A program made the translations under genes and the position numbers. Under the pieces are notes generated by a model that saw only the letters and a program-made list of their open reading frames with translations, did not search any database and was not told the origin of the DNA. A stretch of 63,961 nucleotides of DNA, the filler included, from Choristocarpus tenellus KU-1152 (Eukaryota; Protista; Phaeophyceae), in the NCBI GenBank assembly GCA_964200185.2. It is 14 parts of 14 records of this genome, joined end to end, with 100 filler letters (N's around TTAATTAATTAA, not from the genome) between each part and the next. Parts side by side here need not be neighbours in the genome. Positions count along the whole stretch, not along the records: positions 16,812 to 19,739 come from CAXNAD020023591.1; 13 more parts are not named here. One strand, 5' to 3'. Shown here piece by piece: positions 1-63,961 of this stretch. The stretch's first letter is position 1, and each line of letters starts with the position of its first letter.

Positions 1-1098
1 GGGGGGGGGGGGCGGGACTGACGCGGGGGGGGGGGGGGGAGGGGGGGGGGGGGAGGGGGGGCCAGCCACTACGTGGCTTTGCCCTCCTGAGCATCATGCA
101 CCTTATGTGATGTGATCAGAAGTTAACCATTGCCACAAGACAAATTGCACCCTTTTTCTATATCCCCTGCCCCTGTCCCTCCAGATATCCACATGCAACC
201 CAACTTGGGCATCTTGAATTTAATGCAGGAAGTAGGATGTTGACATATGTTTTGCAAGTTGAATTTGACAGTTGCACCTCTCTTTTAGAGTACTTACTCT
301 TTCGATTTTTCCAACCACTCGCAGGCATTTCTGACTGTCTGGGCCCTGTACAGACGCTTTGTGCTGGGAGCTGTAGAGGTGCAAAAGGAGAAGGCATTAA
401 AGAGAGGGCAGGTGCTGTAATGCCACCAAATAACAGAGTGCAGTATAAAACTGAACTGTGTGTTTTTTCTTGGCATGATGAAACCAACTCAATGTTTTGC
501 GCCGATAATTTTCCAAGGATATGTTTGGTCTCAATGTGGTGACACTACAAGTAAACGGCCCTTGTGACGACTGCTTCCTATACTGATTTTTTATCCCTTC
601 TTGATAAGGTAGAGGTAGGTAAATGCATGTCAACAGGAATAGATAGGGGGGGGGGGGACTTGATCATGCTCAATTATTAGCAACATTTGGAGTGCGAGTT
701 GAGATTTAAAATGTCCCCGCACAACCCACTATGTAACTGTTCTGAGCTTTGTGAGGTGTTAGTACTATTATTATTGTTAATTGATACTGCTGCAAAGCGA
801 TGCAGAGCTTCTGGTCGAGTCACCTCGACCGTGTGGCAGGCATGTGATTTCGCACGCTTCTTGACGCACGATTTGAGCGTCTCTGATAATTTTTTGATGT
901 TGATGCCTGGCTAATAACGGGTTGGCTGGCTTCCCATTGTTCTTCAGCCTGCTGTTTGGCGTTTCATGCCTTTGCACATTGTATGTTGTGACGGCCTACT
1001 TTTGAGGACTCCATTTTTCTTTCTTGTAGCTGTTGTGTGAATTGACATATTTTCGAGTATGATTTTTTTTTTGATGGAGTCAGAGTGTGTTAGGGTTA

Positions 1099-1338
1099 GG
1101 GTAGAGCCGCATCCGTTTGGCGGCCAAAATCCAATGTTGAAAGTTTGATGTAATTTTGGCTGTCATGTTTGTTAGGAAGTGTCTATATCCTTGTTCCAGA
1201 CACAACTTTTTGTAACATGCACATTTTACCTACTCCAAAACATTTCGTAGTAGTTAAAATGTCATAAAAGACTGTGGGAATCCAAGCCCCAAACGGACAA
1301 ACAGGGCAAAACTTCTACCCTCTTAGATACTTTCACTC
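1099..1338 (+). mobile_element. Sola2-like MITE copy, 5' TIR truncated
   Basis: Matches the ~255-bp family (GGGTAGAGCCGC...CCAATGTTG...GGACAAACAGGGCAAAAC...TACCCTCTTAGATACTTTCACTC). The left terminus is replaced by TTAGGGTTAGGG. Confidence 0.85.
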
Positions 1339-2249
1339 ATGAACTCATCTGATTACTGGTTAAAAATGGAGGCTGTTCCCCGCTTGAGGTTTGTTGGTTC
1401 GAATCCCATCCACACTAGGAAGTCTGGTTTTGACTATCCAACTTCCACGTGGTGAGTTGTATAGACTGTACGCCCGTAGTATCCTATCTGTTACCATGCT
1501 GTAACAACGTTGAACCGATACTGATGTGGTAATAATGTGGTTAATGATGTGGTTAATGATGTGGTAAGGGTTCATTGCCGAATGATGTCAAGGTGGGCCA
1601 ATTAGAAGATTCTAGGCCAGAGGAGGAGGAGGAGTGACAGGTGGTGGGATGGCTGAATCGTATGGACGATTAGAAGCAGGGCATGCACGGAGGCAGCATA
1701 GTTTTACAGTACAACAATTACAGTTACGGTTGTTGTGAGAAGTAATGCAATGTGAAGGGCCTCTGACCACGGGTTGGGATGATTTTAAAATAGGAATGAT
1801 GAGTATAGTAGCTATGCGACCGAAATTTACACCCAGGATATGAATTGAGGAATGTGATTTGTCGTGCTCCAAAATTAGAAGGTATAGTGTGCAACACTGG
1901 CGGGTAGTAATCACTAAGAAAATAATTGTCTCAATTTCCGATTTCTATCACCACGATTTGATGGAATTGTAGTAATTCAATTCAAGTGCTACAATTCACT
2001 GTATTTCTCAACCAGTGTGTATTGTATTTTGCCTTCTTTGAATTACCTTTTTGAACAGAGGTCTGGGACCCCTGAGTCTAACGTGAATATTTTATAGCTT
2101 TCATATTAATACCAATAATTCGCAAAATATGCCCGTTGTTCTTTGATCAAGGCTTGAGGTGTATGCGTGTGGTGCCTTTTTGGCCAACATTGTACAACCA
2201 CCTACTGTAGTGTGTATGACCGAATGCTTGGAGTACTCAGGGCACCCCT

Positions 2250-3650
2250 CCATTGATCTCTCTAACTGATGGCACAGTGATGGAAGCACCTCCATCGATC
2301 TCTGTATTTGATGCGATGTGCAGGAGGCAGGAGTGTGGAACGTATACACTACTCCTTGTCCTTTGAAAGGAATTCAGGCGACAAGTGCAGTCTGCCTGTA
2401 ACACACACCATCTTTCCTTCATGTTTAACAATTGCGTAGAGGAAGTCATTCGCTTTTTTTGTTTTTTGTTTTGTCCTTGTTACGGAACCTCTTCAAAACT
2501 TTCTCCTCATTCTCCCATCTCCCATCTATTTCACAGGCCTGCTGTACCTTCAAAACTGCTGTGCACACTGCAAACCTGTTTTGCTTACCCTAAACTTGAA
2601 CATCACTTGTAGGTCTCCTCTATACCTCCCTTCTGTTTCAAAATTTGCTTTGCCGATGCCCTGTATAACCACGTAGTTTCTGCCTTCATCGCCAAGTCTG
2701 TGTGTGCTCCCTCCCTCCCACACATCCTACCTATATCGAGAACTTCCTAGGTTATCCTAAAGTGGAGATTATTTTACATCTGTGAGTCTTGTCTGTAGGG
2801 CCCCCTCTCCATTGTTATATTTGCTCGCTGATGCCAATAATGCCCACCACACACACATGCTGTCTTGTTCTACCATCTACCCTTGCTCTTAGCTCCTGGT
2901 TTAGCTCTGAATGTAGCGTTATCCCTGGAAGAGCTCCTCATCGTTCATGTTGCTAATCCTAGCTGCCTTTTGCCCCAACATTTCTCCAATTCTCCTTGAC
3001 GCTTCCAACTCCAGATTAGGGTTGAGATCCGCATGGGTGAGCTCCTCATCTGACATGGTACTAATCCTAGCTGCCCTTTGCCTTACATATATTAACGTAT
3101 ATAGTTATTTTTCTTTCCTATTTTCCCTGTTGCTCCCAAACCCCGGATAAGGGGCATGCTCTGCTGTAACCCTTCATGAGTAAGCTCCTTATATGGTGCA
3201 GACATCACTGAACCAATCCATCCATTCCAATCTTTGACATACTCTCCAACCAGTTTGGTACAACTAGATGTAACACTTTTAAAGTCAAGTCCATTGATGC
3301 CCTGAGGATGATCCCTGTTTCCTTCACTATATCAACGTGTGGTGAGATGGTAAGAGTACTGAGCAAATACTGATGCAAGGGAGGGTTTTTGTCAGAGTAC
3401 CATCCTATGCTCTCACTACTCTACCATCCTGTTCTACCTTGTCCAACAAACGTACCTCTTCGAGAGATTGGCGTCTGTTCCTTCGACACCCTCCTTGTAC
3501 TCCTTGTGCCTTGCCCACATAAACTTGATACAAATCGTTTGTATTGATCACTCTCACACAATCATTTAAGCACCATTCTCCATGGGGCTATTATCTCCAT
3601 ACTTTTATGTTGTTCAGGAAACTACTGAGTCAATTTGGTCGATATCTATT
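2250..3650 (-). mobile_element. Heavily decayed non-LTR retrotransposon (LINE) RT/C-terminal remnant
   Basis: Broken minus-strand translations resemble the RT 'ADDIVL' region (HVDIVKETG) and post-RT segments (AARISNMNDEEL; VMFKFRV). Many stops and frameshifts. Confidence 0.4.
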
Positions 3651-4220
3651 GTGCAGGACAGTGCTGAGGGCGATACGGCACCTGTTTGTACAATACTTTG
3701 TGGAGTATGATGCTTAAACTTAAATTTCTTTCATGCAGGGATTTGTTTCCCTGGGTGTGGACACGTGTCTGAAATTCAGAAAACATTTTGTCCACAGGTG
3801 TATTTTTTTTTTAGTAGTGCTGGCAATCGTTTCGATGTTTCAAGCACCATAGCAACTGCATGTACACAAAAACATGTTTTATTTGTTTGTTTAGTTTGTT
3901 CTTTAGTGATTATTCTCTAAATTCTGCTTTATGAAAGTCTTCGCCTTACCATTGACCAAGGCCAGGTATCTAGATCAACGGTATGCGCGAAGTGGGAAAG
4001 TGAAACGTTTTGCTGAATGTGTGGTCTTATCATTCGGCGGGCCTTTATAAACACCAGTATTTTCTTTTACCCAACCAGTCCACTTTTGAAAGCATGCGCT
4101 GTACATACATTTTTGATGACTTACACTTATTAGATTTTTTTCTAATTTCAACATGCTGCCTCTATCCTACTGCTGCAAAACGAAAACCTCTAAGGCGGCC
4201 CAAGAGTTTTCACACCTACA

Positions 4221-5409
4221 GACACAACACAGGGTGAATGGCGTGTCACTCACACCTGGTGTCTCTCCTGTAACTTCTAGTGTTTTCGGAAAAGCAGTCA
4301 AGAGAACCAACAGCTGGAGCTGGCTCAATCTCAGAGGTGCCATGAATACAACCGCTGTGTCTCGTGGCAGGTCATGTAGTAGGCAACTGGACAGCAATGC
4401 TAGGGGCACCACCTGTGCAACTGAAAGTCATTGTGAAGTTGGTGGAGAGGTGTGTGAAGGGGGTGCTATTGCTGGGGTGGTGAGGGCTGATGACCATGTC
4501 CTTCCTTGCCCATGTCTGGGGTCTTATCGCCACATAGGTCAGGGGCAGAGTCGTGTGCGAGGTCCCTTGCTCTCCAGTATCTGGTATGGTTTGCTAGTTT
4601 CAGCGAGGGAAGCACTGCCTCTTTGGGCCTACATAGATATCTCAAGGGGCGGGTTGGGTGCAAGCCCACAAGCCACAGGGCTGTCCATGGCGCTAGGTAT
4701 GTTTCTTACAGCATGTGTTTATGCTTTTTCACGCCATCAATTCGTGCACCCAGTAGTAGACATGGATAGAAGGGAGGAAGGGACAAGAGGAGGCCCAAGA
4801 GCAGTGAGTGATGCACATACTTTGTGCGCAGGCAGGGGAGGGGTGTGGAGGCATAATGTAGTGCCCATGGTGTGGGGTCATGGTGTGATCGTTGGAATTC
4901 TTGGAGTGCTTGCACTTTTGATGGTGAACGGAGACTCCGGGGAGGTGGGGGGTGGGGAGAGTGTTAACAGTTCCCCCTTATGGAGAAGTGCAGCACTGTG
5001 GCTAGGGATGGCAATCATCGTTACAGTGAATCAGCTCGGTCTGATGTTTGCGCAGGCCATGCAACATTCCTCCTACAGGTGTCATGGTCACAATAGCAGT
5101 GGGATTGAGGGCAGTGACCCTCTGTGGATGTACTGCCGATCAGTGCTTGCTGGGGATGCAATTGGTGGTGCAAGTGGTCTCCTGGTTGTTGCTGCGTCCC
5201 TAGGGACGATGTGGACATTTCCTGTAAATGGTTCCTTTTGGCTCCTGGGGTGCTTCCTGGGTGATGTGGGAATGGCTCTGTGGACTAGGTCTGTCAGTGA
5301 CCTAGATAATGGGTTGAGATTGTTGCCCAATGGGAACGATGAGCTGCAGCATGAAATGGTTTCAGGGGATGGGCGTGAGGGGATTGAGGGCATTGTTCAG
5401 TTGGTGTGA
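4221..5409 (+). CDS. 3'-terminal exon of an MFS transporter, ZIFL1/ZIF-like
   Basis: Longest ORF in the window (418 aa), with several hydrophobic helices and the motif EALPLWAYIDISRGGLGASPQATG, resembling the ZIFL-type 'E.fsLWa....gGL.fs....G' loop. The exon start is inferred from CTACAG at 4215-4220; upstream exons are uncertain. Confidence 0.65.
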
Positions 5410-5749
5410 GACTTGATGAGTTCGGTTGTTTGATTTATTTGTATCCTCTTTTGTTGATGATCTGTCCTGTCTAACAGGTGTTAGTGAATAGTGTCTTGCT
5501 TTGGCTGCCCCTCTTTGTCGCATGAGTTGTGCCATTGCTTTTTCTCTTCTTGTGGGCACGTGGAGGGCATGCAATGTATTTTGTCTCTACTTTATTCTGT
5601 TAATCTGTCTTTCTTATGTATTCCAAGTATTGTGTCGATGCTTCTCTGGGTTCATTTAACCACAGGTTTATTAGAACCCCTCACACTTGATGTAAAGAAC
5701 GATATTAATAGTAACAATTGTGCTTAGTGTGTTCTTTGTAAGTTGAAGT

Positions 5750-7240
5750 TTGAATTTCCTAATTGATTGGGTCAAAGCGCATGGTATGGGTGACAACTGT
5801 TGTGCTGATGGTGTGAACCCCCTGACACATTTGGGACCGTCCCAAACACAGTATATTATTGATGACCATACTCCGCTTTGTGCTGGATGAACAAGTAAAT
5901 AGAAATGCGAGGAAATGCACTGCAAATCTCCATCAAACAAAACGCATGACGCACTGAGTTTCTACCTTGCCCAGCAATCCTATAGCCATCATCGACAGCA
6001 TCAACAGCTTAAACAAAAACAATATCATCCCTTTCTAGCCTACAGCCTTCTTTGTAGTCCATTCTAGACAATGCTGACGGATGGCTAAAGCTATTGATTG
6101 CCATGTCAATGGCTGATGATGCTGGACCCAAAGGGTTAGAGAATATCAACATGCGACCATACCGTCGCACATACATACAAAAACTGAAAGTAGAAAGCGG
6201 CATCGAAACCATCTTCTGTGTTCACTTGCGGGCAAGTCATGCTGACCAAAAGAGCACACCACGACTCTGTACACCAACCAACATCTATCGCTTGGGAAGA
6301 CCTCCTACAAGATCAGGAAGATCATCAACTGGGCTTAAGGGTAAAGGTGTCTGCGCCCTCTTCTTCATACTCAGTATCACCACATTGAATCATCACAAAT
6401 CTATCAATGTGTGAAAACTATGTGGGAACACTCTAGTACACACCCCCATCCTTGTCGGTTGCCACCGCATCATGACAGAGTGAACTTCAAAAACATGCTT
6501 TGTTTAAAGCATTTGCCCATTCCCACCTGGGGTAAAAAGCCTAAAAGTTGGAAGTATGTAAACATGAGCAGATGGTGAAGTCTCTGCTATACACCACATG
6601 GCTACTATCCCGATGAACAACAAAAATACAACCACAAGATATTGAACTGCTGTGAGAGGTGGGTTCGGATCGTATATGACCCAGTAGAGCTGGTGCACAC
6701 AACTTACCTTATAGCTACAGGCGACAACTTTCTTGGCCAGGGAACAAAAGTGCACAATGGTGTGTTGCCTGTCACCACCGGCATGAACTGGGATGATTCA
6801 CCTCTACTGACTCTATAAGAAAGCAAAAAGTCAAATGTACTGCCATTGTGACAGAAATAGAAAAATCGTGGTAAGTGTTGAGTAGACGACCTACCTCAAG
6901 TGGGCAGTCCTTTGCCCCACAAGAAGAGTAAGTCAGTTGTTGCTTTGTCTGGAACCACCTTACGTGATGCTGTAAGCCATCACCCTGAATGCTGCAACTG
7001 CAATGTAGATCCCCTCATCCCCTCCGTCTACTCCGTCCTCATCTTGGACTTTTGACAATTTTCAACCCTTCCGATGTCTCTCATAGCAGAGACTCCTCCG
7101 CACAATCACACCTCACAGAACTCAAACACAAGATCTTTGGTCCCTCCTTTTGCAGCACCATCCACCAGCTCTGGCACCACTTGTCCAGTTACCCCCCCTG
7201 CCTCCATCCCCACCCCTCCCCCCTCCCCATCCACTAACTC
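5750..7240 (+). mobile_element. Decayed Ty3/gypsy pol remnant (RNase H-integrase)
   Basis: Degenerate motifs in gypsy order: IIDDHTPL (~TDHKPL), NADGWLKL (~NADGLSRL), then NWDDSPL (~integrase WD..LP). Many stops. Confidence 0.45.
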
Positions 7241-7249
7241 CTGGGTCCT

Positions 7250-7349
7250 NNNNNNNNNNNNNNNNNNNNNNNNNNNNNNNNNNNNNNNNNNNNTTAATTA
7301 ATTAANNNNNNNNNNNNNNNNNNNNNNNNNNNNNNNNNNNNNNNNNNNN
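7250..7349. other. Artificial contig linker, first of 13 (others at 10325-10424, 13050-13149, 16712-16811, 19740-19839, 28487-28586, 31229-31328, 36192-36291, 44228-44327, 49525-49624, 52444-52543, 58420-58519, 61339-61438)
   Basis: Each is exactly 44 N + TTAATTAATTAA (stops in all six frames) + 44 N. Confidence 0.99.
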
Positions 7350-7943
7350 CCCCCCCCAGATACTTTGAGCCGAACCTTGGATTTGTGTGGAACATCTTTC
7401 GTGACATTGAGGCATGGTATCTTTTCAAGAGACCAGCCCCACAGATAGTGGATATCTCTTCAATCAGAGGCGCCAAACATCAAGGATTTTCCTTGATTGA
7501 CATAAAGTCTTGACACTCTGATGATCCACTCTCTCATGAGATCCTCCCCACTCTGCAGTTCTTACAGTTGTCCAACCTCAACTTCGTTCTCTAGGCAACG
7601 ATTTGTCTTGGTCCCTCTGGTCAATCTTGCCCCGTGATTTCTCTTCATAACCCATGCCTGAGTAAATGACACTGCCAAAGAATCATATGATTCACATACA
7701 TAGTAATTTACTGTGCATACCATAATATTAACACTGAGAACTATTATACCATGCCAGACGTAGTGTCACTGTAGGAAGGCAAAGAACAAGTCGTTCTCAA
7801 CGCCCCCGGCAAGTAGTGGACTAACAAGAAGGATTTGGTCCGTCCTGGATAGCAACGTGTTGAAGTGTAGGAAATATGTACAAAGGTTATTGTGATGTCC
7901 ATCATCAGCATAGCAAAACGGAACTATCCTCTGGCTCAATGTA

Positions 7944-8201
7944 GAGGCAAAGTATCCTAGAGGGTAGAGCTGTGTCCATTTGGGGGCCAAAATCCAATGT
8001 TGCTATTTTGATGTAAATTTGGCTATCATGTTTGCTAGGAAGTGTCAATATCCTTGTTGCGGACACACCTTTTCATAACATACACAATTTACCTACTCCG
8101 AAACATTTCGGAGTAGGAAAATGTTAAAAAAAACACATGGGAAACCAAGGTTCAAACGGACAAATAGGGCAAAACTCGCACCCTCTAAGATACTTTCATT
8201 C
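7944..8201 (+). mobile_element. Sola2-like MITE copy
   Basis: GAGGCAAAGTATCCTAGAGGGTA ... CACCCTCTAAGATACTTTCATTC, 258 bp. TSD not intact. Confidence 0.9.
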
Positions 8202-8205
8202 GGTG

Positions 8206-8460
8206 TGTTGTCCCAGTGTTAGCACGAGGAATTGGAAAAAAGACCATGGACTGTTTTGAGGTTAGTTTTTTCGTTTATTTGCTTGCATGAGTCGTGTCTG
8301 GTATGTACACAAAGAGGACTGTCAGTTAGGGCCTGTTGTCCCAGTGTGTGCAAGAGGAATTAAAAAGTATTCCATGGGCTGTTTTTAATTTAGTACTCGT
8401 TTATTTGCTTGCATGTGTCGGATTTAGTATGTACACAAACGGGGTTGTCGGTCAGGGTGT
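8206..8460. repeat. ~128-bp diverged tandem duplication
   Basis: Two units, each TGTTGTCCCAGTGT...GAGGAATT...CCATGG...TCGTTTATTTGCTTGCATG...GTATGTACACAAA. Confidence 0.8.
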
Positions 8461-9216
8461 TAGGGTTAAAGTTGTTGGCATGAAGGAAGGGAAAAGGGTT
8501 AGGTTTTGCTATCGGGTTAATGTAGTAGTGTTTCTTTGATATCATGTGTCGACGGATTCTGGATGTGTTACAAAAAGAGTTATTGATCAAGGTCTGTTAT
8601 CGTACGTTTCGCTGGGAGTACCTTAAGATATACTTCCCTTGATTCGGGGCTAGGGTTAGTGGGTTGTTTAAATCCTGATGAGCTAGGGTTGGTTTGGCGT
8701 AAGTAAGGTCGATGACGGCACTGGTACGTAATTCAGGTGAGACGCTTGTCGATTTTAGGTTGCCACGGGATGCAGATGGGCTCAGTGTAAGTGTTAGGGT
8801 AAGTTTATGGTTTAGTGTCGGTGTGCGGGGGTAGCGATCCAGGTCATTCGTCGAGTTCATGGCATGTGTCTGGGGTAGGCTCAGGGTTGGTGTTGCGCTT
8901 AGGAGCATCGGATGTGGACTTCGGGATATGTTCCTCCAAGATTTGAAGGAGGACGAGATCGGCCCTCGTTTGCCGACACTTGGACAAAGCATGAGATAGT
9001 GCATAGAGTATTGAGAAGCAGGGGGGAGCTAGGTAGTAGGGTTCAGGGAATAATTAGCGGTAGGTAAGAAGGCAACGTATCCATTGCAGGCCTTGGCGAA
9101 TTGATCGGAAGCTTAGTGGAAAAGATGGAGAAGAGTTGTTTATAAATTGTTTTATAGTTGTAGTAGTCTGAACCTTGGATTGGACAAGCTCTTGCTAAAC
9201 AAATAAGAACACAGGT

Positions 9217-9466
9217 GAGTGAAAATATCTTAGAGGGCACCCTGTTCGTCCATTTGAGGTTTAGTTTCCCACGGGTTCTAATGACATCTTAACTACTCCG
9301 AAATGTTCTGGAGTGGGTAAGCTGTATACGTTATGAAAATCGGTGTCCAGAACCAAGGATATTGACACTTTCAAATAAACACAATAGTCAAAATTTCATC
9401 GAAATCACAACATTGGATTTTGGCCCCCAAATGGACGCGGCTCTACCCTCTAAGATTCTTCGACTC
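9217..9466 (-). mobile_element. Sola2-like MITE copy with TSD AGGT
   Basis: GAGTGAAAATATCTTAGAGGG ... TACCCTCTAAGATTCTTCGACTC, flanked by AGGT at 9213-9216 and 9467-9470. Confidence 0.92.
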
Positions 9467-9855
9467 AGGTCTAATCCTCAAGATGAGTATCATATATGAT
9501 ACACTGACTCCTCTGACTGGTCGCAGTGTATCCGATACCATTGTATAAGTATCATGGGTGTTTCCTTCAGGGCTTACATTGTCAGCATCTGGGGTGGGTG
9601 GGGTGATTACGGTAGGATGGAGGCTTTGGATGATGGGCTGACGACAGGGTATGGTGTGCGCGGTGCTCTGACAAGGAAGTAAAGAGATTACCCGCTTAGA
9701 AATCGCCACAGATGCATATGATATTTCGACGTCCGGTCGTTGTTGGGTTAGGTCCAACGTGTAATGCGGTCGGGGTAAGCGACGGTGGCACTGCTGGTGG
9801 CAGACGGTTTATGAACAGTTTCGATCAAACAAATTATAATGCTGGAGTAGTGTTT

Positions 9856-10284
9856 TTGGTGATACCACTATTGACAGCTGGTGTGTACACGGTTCTAATG
9901 GTGATAAAAACAGGGGTATGCAACTTCAAAATGCTGGTGTTACCACCATTGACAGCTGGTGTGTACACGCTTCTAATGGTGATAAGCACAGGGCATTGAA
10001 TTTGAAAATGTTGGTGGCACCACTACTGACAGCTTGTGTATACACGATTCTAATGGTGATAAATACAGGGGCATCGGGTTTGAAAATGTTGGTGTTACAA
10101 CGATTGACAGCTGTTGTGTACACGGTTCTAATGGTAATAAAAACAGGGGTAAACAACTTCAAAATGTCGGTGATACCACTATTGACAGCTGGTGTGTGCA
10201 CGGTTCTAATGGTAAGAAATAAAGGGCATCGAATTTGAAAATGTTGGTGTTACCGTGATTGACAGCTGTTGTGTACACGGTTCT
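9856..10284. repeat. 78-bp minisatellite, ~5.5 units
   Basis: Consensus GGTGTGTACACGGTTCTAATGGTGATAAATACAGGGGCATCGAATTTGAAAATGTTGGTGATACCACTATTGACAGCT. Confidence 0.95.
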
Positions 10285-10324
10285 GAGCCAATGTATCTTA
10301 GAGGGTAGAGCCGCGTCCATTTGG
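10285..10324 (+). mobile_element. Sola2-like MITE 5' end inserted in the 78-bp array, cut by contig end
   Basis: GAGCCAATGTATCTTAGAGGGTAGAGCCGCGTCCATTTGG interrupts a unit after ...CACGGTTCT. Confidence 0.88.
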
Positions 10325-10424
10325 NNNNNNNNNNNNNNNNNNNNNNNNNNNNNNNNNNNNNNNNNNNNTTAATTAATTAANNNNNNNNNNNNNNNNNNNN
10401 NNNNNNNNNNNNNNNNNNNNNNNN

Positions 10425-10509
10425 GTGCGACCAAATCACACCAAAAAGTGAAAATCGAACAAAGGGTGAAAAACGGACGCCGACAACCCCCCCCAAGATA
10501 CTTTGACCC
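10425..10509. mobile_element. Terminus of a second TIR-element family (poly-C + AGATACTTTGACCC). Related ends at 7350-7371, 16812-16880, 36292-36333, and in the opposite orientation at 28393-28486, 58347-58419
   Basis: GTGAAAAACGGACGCCGACA-Cn-AGATACTTT is shared by 10465-10504 and 36292-36329. G(G/A)CTCAAAGCATCT-Gn-GTCTACACCAGGGT.TCCATTCGGG is shared by 28393 and 58347. All lie at contig ends. Confidence 0.7.
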
Positions 10510-10544
10510 TTTGAAAAAAATTGTACACTATTTACAGATGACCA

Positions 10545-11400
10545 TCTACACGGTTCTAATGGTGATAAATACAGGGACATCAAATTTGAAAATGTTGGTG
10601 ATAGCACTACTGACAGGTGGTGTGTACACGGTTCTAGTGGTGATAAATACAGGGGCATCGAATTTGAAAATGTTGGTGATACCACTATCGCCAGCTGGTG
10701 TTTACAAGGTTCTAATGGTAATAAATACCGGATATCGAATTTGAAATTGGTGATACCACTATCGACAGCTGGTGTGTACAAGGTTCTAATGGTAATAAAT
10801 ACAGGGGCATCGAATTTGAAAATGTTGGTGATACCGCTATCGACAGCTGGTGTGTACACGGTTCTAATGGTAAGAAATACAGGACATCGAATATTAAAAT
10901 TTTGGTGATACCTCTATCGACAGCTGGTGTGTACACGGTTGTAATGGTGATAAATACAGGGGCATCGAATTTGAAAAAGTTTGTGATACCACTACTGGCA
11001 GCTGTTGTGTACAAAGTTCTAATGGTAATAAATACAGGACATCGAAATTGAAATTGTTGGTGATAGCACCGCTGACAGCTGGTGTGTACACAGTTCTACT
11101 GGTTATAAATACAGGGCATCGAATTTGAAATTGTTGGTGATAACACTACCATCGACAGCTGGTGTGTACACGGTTGTAGTGGTGATAAATACAGGGGCAT
11201 TGGGTTTCGAAAAGTTCATGTTACCACTATTGACTGGTGGTGTGTACACGATTGTAATGGTGATAAAGGCAGGGCATGGAATTTGAAAATGTTGGTGATA
11301 CCACTACTGACAGGTGATGTGTACAAGGTTCTTATGGTAATAAATACAGGGCATCGGATTTGAAATCGTTGGCGACACCACTATTGACAGCTGCTTGGTA
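10545..11400. repeat. 78-bp minisatellite, ~11 units
   Basis: Same consensus as 9856-10284, with occasional 1-3 bp indels. Confidence 0.95.
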
Positions 11401-11828
11401 CAAACTCCGAATGTAAATGAACACATAAACATGTGTAGAGACATGTGGTTGTGTTCACGACCGAGAAAAGCACAATGAGGGGTGGATACGTTGGAAACTC
11501 TTCAACACCGCACACATAACCAATCTTGGCCTAATGTGAGCATTTGCTCCCTGAATTTCAGACCACCATGACATGGAGGCCTCTTAGCGCACACCAAAAT
11601 ATTTGTCACCAGTGTTGACACAGATCTGTGCTATATACGGCGGGATGGACAGACCGGCATGTGTAGGGGTTACACCGATTTTGACACGAAATTGCTTTCA
11701 TCCAGAATTGTATCTGGAGGTTCCGAATGATATTTACACACAGGTGGCAACATAGCAGTGGTGATCGAAATTGGTATGGTTGTAGACCTGAAAACCTTTC
11801 TACATAACGCAATGGGGTCTTGATCGCT

Positions 11829-12086
11829 GAGCTAAAGTATCTTAGAGGGTAGAGCCGTGTCCATTTGGGGGTCAAACTCCGATGTTACGATTTCGATATA
11901 ATTTTGACTGTTGTATTTGTTGGCAAGTGTCAATATCCACATTCTGGACACACCTTTTCGTTACGTACACATTTTACCTACTCGAAATATTTCGGAGTAG
12001 GTAAAATGTCATGAAAAAACCATGGGAAGTCAAGCCCGAAATGGACAAACAGGGCAAACATCGTACCCCCTAAGACACTTTCACTC
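11829..12086 (+). mobile_element. Sola2-like MITE copy with TSD CGCT
   Basis: GAGCTAAAGTATCTTAGAGGGTA ... TACCCCCTAAGACACTTTCACTC, 258 bp, flanked by CGCT at 11825-11828 and 12087-12090. Confidence 0.93.
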
Positions 12087-14756
12087 CGCTACCACTTTGC
12101 ACAGTATTGCGCGGGGGGGAATAAAATTTGGAGCGTGTCCATATCGTGTCTGTTTGTGCAGGCGATCTCATGTGAATCGATGTAGCGTGGTGGAAAGTAA
12201 CGCCGTCTACGCCTAACCCGAATTTGGGCTATATATTTAGAAAGCAATAACGAGATAATTCCTAATGGGAGGTGCATGTTCGTGCTTTCACCAAAGCCGA
12301 GTACAAGAGACGTTGAACCTGTTTATCGAGAGGAACGCGTACATCGAAATTGGCGGGATACGTTACACATTGTGAACTGCCACTTGTCGAGGAAGGCTCG
12401 ACCTCGGATGGGTGTGTTGGGTACAGCACGCTATGCGACAATGGTTGGGTTAGGAGCCGTGACTACGGGGTCATATAACCGCTTGGGTACATGATGATGC
12501 CAGCCACATGCTAACGCATGCTATGTGAACGGACGAAAGGCGCAATGTATTTCAAAGGCGCTAAATCATGACGGTGTTTGCGATATTGGTCATTCAGAAA
12601 CCCTCCCAAATGAGCTGCACAAAGGGTGCACGTTTCTGGTAGGGGGACTCACCTTCTGATTCCCTTTGGAGGCATGGCGGTGTTCAGTGGTTGGACTAAG
12701 CCTCTCCTTTGATCGCGAGATGTCTGCATCGGGTGGGCATGTTGCAAATGGGACAGGGGAAACCAACAGAAGGAGAGAGAGAAACTTTTTTGCGCATCGA
12801 GTCAGGTCCAGAGAGGATGGCATGTCACGGTCGAGTTACATCATCCTCGAGCTGTACGCACCTGATCATCTTGCACGAAGAAGAATCCCTGTCATTTCTT
12901 CGGTTGTATAACGATTTCACAATAATCACTAAAAGAACAACCAACCTTACTGAATGTTGGACCCCTAGAAGATATTGCATATACTGTGAATCGTGTGATT
13001 CTGTGGCGGCGTGGTTCACTCAGGCAAGGGTGGCGAAGAGAATCACCGGNNNNNNNNNNNNNNNNNNNNNNNNNNNNNNNNNNNNNNNNNNNNTTAATTA
13101 ATTAANNNNNNNNNNNNNNNNNNNNNNNNNNNNNNNNNNNNNNNNNNNNGTATGATTCGTGCTGGGGGGCATGAGACAGGCAATAATTGGATGATACTTG
13201 GCACTCTAGGAAAGCTGTACTTTAGAGAGAATGAATATGTCCTCAGAATTAGGCTAGACACACGCAGATTTCCCCAAGTAGGATAAGGATACATGTTTAG
13301 GCCTAGTAGAAGTTTGGCATATTTTTCTGCTCTTCCTTCTCCCTGCTACAGGATGATTTGAGGCGATTGATGAGGTCTATTGTCTTCACCAGTAACAATC
13401 ACTTGTAGTAAACGTTGTTACATAGGATACATTCTTCTTTTGTTTTATATTCTTGATTTTCTTATTTTCTTCATTTTGTTATCCTGAAGGTCCAGCCCAA
13501 AAGAACAGGCATATTTAGATTAGGCAGACACAATATGAATAAGAGTACATCCTATGACCTTGTGGATGGACTCTTTTTAAAAGAATTGTGGAGATGAATA
13601 ACATTTGCGACTAAGGTGATCGGAACTGGGGTCCCATTCATTTTAGGCCATGTCAGAGATGGATACTGTGCAACTTTTGAAGATGCTTCAGAAAGAGCAA
13701 GTATACACTCAGACTAGCCGAAATATAAATTATAATCTGTGCCTCTTAGGATAATCCCAAGAAAAACACGGATAGGTGTTGATCGATTCCGGACCTAGTT
13801 GAAGTTATATATTTTTAATAAAAATATATACTCTAATTAGCTCAGACATTTATTGATTGACTGTGTCTTAAGACCTTTGAGGAAATATTGTCGAGAAGAA
13901 ACTGGGAGATATGTCAATCATTGGTTGGAACTATCTGGAATTTGGAACCAAGGTCCCTGGGTTGGAAGCAACTGATGAGTTTGGAACTGGAGCCCCTATT
14001 TTGCTTGATGGCAACTAACTCATGCTGCTACAGCATGATCTGAGGTGACAGGTAATATCTATTGTCTTAACCGGTGACAATCGCCTGTATTAAGCGTGAA
14101 ACATGTATACCTCGTTCACTCTGGGGGGCATGTCACAGGCGAATAGCGTGAGTATTTCTTCTCGCGTTTTAACCAGCACGAGCAGTATACGTGCGTGGGG
14201 AACCCCAAAAGAGGAAACTCCGATTTGCCTAAATGCTGCAGAATAAACTGTAACTCGGGTAGTTGCAGAGGGTCATGGATGGATGGTCAGAAAGGGTTCT
14301 CAGATACATACCAGTATTTGCAAACCCGAACAATCCCCCAACGGCAAATGATGATTAGAGTTCCTAAAAATGGCTCAAACCATATCAGTTCTTCTGATCT
14401 AACAAGACCCACATATCTCACTCTTACTGATGTCAAACCTTATATACACTTTATACCGATTGATTCATTGAGAGTACCCCTGTTCTGCTGAGCTGACGTT
14501 CGATAATCTGTGAATTGGACTTGACTTGTACATCCAGGAAAGTTGAGCATTGAGGGGCACCTGTAACATATTCTCTCTGGTTTGAAGAGACAAGGTAGGA
14601 CCTCCATTTTGCAAAACATCTTATACCTTACCTTCACGGGATATGTAGCTCCGATGCACGACCACGGCAAATGATGAGGCACGTAGAGGGTGCCTGTGAT
14701 GTATTGATATCCTGATCACCAACGAAAGTGGTGGTTATCAGGTCGACAGATAAAGT

Positions 14757-15760
14757 TGTGGAGGATACGATACGAATTACTGATATTTTTAACCGAAAAT
14801 ATTCGGAATGATAGTTGATATCTTAGCGGACTACTTACTGACAATCATAGATTGATGTTCGTATATGTTCGAGATGGTCTATATTGTGATGGAGGTTCAG
14901 AAACATTTTTTGTACTTCTTGCTAGTGATTCTTTCAAGAAACATGTGCTAAACCAACTCCCACCATACAAAATAGTATCACTATTCTCCTTTCAATCATG
15001 TGATCACATTCATTCAGGAAAGGGGGATCGGGTGACCGTCCCATCTCTTTTCTCTTCTTCCATACTCACCCAAATAGCAGCCTAAATCTGCACAGGTGAT
15101 GAGCCTCAACTGTATGGAGAACGATATGAAGAAGTTTCCCATCTTGACTGCAGCTTCAGGTCGGTCAGTGGGGACCTGCACAACATGGAGACTATCTGTG
15201 ATGGGTTACACCAGTGGAATGTGTCTGTGCGATATTCTGCGGCGAACATACAAGGTCCCTGAAGAGCCAAAGCATTTAAAAGGGTGTGAGTTTTGCCCTG
15301 TTTGTCTATTCGGGGCTTGACTTCCCAAGGCATTTCTGTGCAAACATTTCAAAATTCGATTTAGGTAAAATTTGTATGACTATGAAAGGTGTATCCAGAG
15401 GAAGGATATTGATAGTCGCTAATGAACACTATAGCCAAAATTCATCAAAATCGAAACATTGGATTTATGACCCTGAACAGACGGGACCCCACCCTTACCC
15501 TCTTCTTGCTGTCTGAACTCACGGACACACCAACAGAATAGGAACAAAGTACACACGAGAACTATGAGAAGAACAACAGACTTTTGTGGTTTCTGCTGGT
15601 CCAAGCGGCAAGAGGGTCGGTCCACGGCAGCAATCATAGAGAGATTCGAAAACGCCAAGAATCCAAACGGCGGGGGGAGCATTGATGGAATTAGAAAGAT
15701 TCTATGGAACGGATAGTACAGATTTCGTAGTCCAACTTGGAAGAACATTGACAGAATACA
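14757..15760 (+). mobile_element. Decayed Ty1/copia 5' LTR (14757-15094), PBS and gag pseudogene
   Basis: The LTR runs TGTG...CTGCACA and is followed by GGTGATGAGCC (degenerate half-tRNAiMet PBS). Gag-like translation MSLNCMENDMKKF...WRLSVMGY...YKVPE/LTDTPTE*...NYEKNNRLLWFLLVQAARG...IIERFENAKNPNGG..LMELERFYG. Homologous to 43629-44227. Confidence 0.75.
15264..15513 (-). mobile_element. Diverged Sola2-like MITE inserted in copia gag, TSD TGAA
   Basis: Internal sequence matches the family in reverse orientation. TGAA lies at 15260-15263 and 15514-15517, and excision restores the gag frame (KVPE|LTDTP). Confidence 0.85.
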
Positions 15761-15990
15761 AGGAGCTGAAGCGAGCAATTAGGGATCAAGGACGTCATGC
15801 TGAACATTATCCACAACTGGTCACAAGGCCCGATATGAGGTACGAGGGTCTGAAGCGGGCAACAAGGCATCAAAGACGTCATGCTGAACATTCTCCTCAG
15901 CTGGTCACAAGGCCCGATATAAGTTACGAAGGTCAGAAGCGGGTAATAAGGCATCAAGGACCCCATACTGAACATTTTCACACAACTCCC
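15757..15990. repeat. 84-bp tandem repeat, ~2.7 units
   Basis: Unit TACGAGGGTCTGAAGCGGGCAA..AGGCATCAAGGACGTCATGCTGAACATT.TCC.CA.CTGGTCACAAGGCCCGATAT, giving 28-aa periodicity in ORF 15682-15993. Confidence 0.85.
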
Positions 15991-16571
15991 TAACACCCAA
16001 TACAACTTGTAAGGACCTGAAGCGGTCTATTTGTTAATACATAGATTACTTGTCTTTTTTGAACTTGAGACGATACAGTTCGAAATGTCCGAGGGCATAA
16101 AAATAAATGCACTATTACCAGTTCATCATACTGACTGTTGATTCGCACATCGGTACTGGTCGTTACTCACATTTCCAACATAGCATCAACAACTATTGTT
16201 AGAACATGATATAGGAAGAAGTATGGAACAAGTCCACATCAATCAAACATACAAGTATAGTATATGCTGTATCAATTGTAGATAGTAGATGTTGATTCAA
16301 GTTTGTTTCTTTATTTCTCTTTTAATCTTCACATCAGAACCACCAATTATGTCTCATATGTTTATTCTTTTTTTTCTGCTTACTCTTTCTTTCACTTACA
16401 GTTCGAGTTCACTCTACACTGTAAAAAAATAAAGCTACAGTACCTACCCAGATTTTATGCCAACTATTATGAACCAAATCAAAAAAATATACAATTTGTT
16501 TTGCTCACGAATTCTGGATTATTATTATTATTTTGCACATTCCTATTTTCTTATTCCTCTATCCTCTATTC

Positions 16572-16711
16572 CCCATTTGATGACCAACCAGTGCGAATGC
16601 CCTTCGTCAGTGGTTGCCAGCAATCCCCCCATTTGGTGACCAATCGGTGCAAATACCCTTTGTCACTGATTGCCAGCCATCCCCCCATTTGATGACCAAC
16701 CAGTGCAATGC
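16572..16711. repeat. ~56-bp tandem repeat running into contig end
   Basis: CCCCATTTGATGACCAACCAGTGC.AAT.CCCTT.GTCA.TG.TTGCCAGC.ATCC, ~2.5 units. Confidence 0.85.
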
Positions 16712-17294
16712 NNNNNNNNNNNNNNNNNNNNNNNNNNNNNNNNNNNNNNNNNNNNTTAATTAATTAANNNNNNNNNNNNNNNNNNNNNNNNNNNNNNNNN
16801 NNNNNNNNNNNCAAAAATCGAGACATGAAAAAGTTGCCCCCAAATGGACAGCCGCCACCCCCTCCCAGATAATTTGAGTCTCCTGTTGTAGTAGCGCACG
16901 TATGTATATATGGACGGGAGATGTGTTGGAGGTAGATATAAGGTACGGGGGATGGAATCGTAGAGGGATCGTATGCCAGCAGCGGATCTCTAATTCTGTA
17001 GGTATTTACGTGTGGTAACTGCAGCAGCAGCGCAGGGACGGCCGGATGAGATGATATTGATTGAAGCACAAACCAACATATCACACATGTACATACACAC
17101 ATATGTAAAACGTAACTCCACGCTGGAGGGATCTCTGACTTTGTACATCAGACATCTTGGTGTGGTAACTGCAAACTGAATGTGGCGAGTACGGTCGGAT
17201 GACATTGTTCTGAGATAGGACTACTGTTCAATCATCAAGCAGGGGGAAAAATATACTAGGTACAAATAACACTGTGTATTTACATCAAACCCAC

Positions 17295-17770
17295 CTCTCC
17301 ATGCCGGATGATGCTCTTGCGTTAGGTGTACCTTTGCAAGCATCGATGACAAGATTGGATATTCCGAACGATGCCTTGAAAAACTGCGTACAAACGGGAA
17401 TGCCGGCCGCGAGCATAGATCCGCCTCCAGGTCCCAACTTAATGACAGATACACGGTCACCAATGAAGTGCTTGTGATCGCGGCGGTTCTCACATGCCCG
17501 GATTATGTCCTGCTCTTTGGCCAATGTGCGTGCAAGGAAGGACTCGCTATCTGCTGCGAACTTCTTCACACAGGCTAAGCGCTTGCAGCAGTTACCCTGT
17601 TCGTTGACCGGGATTGGTTGAGCCCATTCTCGGCGAAGCTTGGCGCCGATCGCTGGAGCGTCATTGGTAGAAAGCTCCAGCGCATCATTGTTGGCGGGCT
17701 GATGAGGGGGCAACACAGGGGGCGGCACAGGTGACAAAAGCCACCCCCTTGCTGTGGGAGCAACTTTCAT
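17295..17770 (-). CDS. First exon of a Sola-type DDD transposase (N-terminal Cys-rich domain)
   Basis: ATG in ACACCATG context. Translation contains CCKRLACVKKF ... EQ ... FI ... GIPVCTQFFKASFGIS, the CC-x4-C / VC..F....GIS signature I associate with Sola transposase N-termini. Ends at donor AG|GTGGGT. The catalytic core is not in this contig. Confidence 0.65.
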
Positions 17771-17851
17771 GGTGTTTTCGGGCAACAGGCGGTCTTGGGC
17801 AGTGAGAAGGTCTAGGAGTGAATTGAATTCGAAGCCGGGCATATGAACCAT

Positions 17852-18625
17852 GTTTGAGCTTTGGGCGATCCGTGGGACCACCCTGAGATCCATGATCCGA
17901 AAAAAACGTACATTAGGTTTTTTAGTAATTGTATATCCGATTATATCCGTAATTTCAAGAATTAAAATACAAAGAACATACTTAATTGATCTTGTACGTT
18001 TCCAATGTTCCGAAACCAAAAGGTAAAAAAAGAATGACACCCTCTAATTATTTTAAGTACAAAATCCTATATTGTTCGACATTTGCATTTTTAAAGATAA
18101 GAATTTCGACAAAAAGCGGTTTTTGAGATTTGGGCGATCTGTCGGACCACCCGAAACCCTTGAACCGCCAAAACACGTGCATGAGGGTTTTTAGAAATGG
18201 TAAATTCGGTTTTACCCATTCTTACAATTAAAAAAAATACAAAGCACGTACTTTATTGGTCTCATACGTTTCTAATGTTCCGAAACTAAAAGTTCACTTT
18301 CAACTGGTACCCGATAATTTTAAAAAATACTAAAACCGCTTTTTGAGTTTCGGGCGATCCGTCGGACCACCCAAAACCCTTGAGCCGCCAAAACACGTGC
18401 ATTAGGGTTTTTACGAAATGATAAAAATATTCTATTCTTCATATCAACAAATACAAATACAAACCACATACTTCACTGATGTAATACGTTTGAAACGTAC
18501 CAAAACGAAAAGGTCACAAAAAACTGACACTCTCTATCTGTTCTAAATATGGAATCGTATACTGTTCGACATTCGTATTGTTTAGAACACAATTATCAAC
18601 GGAAAGAGAAATCTGAGTTCTTTGG
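17852..18625. repeat. Array of three diverged ~220-280-bp units between the transposase and ParB-like genes
   Basis: TTTGAG.TT.GGGCGATC.GT.GGACCACCC recurs at ~17853, ~18122 and ~18342, each followed by AAATACAAA..ACATACTT.ATTGAT...ACGTTT..AA.GT.CC.AAAC.AAAAGG. Confidence 0.85.
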
Positions 18626-18756
18626 GGACCGACCGACCAGATGAAATAAGGCAGCACCTCCCAGCCCTCACTCCTCATATCCATTCCTTCCCTTCCGCAC
18701 ATACCACCAGCAGCTCTTACTTATTCTATCCCAGTCACACCTTCCCAATCTTCGCT

Positions 18757-19662
18757 ATGTCCAACATTCGCTCAACAACGACCCCCCTGCCCGCCGATGG
18801 TGCTGCCCACGGATCAAGAGCATCGTGCAGCAATGCTAAGGGCATGTCCTTGCTCCTTGAACATCACTACCTCGGCACGTACAAGATGAAACTCGGCAAC
18901 ATCACATGCACGGAGATGGTGCGTCCCCTGAGCGAGCGTGGCCTTGCGCACGTCAGCAAGTCTATCCGTGAAAAAGGCTGGCTCGAGCAGTTTGCTCCAT
19001 CTATTGTCATCCAACGAGACTGCTTAGGCAATGGAGACCAGCTCACCGCCGACACTGCGCTTGCCGTTCAAGGACGAACACTGGACAGAAACCATAAAAT
19101 AACGGTGTTGAAGAGAGAGTTTGATCCCGAACACGCTTTCATGATGCGGGTCTACATGGAGTTCAACCAAGCAGAAGAGAGGCTAATTGCCAACGGTGGG
19201 TTATGGAGTTTTGTCATTGATTAATGATCGCCTGACTCTTCTGATCAACTAAGCAACTAAGTAAGTTGAGTGTGGTCGTTGTTCCATGACCGCCTGATGA
19301 CTCTTCTGATCTACCAAGTTGTTGCCGTGTTTACTTTGTTTGGTTCATCGTCAGTCAGCCTGTTGTTGATTTTTTCGTTGTTGATCTTTTTTATCCCTCG
19401 AGGTTGTGGTCTTTCTGTCGGCAGCAACATGTTGCTCACTGCTGCCTGCTGCGTGTGTCCCGCGACCGCCTCCCACCTACCCCTTGCCCCGTTCACCCAC
19501 TGTACCGCCACGCTTATAGCATTCAACGACGCGACCGAGAGTGTGGTTGAACGCACACTGTATGATAAAGTATGTTTTCAGCATGAACTCGAAGAAGCTA
19601 TCAAGCGACAGACAAAGAAGAAAGAAGTGTCACTAGCAGAGATCCACAAAATGTACAAAAAG
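18757..19662 (+). CDS. ParB/Sulfiredoxin-like domain protein (exons 18757-19195 and 19520-19662; continues past contig end); possibly a decayed copy
   Basis: VRPLSERGLAHVSKSIREKGWLEQFAPSIVI ... RTLDRNHKITVLK ... EERLIAN|AFND matches the ParB N-terminal pattern R......L..L..SI...G....P.V ... IDGNHR..A. The GT-AG intron keeps the frame (G|CA). Confidence 0.65.
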
Positions 19663-20138
19663 GTGAGGGAGTTGTCAACATTGGTGGGATGGTGGCGCTC
19701 TACTCCTCCTCTTGTTGGGTTACAGCTGTATCTCTGTATNNNNNNNNNNNNNNNNNNNNNNNNNNNNNNNNNNNNNNNNNNNNTTAATTAATTAANNNNN
19801 NNNNNNNNNNNNNNNNNNNNNNNNNNNNNNNNNNNNNNNACCTTCAAGTGCAATCCAGTTTATGTCAATAATTTGTACTATAGTTCGATCACCACATCTT
19901 CGGTAATCATCTCACACACACATGCATGCAAAATTTCCATCACTATTCATTTTTCATCGTCAATGAGAGGAGACAAAGTAAATCCAACACCCCATGGGGT
20001 ACACACCACTACCTTCACCCAAAAATTCCGATGTTTGTGTTGTCTAGGAAAATTACCCCCCCTCCCCCTCCCCTTTATTTTCCCAAGATGAATGAACGTA
20101 ACACACGTAGGAACCCTGCCTGACAGCAATATCCACAC

Positions 20139-22328
20139 CTGAACAGGGGTTGCCGGGGTTGCTGGTGATGCTTGGATGGTACCGAGCCATGATGGCACTT
20201 GGCGCCTTCGTAGAGGCATGGAGTCCTGCATCCCAGCACCTGCTGAAATTCTGGAAGTCCGTGCTCTCTTTCCTGGGTCACCCCTCAACGGTGTATCTTG
20301 AGGTTGTGTAATGAAGGGTTCAACATTTTCAACTGCATGGGTAGGGTGGTTGTGGTCTACTCCATCATCCCCAGCAAAGCTGCTTGAAGATGCTGCGATA
20401 GCCTCCCTACATGTCCTCAGGGACCTGTTGCGCAGCAGTGAGGTGGGTGAAAGGGTCAGAAAGGTGGGGGGTACATTTGCTAAGTGGCGCAAGGGTTAGT
20501 CTCTACGGGAGACACATTGCTCCCTACAAAGAAGATTTCATTTGGATGGCATGGTTGTCTCTGCTATGTTGTAACTGAAGAATAGGAAAATCATCAACTG
20601 TGTATATGTTGCCTTGTCTGCCAGGTTTCTTCAATGTAAATGCGACTAAAAGTAGGTAGGTACATTAGGCCATTACAAAAAAGCAAGTCTACTTCCCAGG
20701 ATTAAGGACTTTTGGGGGGATAAAGCAGCAAGGAGAGCAGCTCGAGTGCTCAGAGGGAGGTTTAGAACAGTACATGAAGTGTTTAGATGATGACATGGAT
20801 AGCCTCATGTTATGGGGTGGAGTTAGCTTCATTGGACGTATGACCAGCACAATCAGAAAACATTTGTGCAACCTGAAGTACAAAGATAATCCCTTACTGT
20901 CATACCTGAGATCCCAAATCTGTAAGAGATCATCACCACCATCACCCATGCCCAAGGCCCCGAGGGCTATTTGTTGCCGCTCTGGTGCACAGATCACAAT
21001 GTTGGGTTCGCCAGGGGAGAAGCAGACAGAGTTTATTTGTCTACCCACTCTCACTTTGGACATGGGTTTGTTGGAGGCCACAGGATCCCACACAAACAAG
21101 TTCCCATCCGTGCTGCAAACACAAGCAGGAACAAAACCAACAGAAGCAAGAAATGGGGATGCAGGGGTTGTGTATCAGACAGGACCATTCAAGTGGGGTT
21201 TTGAGATCCAGAGATCCAGAGATCCCACTAAGGCAGTAGTGAAAGGCTATTACCACCTTAGTGGTAGAACAGTTTCTCCGTGTCTTTCTAGAGAGATACC
21301 ATCGATAGAAGTAGGATGTGCTAGTATTAGTGTGAAGGGAAAGTCAGTGTGGTCATTGGAGGCATTTACACAGGGATAGAAAAAAAGATAGGCATCAAAG
21401 AGGAACAGTTTTGAAGAAACAGATCTTATTTTGTACACTATAATAGTCCTACACCAGACCTGCTCGAGACTATGTACTGGTCACAGGAAGCTGTGTCACA
21501 GTCAGTGACAAAGCCATCATGCCCATGTAGAGCTACTCGTCCTGCATCTTGTGCCTCCAGATCAGTTGTGACATACAGAACACCATCGTCGCTTGCTGTG
21601 ACAAAACCCTGCCGCTCTGGCAGAAGCTTTATCCTTACTCATTTTCCAAACGCCATAGTTATGGATGGAAGGTGGGTTAGGGTGAGTGAGTGCGCACTAC
21701 AGTTGCTCGGGCCTCTACTGTAGAGTGCAGCAGGCATTTTAGGCGAGAAGGTGGGGATAAGAATGTCTGACAGGAGGTGTTTATAAAAGCTGTGGCTTTC
21801 TCACAGAAAGGAGCATAACTTGGACTCTATAAGAGCACCTCAAGTATCTAATGAGCACTAGTCTGCAAATATATTGAGCCAGTTCTCCTTGCATTGTCCT
21901 CTCTTCATGTAAAGACTATTACCGACTTGGAAAAATCATTTTCCCGTTTCAGCTTCATCGCCCTCCTCTCTAAGAAGGAAGCGCAAGTAGATGGAACCAA
22001 GCCAATACCCTTTTCTCATTCATCAGAAATCAATTAATCACCATCCACGCCATCAATAGAGCTGCACAATACTCCGCAACAAACGCAACAATGACGACAG
22101 CCACCCTTGTCTTTCTTCTCACGTGTTCACGCAGGACCCATGTAACCTAAAGGGAACAAGGTTGGGTGGCGACGACCACTCCTGGGCGTTCTCAACTGTC
22201 CCGGCCCCAGGGACACGTTGTACAGCGACACCCCCGTCCTCGTCACCAGCAATTAGAAGTGTGGGCCCTGTCGATGAGAGAGATGATGGCAAGGGGGTGG
22301 GAGTTGCAGAGAGGTGAGACGACTCATT
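20139..22328 (-). CDS. WD40-repeat protein, internal exons 22328-22123, 21633-21460, 21112-20906, 20424-20139
   Basis: Phase-consistent GT-AG splicing gives LLIAGDEDGGV...LHGSCVNTIKLLPERQGFVTASDDG...LHGHDGFVTDCD...YIVSSSTDGNLFVWDP...INSVCFSP...LLQIWDLR. The gene is incomplete at both ends. Confidence 0.88.
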
Positions 22329-22899
22329 CTGTCGTACAGTTGTGAAGGGGGCGTGGTGAACAAAGAAGGGAAGGGAGCAGAAGAAGATCTAAGTATCGAA
22401 GATTCCACAACTCTCCTCAGAAAGAAATTTCATGGGGAATCATCCTGATTATAATGCGGCGGAGAACTGTGGCAGGAGGGACTACAGAAGGGTCCATCTT
22501 ATAAAGTTCTTACACAGAAGAAATATTTTTGTGCATTACCTCCCGCATATGTCTCGTCCACAAGGCACAGGCTTGTCACAGCAGATATTCCATTGCTAAA
22601 CCGGACACATGGGGCGGTCCAAGCTCTCCGACGCACGTACTCTGGTAACGATGCGCTAATGGTGCGAGAGACCTACAACAGCGATAGGTTGCTAGGAAAT
22701 TGGAAATTTTGCGTTCAGGGGATCCGCCCGTGTTTCTATTGAGGGACAAACGAAAATATGGTTAAGCCCCAAGTCACGAAGTGGAACATAGGCCATCTGT
22801 GAAAATATCAATCTAGCAACATCAGACTATATCAGTATATGGTAGATAAATTAGTACAGTATCAGGTGTTGCCATAATACCAATAGTGTGCGATGCAAA

Positions 22900-23380
22900 C
22901 ATACGTGAGACTAGGTCGTCATCCGTCATCAAAAAGGAAGTCAAAATCTCGCACTCACTGGTTGGAGGTGCCAATACTGCCAGGCATTCCTTCGTCCAGC
23001 AGTTGCACCGCCAACCCGTGGCATGTCACCCCTGCCAAAGAGATGTAACAGTAAGGGAGGTAGGGTGGACTGAAGGCATTCAAATTTAAATATGCAAATA
23101 CCGAAATGCCTTTTTGATCATGTAAACCCGTGTGGGTTCTTCAATATCAGAAGGAGTTGATAGATAACAGTTTGACGTTTGGGGTGAATGAGGTGTAGCA
23201 CGTCCAGGAAGGAAGCAAGCCCCCTAGCCTGAAATGACTCTGTTCGATTCGTGCTCCGGAAATGCATTCGCTCCTCCTGATGTGAGCAAGTAATCCTTGC
23301 AATGTTCTTATTTCGCATCACATTCTATTCCTCCACAACTTCCCCACCACAATACACCATACTTCTCGTTACCATGAAGT
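22900..23380 (-). mobile_element. Short decayed LINE fragment (post-RT region)
   Basis: Broken translation EVWCIVVGKLW...IARITCS...ESFQARG resembles the LINE 'YG.EVW...KLE..Q..AAR.I' segment. Confidence 0.3.
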
Positions 23381-23555
23381 AACAGATCAACTTTAATTAC
23401 TGGCAGTCTCGAACCTTTTCTGAATCGTTGTAAAGCTAGAAAATGTGCCAGGACAAGAAGGCAGGAAAGTCCTGTTATCAGGCTGTGCGTTCGATCTCTC
23501 TACCACATCACCCCACCCCTTATCGCCTTCCTCCCATTTCGGGGAACAATTTTAG

Positions 23556-26221
23556 AACATCTTCGCCAAGATAATAAAGAAGGATGAGGATGCAGAGATC
23601 GTGTTCGAAGACGAGATGGTGGTGGCTTTCAAGGATATACACCCAGCATCCACAGTGCACCTCCTCATATGCCCGAAGAATCGTGCTGTCCGTAGCATCG
23701 CCTTCCTCACTGTAGAACATGCAGACCTCCTGGAGCACATGGTGAGAAGCGATGAAACATATTTGTCAAGTTTCATATCCTCCTTATTGGAAGCCAAGAT
23801 CTGCGCCATGCGTCTTTTTTTCTGGCGCTCTTTGAAGATGGGGCAAGGGTTGTAGGTACGAAACGAGGGTAAGATGCAACCAGGAGTGGAGACCTTTCTT
23901 TGAAGACTGTTGGTTGAAAATGTGCTCTGCCAACAGTAGTTGCAAAAATGAGCCTTTGATATGCTACGGTACAAAGATTTACGTTTGCTAAATCAATTTC
24001 TGGATATGATTAACCTCCACGTCGTTTCAGAGGGCTTCATAGTATGAAGATTCGACATAGTAAATTGACCTTCAGGGGGATAAGTGATGGACCGTAGCAA
24101 CGGATCCCAGTTGAATAACAAACTAAAGCAGCTCGGAAACAACACTAAGGTGATGAACTTCTGACTCACTTACCTAGTGTTACCCCGAGAGACGAAGCAG
24201 TATCCGAGTTGCCTCGGAACGGATGCATGGTTGATTGTTCATCTCGCCACTCCTAATATTTCAGGCGATAGCCCTCACCAACAAAATAATTCCCCACTGT
24301 CCCTCAGATCACAGTTGGTAAATCTCTTCTCAAGCAAAAGGCCGGACTGACAGAAAACCAACAGGTGAGCATGGGATCGTGAAGTTGAGTTGGATGGAGT
24401 GGAGTGCAGTAAGGTATGGCACACTCTATCCCTATTATAGATAGAACTTCTGGCTCGTGCTGGTGAGGGCACCCTAGTGAGGAGTATCAATTCTAATGCC
24501 CACCCCAACTCTGCTAGCTCAACTCGTGTTTCAGGTGTATATAGTGCGATGAATTCCCTTCGTATGTTTATATGGTGGATATGAGGAATAATGTGAAATC
24601 CTTCATGGATCCAAGCACTGAAGCACAGTTTCTTTTTGCATTTCTGTTTTTTTGGGCGGGGGGGGGGGCTGTAATAATGCAGGTGGCGCAGGGTGTCATG
24701 GGCTTCCATGCGCCACCAGTACTTCAGGTGCCCCACCTTCACATGCATGCCATTGCTCCAAAAGGAAAGATGAGCTTCTGGAGCAAGCTGCACTTCATGC
24801 AAGGTTCTTTTTGGTAAGATTTTTTTTCATCTGCTCATATAGAGTTATAACGACTCAAGAGCAGATTATCAGTCTAATGTCCTAATATTTTACCGTTAAC
24901 TTGGCAGTGACTTTGTTGTGAGTTCTTACTCCTTGAAGTTTGTCTGGAGCGTGGCGGAACAATGACAGTCAACCGATTTTTACTACATCAAGAATACCTG
25001 CCTTTTCTTGAGAAGATAACATGCAACGTGCCTCAGAGGATGATTCAAAGCTAGTGTTTCCGTAGGTCGATTCATTTCTACGATGTCGGTTCCCTTTTGA
25101 TTTTTTTTTTCTTCAATATATGCCCTTTTATCCTTTAGCGCAGATATCAGAGGTGCGGACGCCCCAATAGGAAATCTCAATGTTTAATGTGCAGAATTGT
25201 GTTGACCTTTTTCCTTTCGCCACTGGTCGCAAGATAAGACTCCGAACCCCCCCGACTGTGACACCCCTTACTCTCTGACATACATGTGGGCAATCAGGGG
25301 AAGGTCGTCACTTTCTAATTATGATGGTTTTGCCAGGGACTTAACCGCACAGTAGAACATTGATACCATACCGTACATCCAGTTCCAGAATCTCTCTATA
25401 AAAACAGAGGACCTTTTTTTTTTTTTAAGCCCAGAGATGTTTTGTACAGCTAATCCGTATCACATCCTTGCAGCACGTCTTGATCATGGCAAAGTACTAT
25501 ATGGAAGAACCTGAAGTAGGAAAGGAGCCATTGTTGTTAACTCACCGTCACCGGCGTGTGGCCATTGCATGAGAATCCTGTTCTCCTTATTGCCCCTATT
25601 GTTGGAGGGAAACGCCTCCATCAGCAGTCTAAGGTCCATCCATACCTAACAAGAGTAAAATTTTTCCCTTTTTTTCGTTTTTTCTGATTGGACGAAAAAG
25701 GTCTGGGGATGCCGCACTGTCGTGATCTGTTTTCATGTTCTGGTTCTCTGCTGGCATTGTGTTCAGGTGTTCCTTGGGAATTTATTGTCTCCCATGTCAT
25801 TATTGTCATGAGATGTCTGAATGTCATCAAAATATTTTTTCTCTTCCTTCTCTACTTCTTTTAGTGTTCCAATCGGTGGAATTTTTTTATTCTTGGGAAA
25901 AGATGTGAGGTGTGACATCGGTGTTGACTGACAACAAACTATTTTTTGTCATTTTTTTGTCATGAGGTTTGAAAAACTATTTTTTTTCTTTTGAGTGGAA
26001 AAAAAAACCATTGCAATGTGTACTCTTGTTATTATCCTGAAACGACCTAAGCTAACATTAAAAAAAAATGTGGTGTGTCCTCTTTAACCCCCCCCCCCCC
26101 ACCCCCCCTTCTCTCCCGCTCCCCACCCAACATCTAACATTTGTGTTGTCCCAGGTTCCAATCTGCGGATAAGGTACTTGGGCGTCTTAAAAGTCAGCAA
26201 ACTGCTCAGATCACAATCTGA
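23556..26221 (+). CDS. HINT3: Histidine-triad nucleotide-binding protein, HINT3-like (exons 23556-23741, 24308-24364, 24683/24692-24813, 26155-26221; first exon not located)
   Basis: Spliced product NIFAKIIKKDEDAEIVFEDEMVVAFKDIHPASTVHLLICPK...LLEHM|ITVGKSLL...|GFHAPPVLQVPHLHMHAIAP...GSFW|FQSADKVLGRL...*. Contains the HxHxH triad and the HINT3-type GFHxPP motif. Confidence 0.92.
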
Positions 26222-26563
26222 GATGCTACCGTGTTTAGAATAAGGGAAAAGGAGAGGGGGGGGGAGGGGGGGCTTAAATGTACCCACCCTTCCTTGCCTT
26301 TTCTCCTGATTCCCTGCCCATGGTTGGCATTCCTGTGCAGTCCCTGTTGCCTGTGGATACCTAGTTGTGTGTGAGATATAGGGTTGGAGAGAGCGCTGGA
26401 TAGCCTCTGAAGTGAAAGCTCGCCCTGTCGAGATAAGTATAGCACCATGGAATTGGTTCTACGATTTAGGGGGCTTGAAGGGGTTATTGTAGAGAGTTAA
26501 GATAAGGCTGTGCTTCTGAAAAGGTTAAGGACTGAAGAGTTGCCTGTTGGGTGTTGCCCAACA

Positions 26564-26602
<39 letters not shown>

Positions 26603-27849
26603 CCTTTTCTTATTCTGTTCTTTTTTTGTGGTGTGTGTAGCTGAGGTGGAGGGTACGGCATTTATTACTACAGGAGGAATGCATTAACCAGGCTGAGTTT
26701 TGTGCCTGATTGGTGCGTGTGGGGAGGGTTTTGTGCCATGCCGGGAGCTCTACTGTGGACGCCTCCTCCCCTTATCTTGTTGCACGAAGATGATGCAAGA
26801 GGTGCTTGTCCTGGTGCGGGCGGGGCAATGATGCAGTTTTGTTGATGTGGCGCTTGGTGTAGTACTCTCCGTTTCCCTTGGTGTGAACTGAGCATTGAGA
26901 GGGGGGAGCTGTGGACTGCAATAGTGTTTGACGCCTTTGTCTTTTGAGTACTGTAGTTTATTTGCAAAACAGGAACCTATCATCAAACTTGGAGAGGTTT
27001 TTAGGGAGGGAAACAGTCCTGTTCTGCTTTCCCTCCGTGTAGGCCTTTTTTTTCAAGGTGTATGTACATTTACAGAGTGGGTGTCCATGCTGCTATCAAG
27101 ATAGGAACACATGGGGACGTCGGTGTATTGCCCTGCATGGATGATGGTCCCTGCCACCCAGACATCCCTTCCTGATGCATAGTACATCCTGTGTGGTCTG
27201 ATATCTCCAATGAGAGGAAGATCAAAAAGTTTTGCCCAAGATTGTGATGATGATGATGGAGTGTTGATGTGCAGGGTGTTGGAAGAGGAACCTGGTATGA
27301 TAAGTGTAAATACTGGCATTTTGTTGTTGGGAAAGGTGAAGTGCAAGTTTCATTTCTGGATGGAGGCCAGGACTTTGTGGTAGTGACTTGCGCATCTGCA
27401 GAGTACAGACCACTTACATGGAAGGTCGTCATTGGTATATGTTCTTGAATAATATATTTGAGACTGTGCAAAATGTTGGTCGTTTTTTGTGAGGAGAGCA
27501 TTTGGCACGTGTCAGTCTTCTACCAAGTGGATTTTCCTTTTTTATTATACAGTCCTGTGCGCCCTCTCGGCGGTGGGCCTTACCTGCTGCTCCATAACCT
27601 GTTGGATTACTGCTGTGAGGAGACAGCAGGAAAGACCTATTTATATAAGGGATCTTACCAAAGAACATTTATTTGAACACCGGTCAACTGTGCTTGCTGG
27701 TTTGTTTTTTCAGATTCCGTAAACAGAGTCTGTGCTAAGGGATACTTGCTACGTACGTACAATGTATGGACACAAAACCAAAAAACAGAAAGCAAGGCAA
27801 GCTCTCTCTCCCTTGTCAACAATTCCAGTTGTGTCTATCATCACTACAT

Positions 27850-28107
27850 GAGCCGAAGTATCTTAAAAGGTAGAGCCGCGTCTATTTGGGGGCCAAAGTC
27901 CAATGTTGCAATTTTGATGTTATTTTGGCTATTGTGTGTGTTAGGAAGTGTCAATATCGATGTTCTGGACACACCTTTTAATAACATGTACATTTTACCT
28001 ACTCTGAAACAATTTGGAGAGGGAAAATGTTATAAAACGCCCATGGGAAGCCAAGCCCCAAATGGACAAACAGGGCAAAACTCGTACCCTCTAAGATACT
28101 TTCAATC
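27850..28107 (+). mobile_element. Sola2-like MITE copy
   Basis: GAGCCGAAGTATCTTAAAAGGTA ... TACCCTCTAAGATACTTTCAATC, 258 bp. Confidence 0.92.
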
Positions 28108-29400
28108 AATAACTTTTTCGAATGTAAGATTCAGAAATAACAAATAGTATAGTTCGAAAGCCAATTACTCCGGCTTGCACATAGATATCTAGACATAGAT
28201 ATCTTTAACATATATTTTCCTTTCGAAATGGTTGAGAAAAAGCCCCCTGAACACAAGTGCTATTTTTCGGAAATGGCAGATATAGCAAAAACAGCTAAAT
28301 CGGCTAAAAGTGACTGAAAATGATGGTTAATTGCCCATAACGTCTCAACTAGACCTTCGATCAAGACATGGTTAGTTGCATTGGATTCCTTGGGCTCAAA
28401 GCATCTGGGGGGGGGGTCTACACCAGGGTATCCATTCGGGCCCTGACCAGGAGATGTTCGCTTACATTATCCATCCGATGAATGCANNNNNNNNNNNNNN
28501 NNNNNNNNNNNNNNNNNNNNNNNNNNNNNNTTAATTAATTAANNNNNNNNNNNNNNNNNNNNNNNNNNNNNNNNNNNNNNNNNNNNGCAATTTTTTGGGA
28601 ATATTTTTTTTAGTCACCTACACAATTTTTCTGGGGGGATAATTTTAAAGGGGGAGAACAACCCCCCCCCCCCCCCCCCCCCCTCCTCCCTCATGGATAG
28701 CACTCACTCTTTGTTGTAACTTACTAAAGCACATTCTACGTCACCATCTTGTCCTTAGTGGTGAACCAGTACAATCTTTGGTAGTGTGCAAACAGGGTTC
28801 CACCTGTAGCGAGAATCAACTATGGTTTCAATGTTTGACAGCTGACCCGCGATTAAAACTCAAGACAGTCACAGCAAGGGTAGGCAGGTGCCACAACCGA
28901 TGCATCTCTTTGGAACCAATACTTCTAAAAAAAAAAAATTGCAGAAGGTTGTTGACATTTAGACACATAGCGAATACTTGGACCCTCCAGCCACGCTGCA
29001 TGTCAGGCCCTGAGTCAAGAAGTGGCTTTTAATACTCCCTCCTACGAATGACTCTCCACATGCTTCTTGAAAATTTAGATAGGGTAAGAGTTTGGACTGG
29101 GTTGTATAAAAACAGCGAGCATTGCATGTAAAGAGAGTCACTCACTCAAGAATCACAAACGTGACATGAGTCAACTGAGACCATCGTCTAACCAAATCTA
29201 ACATAAGAACTAAATAATTTTACGTACTCCAAGCTCATGAAACTCATCATAGAACACTCCCAGAAAAATGCTCATCTCTCTAATTTAAAAATTTGGGGGG
29301 TGTCTCAACCCGCCCTCACAGCAAAGATCAACCAGAGCACCCTCGTCATGAAATTCCAAACCTCATAAATAAACAACATGCCTCCCACATTTGAGGAAAC

Positions 29401-30140
29401 CTAGTCACGGTGTGTGCCTGTGAGGGGGCTTCTCCACCCCTGGATTGGTGGGTCATCGTAGGACTCGTGACTCGTAACAACACAGCCAGGGTGATCAAGT
29501 TCATATTCACCACAGCATGACCAAAAGTACTCAAGTCCAGAGGTGTCAACATCGTTCACACGATTCAATCTCCCTGTGAAAATCCCAGGGTGAAACCTTG
29601 TGAAGAAAAGTGTGAAGAAGGGAAAATAAGCAGGATAGAGACTGGGTGAGGGGGGAGGGGAGGGACTGGATTTGGGCGATGAATATACCTATACAATACC
29701 TCCTTCATCTCATCTCAATAAGAGAAAATAATTTTAGGTATTTTGAATTGCTGACGAAATACGGAACATTAAAAAATATACAGCAAATGACTAACAGTAC
29801 AAAAAGTGATACTACGCTCTCCCTACAAGACGTATCCTATAGCCTCGATCCATCTTAAAAAATAACCACCCCTCCCCCATCTGGTGATGAGGTAGGGCGG
29901 CGCTTAGTTCCCCTTACTGCGTTACCCTTACCGGCAAGCCTCATCGTTGTTGTCCTCGGGGTAGAACTGGCTATGGCAGTTACGACAGGTCCTCAACGTC
30001 TTTCCTTCTGAGGTCATAGGTGATTTGTCATCACCACTGTCCACGCCCCCTGCGAAGTACAGACCCTTTCGTCCTGCCCTGGGAACTCCCAAGGGTGTGG
30101 TAGAGGCGACTGAGTAGGCAGCAGCACCGACTTCGAGTTG
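29401..30140 (-). CDS. Small Cys/His zinc-binding protein, CHORD-like (exons ~30140-29932 and 29596-29401; 5' end uncertain)
   Basis: Spliced RTCRNCHSQFYPEDNNDEACR|FHPGIFTGRLNRVNDVDTSGLEYFWSCCGEYELDHPGCVVTSHESYDD...*, with a CG|GTAAG donor and CAAG|G acceptor in phase. Confidence 0.82.
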
Positions 30141-30950
30141 GAGAGGTAGGGACGGAAAACGGGACAGAACGGCATAGAGATTCTTGTAAGCCCATTGGGA
30201 AGACAGCAATCAACCGATGTGAATAGCGCTATGTAGGCAGCACTCTCAAGGAGGAAGGGCGTAAGCAACAGCAGGATTGAAGTGGAGGGGTGTCTACATT
30301 GTAATGCCTTAGGGAAGGAGGTGGGTTACTAAGAAACGTGGAAACGAGAGGACCATTCTTCCATTTTGTGCAAGGTCATAAAGCGTAGAAGACTGAGGAA
30401 AGTTCATCGAGGTCATCGTTCTTTGTCTTGACAAAGGTGCTGTACGGCAACAATACTAACCAGTAGCATCATCTGCAAACCATGTATCTTTCCTCGGGAA
30501 TGGTAGACACGAATAAACCCTCTACTGTGAATATCTCTGAAAGACAAGTAACTGTGCAGCGAGTACACAATCAAGTCGCCAATAGCCAATGCGAAAAATA
30601 GAGGGTAGTGTCATTCATGGTTTGAAAGTATCAGAGGCAGAGGATATCACTTTCTCCTATGAAACATTTGAGAAGTAGTGCTTGTCAGCACTCCACGAGA
30701 CCTTATGATACTGAAAAATATCGCAACTCTATCCTCATGTACAGCCAGACATACCTTCACATGCCATCCCTTGTACTCTTCCAGAGCTAAGGCCAACGAA
30801 GGCTGATGCTCTGCCCGCAAGAGCGCAGGCAAATAGGTAAGCAATCCTCATGTTAAGGCGTAACTGACCAGAACCAAACTCAGTATAGAGAAAACTAACT
30901 TCTCATCCAAACTAATACTATAAACAATATTTTTATTGTAATATGTAGTA

Positions 30951-31228
30951 CAGTGCCTACACCGATTTTATACCAACTATGATGTACTAAACCCATTGTT
31001 GTACCGCTTTTCTCGACAAAAAATAGGCTTTTGTACCGGAATTCTCGTATTCGGGCGATTTGGTACAAACTCGGGGAGATATTCACGCGAGTTTGGCGCG
31101 CGCATAAACATTTCTCGCGAAAAGTGCCTTTCTTCCTGAGTCATGATCACAGAGCAGTACAGTACGTTGCTGGTAGAGGAATAAAGTGGAAGCCATGCCG
31201 TGTGCCGCGGGAAACCTCTGCAAGATGC
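30951..31228 (+). mobile_element. End of a Tc1/mariner-pogo type TIR element
   Basis: TA|CAGTGCCTACACCG... terminus. A near-identical reverse-complement copy at 44328-44580 ends ...GTAGGTACTG|TA. Confidence 0.8.
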
Positions 31229-31366
31229 NNNNNNNNNNNNNNNNNNNNNNNNNNNNNNNNNNNNNNNNNNNNTTAATTAATTAANNNNNNNNNNNNNNNN
31301 NNNNNNNNNNNNNNNNNNNNNNNNNNNNGCCCCTTTTTGAATGGGAATCCGTGCCGAAGGTGGTAG

Positions 31367-33165
31367 TAGGACATACTTAATTGATCTTGTACGTTTCCAA
31401 TTTTCCGAAACCAAAGGGTAAAAAAAAACTGGCACCCTACAATTTTTTAAGTACAAAATCTTAAATTGTTGGACATTTGTATTCTTAATAATACTAGAGA
31501 CGACAAAAAGGGGTTCTTGAGTTTCGGTGATTTCTCTTTCTGTTGACAATTGTGTTTTATGAAAAAAGAAATATCGAACAGCATACGATTACATATTGAA
31601 AAGAGACAGAGAGTAACAGTTTTCTGTGACCTTCTCGTTTCGTATGTTTCCAAACATATTGGATCAATGAAGTATGTGGTTTGTATTTGTATTTGTTAAT
31701 GTAAAGATTAGAATATCATTATTATTTCGTAATAACCCTAACGCACGTGTTTTGACTGTTCAATAGTTTTATTGATCCAATTGTGTTACAAAAAATACGA
31801 TTATCGAACAGCATACGATTTCATGTTGAAAAGAGAGAGAGTAACTGTTTTTTTGTGACCTTTTCGTTTCGTACGTTTGAAACGTATTGGATCAATGAAG
31901 GATGTGGTTTGTATTTGCATTTGCTGATGTAAAGATTAGAATATCATTATTATTTCGTAAAAACCCTAATGCATGTGTTTTGGCTCTTGCTGGGTTTAGA
32001 ACATCCAAATGGATCTTGAAAACTATAGATCCGCTTTTTTTTTGGTCTCTTGTATTTTGAAAAATACTAAGGTCGCCATTGAGACCCATAAAGTGCATGC
32101 TTGGTATTTATAAAAACGGTAAGAACGGTTATTACTGGATTTACTATTTCAAAAAATCCTCATACACGTGTTTTGGGTGTCCTTGAGTTTTGGAGAACGA
32201 AACGGACCTTCAATAATCAAGGAACCCCTTTTTGTCGTCTGCAGAGCTTTTAAGAATGCATATGTCCAACAATTTAAGATTTTGTATTAAAAAAAATAAG
32301 AGGTTGCCACTTTTTTTTTACCTTTTGGTTTCTGAACATTGGAAACGTACAAGATCAATGAAGTATGTGCTTTGTATTATAAAAAATTGTAAGTACGGGT
32401 CTAATCTGATTTACAACTTCCGAAATTTTTTTTGTAAGATTTTCAGGATCATGGATCTCAGGACGGGACCAACGGATTGCCCGGAGCTCAGACAAAGTTG
32501 GTTTCGGAACATTGGAAACGTACAATATCAATTAAGTATGTGATTTGTATTTTTTAAAATTGTAAGTACGGATATTGTGCAATATAGGCTGATAGTCTAT
32601 ATGGTTTATAGGTGTTTAGTCACTATCAGATAACAAGAATGTTGACTAAGTGGAACAAGCGTCACCGACTTTTTTGCGTGTGCTTAGAGTAATAAGTTCG
32701 AATCTCAGATAATTGAGTTCTTATTACTTTGTTGCTTGATAGAAATAGAGGGATGGAGGGTTACTGACATAGTACTAGCTACACAGGATAAAGTGACATA
32801 TTTAGATGTAACAGCAGGATACGTTTTGATGTGTTGTCAGCTGACTGACGTGTCAGCTGACATATGCAATAAACAATAATAAGAGAGAGCACCCTCCCAC
32901 CACCGAGGGCTGTGCTCACTCCGCTAATAAATACACCCATACCGCAAAAAGCAAAATACTCTACTTGAGTAGCTCTCTTTTGCGAAGATATAATCGGATT
33001 TACAACTTCCGAAAACCGTAATCCACGGATTTTCAGGATCATGGATCTCAGGGTGGTCCCACGGATCGCCCGGAGCTCAAACAAAGTTCATACGCCCGCC
33101 TTCGAATGTAATCACTCCTAGACCTTCTCACTGCCCAAGACCGCCTGTTGCCCGAAAACACCATG
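31367..33165. mobile_element. Second, rearranged copy of the Sola/ParB intergenic repeat array, with the transposase leader truncated at the ATG
   Basis: 33030-33165 is the reverse complement of ~17768-17905 (GGATCATGGATCTCAGGGTGGTCCCACGGATCGCCC...CTCCTAGACCTTCTCACTGCCCAAGACCGCCTGTTGCCCGAAAACACCATG). Several array units lie upstream; the first (31367-31530) is inverted relative to the rest. Confidence 0.85.
32576..32986 (+). mobile_element. Solo LTR with 5-bp TSD GATAT
   Basis: TGTGCAATATAGG ... TTTGCGAA, flanked by GATAT at 32571-32575 and 32987-32991. The start resembles the copia LTR at 43629, and an empty site is visible at ~32385-32420. Confidence 0.8.
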
Positions 33166-33399
33166 ACAAGTCCAACAACTTGCCCGAGAAAATAGATAAA
33201 TGCATATCGGCGTATCTGACATGGTGTGGGGGGGGGCAGATCACAACAAACCATATCTCAGGCATGACCATGAAGAAACTGGGATGATGCAAGATCAAGC
33301 CAATAATATCAGCACTTCGTTGATAGTAGAAATAGGAGTGAATTGAAAAAATATGAAAAGAATGGTTTAAAATGCTTTAGAGCCAAACCTGGGTACCTC

Positions 33400-34500
33400 T
33401 CCTTCACTTTGGACCTCAACTAATCGCAGCAACTACATAGGATCGTGCACAGGTAGGTATGATAATGTGTTACGTACGTAATCTGGGGTATATATGCATG
33501 TAATATTTTGACTGACTGCAAGACATCTCTATCCCAGCCGCCTATACAGTATCTCGCAGCTTTGAATGACCTGCCTGGTGGGTTACATTCTAAGCGTTTG
33601 TTGTCCTGGATTAATCTAACTTTGATTAGGGCGACATTACTACCATGAACAGGAAAAAAATGTGATCTATGCATACTTGTGTGTTCTAAGCATACACTGG
33701 ATCATTCTCTATCTGACCGTGAGATAGAACTCCATACACGACATAATTTATATATTCATCACTCGAAGGATGCCTTTATACTCCAGAGTACTTCAAGTGT
33801 GATGTTTGCGATGTAGTGCAATTATTGTTTCCACTAACCCTCCTTATCGTCTAAGGAATATGATGATTTGATCTTTTGTTGCTGTACCTTCTAACGTTCA
33901 ACGCATAAAGTTCTTTTCCACCAAGGGAGAACAAATACACTCTTGGTCAAGCCTTTTCCATACAATTAGAAACTATCTCTACCCACACGAATTTCGAACA
34001 AACACATAAAATTTGACACAATTAGTTTTCGTGCCGTTTCCACAATGACGAATTTATGTACCAACAAGATCACTATATTCTCCAAGCATTGTACTCTCGA
34101 ATCAAGTCCGTCCATACATCCCAGTTCACCCAACAGCAATTGAGGACTGGACAGACCATTTCCCCACTCCCAATGATTGACCAGAGCATTGTGTTCTCCC
34201 ATTTAGCGCAGCTTTCACAATACTTGTGTATAGAGCTCATACCGCAGAATGAGCACATAGGCAGTCTTAGAGTCCACTATCTGCCTGTTGGTTGAAAAGG
34301 CTGATTGGTGTTATCACACTTACCAACTATAGCAAGTAAATTTCTGTCCTCAGTACATTGTCAAGACCTTACAAGCACAACACCTGTAAATAGACAGCAC
34401 AGGTACATGTCTGAATTTGTGTAAGCCCAGGGTCTGTTTGACCTTGCAGATGAAGGCTCATGAATTCTCCTTCAGGATGATATGTGGTCAATGAATGCTA
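33400..34500 (-). mobile_element. Decayed LINE reverse-transcriptase remnant
   Basis: Degenerate RT motifs in order: YTSIVKAALNG, GNGLSSPQLLL...MDGL (~QG..LSP.LF...MD), ILLVHKFVIVETARKL (~LLYADD.V.VAET..KL). Confidence 0.5.
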
Positions 34501-35129
34501 CAAGAGAAGGCATGCAATGGCATGCCACTACGCCTATCTACAACTATGTTAAGTTGCAAACGTTTCAGATGACTCCATGACCGTCCAACTATATAATCAA
34601 CCTCCTCTGGTTGGCTATCAACACCACATTCACACCTCAGCCAAACATCGATCACACTGCAGCAGTAGCACAACTGGAAAAGACACTGCAAGGCAGTGAT
34701 GAACTACACGCCCACAGAGATCGGGATGGCAAGCCTATTTGAGTGTGAGTTTGGTACACGAACAAGACCTTTGCCTTCTACACAACCATTCGAGTGCGTG
34801 GTCTTAGTAAAGAGACCTAAAACGACTGCCACCATTGGCACACGCTCCATCTCTGTATGGTACAGCCCACTTCCAAAAAGTCCCCTTTCCTACGAACTCT
34901 CCAACCAAACCACAAATCCACACACACAATCATTTGAATGATACAACTTGGAGACCCCTAGGACTCTTTCAATTGTCTGCCATGCACCTCTATATATGTT
35001 TCAAGTCTCACTTCACTTCCCCCAAGGAGCGTCAACAGCAAACCCAAAGTGGGGTATATAGTAGCGTGGTAGTGGCAAAAGGGAGCCTAGGACACAGGGT
35101 TGGGGGAGGGGGGAAGGGGGAGGGATAGG

Positions 35130-35130
<1 letters not shown>

Positions 35131-35161
<31 letters not shown>
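35131..35161. repeat. (GA)n microsatellite
   Basis: Direct observation. Confidence 0.9.
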
Positions 35162-35165
<4 letters not shown>

Positions 35166-35214
35166 CTTCACTAAATTCCTAGGAATCCACCATTTCTCGA
35201 TTTCAGACCCAATC

Positions 35215-35932
35215 TTATGAAGACAAGTCTTCCTTTGCTTTTCGATCAGCATCAGCCTTTCGGCGCTGAATTACATCAAAATTGTACAAGCGTGCCATAT
35301 TGACCTCAACAGTGATACTCTGGCTCCGAAGGAACTCCAAGTCTTCTTGTGTTGTCTTCTGCTCAGGAACATTCGGTGCAGGTGGGGGGTGGGGTAGCTT
35401 AGGTGGCTAGCTAAGTGAGGAAGCTTTGATACAGAAGACCACAATTTCGATATACTTCAAATTACAATGTACAAAGTACATACTTCTTGAACGGACTGCA
35501 GTACTGTACTGTACTGTGCATGTACCATCCCCACTCACACTGAGGCCCCTGTTGTCCAGTACTAATCAAAGTACCAATGATGGAGTCTGCTGTGGCATTA
35601 CCACAATGGGAACAAACTAAATGACAGCATGCAAGACGGCTCACGAGGTGTCCTGCCACCCAGAAGTGTCTGCAGGCACCTCTCCCAAGCCCCCTCTAGC
35701 CACCGCTTGAAGGGGTAGCAAGAAAAAGGGTTGTCTGCAACATTCCGGAACCATCAACTCCATGCCGACCCACTATCCTTGAATGGCCGTTACAGTCCAG
35801 GCAAGAAGCAATCGAGAACTCAGAGGGTGCAAGGGGACTGACTGGGATCACCTGCTTCTCCACGGCGTTGCCAAGGTTGGTCTCAAGCAGCTCAACCGCC
35901 TCATCGTATGAGTACTCCACCATTACAGATGC
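35215..35932 (-). CDS. PFDN3: Prefoldin subunit 3 (last two exons, 35932-35852 and 35358-35215)
   Basis: ASVMVEYSYDEAVELLETNLGNAVEKQ|KTTQEDLEFLRSQSITVEVNMARLYNFDVIQRRK...* matches the VBP1/PFDN3 C-terminus (ANVMLEY..DEA..LL..N...A; EDLdFLRdQ.TT.EVNMARvYNwDV). Confidence 0.95.
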
Positions 35933-36444
35933 CTTCATTGGAGTAGATCGAGAGCACGGCAAAGGTCTGGTAAGGAAAACAAAACTGCACTTTTCAAATA
36001 GTCATCCGTAACACGCTCCAGAGCCATAACGCAGGGGGGTCAAGTCCGTGGGCTCTGCCCTGAAAATGTACACCATAGCTGAGGTGTCTAACTTAAAAAA
36101 ATAGTTGAAAAAAAAAATAGTACTTTTTTTTTTTTTGGAAGGAACAGAAAAACAACACCAATACTTGCACCTAGCTACTCGGGGCCTCCAANNNNNNNNN
36201 NNNNNNNNNNNNNNNNNNNNNNNNNNNNNNNNNNNTTAATTAATTAANNNNNNNNNNNNNNNNNNNNNNNNNNNNNNNNNNNNNNNNNNNNGTGAAAAAC
36301 GGACGCCGACACCCCCCCCAGATACTTTTAGCAGTTTTGGAGAGGTATATTTTACACCAATGAAAACTGTTATTTTTACAGGGGTCCTAGTGATATTGGT
36401 TTGGGCTTTAAAATGATATATGGTGTCCATCACAACACAAACTC

Positions 36445-37215
36445 TATCAAGAGACATGTCTTGCATTTTAAGCTGGGGACACCAGGGAGATGGGCAAGGA
36501 GGGACTTCTTAGATTCTTGGGATGCTTCCCTAGCTCCTCGTCCTGGGGTGCAGGGTTAAGCTAGGTTGGATGGAGGTATAGGAAGGGAGTGGTGTATCAT
36601 AGCTGGTAGTAAAATGCCAAATAGAAAAATGTCTTTCACATTTACGACAACTGTGACTTGTGGGGTTATGATATTTGATAGGCTTTGCATTGGTTTTCCC
36701 CTAAACACATCATCTAGAAAATGTCAGAAGGTGTAATAATAAAAATAATATACTTAAGTATATTCTAGATATAGGAGCTTCAATCGGTGTAACGGTATAT
36801 TTCATACGGTAATAGCGGTATGATAACAGACTCTCCTGTTTTCCACAAATTTATTTTTATTTGAACGAACGGAGTGCGAGGGTTCTTTTGACCCTAGTAG
36901 TTTTAATATCAACAACTTCGTGGTGGAAAGTTTTGGGGGGCTTGGTAAGCAATCAGGACCTTTTCTTCATGAGTTGGCTATGCACGCGGTAGGGGGGAGA
37001 GGGTCGGGATGCGACAGCAGGAAAGGAGCTTTCAAAACCCGTTTACGACAGATAGCGTCTATCACAACTCAAGTGGATCTATCAATATGTGTCATGCGTT
37101 TTAAACTGGAGACACCAAGGAGATGGGCAAGGAGGGGCCTGTCAGGTTCTTAGGATGCTTTCCTAGCTCCTCGCCCTGTGGTATAGGGCTAAGCTAGGTT
37201 GGAGGCATAGGAAGG
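36445..37215 (+). mobile_element. Two tandem 3' ends of a CRE-like (RLE-bearing) non-LTR retrotransposon (36445-36600 and ~36895-37215)
   Basis: NFVVESFGGLGKQSGPFLHELAMHAVGG...RKGAFKTRLRQIASITTQV resembles the CRE-clade C-terminus (P.avEs.G.lg....fl..la...rlSv.lq). The shared tail is CTGG.GACACCA.GGAG.TGGGCAAGGA...GGATGCTT.CCT. Confidence 0.7.
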
Positions 37216-40200
37216 GAGTGTTGTAGGATACCTGATTGTCAGATACTCTGAAAAATATCTTTCACATTTACGACAACTGTTATTTTCACAGGGGTTCTTA
37301 TGGTATTGAACTGGCTTTTCATTGTTTCCTCCCGACACATTTCCAGAATGTCATAGGGCAAAGCAATATAATAATCAGAGTACAACCGTGTAATTCTCTC
37401 CACTATATATTTTTTGTGCGGCAAAAGGTAACTTTTTGCTTGGGTTTGATTGTGATATCATATCTCCATGTCTCTAGAAAATAGACACATCCGACCCACG
37501 CTAATCCCTATTCTCTATTTTGACAGTAATACGAAATATGAATATCGGGTGGTTACTGGGAATGTATTTCTCTTGTGTAAAAACCCGAAAATACTGTGAA
37601 TTCACAGTTGACCAAACATGGGCATACTTTCATAAATAGAAATAGACAAGAAATGGGTAGCCTGCATAGATGTGGCTTCATCTCTATGGATGTGACTACA
37701 AATTCAGAGGGAGACTATAACACAAAATTAATCTGTTCTTACGTTATTGCTGCATTCCTGAGGTTTTACACCCGAGTCAGATCATACCAAATAAGTGGCC
37801 CTCCCTTGTTATATGGGAGTAGCAGGTATGAAGTGAGGGGTGATGAGCAAGATTGAAGTTGGAGAGTCGGTATGTCGTTATTTTTATGGTTTAATATTAG
37901 ATACCGATTGTTATTCTCAACAGTGAACGTATCTTCTTTGTGTGGTAGGTGTTTTTCGAAGGGATTCGTTGGGCTCATCAGTGTTGAATGTTTGGTTAAG
38001 CAGGTTGAAATTTTGGCTAGACGATTTGATCGGGTGAAGATGTTGAGATATCAAAGTCTGCAGGTGTGAAAGCCACCCGTATAAACCAGTTTGGTGTTGC
38101 TGACGCAGAGTCGTTGGTGACTTGGAGATCTTCCACAGTTGTGGAACGCAGAGGTTGATTGCAATAAGTGACAAAACGACACTCCAGGAAGTCCAGCAAG
38201 AGACATACGTGAACGAATCATTGGTTCACCTGATGCGTACGTAAGGGAGACCTTTCGCCTTCAGTTAGCTTGTTACCAAGAGAATGGGGTGGGTACAAGG
38301 TGAAACAAAAGCAACCACCAACACCGCTATCAGCTCTGAGGAACAACAGCTTCGTAAGGGACAGAAATGAGATCCCCTTTTCGGTACAAGGGTGAACGAG
38401 CCCCAGATACATCAATAACATACATCCTCTTTCACGGGTCATCGAACATCCTGCATTATGCGCAGAATAGTATTCACGCGAATAGTCGAGAGTTAGATGT
38501 ATGTGAGCAATTGTGAATATATACTGTAAATGCCAATAATCATGGACACGTGAATTTCTCGTACTCCCCGCATTGATATACCTTGTCCGTGGTGAAAAAC
38601 AATTTTTACTCAATATCGTTAAGGTAAATGTGTATGGGTATATTACGATGAGGCAGAGACCTATTTCTACGGTTGCATTTACAAAAAGTGTAATATGTTG
38701 TTCAAAATTGGTCTTATCTGCATCATTGTCCCAATTGCCTGAAAAGGTATTGTCCATTATTAGGCGTGGTGTGACTTCAAATAGCATATTTTGCTGTCAT
38801 TACTGTTAGTCATTCCCAAATAGCAACGGCGTGATGTATGCCAACTTCATTGTGAATAGAGAGGACGATGCAAATTTTTAGTAGTCTGGTTTAGGTAGTG
38901 ACTATTGTAACGGGACTGTTACGTCTTTACCATCTGAAAATCGTCTTTTTCCATCTTAAAAGGACAGTTGGGGCGTGTTCAACTCTGAATCCATCTCTGT
39001 TTCCGCAGTATATTTTGGTGCGTGTAATGTCTGTCTGTGGTTGTTTTTGTAAGTGACACAACATATTCCACAAGCAAACGAATTCGCATGTAAATTAGCT
39101 GACTTCGTTGTCTTGTGGATTAATCCTTTGTTGGAGACATGTTCTCCAAACCAGTCATACAAGCTACGATATGTCTTTTCCACTATACACTTTGCCATGA
39201 AGACATACTATTGATTGCGTAGATAGTGTATCCACGTGGAATGTGGAAATAAAGTATTATTTGGTGTTGCAGTAGTCCAATGGGCAAACCGTTCTGTGTT
39301 CTTACTGGGGTGTCCTTTACATGCTCCTGGAAATTGGTACGATTCCATCCTTTCTGAACTGCTGCTAATCTGTTTTTGAGACTTTGACGTGTGATGCTAG
39401 TCCTAGATCAGAGATGTACCATTGATTGCAAGTACCTATCTACACGACTACCTGTCTTTGTGCATTATTTTTGGTCGACTGGGAATGTATGGTTCATCTA
39501 GAACATGCCAATGAGGAAATTGTACGTGAGGTGGATATAGGAAGGCTTGTTTGATTCCAGAAGGGGGATCTGCCAAGCTGAAATCTAGCTTTCAGCAACG
39601 TTTCCACTCAGTTTAGTGCCCAACTGATATCTCTTCCCTGCACACTAAAACCTGGTAAAGAAAAATAGATGAAGGGGTGCAAGATGGAAGGAATGAAAGG
39701 AGATTTTTGTAGTTGCAGTACGTTGTAGTTACAACAGGGTAATGTGAGTGTGAGGTGTTTATATGTGCCAAACAGGCGGTGCCTGATTGCCCTGTAAGAT
39801 TCAGAGAAGTATTTTATGTATGGACTGTGGGGGGATTGCATATGGACAATGATAATCCCTGCTTAGAAGATGTAACCCACTGCGACACACCTAACTGATT
39901 TTGACTCTGATGACGAAATAGCTGACTTGTAAGTGCAACATTCATGAACTGAGGGTACAGGTGGAGTTGAGCTGCTTCAACCAATAGTGGATGAATGAAC
40001 GAGGAAGCTCAATGAAGGGGATGGAGCAGTTCCTCCACTGTGGTGCTGGTGCAAAAAGAACATGCTTCACCTAGTGTAGTATCAGGGTTGGTGTGATACT
40101 TTCACCTGTTGCTCCAACTATGTATATATTGTTGTACTTATTTTCAATATTTATTGTAACATTATTGTTAGTCGGTAGAGTGCTTGCTGAGGAGTGAGTA

Positions 40201-40217
40201 TAGTAGGATTAGTAGGG

Positions 40218-40243
40218 AATGATGATGATGATGATGATGATGA
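40218..40243. repeat. (GAT)n microsatellite
   Basis: Direct observation. Confidence 0.9.
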
Positions 40244-40716
40244 TCACTCGTCTTTCTCTTCTCTCTCGCTTGCTTCCTCCATGCATGGACAGTCAGATCA
40301 ACCCTTTCTTGATGCAAGTACATGTATATATATGTGCAGCATCTTAGATGCCCAAGCCATGTGTAGGTAAATTACTTAATATTATTGGAGTATAAGACAG
40401 AACTGACCAATCAGCATATGTTGATAGGTACATATCAGGGTCATAAATTTCTCTGCGTTCAGGGTACTACAGCTACAATGATTAGTAGGTTTGTGGTAGT
40501 AAGTATACCACAAACGATAGTGGGATACTATCACAATACTTTGGACAGTGTTAAAGGGTAACGCTACGTTATCTCATATAATGATGTTTTAAAATGACAT
40601 TTCGTGGTTACAGCATAACCTATGTTACGTTAGAATAGCAACATACGTATGTTATTGACTGGAGTGTTACGAGCACAGTAAACAGTGTATATTTTCTTAT
40701 CTAGTTTATGGACATA

Positions 40717-41588
40717 CAGTGAGTGTATCAATATAAGAGAAAACGGGATATAAGAGAGGGTAAATTGTGTTGTCGCAACTTCTCAGGCTATAAGAGAGGT
40801 TTTGGCGTTTTCTTGCCAATTTTCTCTTATACCGAGCAAACTCACCAATTTTTTTTTTCACCACTTTACGAGTTTCCCCAAAAGCCATGTCTGTAGTTAA
40901 GCAAATTATAACGAAGTAAGGCACAAAGCTGCTCAAGACCAGCAGTACACATTATAGCAATCTTCTCTCTCAGTACTGTACATTACAGTGCATACAGCAT
41001 ATTACATTAAGTTTAGACTGCACCGTACAGATATAACGATGCCCTGCGCAGCGGGATCCGGCTGCAGCATACAGGGTAATACTCCTCGTCCGTCTCATTA
41101 CACATCCCGTAAGTGTCACGTTTGTAATGGCTATCTTCATGACATTTGCGGCGTGTTGTGGATTTTTTTGGCGTGAGTGAAATGAAACACGTGTGCAAGT
41201 TGTGCGTGAGCCCCGCCAATCCAAGCGCAAGGCTTCGAGTCCTCCAGCCAGTGATAACATGGCGTCGAAAGGCCACGATAACCAGAACAAGGGCAAGGGG
41301 AAGGTGCTGCCAAATAACTCTACGGAGAAAGCCTCGTCCTACAAGCCTCGCAATGCTGACAACCGTAAACGCTTGAGCTTTGCAGAGAAGGTGGAAGCGT
41401 TTACACTCCTGAAGATCATGCCGGGATCTGTGGTTGCTCAAAAGCTTGGAATTGGTCATAGCACCCTCTACAAGTCGAAGGAGGCAACAACCATCATGGA
41501 GGAAGCGCAGACTCTGAAGCCTGGCGCCAAGTCCACAAGGGGTGCCAAAAGATGTCGAGGCGTTTCAGCACGTGGATTAAAAGTCTGA
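40717..41588 (+). mobile_element. Truncated pogo/Tigger element: 5' TIR plus frameshifted zinc-finger and HTH-psq transposase N-terminus
   Basis: TA|CAGTGAGTGTATCAATATAAGAGA terminus. RKRLSFAEKVEAFTLLK...SVVAQKLGIGHSTLYK is the CENP-B/Tigger N-terminal HTH. No DDE core present. Confidence 0.8.
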
Positions 41589-41720
41589 AAGTAGGTTGAT
41601 AGTGATCGTGATTGAAATGCCTTTCTGCACTGTCTACTAATGAAGAACATGATTGATTAAAAAAAAAAATTGTGCTCGTTTCTGTCGTCGTACTGTATTA
41701 TCTATACTGTATACTGTAGT

Positions 41721-41835
41721 ATCACAGGTGGCCATTTTGCTCGTAGAGGTATGTCCCACAAGGTGTCCATGTGGGATAAATATATAGGGACACCTTGTAC
41801 AAGGTGTCACAAGGTGCAAATTGGCCACCTGTGAT
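41721..41835. mobile_element. 115-bp MITE-like foldback
   Basis: ATCACAGGTGGCCATTTTGC ... GCAAATTGGCCACCTGTGAT (20-bp inverted repeat, 1 mismatch), with internal ACAAGGTG repeats. Confidence 0.7.
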
Positions 41836-42324
41836 GTACTTCCTACATTTCAACATGGCAGTTCCTGTCTAGTCTGTAAGTGCTCTCTGTACATTGGGTG
41901 TATAGTTGGTGTGTGGTGTCCGAACGTTAATCTTACAACTATGCCGTACAGTACTGAAGCGTGCAATCTGCTACAGTTATACAGCGTAGTAGTCCAGTAC
42001 TGTACTGTACTATTTCCAATCTTGTCGTATGACGATGTTGTAAAGAACAATAAAGTACAGTCAGTACCTGTATGATACAGTGGTACCAGTAGCTTCGCCC
42101 TCTGGGGTTGTCTCGTCATAACGTTTGATGTAGACATTGAATTAAAAAATTAAAAGCATATTCATGATGCCCATCACAAGGCCCTTCAGAGTACGGGCTT
42201 CGTGTTTATTTTTCCCCATTTTTTCATTTTTGAAGAAAGAGCGCTCATATTGGGATTCGAACCATGGATTGTAGGTCACCAAAAGTGGTAACAGATGCAC
42301 TATTACTTGATTAAGGTACAGGGT

Positions 42325-43628
42325 TTAGACGGGAAAAAAGCCTCCCCCACCCTTTCTTCCTATGTGTTCGCGCACCCACGCTTTGACCTCGGCAAGGATG
42401 TCCTCGTCGAGGCCTAGGACGAAACGTCTCTCATAGTGCCCTTTCTCCGACATATTGATGTGGCCCTTAGTTACGAAGTCTCTCTCCCATTTACTCACAG
42501 TTTCTGGCCTGGCCATCGCATATCCTGCTGCCATCTCGAGCGCCATTTGACGGTCTTTCCCTTCGTTCATACACACGTAGAGGATTTACAGTGTTAGAGC
42601 CTTTACTATCACATTTCCTTGTTGAGCGCCGGAAGTGAGCGTTGTTCGTGTTTCCTGGATGGGTGATATTTTATCATCAAGGCGCAAGGGCGAGGGAGGA
42701 CAGGCTTGAGTTGATTGAAAATTGTGGTTATTTCTCGAATGAATGCAGGCTGGGAGAAAGTCTTAAGCAACTTTATACGTCCAACCCCAATTCCAGGAAC
42801 AAAAGTGAATGTATGGCATCTTGCAAGAAGTGGGAGACACCAAAAGCAATCGTGTGAAAATAGTCTCAATCTCACCTCCTCTTCTTCCCTGGCGTCCTCA
42901 TCGATGGCTACCTCCACCTGCTTCGCGATCTCTTTGAAGTAAAGGATTTGATGGTATCGAAAAGTCTCCAAAGCTTCCTTTGTTAACGATCGCTTTCTCC
43001 TCTGCCTTGCAAGCCCTTTCGACCTTCTTTCGGGCTTCAGAGCCCTTGTAGCCCAACCCTAACAACTTTCTCGTTTCCTTAAGCCACTCCGACTCGCACA
43101 GTTTCCAAACAGCCAGGGCCTGCTGCAACTCTCGACTACTTAAGATATTCTACACCCGGGTTTTCACTTAGGCGTTTCCTGAGCGCAATGGCACACAGTC
43201 GCACTGCTCTCTTACCCAACCTTCTCTCGGCCGGCCACTCTGTTTCCTTCGCCCATCGTGACCAGGCTTCCCCACAGACTTTGTCACTGTACCACCTGGT
43301 GATGGACTCACCACTCTCTTCCTGTTTTCCCGAGGTGGAAGAGACTGCAGATTAGTTCTCCGACGTGGTTGAAGACCCAGCCAGGTTTGTGCGGCAATGT
43401 TTCCAATGCATCTTCTCTCGGCACCAATGTCACGACCGCATGATCCATTTCGCGATTGATCATGCTGCTGGCACCATACTACTCGTACTTTCTCATCACC
43501 TAACATCGCACTGAGTGTCACATGGTACTTGCGTTTCTGCCGCCTCTCGACAGAGAATGCATCGAGGGTAGATCCAGGGGGCAGAGTGGCCTTGGCGGCT
43601 CTCCTTGTCTCACTTTCGTGGTTCATGT
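42325..43628 (-). pseudogene. Broken N-terminal part of an IS630/Tc1-mariner-related transposase
   Basis: ETVSKWERDFVTKGHINMSEKGHYERRFVLGLDEDILAEVKAWVREHIGRKG resembles the 'T...W...F....S.rG.h....l.dEd......wvren..rKG' segment of eukaryotic IS630-like transposases. Split over several ORFs and interrupted at 43629 by an LTR. Confidence 0.55.
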
Positions 43629-44227
43629 TGTGCAAAATAGGACAATAGTGAGGTGTACCTTATTTTGTGTATATGAGATTGTTGTGTTGAATTGAGTCCA
43701 TGTGATGTAACTAATAAAATAGTACATCCAGATTATGTATGGAATTATGTGTTGGTATTTATTCTGCATTCAACTAACTTTGACATGACCGTTGACTCAG
43801 ATAGGAAGCACAAATAAATAATAAACAAGCAATTAGAAGACACCATACACAAAGGTCACTCTTCTAAATTTCAACCATCCATTCCTTTTTTCACGTTCAG
43901 CAAAGGGGGTCGTGTGAGGCTTCACACTCTCTCATCTTCACTACTGAGAAATAGCATTACCTCCCAAGGTAATTTGCACAGGTTATGAGCCTAAGTAGTA
44001 TGGAGACTGACCTGAAGAAACTTGCTGTCTGGACAGGGGCGACAGGAAGGTCATTGGAAACCTGGTCAACTTGGAGATTGTCACTGATCGCCTACGCTGG
44101 TGGAAAGGGCTTGTACGAGATTAAAACAAGGGATTACGAGATTAAAACAAGGGACTACGAGATTAAAACAAGGGACTACGAGATTGAAACAAGGGACTAC
44201 GAGATTCCCGAAACACCCATCACCATC
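43629..44227 (+). mobile_element. Ty1/copia 5' LTR (43629-43980), PBS (43981-43992) and gag start (43985 to contig end)
   Basis: The LTR is bounded by a perfect 8-bp inverted repeat TGTGCAAA...TTTGCACA and is followed immediately by GGTTATGAGCC. Gag-like MSLSSMETDLKKLAVWTG...WSTWRLSLIAYAGGKGLYEI. Confidence 0.85.
44113..44206. repeat. 21-bp in-frame tandem repeat in gag (YEIKTRD x4)
   Basis: TACGAGATTAAAACAAGGGAC repeated four times plus a partial unit. Confidence 0.92.
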
Positions 44228-44327
44228 NNNNNNNNNNNNNNNNNNNNNNNNNNNNNNNNNNNNNNNNNNNNTTAATTAATTAANNNNNNNNNNNNNNNNN
44301 NNNNNNNNNNNNNNNNNNNNNNNNNNN

Positions 44328-44580
44328 ATGGCTTCCACTTTATTCCCTTACCAGCAACGTACTGTACTGCTGTGTGGTCATGACTCAGGAAGAAAGGCAC
44401 TTTTCGCGGGAAATATTTACGCGCGCGCCAAACTCGCGTGAATATCTCCCCGAATTTGTACCAAGTCGCCCGAATACGAGAATTCCGGTCCAAAAGCCTA
44501 TTTTTTTTAGTATGTTAAAAAAAACGGTACAAAAATGGGTTTGGTACATAATATTTGGTATAAAAACGGTGTAGGTACTG
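44328..44580 (-). mobile_element. End of a Tc1/mariner-pogo type TIR element (same family as 30951-31228)
   Basis: Reverse-complement match; ends ...CGGTGTAGGTACTG followed by TA. Confidence 0.8.
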
Positions 44581-47149
44581 TATGTGAATCCTTTCTGTTT
44601 TCGTTATAACTACCCAATTTCTTGTGATTATCTACATGTATTGCGAAAACCCCATCTCCACTAACAGTTCATATACGATAATACATAAGGAGTTTGAGAG
44701 CGTATCTTGGAGACTCGATACTGTTCCACAACTGAACCCCATCGAAATTATGAGGAAATGATGAGAAAAGTGGTTGAAGTCGATGCAAAAAGTGTGAGAA
44801 GACAGCGTACTCGATACGAATTTGAGAACATAAAAGTACAAACTCTAGGTGATACAGAAGGTGCAGGAAGGCAAGATGCTTGAGGTGAAGTTGACACGAG
44901 GGTGGCAATGCAGAAGAGGCTGCAAGGCGAGAGGGAGGAGGAGGACTATGGAAGATCTTTGTCGCCACAATATACTGGAAGCTTCTCAGCGCCTCCCATC
45001 AAGAGTTGTTGGTGAACAAAGGGGTAGCAGGTGCCAGAGTGTTTATGACGGTCTGGCGGTGGCAGGGGGTTGCTGTATCTACCGAAGAAGGATATGAATG
45101 CGACGTGAATGACTGGCTCATGGGTCAGCGTGATGGCAGAGCCATGAAGAAAAAACTACGTTTTGGTCCAACCATCCTATCATATGCCGAGCTGATAAAC
45201 TTCAGTTAGGTAGGTCCTGACTATTTGGGCGTGCGTGTGACGGGAGCTGCCTGTATCCACACAGGGCCGTTTTTAGCGACAGCCTCGAGCACTAATTTGA
45301 TCGAGCGCATCGATCGCAATTACATCAGTTGTGCAGTGCATTTGCTTATCTTTGCGCTTGAGACCTCTCGTTCTTTTGCTTGACCACACTCACCATTGCT
45401 TGTCTCGCTGCGAATATTCCGTCAACTCACCCACAGCTCCGCAAGTACCCCGACTCGCCTATTGCCTAGTTTTCTCTTGGCACCAAGGTCAACTCTGATT
45501 CACTTTCTCTCCGTGACAAATACATCTCGTCTGTTCTACCCATTGTCTACTATCCATCTTCCGAGATTGCGTCTGGGGAAATCCCCTCAGTGGACGTGGG
45601 TGATGGGGTAGGTGCTGTGGCCCCCTTGTATGCGGAAGGGGGGACAGCGTCCAGAGTGGAGCCCCACAACAAAGCCGGCGCAGAACTTGTTGTGTCTGAG
45701 GTGAGGCGACTTTGGCCTTTGCTGAGTCGCTATTTGAGTTGAGGGATGTCAAGAACACCGTCGGGGTCGTGAGGCAGTTGACAACCCACGTCAACGATGT
45801 TGTACATCAGCTCATGGGGAACTTCCTCAAGTGCGTGGGGGTTGAGGAGCTTGTGAAACGTCTGCGCGCCGAGGTAAGGTATAGGAGAATGATCAGGAAG
45901 GCAAATGATGAAATTGCCTTGGGTGGTGGAACAGGTGAATGGAAATGGTTTGAGGTAGGTGGTGTGGAATCCTCAGCAGATGTTTTACTGGCACGAGCAT
46001 GTGCAACTTATCCTACTGTAGACTAGGATACAGGTGGTGCTAATTTCCCTTTTTTTTGGTGGTCTTTGCACGATACATACGCTACTCTTTTCAAAAGTCA
46101 TCACATCTTCACCAGAAGGGGTACAGTTCTTCTTGCCCACTACTCCAGAGTAGTTTCTTCGCCTACCATGTCAAGCTCGAAATTTTAATAACAGTCCTCT
46201 CACACACTAGTCAGGGTATTGATAATGACCATAGTTAGAATGGCGATATGTACATACAACCAGGGGTGGTAGTGAGGGTCAGACTTCACACAACGGTGCA
46301 CTAATTACAGACTGGGCACCAAAATGAGAAAAGTGAGGGAAATTTGGGAGAAGGTGGCAGCAGTGAGTGGACTGATTCTAGCATACCATAATCCTACTGT
46401 TAGTACTACTGGCCTGTGCTATTGTAATCTATTGTAGAACGCTATGAAACCACAGTGGGCTGATCGTAAATCTCCACCACTTCATCAAAGATTCTTGTAG
46501 TAATTGTAGCACAGGAAGGATATGTGCTGATTACTGATGTGGTGCAATGCAAATATTTCAGATAGATTGGGGATATTTGGAGCAGACCAGTAGTCTGTAA
46601 TTGTGATGCGCGATTTACGGTGATTGCACCTCTCTGTAGTTACGCCTGCCAACCCTGGTCCTAGCTGCAGAGAGTGGGTTTCAACATCCCTTTGGAAACT
46701 TATTCAGAGGAAGAACCTTTCACAGGAGACACCACCTGTTGTACAGTTTGACACCAGAAATGGAAAGCATTTGTTATCCTTGAAGTCAACCGACAGTCAC
46801 CCTGTGCAAGTTTGTTCTTGTGTAATGTATAGGTTTAGATGATTAAATCGGTTTTAAGGTTGAAAAGTGGGGAGGAGATGGAGGCACTGTCAGAATTCCT
46901 CCATGGTTTGTGCTAAGATTGAGGGTGCGAAGAAGAATACGTAGCAAGTGCACTCTGTAGGCTCACTGTAAATAATAGGCTACTCTATTGATGGCAATGT
47001 TGCTATGTATTGATACGTGTGTTGTTGTGCCCTGTAACTGCTCCATCTTGTTTTTGGTATTTGTCTTGCAATTTTTTTGAAAAGCAAAGCACGACTTTAA
47101 ATAATGATGCTATCTGTCCCAACATATTTCTTCAGTTCTCTTAGTGCTG

Positions 47150-47900
47150 CAAAGTGGATTGCTGTTTACCTTATCGGTATACATGCTCTTCATAGAGGCA
47201 GACGCCTATGAGTGATGGAGAGGGACCCCGAAATACATGGCAACTTGTCAACATCTGGCAGCTTGCTGGGCCGCTGGCCAATGTTGGAAATAGAGGCAGA
47301 AATGGTAATGTACAGACAACCTGACAGAGAGGAAAAATGATTCCTGCAGTAATCGTGGCATGAAGGGCTATGTAATTTAAGCCAAGAAAAGGTGGGTGGC
47401 AAGGTGAGCTGTTCCAGCTGAAGCTGAGAGGGGGGGGTTGCAGATCTAGCCCATGCAGAAGCAGCTGCAACGTCAGCTGCTTGAGTTGAAGTCAAGAGAG
47501 AATGGCGATAGGTATTCTACCTCCGATAACCTGGATTTGTCCTCGTCCCTCACATTGAGACTCCATGATGTGCAAATGTGGAGTAGGGGTCACAGCGCTC
47601 ACAATGTTAGCTCCCCCTGGCCTTGTACCGGGCAATCACTATGTGCAAATCCCAAGGGTAGACACTACCACCACATGTTCCCATAAACCTTCGACCACCA
47701 GAGATGACATTAGGGCTGATTTTTGTCTGTGTCAGTTGTGTCAAGCTCATAAGAGACTTGATTGTGGATATTATGCCATTTCATGAACTCGACAAACTGG
47801 AGAAGCCTGTAGTCTGGGCTTGGATCAGAGCAGAGGAGATGCTCCACAGGGCAGCCACCAGAGTGATAGGGAGGGCCTGTGACTGTCTCTAGCTATAATA
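47150..47900 (+). mobile_element. Possible decayed gypsy gag/protease remnant
   Basis: Weak resemblance to a retroviral-type aspartic protease across broken frames. Confidence 0.25.
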
Positions 47901-48227
47901 ATAACAAATCAGCATACATTAATGAATGCATCATAGGCCAGTCGTAATGAAACCAAGCGCGCTATATGCCAAAATGAATTGGTACAGGTAGGTAGGTCCC
48001 CAAGCGGGTTTGAGTCTGATGGCAATTATCACTATCTGCACAGCTTTCCTATTCTGCAACAGCTACAAACCTTATTTGTACTTTTATTTTTATTTTATTT
48101 GTATGACCCTCCTGTCTCAAAGGATGCTAGGGAAGAAGACACAATTGTCTTGAAACTGAACACCCACACTCCTGGTCCCCTTCCCCACTCAATTTTAATG
48201 ACTCAATAATTCTCTTCGTTGCACAAC

Positions 48228-49288
48228 GTGGGTCCGCCAAAGGCTTCTGTCAGCCAGGAGATGGCAAAACTGAGGTGCTGTGTGCACTCTCTACCCAACC
48301 TCTAGTTTTTTTAAGGACTCTTCACTTCACTTGAACTCCTTGCTCTGCTGGAGCCTTACCTATTCCAATGTGTTGAATGATTTTGATCTTGCAGTCAGTT
48401 GCATCAATGTCAGCGCCATTACATGGCTTTCATGTACAAAGCACGTTCGAGTAAGCACCAGTTGATGGACAGTTAATTGGGTACAAGTGCACTGGGAATG
48501 CTGTGGCGTTGTGCCAGAAAATCAATGGTAGAATGTTCCCAAGTCTCGCAAATGTAGGGCACATAGGTACCATTTATTGATTGTATGCATACAGAATTTC
48601 GAATATCTGGTTTACCTTACATTTCTAAACTGGGCAACAGAGCAGGGGATTGAAAATCGAAATTTTTAGCAATCAGTATAGCGCAAGGTAGTCCCTTGAG
48701 CACAGAAAGTGATAGCATTCTGCACTCAAGCGGGGCCTGGCAAGCTTTGTGAGTCTGTTGCAAAGTTGGAACCCCTGTACCAAGCATCCTAACTCCAAGA
48801 AGCACCCCCGCATTGACTAGGCTCATTAATCTATAGCACAGGAACAACTAACTTGTAAGCAATATATCTCTCTTTTCTCTCTTGACCTTCTCCTCCGACT
48901 GTTCAGGCGTGACCTTGAGGAGTGCAATGAGAATCTGGAACAACTGAGGATGTTCAATGAGGAGAAAGATGTTCTTCATGTGGTAGAAATGGGACGGTTT
49001 CTCTCTCAGGTGCTGCATCCTCTTACCTCTTTCTCCTTGATCCTTCTGCCCTTCACAGAGAACAGCACCAGCCACACTTCGAAAAAAAAAAAGGTGTTAA
49101 TATCTGTAGGATCCTTTCCCGATGTCTGGTCATTGGCCTCTTGACTCACACAGTTGAGAGAGCCAGTGAAAGACAAAGTCCTATTATCAAGCACCAGGAA
49201 GATGTGGGATAATTCTGTGCCTGGAGATAGGCCTCCACCACCTCCTGTGCAGGACCGTGGGATTCTAGCAGTAGAAAGAGAGCACGGG
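48228..49288 (+). CDS. Hypothetical coiled-coil protein, internal exons (ending 48273; 48907-49009; 49154-49288)
   Basis: Phase-consistent splicing ...SQEMAKLR|RDLEECNENLEQLRMFNEEKDVLHVVEMGRFLSQ|LREPVKDKVLL..., with pyrimidine-rich acceptors. Confidence 0.55.
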
Positions 49289-49364
49289 GTGAAAACTTCT
49301 GCTCTTGGACTGGGAAATTGGAGTCTGGGGGAGAGGACGTACAAGAAAAGGGAGGAGGGGGGTG

Positions 49365-49520
49365 AAGGATGGGGTCTGGGAACAATCTCTCCTCACAACT
49401 TGGGGAGTATGGTGCATTTGATGCCCTTGCGTCTCACCACTGAAGAGAGGTGAGGTGTCCTAGAACGGGTGCACCATATCCCCCAAGTTGTCAGGAGGGA
49501 TTGTTCCCAGACCCCATCTT
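49365..49520. repeat. Long inverted repeat (foldback/MITE-like), ~50-bp arms
   Basis: GATGGGGTCTGGGAACAATCTCTCCTCACAACTTGGGGAGTATGGTGCA pairs with TGCACCATATCCCCCAAGTTGTCAGGAGGGATTGTTCCCAGACCCCATC. Confidence 0.85.
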
Positions 49521-49802
49521 CCCCNNNNNNNNNNNNNNNNNNNNNNNNNNNNNNNNNNNNNNNNNNNNTTAATTAATTAANNNNNNNNNNNNNNNNNNNN
49601 NNNNNNNNNNNNNNNNNNNNNNNNCCACACCCCCCACACCCCCACACCCCCACACCACCACTTCGATATTGTACTCTTATTAATAAATAGTGCACTTTGA
49701 AGTGTTTTTCCTTGTTGTCTTTTCAATTTTTTAAAATTTTTAATCTCCCCTTAATTTTTTGTTTGTTTGTTCTCATTGCTCTCTTTTTTATATTTTTTTT
49801 AG

Positions 49803-49947
49803 GGGATGGAAGGCGTGGGACCTGGCAGCGTGGTCCGTTCTTGGCGTGGTCTGCGGTCTGATGGCTGGATTATTCACTGCAGCTGTGGACGCACTGGCCA
49901 AGCTCCGCAATCGCATTGTTCGTAGTGCTCCCACGCCCAAGGCCAAG
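49803..49947 (+). CDS. Internal exon of a CLC-family chloride channel/antiporter
   Basis: GWKAWDLAAWSVLGVVCGLMAGLFTAAVDALAKLRNR matches the CLC helix pattern W...el..f.llGv.gGl.galF......l...R. Strong poly-T AG acceptor. Confidence 0.7.
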
Positions 49948-50542
49948 GTCTGGACCAAGTATGGTGGGTCTTTTTTGATGTATATGGAACGTGACTCTTG
50001 CCTGAGTTTTTTTTTTTTTGAGTGCTGTTCTGTTATGAACCGCGATAGTTCTTAGTTCAACCCAATTCGGTTCGTTCCATTTTTTTGAATAGGAAGAGTA
50101 ACTGAACAACTTGACTTTTTTTTTTTTTTGAAAAAAATAAAAATATAAAAAGAAAGGAAGGAGTGGTTAGTGTTCTGTTGCGCGCGCGCGTGTACAGCGC
50201 TATTTTATTAAAAAAAAGAAAAATCGCAGTACGAGCACACAGGGGAGTGCTCGCGCGACTGAACTGGTGTTGGGAGTTGTCAGAATCGCATACTGGTCGT
50301 GACGATGTGTCACACTGCCTCCACTATGTCACTGCATGCACATCTAACTGTGATAACACATTAATGGGCGCAGCAGTATCCACCTGAGATATCTGTGGAG
50401 GCTTCGGAGTTTTTTTTAGCCTCGCGGCGCGGCGCCGTGGGCCACTCGGCGATCTGCGCGCGTTTCGCGCGCTCGTGCCGCCTCTCGCGCGCCTAGCGTT
50501 GAAGGGAATTCCGCCGAGATTTCGTAGTGGATGTGAACATTC

Positions 50543-50806
50543 GAGTGAAAGTATTTTGGAGGGTAGGAATCTTGCCCTGTTTGTCTGTTTGGGGCTTTTG
50601 GCTCCCCATGTTTTTTCTTTTTTTTAAACGACATTTTCCTACTCCAAAATATTTCGAAGTAGGTAAAATGTATGCGTCCGGAACATGGATGTCGACCATT
50701 CCCAACATATACGATAGCCAAAATTAAGCGAAAATCGCGACATTGGATTTTGACCCCCAAAACGGACGCAGCCCTACTACCCCCTGACCCTAAGATGCTT
50801 TGAATC
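50543..50806 (-). mobile_element. Sola2-like MITE copy
   Basis: GAGTGAAAGTATTTTGGAGGGTA ... CCCTAAGATGCTTTGAATC; internal sequence matches the family. Confidence 0.88.
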
Positions 50807-50956
50807 AGTTCTTTCTTTTTGATTCAGAACCTATTTTTTTTGGAGCTATGGTGATTTTTTGGGGGTGTCGGGCCTGCCAGTTTTTTTGTTTCATTGTTTG
50901 TAATTGATTAGAGTTTAGTGTTGGGGGATTGTTTTCGTTGCTGTTGTTGTTTGAGT

Positions 50957-51460
50957 TTAGGGTTAGGGCTGGTGTTTGTTTGACTTGGTTTGCTGTTGTG
51001 ATGACTAGAGTTTAGGATTGGGTTGGTGCTGTTGTCGTGTTTGTGTTAGGGTTAGGTTTAGGGTTGGCGTTAGGCTTGGTTCCTGTTGTTTTTATTGGTT
51101 ATAATTATTAGGTTTGTTACATCATACTAATAGAAATACTGTTTGTGCTTGGTGGTATTGATGGTAATGATATGGAGAGTCAAGTTGGGCTGGTGCTGGA
51201 GTTAGGGGGATAGGGAAAGGGTGTTTGTTGTTGAACAGTTTGGGAATACTAAGCGAAGTATGTGTATTGTAATTGTGTTTTTGTTGATCTTGTTATGTGC
51301 TACTCTGAAGTGTTCAAATTATTTAACACGTGCCATTTTTAACGCTATTTATACTATTAATACTGTGAATGTTGTCTAAGCAGTGTGTCTTTAGTAGAGC
51401 TATGAATACTACGCAACTACCAGAATGCTCTTTGGTACTAGGGTTAGGGTTAGGGCTAGG
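50957..51460 (+). repeat. Scattered interstitial telomere-like (T)TTAGGG repeats in a GT-rich intron
   Basis: TTTAGGGTTAGGG at ~50957, TTAGGGTTAGGTTTAGGG at ~51046 and TAGGGTTAGGGTTAGGG at ~51439. Confidence 0.6.
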
Positions 51461-52068
51461 TTTACTGGAAGGACCTTAATGTGTTTTGGCAGGTGCTGTG
51501 AGATACGCACGGGAGGATGTTAGAGGGACACGTGAGAGAGGTGTGAGAGAGGTGTGAGAGAGGTAAAATTGGTAGCTTTGTGTGTGTGGTCGGGTTAACA
51601 TAAGCGGCTATCAACATGTGGTTTTTGGGGTAGCAAGAGAGGAAGGAGGTTGGAACATGCAGTCCTTCTCAAGAGTGAAGAACAGAGAGGCCCCTTTGCT
51701 TTCCCATGGAGAAGAAGGTGGATGGATAACCCAGATGACCTCAGGGTTGACGCTGAAGTTACAGTTTCTCCTAATTGCCCCGGCCTCCCTGTCTCTACTT
51801 GACTCTCACACCTCACCCTTCCCCCTTTCCGGGTTTTTGGTCATGAAGTTGAAGTTGAAGTTGAAGTTGTCACAAGCTGCTCACCGTTGCACGGGGGGGG
51901 GCGTGATGATGGCCCCATTTGTGTGTTGGGGTTGGCAAGGGATTGCTCCCGATTGTTGACCCAAATGGAATGAACTCTGATTCAAAGTAGACGAGGGGTA
52001 CCCTGAGTCGCATCTCGAGGGTATTGGCAATTTTGGTGCAAAAAATTCGGCTCTTTTTATTTTTGCAA

Positions 52069-52141
52069 GTATGTATGTATGTATGTATGTATGTGTGTAT
52101 GTATGTATGTATGTATGTATGTATGTGTGTGTGTGTATGTA
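52069..52141. repeat. (GTAT)n/(GT)n compound microsatellite
   Basis: Direct observation. Confidence 0.95.
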
Positions 52142-52543
52142 TAGGGTGTTTTCTGAATTCTGCTGGAGTGTCTTTTGGAGTAGATAAGAGAAATCGACGC
52201 TCTCTCGAGTCAAAAGCCTTAGCACTCCATCCATAGAAATATGAGCGTGTTGGAAAAGATCGAAAGGCTGGCATCAAGATGCAAAACATTCAAAGCCTGG
52301 CTGCCTTTCATTTACTTTGAATGACTCTCTACTGTCCATGGATCATGGACAGAAGTGGCGAAAAAGAGCCGGTGCCCAATCCTTTTCCAAGTTCCCTGGC
52401 AACTAGCAACCACAACAGCGGAACTTTCACTCCCCCCCCCCGCNNNNNNNNNNNNNNNNNNNNNNNNNNNNNNNNNNNNNNNNNNNNTTAATTAATTAAN
52501 NNNNNNNNNNNNNNNNNNNNNNNNNNNNNNNNNNNNNNNNNNN

Positions 52544-53195
52544 CTACATGCTTGTACCTACCCTAGGGCAGGGGGGCAGGTATGCCAGCACACACCAATG
52601 ATTAAGTATGTAGGGCAACTCTGCAAGGGTATGGACATCCCTTGCAATATGAAGGATGGTATCCCATTCACAGTGGACTAAAACTTCCGCATGGATGTGG
52701 TCTTCCATGTTGGGGCAATTATAGACGCTGGATTGGCTCCCTACTAGAACAAAGACTTCCTCCTGGATGTTGCGTATGCAAAGGTACAAGCAGCCTCCCA
52801 TCTGCCACACTTCACCCACCAGCACTAGTGAAGCTGCTGCTGCAACTGAGCCACGACAGTACACCCACTACAAGGGTTCTCTTGAACATTGTGGTTTTAA
52901 CCTTAACACCTTCGAGGTGGAAATTTTATCCAGCTTGGAGAGGAAGCAGAAAGTTTTTTGGATGAGTTGGCTACACACGCAGTAGTGGGAGAGGGGCGGG
53001 AGGTTAAAGCAGGAAAGGGGCTGTCAAATCCCGACAAATAGTGCCTGTCACTACACAAATACCATTCTCAAGACATGTCATGGGTTTCAAGCTGGAGACA
53101 CCAGGGAGCTGGGCAAGGAAGGGTCTGTCAGATTCTTGGGATGCTTCCCTTCCACCTCGCTCACTTGTGTAGGGCTAACCTAGGTTAGAGGCATA
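52544..53195 (+). mobile_element. Decayed 3' part of a CRE-like non-LTR retrotransposon (RLE domain and tail)
   Basis: MDVV...LLDVAY...SEAAAATEPRQYTHYKG...GFNLNTFEVE, followed by the same tail as at 36445-37215. Confidence 0.7.
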
Positions 53196-56100
53196 GATAG
53201 AGATAGCAGTAGTGTACACACAAAATTGAAATTACTATCATTTTGTTGTATAGTTGGTATTCGAATAGAAAAGTCTTTGGAGAGATCTCTTCTACATTTA
53301 CGACATCTGTTGTTTTCCCGTTGTTGTTGGGTCCCTATGATAATGGTTTTGGGTTTTTCGCTGACACCTCTACAAGATGCCAGAGGGTGGGTGTAATAAT
53401 AAATGAATGTAGTACATACTGCAGTTGGTTTCTTTCACGGCCATACCGTTCCACTGACCCTGGGAATTTCATATTTGATACTGTGACAGGGAGTAGAGTG
53501 TCAGACACATATATAGGATATATTTATATTTTTCTAAACTATATTATCCCTCCTAACACGACTACCATCCCAACAATGTGTCAAGTTCCTTCTTCACCAC
53601 CTATCTATGTAGTGTTTCTAAATTGAACGTGTGGAGAGCTATATTTATCTTCTCGAAAATATCTGTAAAATAACACTCAGCATAGTGTATCATAGGAGAA
53701 GTAGAAGTCATCAGTGTGGTTGACACGTGGACATGGGAGAAATCAATTCTAGATTTCTACGACATAAAAATCTGATTTCGGAAGTTTTAGCCCCCGAGAT
53801 TCCTAGAAAGCAATTCCGGTGATGCCACTGCACAACGACAACCCCAGTTTCTACTGTAAGGATAGTATATATTTTATATGAAACAGGGAATGAGTAGTGT
53901 TTTGTTATATTAGCAAGAAACCCTACCTGATGTCCATTATCGTTTGTTGTCTGTTGTCAGTTATCTTCTCCACTGTTGACCCGAAATTGTTTTTCTATTC
54001 TTCTTCAACACCCAACATATCTCCAGTTGAAATCAAACCGAAATAAAAGGTTCTATTCTGAATTTCCTTAGCGGTAAAAAATAGAATGTACAAAATTGTG
54101 ACGAAGACACCAAAATCAATCGGAAAAAAAAATGATGAGAGGTAGTTACCATACAAATTTTGAACCTTTAACCCGTTCCATGAATATCGAGGGTTCGAGC
54201 CCCACCAACGCCATACATTTAAAGAAATGATAATGTTGACTATCTCAAGCAGTGGTGGGAAACAAGAATAATAATACATACTAACCACATCTTACTATTA
54301 AATTGACCCAATTCAGATAGATGATAGTGATGATGAGTCCAGTTACTAAAATATATACTGTCGATATGACGATGGGTGCACTCAGTAAAATGATATCCTC
54401 CCACAGGACAAATTAGTCAGGCAGCCACGATGGGGTCCTCAGGAAGAGTAGGCCCTGTCGGACATGTGAATCCCAGCAATTCGTTAATTTCAACCCTAAC
54501 GCGGGCCAAGATGAAGAGGCCTTCCATACGGTAGTTGATAGAACAAAATAGGCAATCGCAGTTGCTAAAACGTAATGAAACCTATGATCGTCAATGCAAT
54601 TTCATCCCTCGGAAATTTTGAAACTCTTTTTGAACGGGTATACGCAGGCATCATCGTCACATAAGAACATCTCTAAAAGCAAACATGCTTTCGGTTTCTT
54701 GATTGCAAGCATCCCTATCTCTGACGCTTGCAAAAAATTGTAGTGTTTTAGGGATCCTACAAATTTAGAGTCGAAGCCTGTGGGCGATGATGAGCCTCGT
54801 AGACGGCGCCTGTTATGTATCGCAATGCCTGATAACCAGCATAAATGGGCGGTTATCAGGTTATTGTGATACAAGGTAAGAGTTCTTTCAAGGTTGATGT
54901 TTGACTGAATTTAATCACATATCTAAGGGTGCTGGTGGTGGACCTCAAATGTCTTTTTCGATTTGTCAAGGAGTCTAATACGTCATATACATTTAATTCT
55001 TGTTTCCCCAATGTCTAATGCAACCACTCCAAATTATTATTAAGATATAAATTTTTTCTGCATCAGTAAAACGATTCTAAACCTAAAAAAAAAATGTCTC
55101 CATGAACATTTTTATTGGCTTCGAAGGGGTTTGAACTCGGGAAGGATATATTATTTGCCAAAATTCTGGAAATAATTCTATTCTACCAAATCAAATTTTC
55201 AAGAAAAGGCGTTTTTGTTTAAAATATCATTCACACCATGAGATTAGAAGTAGGTGCTGGTAACTACACGTAGCAACCAGAAACCCATTTTTTGAGGAAA
55301 TCTGAAACACTATAATTCTAACGAGTATTACAGATTGTCATCTTCACCCTGACTAAGACATATCAGGAACACGTTTTTAGAGGCATTCTTTACAACCGTT
55401 GAACACTGTGATGATGTACGTACACTAGGTCCAAAACATGGTGGCTAAGCAATGGAGAGATGAGGTGGTACTGTAGACAGAGAGGTGTCAATAGGTCGTA
55501 ATAGTCCTGTTCGCCTATCAGGTTGTATTAACTATCGTACGGAAGCAATCTCTGTTTTACATGAAGTAGGATGGTGGTTGACGGATTTGCTGAGTTAGAT
55601 GGAAGCTGATGTAAAAGGATCTACACAAGAATAAAATGTTGGGTACTTTGATAATCTTAACTGTGGACATATTGTAAGCTCTTAGACCTGACAATGCATT
55701 GGGAAAAGTCCTACGTGTACATTGTTGTTCCTTCACCCAACCTTGGGGTACACAGACCCTCATATTTTGCCTTGCCTCTCCCTACAATACCCTGAGCCAC
55801 TAAGAATCCAATTTCAATGCCCTTCAGTAGCAAGGAGTTTCCATTCCAGGACTAGATGGTCGCAGTACACTTAATACTGCGGTTAAGTTTCTAATGTTTT
55901 GCTAAATGGTCCCATAATGATGACATCAGACATTTAAAATATCCTTTTCAGATACTACATGCAATGTTCATTATTATACGCCTTGGACAACGTAAACACT
56001 CAACAATACATTATGCCCATAACACCGGTGATGAAAGGGCCAGAGTAAAGGAGAGGTACACAGGTTTTAGTCGTTTGCATTTTAGTCAGTTTTTCAATCT

Positions 56101-56374
56101 TTCGCAATTAATCCATATTTCTATGGATATAGTGCTAATACTGACATTAGAGAGTTGATTTCTCTATTGCTTGAATCTTTTCATCAGAATTTGGAAAAAA
56201 CCTCTATAAAATCTTTTTTAAAGCCGAATTTTGCACATATTTGACAGTATCCTTAAAATGCAACTCTGGGTACCTATCGCTTACTTCGATTCAATACATA
56301 TGTAGTGCTCGTCTCACTCAATGCAAAACATACACTAGTACAGCACAATGTCGTGCCCTTAACATATCAGGATC

Positions 56375-56375
<1 letters not shown>

Positions 56376-56413
<38 letters not shown>
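56376..56413. repeat. (AC)n microsatellite
   Basis: Direct observation. Confidence 0.95.
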
Positions 56414-56415
<2 letters not shown>

Positions 56416-57411
56416 CACTTGTGAATTGCTCTAAGCACTTTGGGCCAAAACATACACAATATAGAATATGTTATCGGTTTCAGCACAAGATCTTTTGGAC
56501 TGAGAGTCGCTCATTGAACCTCAGAGTATCATTTTGTAGAAATTGGAGGGGTTTTGACGTTCAGCTTACAAGGCAGGACAGACGCGGAATTTTCTTACGT
56601 GTACTACTGTAGATTGTACCTGATGGGGAGCTTGTTGAAGTGTGACCTAAACCGGCGGCGTGTTGTGCGCATGTATGCACTCTGTTAGCATTCTAAGGCG
56701 TGTGGTAGTTATCAGGTGATAGCTACATCACTCAGTGTCAATGGTGCCTCTTGTTTGTTTGTTTTGTCATTACCCCACATGTTATGTGTGGACTTGCGCT
56801 GTTTTCTGTACTACCGCTGCTACCACCACTACTGCTACTGCTGATAATACTGTGATTTACAACTACTGCACAACAACAAACAAGAAAAGGTACCATAATA
56901 ACAGCAGTAACAACAATATATACAGTAATGACAATGAAGTAACAGCAATGAGGACAAATAATAGATAATATAGAGTGGTGCTGAGGGACGAAAGGGGAAG
57001 AGGGAACAGGTCTAGGGCTAACACTCACTATGAAAAAGACTGATCATCGATGCTTTCTGCACATCATCATTATGAGTCTTACAAGACAAATGAACAAATT
57101 AATGAATGCAGGCAGTACCGGTTGTGATAGTAGTAGCAGTATTTCTAGTATTACTGAGCAACAGTAACGGGAAGAGATGTACAAAATCAAACCACTCGCT
57201 GTCAGCTGTGCCCATACAACATGAGAACAAGAATAACAGGTACTCACCAGGCAGCAACAAGAACAACAACAAGAAGGGTAACAAACAACAGTTCTTCACA
57301 CAAATATTTCTACTATAACCGCATGGCACCAAATCCAAAATGCATGTGTGCAGTCACAACAAGAATATCTGAGCCAACTCACAGGAAGGAGAAGAAGAAT
57401 ATTGAACGCAA

Positions 57412-57929
57412 GAGACAAAGTATCTTAGAGGGTAGGGCCGCGTCCATTTGGGGGTCAAAATCCAATGTTTCGAGAGTGAAAGTATCTTAGTGGGTACGAG
57501 TTTTGCCCTGTTTGTCCATTTGGGGCTTGGCTTCCCATATTTTTTTTAATGACATTTTCCTACTACAAAATATTTCGTAGGTAAATTTATACGTTATGAA
57601 AATGTGTGTCCGGAACAAGGATGTTGACGCTTTCTAACAAACTTAATGGCCTAAATTACACCCCCAAATCACACAATGGGCTTTGGTCCTCAAATGGACG
57701 CGGCCCTACCCTCTAAGATACTTTGGCTCTCGATTTTGATGTAATTTTGGCCATCATGTTTGTTAGGAAGTGTCAATATCCTTGTTCCAGACACACCTTT
57801 TCATAAGGTATACATTTTACCTACTAAAAAAAAAATGGAAGTAGGAAAACGTCATAAAAAAAACATGGGAAGCCTAGCCCCAAATGGATAAACAGGGCAA
57901 AATTTGTACCCTCTAAGATACTTTCACTC
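57412..57929 (+). mobile_element. Sola2-like MITE (outer copy) interrupted by a second copy
   Basis: 57412-57473 plus 57734-57929 reconstitute one full element, GAGACAAAGTATCTTAGAGGGTA...TACCCTCTAAGATACTTTCACTC. Confidence 0.92.
57474..57729 (-). mobile_element. Sola2-like MITE (inner, inverted copy) with TSD TCGA
   Basis: GAGTGAAAGTATCTTAG...CTAAGATACTTTGGCTC, flanked by TCGA at 57470-57473 and 57730-57733. Confidence 0.94.
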
Positions 57930-58519
57930 CAAAGGAACGCTAGTAATAGTAACGTTTAGAACACAAAGAAGTCGAAGGGGGGGGGGGTAAACGGTACTGT
58001 TTCTAGTGAGCCACAGTAAGTGAGAGGTAACCCAGGTTCTGGCAACATTATGCGTTTGAGGACACCTTTTTCATCTTTTGAAATTTATCCTTATTTCTAT
58101 GGAAGAAGGGCTCAGATTGACTTGAGAGCGTTGATTCCTTTGCTTCGAAACCCTTTGAAAGAATCCAGAAAAGTCCCTACAAATATTTGTACATTAAGTC
58201 GAATTTAGCGCATTTGTCATCAGCATTCGTAAAATTCAACCCTTCTCGTTTAACTTTGGCTTGGTTGGGGGGTTGTCCTGATCTCTGGACTACAACAAAT
58301 CGATTACGAGGATGTGAGGTCGATAAGGACAGCAGCAATAAGTACAGACTCAAAGCATCTCGGGGGGGGGGGGAGTCTACACCAGGGTGTCCATTCGGGC
58401 CCTGACCCGGAGAAGGGCANNNNNNNNNNNNNNNNNNNNNNNNNNNNNNNNNNNNNNNNNNNNTTAATTAATTAANNNNNNNNNNNNNNNNNNNNNNNNN
58501 NNNNNNNNNNNNNNNNNNN

Positions 58520-60998
58520 CTGCCCTCCCCCAAGCCCCTCCGTTCCCATACCAGAGTCGATCCCCCCCGTGCCACTGTCACCACCTCCTGGCCCACTACT
58601 GTATATTTGGAGGTGCTCATTTTCCACTCGGATGAAACCCCACATGGTCCTGTGCAGCAATAAGAATGTATTTTTTAATCTTGTAAAAAAAAAATACCCA
58701 AAACATTTGGACTAGTGTGCAGGGGAAATCCATGATGAGAAGAAAATCACCGAGGAGAAAGTTAAACCACCTAAAAAAGATACGCACAATGACACACTTA
58801 TATGATACAGTAGTTCTGTTTCATATACGTAGAAGAACTACAGTCTCACCCTTCCAAGGTGAAAATCACAGGAGGGGGGGGGGGAATCCTTTTAATTCCA
58901 CATCAGAACTCCAGAAGAGAAGCGATGCCAATCTAATCACATCAAAACATCACCGCCACCCGACCTTCTATCTTGTATCTTTGTTCACCAGTGCTGCGGT
59001 GGTTGCTTTCAGAAGCAAGGTCCAGGGCAGCACATGGGCGACTATGTACACCACATGAACATGGACATACAGACCCCGTGCATGGTTCCTTATCATTCAA
59101 TAGAGAGGGTAGCTAAAGGGAGAAACCACCTAGGAACAGAGAGCCAGTATACCACCCACGCAACACTGTACCTTTTTTCTTATCACAGGACTACAAGACA
59201 AAAGGTACAGCATACCCCCAAATAATAATAAGTATCTCACTTTGAAGAACAGATCCCACACAATCCCTCCCCCCCCCCCCCCCCCCCTCCCCTATCCCCC
59301 CTGTGCTCATTCCCACCTCCGTACAATCTCCGCTGCGGCAATCACAGGACTCAGATATATCTGGAAATCCTTGTGAAAGAGGTTCTCCCTGTTCTCGGGC
59401 ACAATCGTCACCGTCCAAAGGAAACGCAGAACAAAATTCACGCCTACTGCTGCAATGTACAAACCCTTACGTCGGAAGAGGAGACGGGATCGAAGGCGAG
59501 GGGCTTTCCAGGAACCATCCCTGCTCAGTTTGGCATGTTGGCAGTGGTGTTGGTGTATGTGTGTGTGAAGGGGGGGGGGGAGTTGGGAAGGGGAAGCAAT
59601 TCAAGCAGTGAAGATGGGTTTGCCATACACTTGCCACCAGATTCTGGGGAAGGCGATGGACTGCTTAGACATGGGAAGAGGAGGCAATGAGATGTGGTGA
59701 CCCTTGGCGGCAGGCAGCATATGAATGGTATGGCAGGGTAGATGGTGAGCAGGACTCAATATAGTACTGGAGTAGTGTATGTATGTACATCATAGCATGA
59801 CCAATAATACTCTCAACAACCCCTCCAACAATCACAACCTCAAATCAGAAACACGCTCCTGGGGCTCTTTTGGTTGCTTCCACTGTCCTTGTACTGGTCA
59901 CAGCCCACCGTGCAAAAACACCTCAGTTAGTTGCCTCTGCTGCAGCACCCTGGTGCCTCATCTAGGTGTCAATAGCGCAACTCTGAAACCTACAGCTCCA
60001 CATACCAACCAGTGACACAGATTGCCGGTAAAACCTAGGTACAGGGGTAGTCAAGCACATCACCAATGATGGAAATATCATAGATAATCACAAAAAAGAG
60101 TCCTTACCGCCTGAGAGAGGGTTAGGGTTAGGGCTAACCCTCGTCAATCACAACCACGAAAATATCTTGCTTGATAAAACCACATCATGTCCAGGCTTTT
60201 CCATCAATAATCAGAAAGTCAAATGTGCACTGCCTGTACAACTTGTGTCATCCCCACACATACTAGTCCAGGTTCTTATACATAGCCTTCCAACCCCTGT
60301 GAGAATCAAAGTACAAAACTTGAACCCCAGAGACATTGCAGCAAGTCTAATGCTGACCATGGAAAGGTTAAACCCAGTTTCCCCCAGAAACAAGCTTGGT
60401 TGCAGTCCCTCAACACTTGACTTGAAGTAAAGTAGGGTGAAAAATATTGTCCTCACGTGCACCAAAACCCATGCAGGCCTCTCATATCATCAAATAACCT
60501 CAGGAGAAATTTCTAGGAACACATGGACGTACCACTTCAATTACAAAAATGAGTATATTGCAAGACATTATAAACAAGAGTAAGACTTCGTATTGATAGT
60601 ATCATTCAAATTCTACTAGTAAAGTGTCAGAAATAATTCAAGGAGTTTCAGTCCAAAAATGGGCATAAAATACATTTAAAAATAAAGCCAAAGAGTACCA
60701 CCCACCTTTCAACCCAAAATGGACAAAAACATATCCTCACTTCTTAGTCAAACAATGACAGGGCAGAAAAAGACGACATGCTCTTCAGGTACTTCACTCA
60801 TGTACTGAGTACACAGACCTCACTCACCACTGGACCAGGTCCCAGTCCATGACAATGTCCCATGAGAACTGGTACATTGTTGCAAAGACAAAGCAGAACA
60901 CCCACAAGGGACTGTTGTGCAGACCAGGTCGAAATGTTCCGAAGAGAGACACCGACATGGCCGTCGCATACTTGAGTGCATTGCCCAAATGTGGCCAC
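58520..60998 (-). CDS. EXS-domain membrane protein (XPR1/PHO1/SYG1/ERD1 family), exons 60998-60828, 59520-59317, 58649 to contig end
   Basis: Phase-consistent splicing gives WPHLGNALKY...YQFSWDIVMDWDL...LRSRLLF...NFVLRFLW...AEIVRR|TMWGFIRVENEHL, all hallmark EXS motifs. Confidence 0.95.
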
Positions 60999-61037
60999 CT
61001 GGAAGTAGCGAGAACAAGGGGCAAGGGACAGGCATCC

Positions 61038-61338
61038 ATTATATCAAAGTCATTCACTATATGAAATTTATTTATTATATCAAAGTCATTCACTATATGA
61101 AATTTATTTATTATATCAAAGTCATTCACTATATGAAAGTTATTTATTATATCAAAGTCATTCACTATATGAAAGTTATTTATTATATCAAAGTCATTCA
61201 CTATATGAAAGTTATTTATTATATCAAAGTCATTCACTATATGAAAGTTATTTATTATATCAAAGTCATTCACTATATGAAAGTTATTTATTATATCAAA
61301 GTCATTCACTATATGAAAGTTATTTATTATATCAAAGT
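61038..61338. repeat. 36-bp minisatellite, ~8 units, in an EXS-gene intron
   Basis: Unit ATCAAAGTCATTCACTAT-ATGAAAGTTATTTATTAT, nearly perfect. Confidence 0.97.
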
Positions 61339-62542
61339 NNNNNNNNNNNNNNNNNNNNNNNNNNNNNNNNNNNNNNNNNNNNTTAATTAATTAANNNNNN
61401 NNNNNNNNNNNNNNNNNNNNNNNNNNNNNNNNNNNNNNACCCCCCCCCCCACCCCGCCCCCCAAAAAAAAGGCCCCTTCCCCAGAAACTTGGGGGGGGGG
61501 GGGGGGGGGAGGGGGAGGGGATCAGCAGCCAATTTGTGAGGCATCAATCTTTTTTTTCAGTTACTAAGGTTCAATTCTAGGCACATTTCATTCCTTGTCA
61601 AAACAAGATACACAGTTGTCCAATAAAAAAAATACAAAAAAAAATTTCAACCTGACATCAAGAATAACTCACCTTGCAATTTTTCAGACCTTGAAAATAG
61701 ATTTCACACTCCAACAACAACAATAACAGTAACACAAGCAAGCAGGGTTCACACACAACATTTTTTTTTTTCAAGCTATGGACAAAGTTGCCCAGACATC
61801 ACAAACCACTACATCTAACAGCCTCAATACCCACACACACAGAGCACCAACAGCGAGAGGCATTTTTGCCAACAGTGACATCACAAAAAAACAATAAAAA
61901 TCTCCAAAGAACGCATCAAGTTTTATGTCACATAAAACACAGTACAGTGGTGTAAAGCATAATATTAGTATCACATAGCACATTCATTGCCAAAACTATG
62001 TCCTCAATGTAGCGCAGGATGAAAGTCCCAACCAACACATCATCGTATCCCAAACCATCTCCTTCATTTCCCCGCCAACCACTCCAAAAACACCCAGTAG
62101 AAAAGTCCATCACGACAACACCCACTTGTCACCCCCCCCCCCCCCCCCCAAAAAAACCCCCAAAAAAAACCCCCCACCACAACACCCCCCCCTCCCCCCC
62201 CCCCCCCCCCCAAATATTATTCAATCCGACAGTGCTATATTTTAAATGCAGTACAACAACAACAACAAAATAAAAAGATCCAGTTCTACTACCCAAAAAC
62301 AACATCAAAACTTTTTTCCAAGAAGTAGTAGGTCCACTCAGGTAAGAAAAAAATAGCAAATACCACACCACACACTCAAACACTAAAAAGAGAAAAATAA
62401 AAAAATAATAATAATAAAAATGCCACCACTGAACCGTCCACCACCACCCCCCAAAACATACCACATCACCCTGAACAACTACCAAACGCTCACTACCACA
62501 TCCACAATACACCCGCCCACCCACCCACCCACTCACACCCAC

Positions 62543-62893
62543 CTCTGGAACCACCGACAACAGCCCAGCACGGACCACCCTCCCAACCACATCTCGAATC
62601 ACTTCCCTTGGGGCCTCGCACGTCTCCAACACGCTCAGAGCAGAGTCATAGAAACGCCTGGGAACCAATAACAAATTGGAATACACTCCATCGCCGTGCT
62701 TCTGTGTGTCCCACCTTTTCCCACCACCATCCTCCCCCTCGGCAGTATTTTCCCCGACAAGAGCAACGCCCCAGTACGCCTCCGCCTTATTTAGGAGACC
62801 TATTGCAGACTCCCAGTCGTTCAGGTCCCGGCAAGCATCTATTCCTGATATCCAAGCGCTGCCGTTGTTTTTGCTCTCGACCATACTGAGAGC
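62543..62893 (-). CDS. Exon of a helical-repeat (PPR-like) protein
   Basis: 351-nt open exon between GCAG| and |GTGGGT. SAWISGIDACRDLNDWESAIGLL resembles the 'A I.AC...G.W..Al.Ll' PPR repeats of algae. Confidence 0.55.
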
Positions 62894-63961
62894 CTGCCAC
62901 AATGTGCATTATATATATATATGTATGTATTTTCTTAATTAATTGTTACGTTTTATTTTTTATATTTTTTTAAAACAGAAATAAATAAATGAGAATGGAG
63001 GCAAATCAAACGTGCGAGAGAGACTAAATCCTTACCCCTCCCCCCCCCCCAAAAAAAAGCAAGTACATGTTTAAAATATAGAACCCTAAACGGTATATAA
63101 CTGAACTGGTACATCAATAATCTACCCCAGACGTGTACGATCTATGATCATGATCGTACACTCAATACAGCACCAAAAACACACTTTAAGAAGTACACTA
63201 CTGCTTACGGAAATATACCCGAATCAAGTCGGACTTGATATAAATATAGGATTAGGGTTGTGAGTAGGGATAGGAGGTGCATACGTGCAATAGCTACAAC
63301 GGCCACAGAGCCGCTGCTATCCACAAAACCACAGCTACGAAAAAACATTTAAACATATAAATATCAACCACAAACATACTATTATTAACACATAAATATC
63401 CGAGTTGCTAGAGATTACATTCATTAAAACTCATCATCTCAACTAAAATTAACAATCATTTTCTATCCAATCAAACTTACCAAAAAAAAAATGATAAAAT
63501 ATTTAAACATCCCCCCACTAAATAACAATCAAATAACTCCAAATCTTATTTATGATCCAGTCAGTCAGAGAGAAAAAGAGAGCCTAATTGTCAACAGCCC
63601 ATAAATACTGACAATATGTGGGAGTTATGGTGCAGCGTGCTTGTTGGGGGGTTGGTGGGTCAGCCTGTCACTATGATTGTATGCCATACCAATAACATAC
63701 TAGTTTCTAAACTTGCTTCACTTCAGTCCAATGCAACAGTCAATGCAACTACCATAACACACTTAACACACATAACAACGTAAAAAAAAGGTTACTATTA
63801 TTACTACTATTATTATTGGTACTATGCAAATAAAACCCTCTTACCTAAAACCTAAAAGGAAAGGAGGAATGTGAAAAATCACTCCAGCAAAAAACTACAA
63901 AAAAAACACAAACACAAAACAAACAACACCCAACAACAAACAAACACCACAAAAAACGCCA

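What the first reader, a model, noticed from the sequence alone, without database searches (positions are those of the whole stretch)
17295..19662. Sola-type transposase head-to-head with a spliced ParB/Sulfiredoxin-like gene: candidate two-gene eukaryotic transposon
Seen: two intron-containing genes diverge from a ~1-kb AT-rich spacer. One has CCKRLAC...VCTQFFKASFGIS; the other has R......L..VSKSIREKGW...P.IV...LDRNHK...LIANAFND. Known: Sola elements are usually described as single-transposase DDD transposons. ParB/Srx domains are nucleotide-binding modules (CTPase/ATPase or nuclease-like) typical of prokaryotic partition, phage and DNA-modification systems, where they are often fused to an HTH or a methyltransferase. 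Inference: the ParB-like gene is an accessory gene carried inside the transposon, possibly acting on the repeat array between the genes or heading a larger DNA-modifying protein. I know of no description of such a pairing, but I cannot search for one.
Basis: partly seen in the sequence, partly recalled or inferred. Interest (0 to 1): 0.78.

Follow-up and report, generated by a model that had tools for sequence, protein, structure and literature searches.

The report
Brown-algal Sola transposon with ParB gene
This is a real but partial, likely decayed, piece of a many-copy brown-seaweed jumping gene in which a likely Sola-type transposase sits head-to-head with a spliced bacterial-style ParB-fold gene that likely binds the element's own DNA, a pairing already published for the seaweed Ectocarpus.

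Summary
On one 2,928-bp contig (16812-19739) two genes start 986 bp apart on opposite strands, around three 220-270-bp repeats.

Gene B folds as ParB/Sulfiredoxin (pLDDT 87.8; all 30 listed Foldseek rows; VIA Z 8.8). Homologs and one joined public contig support its 19196-19519 intron. Gene A's only exon here is 59% identical to a 976-aa Undaria protein with a DUF7869 core and three candidate catalytic Asp. In Undaria the homologs of A and B have consecutive gene numbers on one scaffold. The stretch is multi-copy in three runs of one study.

It is not new. PMC12477816 describes the 21.5-kb Sola1-1_Ec32 with an opposite-strand ParB plus amino-methyltransferase gene, and this scan has noted the same design before in plant and animal DNA.

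Not shown: element ends, target duplication, the catalytic and methylase exons (off the contig), and homology to Sola1-1_Ec32 itself. This copy reads DRNHK where the family reads DGNHR. Two distant homologs carry a methylase-like tail with degenerate motifs. Palindromes in the spacer are not above chance. Verdict: new member of a known kind, low interest.

The parts
17295..17770 (-). Gene A exon 1 (159 codons): Cys-rich N-terminal region of a likely Sola-type DDD transposase; GT donor follows at 17294-17293; later exons are off the contig
   Evidence: 59% identity over aa 1-162 of the 976-aa Undaria protein P0173, E 3e-53; P0173 has DUF7869, E 3.5e-33; nine other homologous exon proteins at 56-62%; 5 X3 contigs leave the window at 17294 into a stop-free frame
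16879..17294 (-). Start of the first intron of gene A (inferred); still multi-copy
   Evidence: covered by run contigs; no match to P0173
17771..18756 (.). 986-bp divergent spacer, AT-rich core, three degenerate direct repeats (about 17840-18108, 18109-18328, 18329-18640); likely holds both promoters (inferred)
   Evidence: a second, rearranged copy lies at 31368-33171
18757..19195 (+). Gene B exon 1 (146 codons): ParB/Sulfiredoxin-fold domain; this copy reads DRNHK where the family reads DGNHR
   Evidence: 77% to P0002, 60% to P0003; model pLDDT 87.8; Foldseek and VIA hits; motif counts
19196..19519 (+). 324-nt GT..AG intron of gene B
   Evidence: sequence; homolog continuity; joint 19194>19519 in X3
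19520..19662 (+). Gene B exon 2 (helical region after the ParB domain), ending at a phase-0 GT donor; rest of the gene is off the contig
   Evidence: matches P0002 from aa 147; matches of P0005, P0022 and P0031 end at 19665-19668

Best explanation
This contig is the central, head-to-head part of a multi-copy brown-algal element that is likely a large Sola-type cut-and-paste transposon, carrying a ParB-fold accessory gene that likely binds the element's own DNA. Shown: the two divergent first exons, the ParB/Srx fold, the intron of gene B, many copies, and adjacent homologs in Undaria. Inferred: the spacer is a two-way promoter. The transposase (DDD core in exons beyond the contig) would cut at terminal inverted repeats and make 4-bp duplications. 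The accessory protein (nucleotide-binding ParB domain, then a helical, probably HTH-bearing part, then in at least some relatives a methylase-like tail) would load on repeats in the element, such as the three spacer units, and keep it expressed or protected, by marking it or by occupying it. This copy is likely decayed, because it alone has lost two near-invariant ParB motif residues.
For: Fold: all 30 listed Foldseek rows are ParB/Srx-fold proteins (ParB, PadC, Noc, KorB, Srx, SbnI, serine kinase and two unnamed), best E 2e-3; VIA Z 8.8 (PadC, rmsd 2.5, 91 aligned) and 8.4 (Srx); 10 of 79 family members hit PHROG ParB-like phrog_1033, best E 1.4e-6. Transposase; Asp at 328, 418 and 460 of P0173 in motifs I recall as Sola-like. 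Linkage: Undaria HiC_scaffold_26 g11746 (P0173) and g11747 (P0003). Multi-copy: 30 of 30 bins covered in each of 3 runs, most contigs 80-95% alike. Methylase tail: P0153+P0038 C-termini against 31 YhdJ-like methylases, hhalign probability 91%, E 1e-6, score 48.7 versus at most 18.9 in 30 controls. Same layout in print: PMC12477816.
Against: No terminus or target duplication is visible on a 2.9-kb contig. No run contig bridges both genes (longest listed piece 418 bp), and the three runs come from one study. Undaria linkage rests on gene numbers only; strand and distance were not seen. No Foldseek row reaches E 0.001, and the window exons have no Pfam, PHROG or NCBIfam hit. The two nearest long models (P0002 525 aa, P0003 565 aa) end without a methylase region; the homologs that have one are only about 25% identical to them. 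An HMMER profile of the same methylases did not detect the tail, and its AlphaFold model failed (pLDDT 35). Spacer palindromes: 3 observed, shuffle mean 1.75, 50 of 200 shuffles reach 3.
Confidence: 0.8

Rival explanations
1. The ParB gene is a separately mobile cassette or a different element that sits next to a Sola transposase here and in Undaria but outside shared termini.
For: ParB-type accessory genes move between transposon superfamilies in red algae (10.1101/2025.02.11.637652, passages). The family is very diverse (146 clusters at 50% identity) while only 5 homolog clusters of gene A exon 1 were found. No bridging contig.
Against: Coverage runs through the whole spacer with no pile of loose ends between the genes among the rows shown; the same two families are neighbours in Undaria; the published Sola1-1_Ec32 has both inside one element.
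Confidence: 0.12
2. The two genes are domesticated, single-locus host genes derived from a transposon.
For: Both first exons are open, with canonical introns, and one run shows the spliced form.
Against: Thousands of divergent run contigs lie on the stretch; a rearranged non-coding copy of the spacer lies in the same window; this copy alone lacks the motif Gly and Arg.
Confidence: 0.04
3. The region is an endogenous giant-virus (phaeovirus-like) segment or bacterial contamination.
For: ParB-like proteins are common in phages, and the nearest Atlas clusters for P0002 are viral.
Against: Spliceosomal introns; every named homolog listed is from a brown alga; no relative of gene B exon 1 in viral contigs and no match of P0173 in phage records.
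Confidence: 0.03

Closest known systems
Sola1-1_Ec32 of Ectocarpus (PMC12477816; passages, section 5 part 2 and supplementary table rows read; figures and FASTA supplements not seen)
   Same: Brown alga; Sola-type transposase; a ParB-like gene on the opposite strand; the paper proposes binding and marking of the element's own DNA.
   Different: [quoted passage not shown] Here only 2.9 kb is seen, with no ends and no methylase exon, and direct homology was not testable. The table calls the gene 'Ectocarpus specific', whereas the family found here also occurs in Choristocarpus, Sphacelaria, Undaria, Cladosiphon, Pylaiella and Scytosiphon. The text seen does not say whether the genes are head-to-head.
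Plavaka (EnSpm) elements of Bostrychia with PAG3 (10.1101/2025.02.11.637652; passages read, supplements not seen)
   Same: A ParB-like accessory gene beside tandem repeat arrays inside a DNA transposon, with the same self-binding proposal.
   Different: Different superfamily; PAG3 is ParB plus a 2OG oxygenase and the methylase is a separate gene (PAG2); red algae.
Bacterial ParB/Noc/PadC/KorB and Sulfiredoxin (PDB 6ryk, 6sdk, 8qa8, 6ky4)
   Same: Fold of the N-terminal domain and a conserved DGNHR motif and upstream Arg.
   Different: About 10-17% identity; no ParA partner seen in the window; spliced eukaryotic gene; nucleotide binding untested.

Membership tests
Sola superfamily | DDD transposase (PMC10741241, passage) | tested here: inconclusive
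   The catalytic part is off the contig. The 59%-identical homolog P0173 has DUF7869 and three Asp in candidate motifs. That DUF7869 and these motifs mark Sola is recalled: no paper names DUF7869 and no reference Sola protein was available.
Sola superfamily | Terminal inverted repeats | not testable with these tools
   Contig is 2,928 bp; no genome held; no metagenome contig found.
Sola superfamily | 4-bp target-site duplication (AWWT-like for Sola1; PMC3845634, passages) | not testable with these tools
   No element end is on the contig.
Sola superfamily | Dispersed multi-copy repeat | tested here: met
   30 of 30 bins covered by many divergent contigs in 3 of 3 runs, one study; second partial copy in the window.
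Sola1-1_Ec32-type element | ParB-like gene on the strand opposite the transposase | tested here: met
Sola1-1_Ec32-type element | C-terminal N4C/N6A methyltransferase domain on the ParB protein | tested here: inconclusive
   Off the contig. Present, with degenerate motifs, in two distant homologs (hhalign); absent from the two nearest long gene models, which may be truncated.
Sola1-1_Ec32-type element | Sequence homology to the Sola1-1_Ec32 consensus and its proteins | not testable with these tools
   The two FASTA supplements cannot be read here.
ParB/Sulfiredoxin superfamily | ParB/Srx fold | tested here: met
   Foldseek rows and VIA Z 8.8, rmsd 2.5, 91 aligned; the 8 rows with Z of 5 or more are ParB/Srx-fold chains.
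ParB/Sulfiredoxin superfamily | Intact nucleotide-binding motif (GxxR-type box, recalled) in this copy | tested here: not met
   Of 79 aligned rows, 75 have Gly at position 111 and 71 have Arg at 114; the window is the only row with Arg and Lys there. The family meets it; this copy does not.

The most novel reading that the evidence does not exclude
Across brown algae, from Choristocarpus to kelps, Sola elements carry a ParB protein whose nucleotide-binding motif stays conserved while its methylase is dead or lost. It would then be a nucleotide-gated DNA clamp that loads on the element's own promoter repeats and shields it from silencing, a eukaryotic transposon reuse of the bacterial ParB clamp, rather than the active methylase proposed in print.
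Probability: 0.25. Interest if true: 0.55.

Novelty: new member of a known kind. Interest (0 to 1): 0.27.

Why it matters
Modest. It suggests that the Sola plus ParB design published for Ectocarpus is spread across brown algae rather than Ectocarpus-specific, and it hints that ParB, not methylation, is the conserved activity. If a ParB clamp protects a transposon in algae that, per PMC12477816, lack canonical silencing pathways, that would be a new anti-silencing mechanism. This short, likely decayed copy is a poor handle on that question; intact long copies elsewhere are better.

Tried and rejected
No whole genome held. Pfam: nothing for either window exon 1; 1 of 79 alignment members hit GmrSD_N weakly. 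NCBIfam: 0 of 79. Profile search of PDB sequences gave only chance phycobiliprotein rows. The search for longer homologs of gene A exon 1 found none; the full-length protein came through a cluster look-up. The Atlas gave gene A only unnamed arthropod and oomycete clusters at 0.92-0.93, with a low recognition score, so weak. Metagenome scans for both genes and a viral scan confirmed no locus. No listed run is on record as RNA; this says nothing on expression, and contig depth cannot rank exons against introns. The next exon of gene A is not in the window (1 match at 3 mismatches, chance mean 0.74). Palindrome excess: none in the spacer (50 of 200 shuffles); in the second copy 5 of 200 under one setting and 33 of 200 under another, so not accepted. 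The methylase-tail model was too poor to use (pLDDT 35; Foldseek best E 0.07, mixed Rossmann folds); PDB-sequence and phage searches with it gave nothing. The tree of 28 ParB domains puts the window nearest P0009, P0002 and P0005, but no starred set holds it. The original Sola paper was not held. No complex prediction was run.

Full report
Setting. The window is 14 short contigs joined by an artificial linker, so neighbours across linkers mean nothing. The finding lies inside one contig, 16812-19739. No whole genome is held. Every named homolog listed is from a brown alga, the closest from Choristocarpus tenellus (88% over 110 aa for P0009, 77% over 146 aa for P0002). The host is therefore a brown alga; I did not identify the species.

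Observation. Gene A starts at 17770 on the minus strand and is open to a GT donor after 17295. Gene B starts at 18757 on the plus strand, has a 324-nt GT..AG intron at 19196-19519 and a second donor after 19662. The start codons are 986 bp apart. The spacer core is 33.7% GC and holds three degenerate direct repeats spaced about 270 and 220 bp. Homologs P0002 and P0003 read straight across both junctions of gene B. Of three runs laid, X3 has one contig that skips exactly the intron and X1 and X2 have none. Five X3 contigs leave the window at the gene A donor into a 30-base stretch that I read as ten codons without a stop. X3 is not on record as RNA, so these fit spliced RNA but an intron-less DNA copy is not excluded.

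Gene B. A search with P0002 returned 146 clusters at E up to 0.001. From 79 aligned exon-1 rows (80 passed my filter, of which P0135 and P0140 were left out and the window exon added) AlphaFold gave a model with pLDDT 87.8. All 30 listed Foldseek rows are ParB/Srx-fold proteins, best E 2e-3 and none at 0.001. The exhaustive aligner gave PadC Z 8.8 (rmsd 2.5, 91 aligned) and Sulfiredoxin Z 8.4. Ten of 79 members hit a PHROG ParB-like family. The Atlas structure rows for P0002 are all ParB-type clusters, two of them ParB-methylase fusions. The family keeps D110 (75 of 79), G111 (75), H113 (74), R114 (71) and R56 (71); the window is the only row with Arg at 111 and Lys at 114, and all X3 depth at 19097 shows the other base. 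This copy is therefore probably decayed.

Methylase tail. Two distant homologs, P0153 (Ectocarpus sp. CCAP 1310/34) and P0038 (Cladosiphon), continue past an acidic linker into a shared C-terminal region. Against an alignment of 31 non-redundant YhdJ-like beta-class amino-methylases (148 usable of 153 hits, then thinned), hhalign gave probability 91%, E 1e-6, score 48.7 over 55 columns; 30 shuffled or reversed controls scored at most 18.9. The aligned part is the SAM-binding end, where both lack the FxGxG pattern. By eye the DPPY position is also replaced in both (motif names recalled). Against this: HMMER with the same alignment found nothing, the structure model failed, these homologs are only about 25% identical to P0002 and P0003, and those two nearer models end without such a tail. 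Whether the window's lineage has a methylase is open.

Gene A. No longer homolog was found directly, but five exon-sized ones were, and the cluster of P0166 contains the 976-aa Undaria protein P0173. Gene A exon 1 is 59% identical to its first 162 residues and ends at the same place as eight of the nine aligned homologous exon proteins. P0173 carries DUF7869 at 389-543 (E 3.5e-33) and Asp at 328, 418 and 460 in motifs that I recall as Sola-like. I could not test Sola1 against Sola2 or confirm DUF7869 as Sola in print (0 papers).

Linkage and copy number. P0173 is Undaria HiC_scaffold_26 g11746 and the gene B homolog P0003 is g11747: adjacent models in a second species, found by two separate searches. 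Strand and distance were not seen. In three runs of one study, 6,779, 9,476 and 1,644 contigs were laid, covering 30 of 30 bins, mostly 80-95% alike; many belong to a different very abundant repeat whose end occupies 16812-16878. For X3 on 17150-19739 alone the count is 511. No piece spans both genes. A second copy of the spacer, with more units, an insertion and an inversion, lies at 31368-33171 and breaks just after the gene A start codon.

Mechanism. Most likely a large cut-and-paste element with two outward-facing genes sharing a promoter region. The transposase step is inferred from the homolog. The accessory protein likely binds repeats in its own element through the helical part after the ParB domain (only weak HTH-type hits: KorB E 0.038 in P0045, a transcriptional-regulator PHROG E 0.043 in P0002), with the ParB domain acting as a nucleotide-dependent switch or clamp as in bacterial ParB (established knowledge, untested here). 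The spacer repeats are the obvious target, but palindromes there are not above chance.

What is known. [quoted passage not shown] Its FASTA supplements, which bear directly on membership, could not be read. The Bostrychia preprint (passages) describes a ParB accessory gene beside repeat arrays in Plavaka elements. PMC4738411 (passages) notes a chlorophyte methylase family fused to a ParB-type HTH. Of the 14 papers holding ParB, methyltransferase, transposon and algae and the 15 of 23 listed for Sola, transposon and ParB, I saw no other brown-algal report in the listings. Eight earlier notes of this scan describe the same design in plant and animal DNA (unchecked AI notes, not support); none matches this sequence or genome.

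Verdict. Real feature, interpretation largely right, novelty claim wrong. New member of a known kind, filed as 'works like Sola1-1_Ec32'; strict membership awaits termini and direct sequence comparison. Interest 0.27.

Noticed in passing
window 31368-33171: Second, rearranged copy of the spacer repeats (more units, about 400-bp insertion, inverted end); it matches up to the gene A start codon and then diverges.
   Followed up: partly
window 16812-16878: End of a different, very abundant repeat, probably inserted in the first intron of gene A; hundreds of run contigs diverge behind 16862-16878; 7 matches to its end word in the window against 0.36 expected.
   Followed up: partly
window 1098-1345, 7944-8201, 9216-9470, 11828-12086, 15269-15496, 27849-28107, 50543-50777, 57474-57929: A dispersed repeat of about 260 bp, 70-84% alike, with an inverted pair at 57474-57929; MITE-like.
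   Followed up: no
window 9856-10284 and 10547-11425: 77-78-bp satellite arrays, 5.5 and about 11 copies.
   Followed up: no
window 15766-15987, 16571-16708, 61038-61338: Tandem arrays with 84-, 56- and 36-bp units, the last 8.4 copies at 99%.
   Followed up: no
P0171, P0172 versus P0173: Transposase-core fragments from Discosporangium and Ectocarpus sp. 4 are 93-94% identical to the Undaria protein over 108 and 72 aa, high for such distant orders (distance recalled): horizontal transfer, strong constraint or mixed samples.
   Followed up: no
window 41181-41588 (+): ORF with a weak HTH_23 hit (E 0.044); may be the DNA-binding start of a pogo/Tc1-type transposase (recalled).
   Followed up: no
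window 23556-23855 (-): ORF that looks by eye like a HIT-family protein exon; not tested.
   Followed up: no
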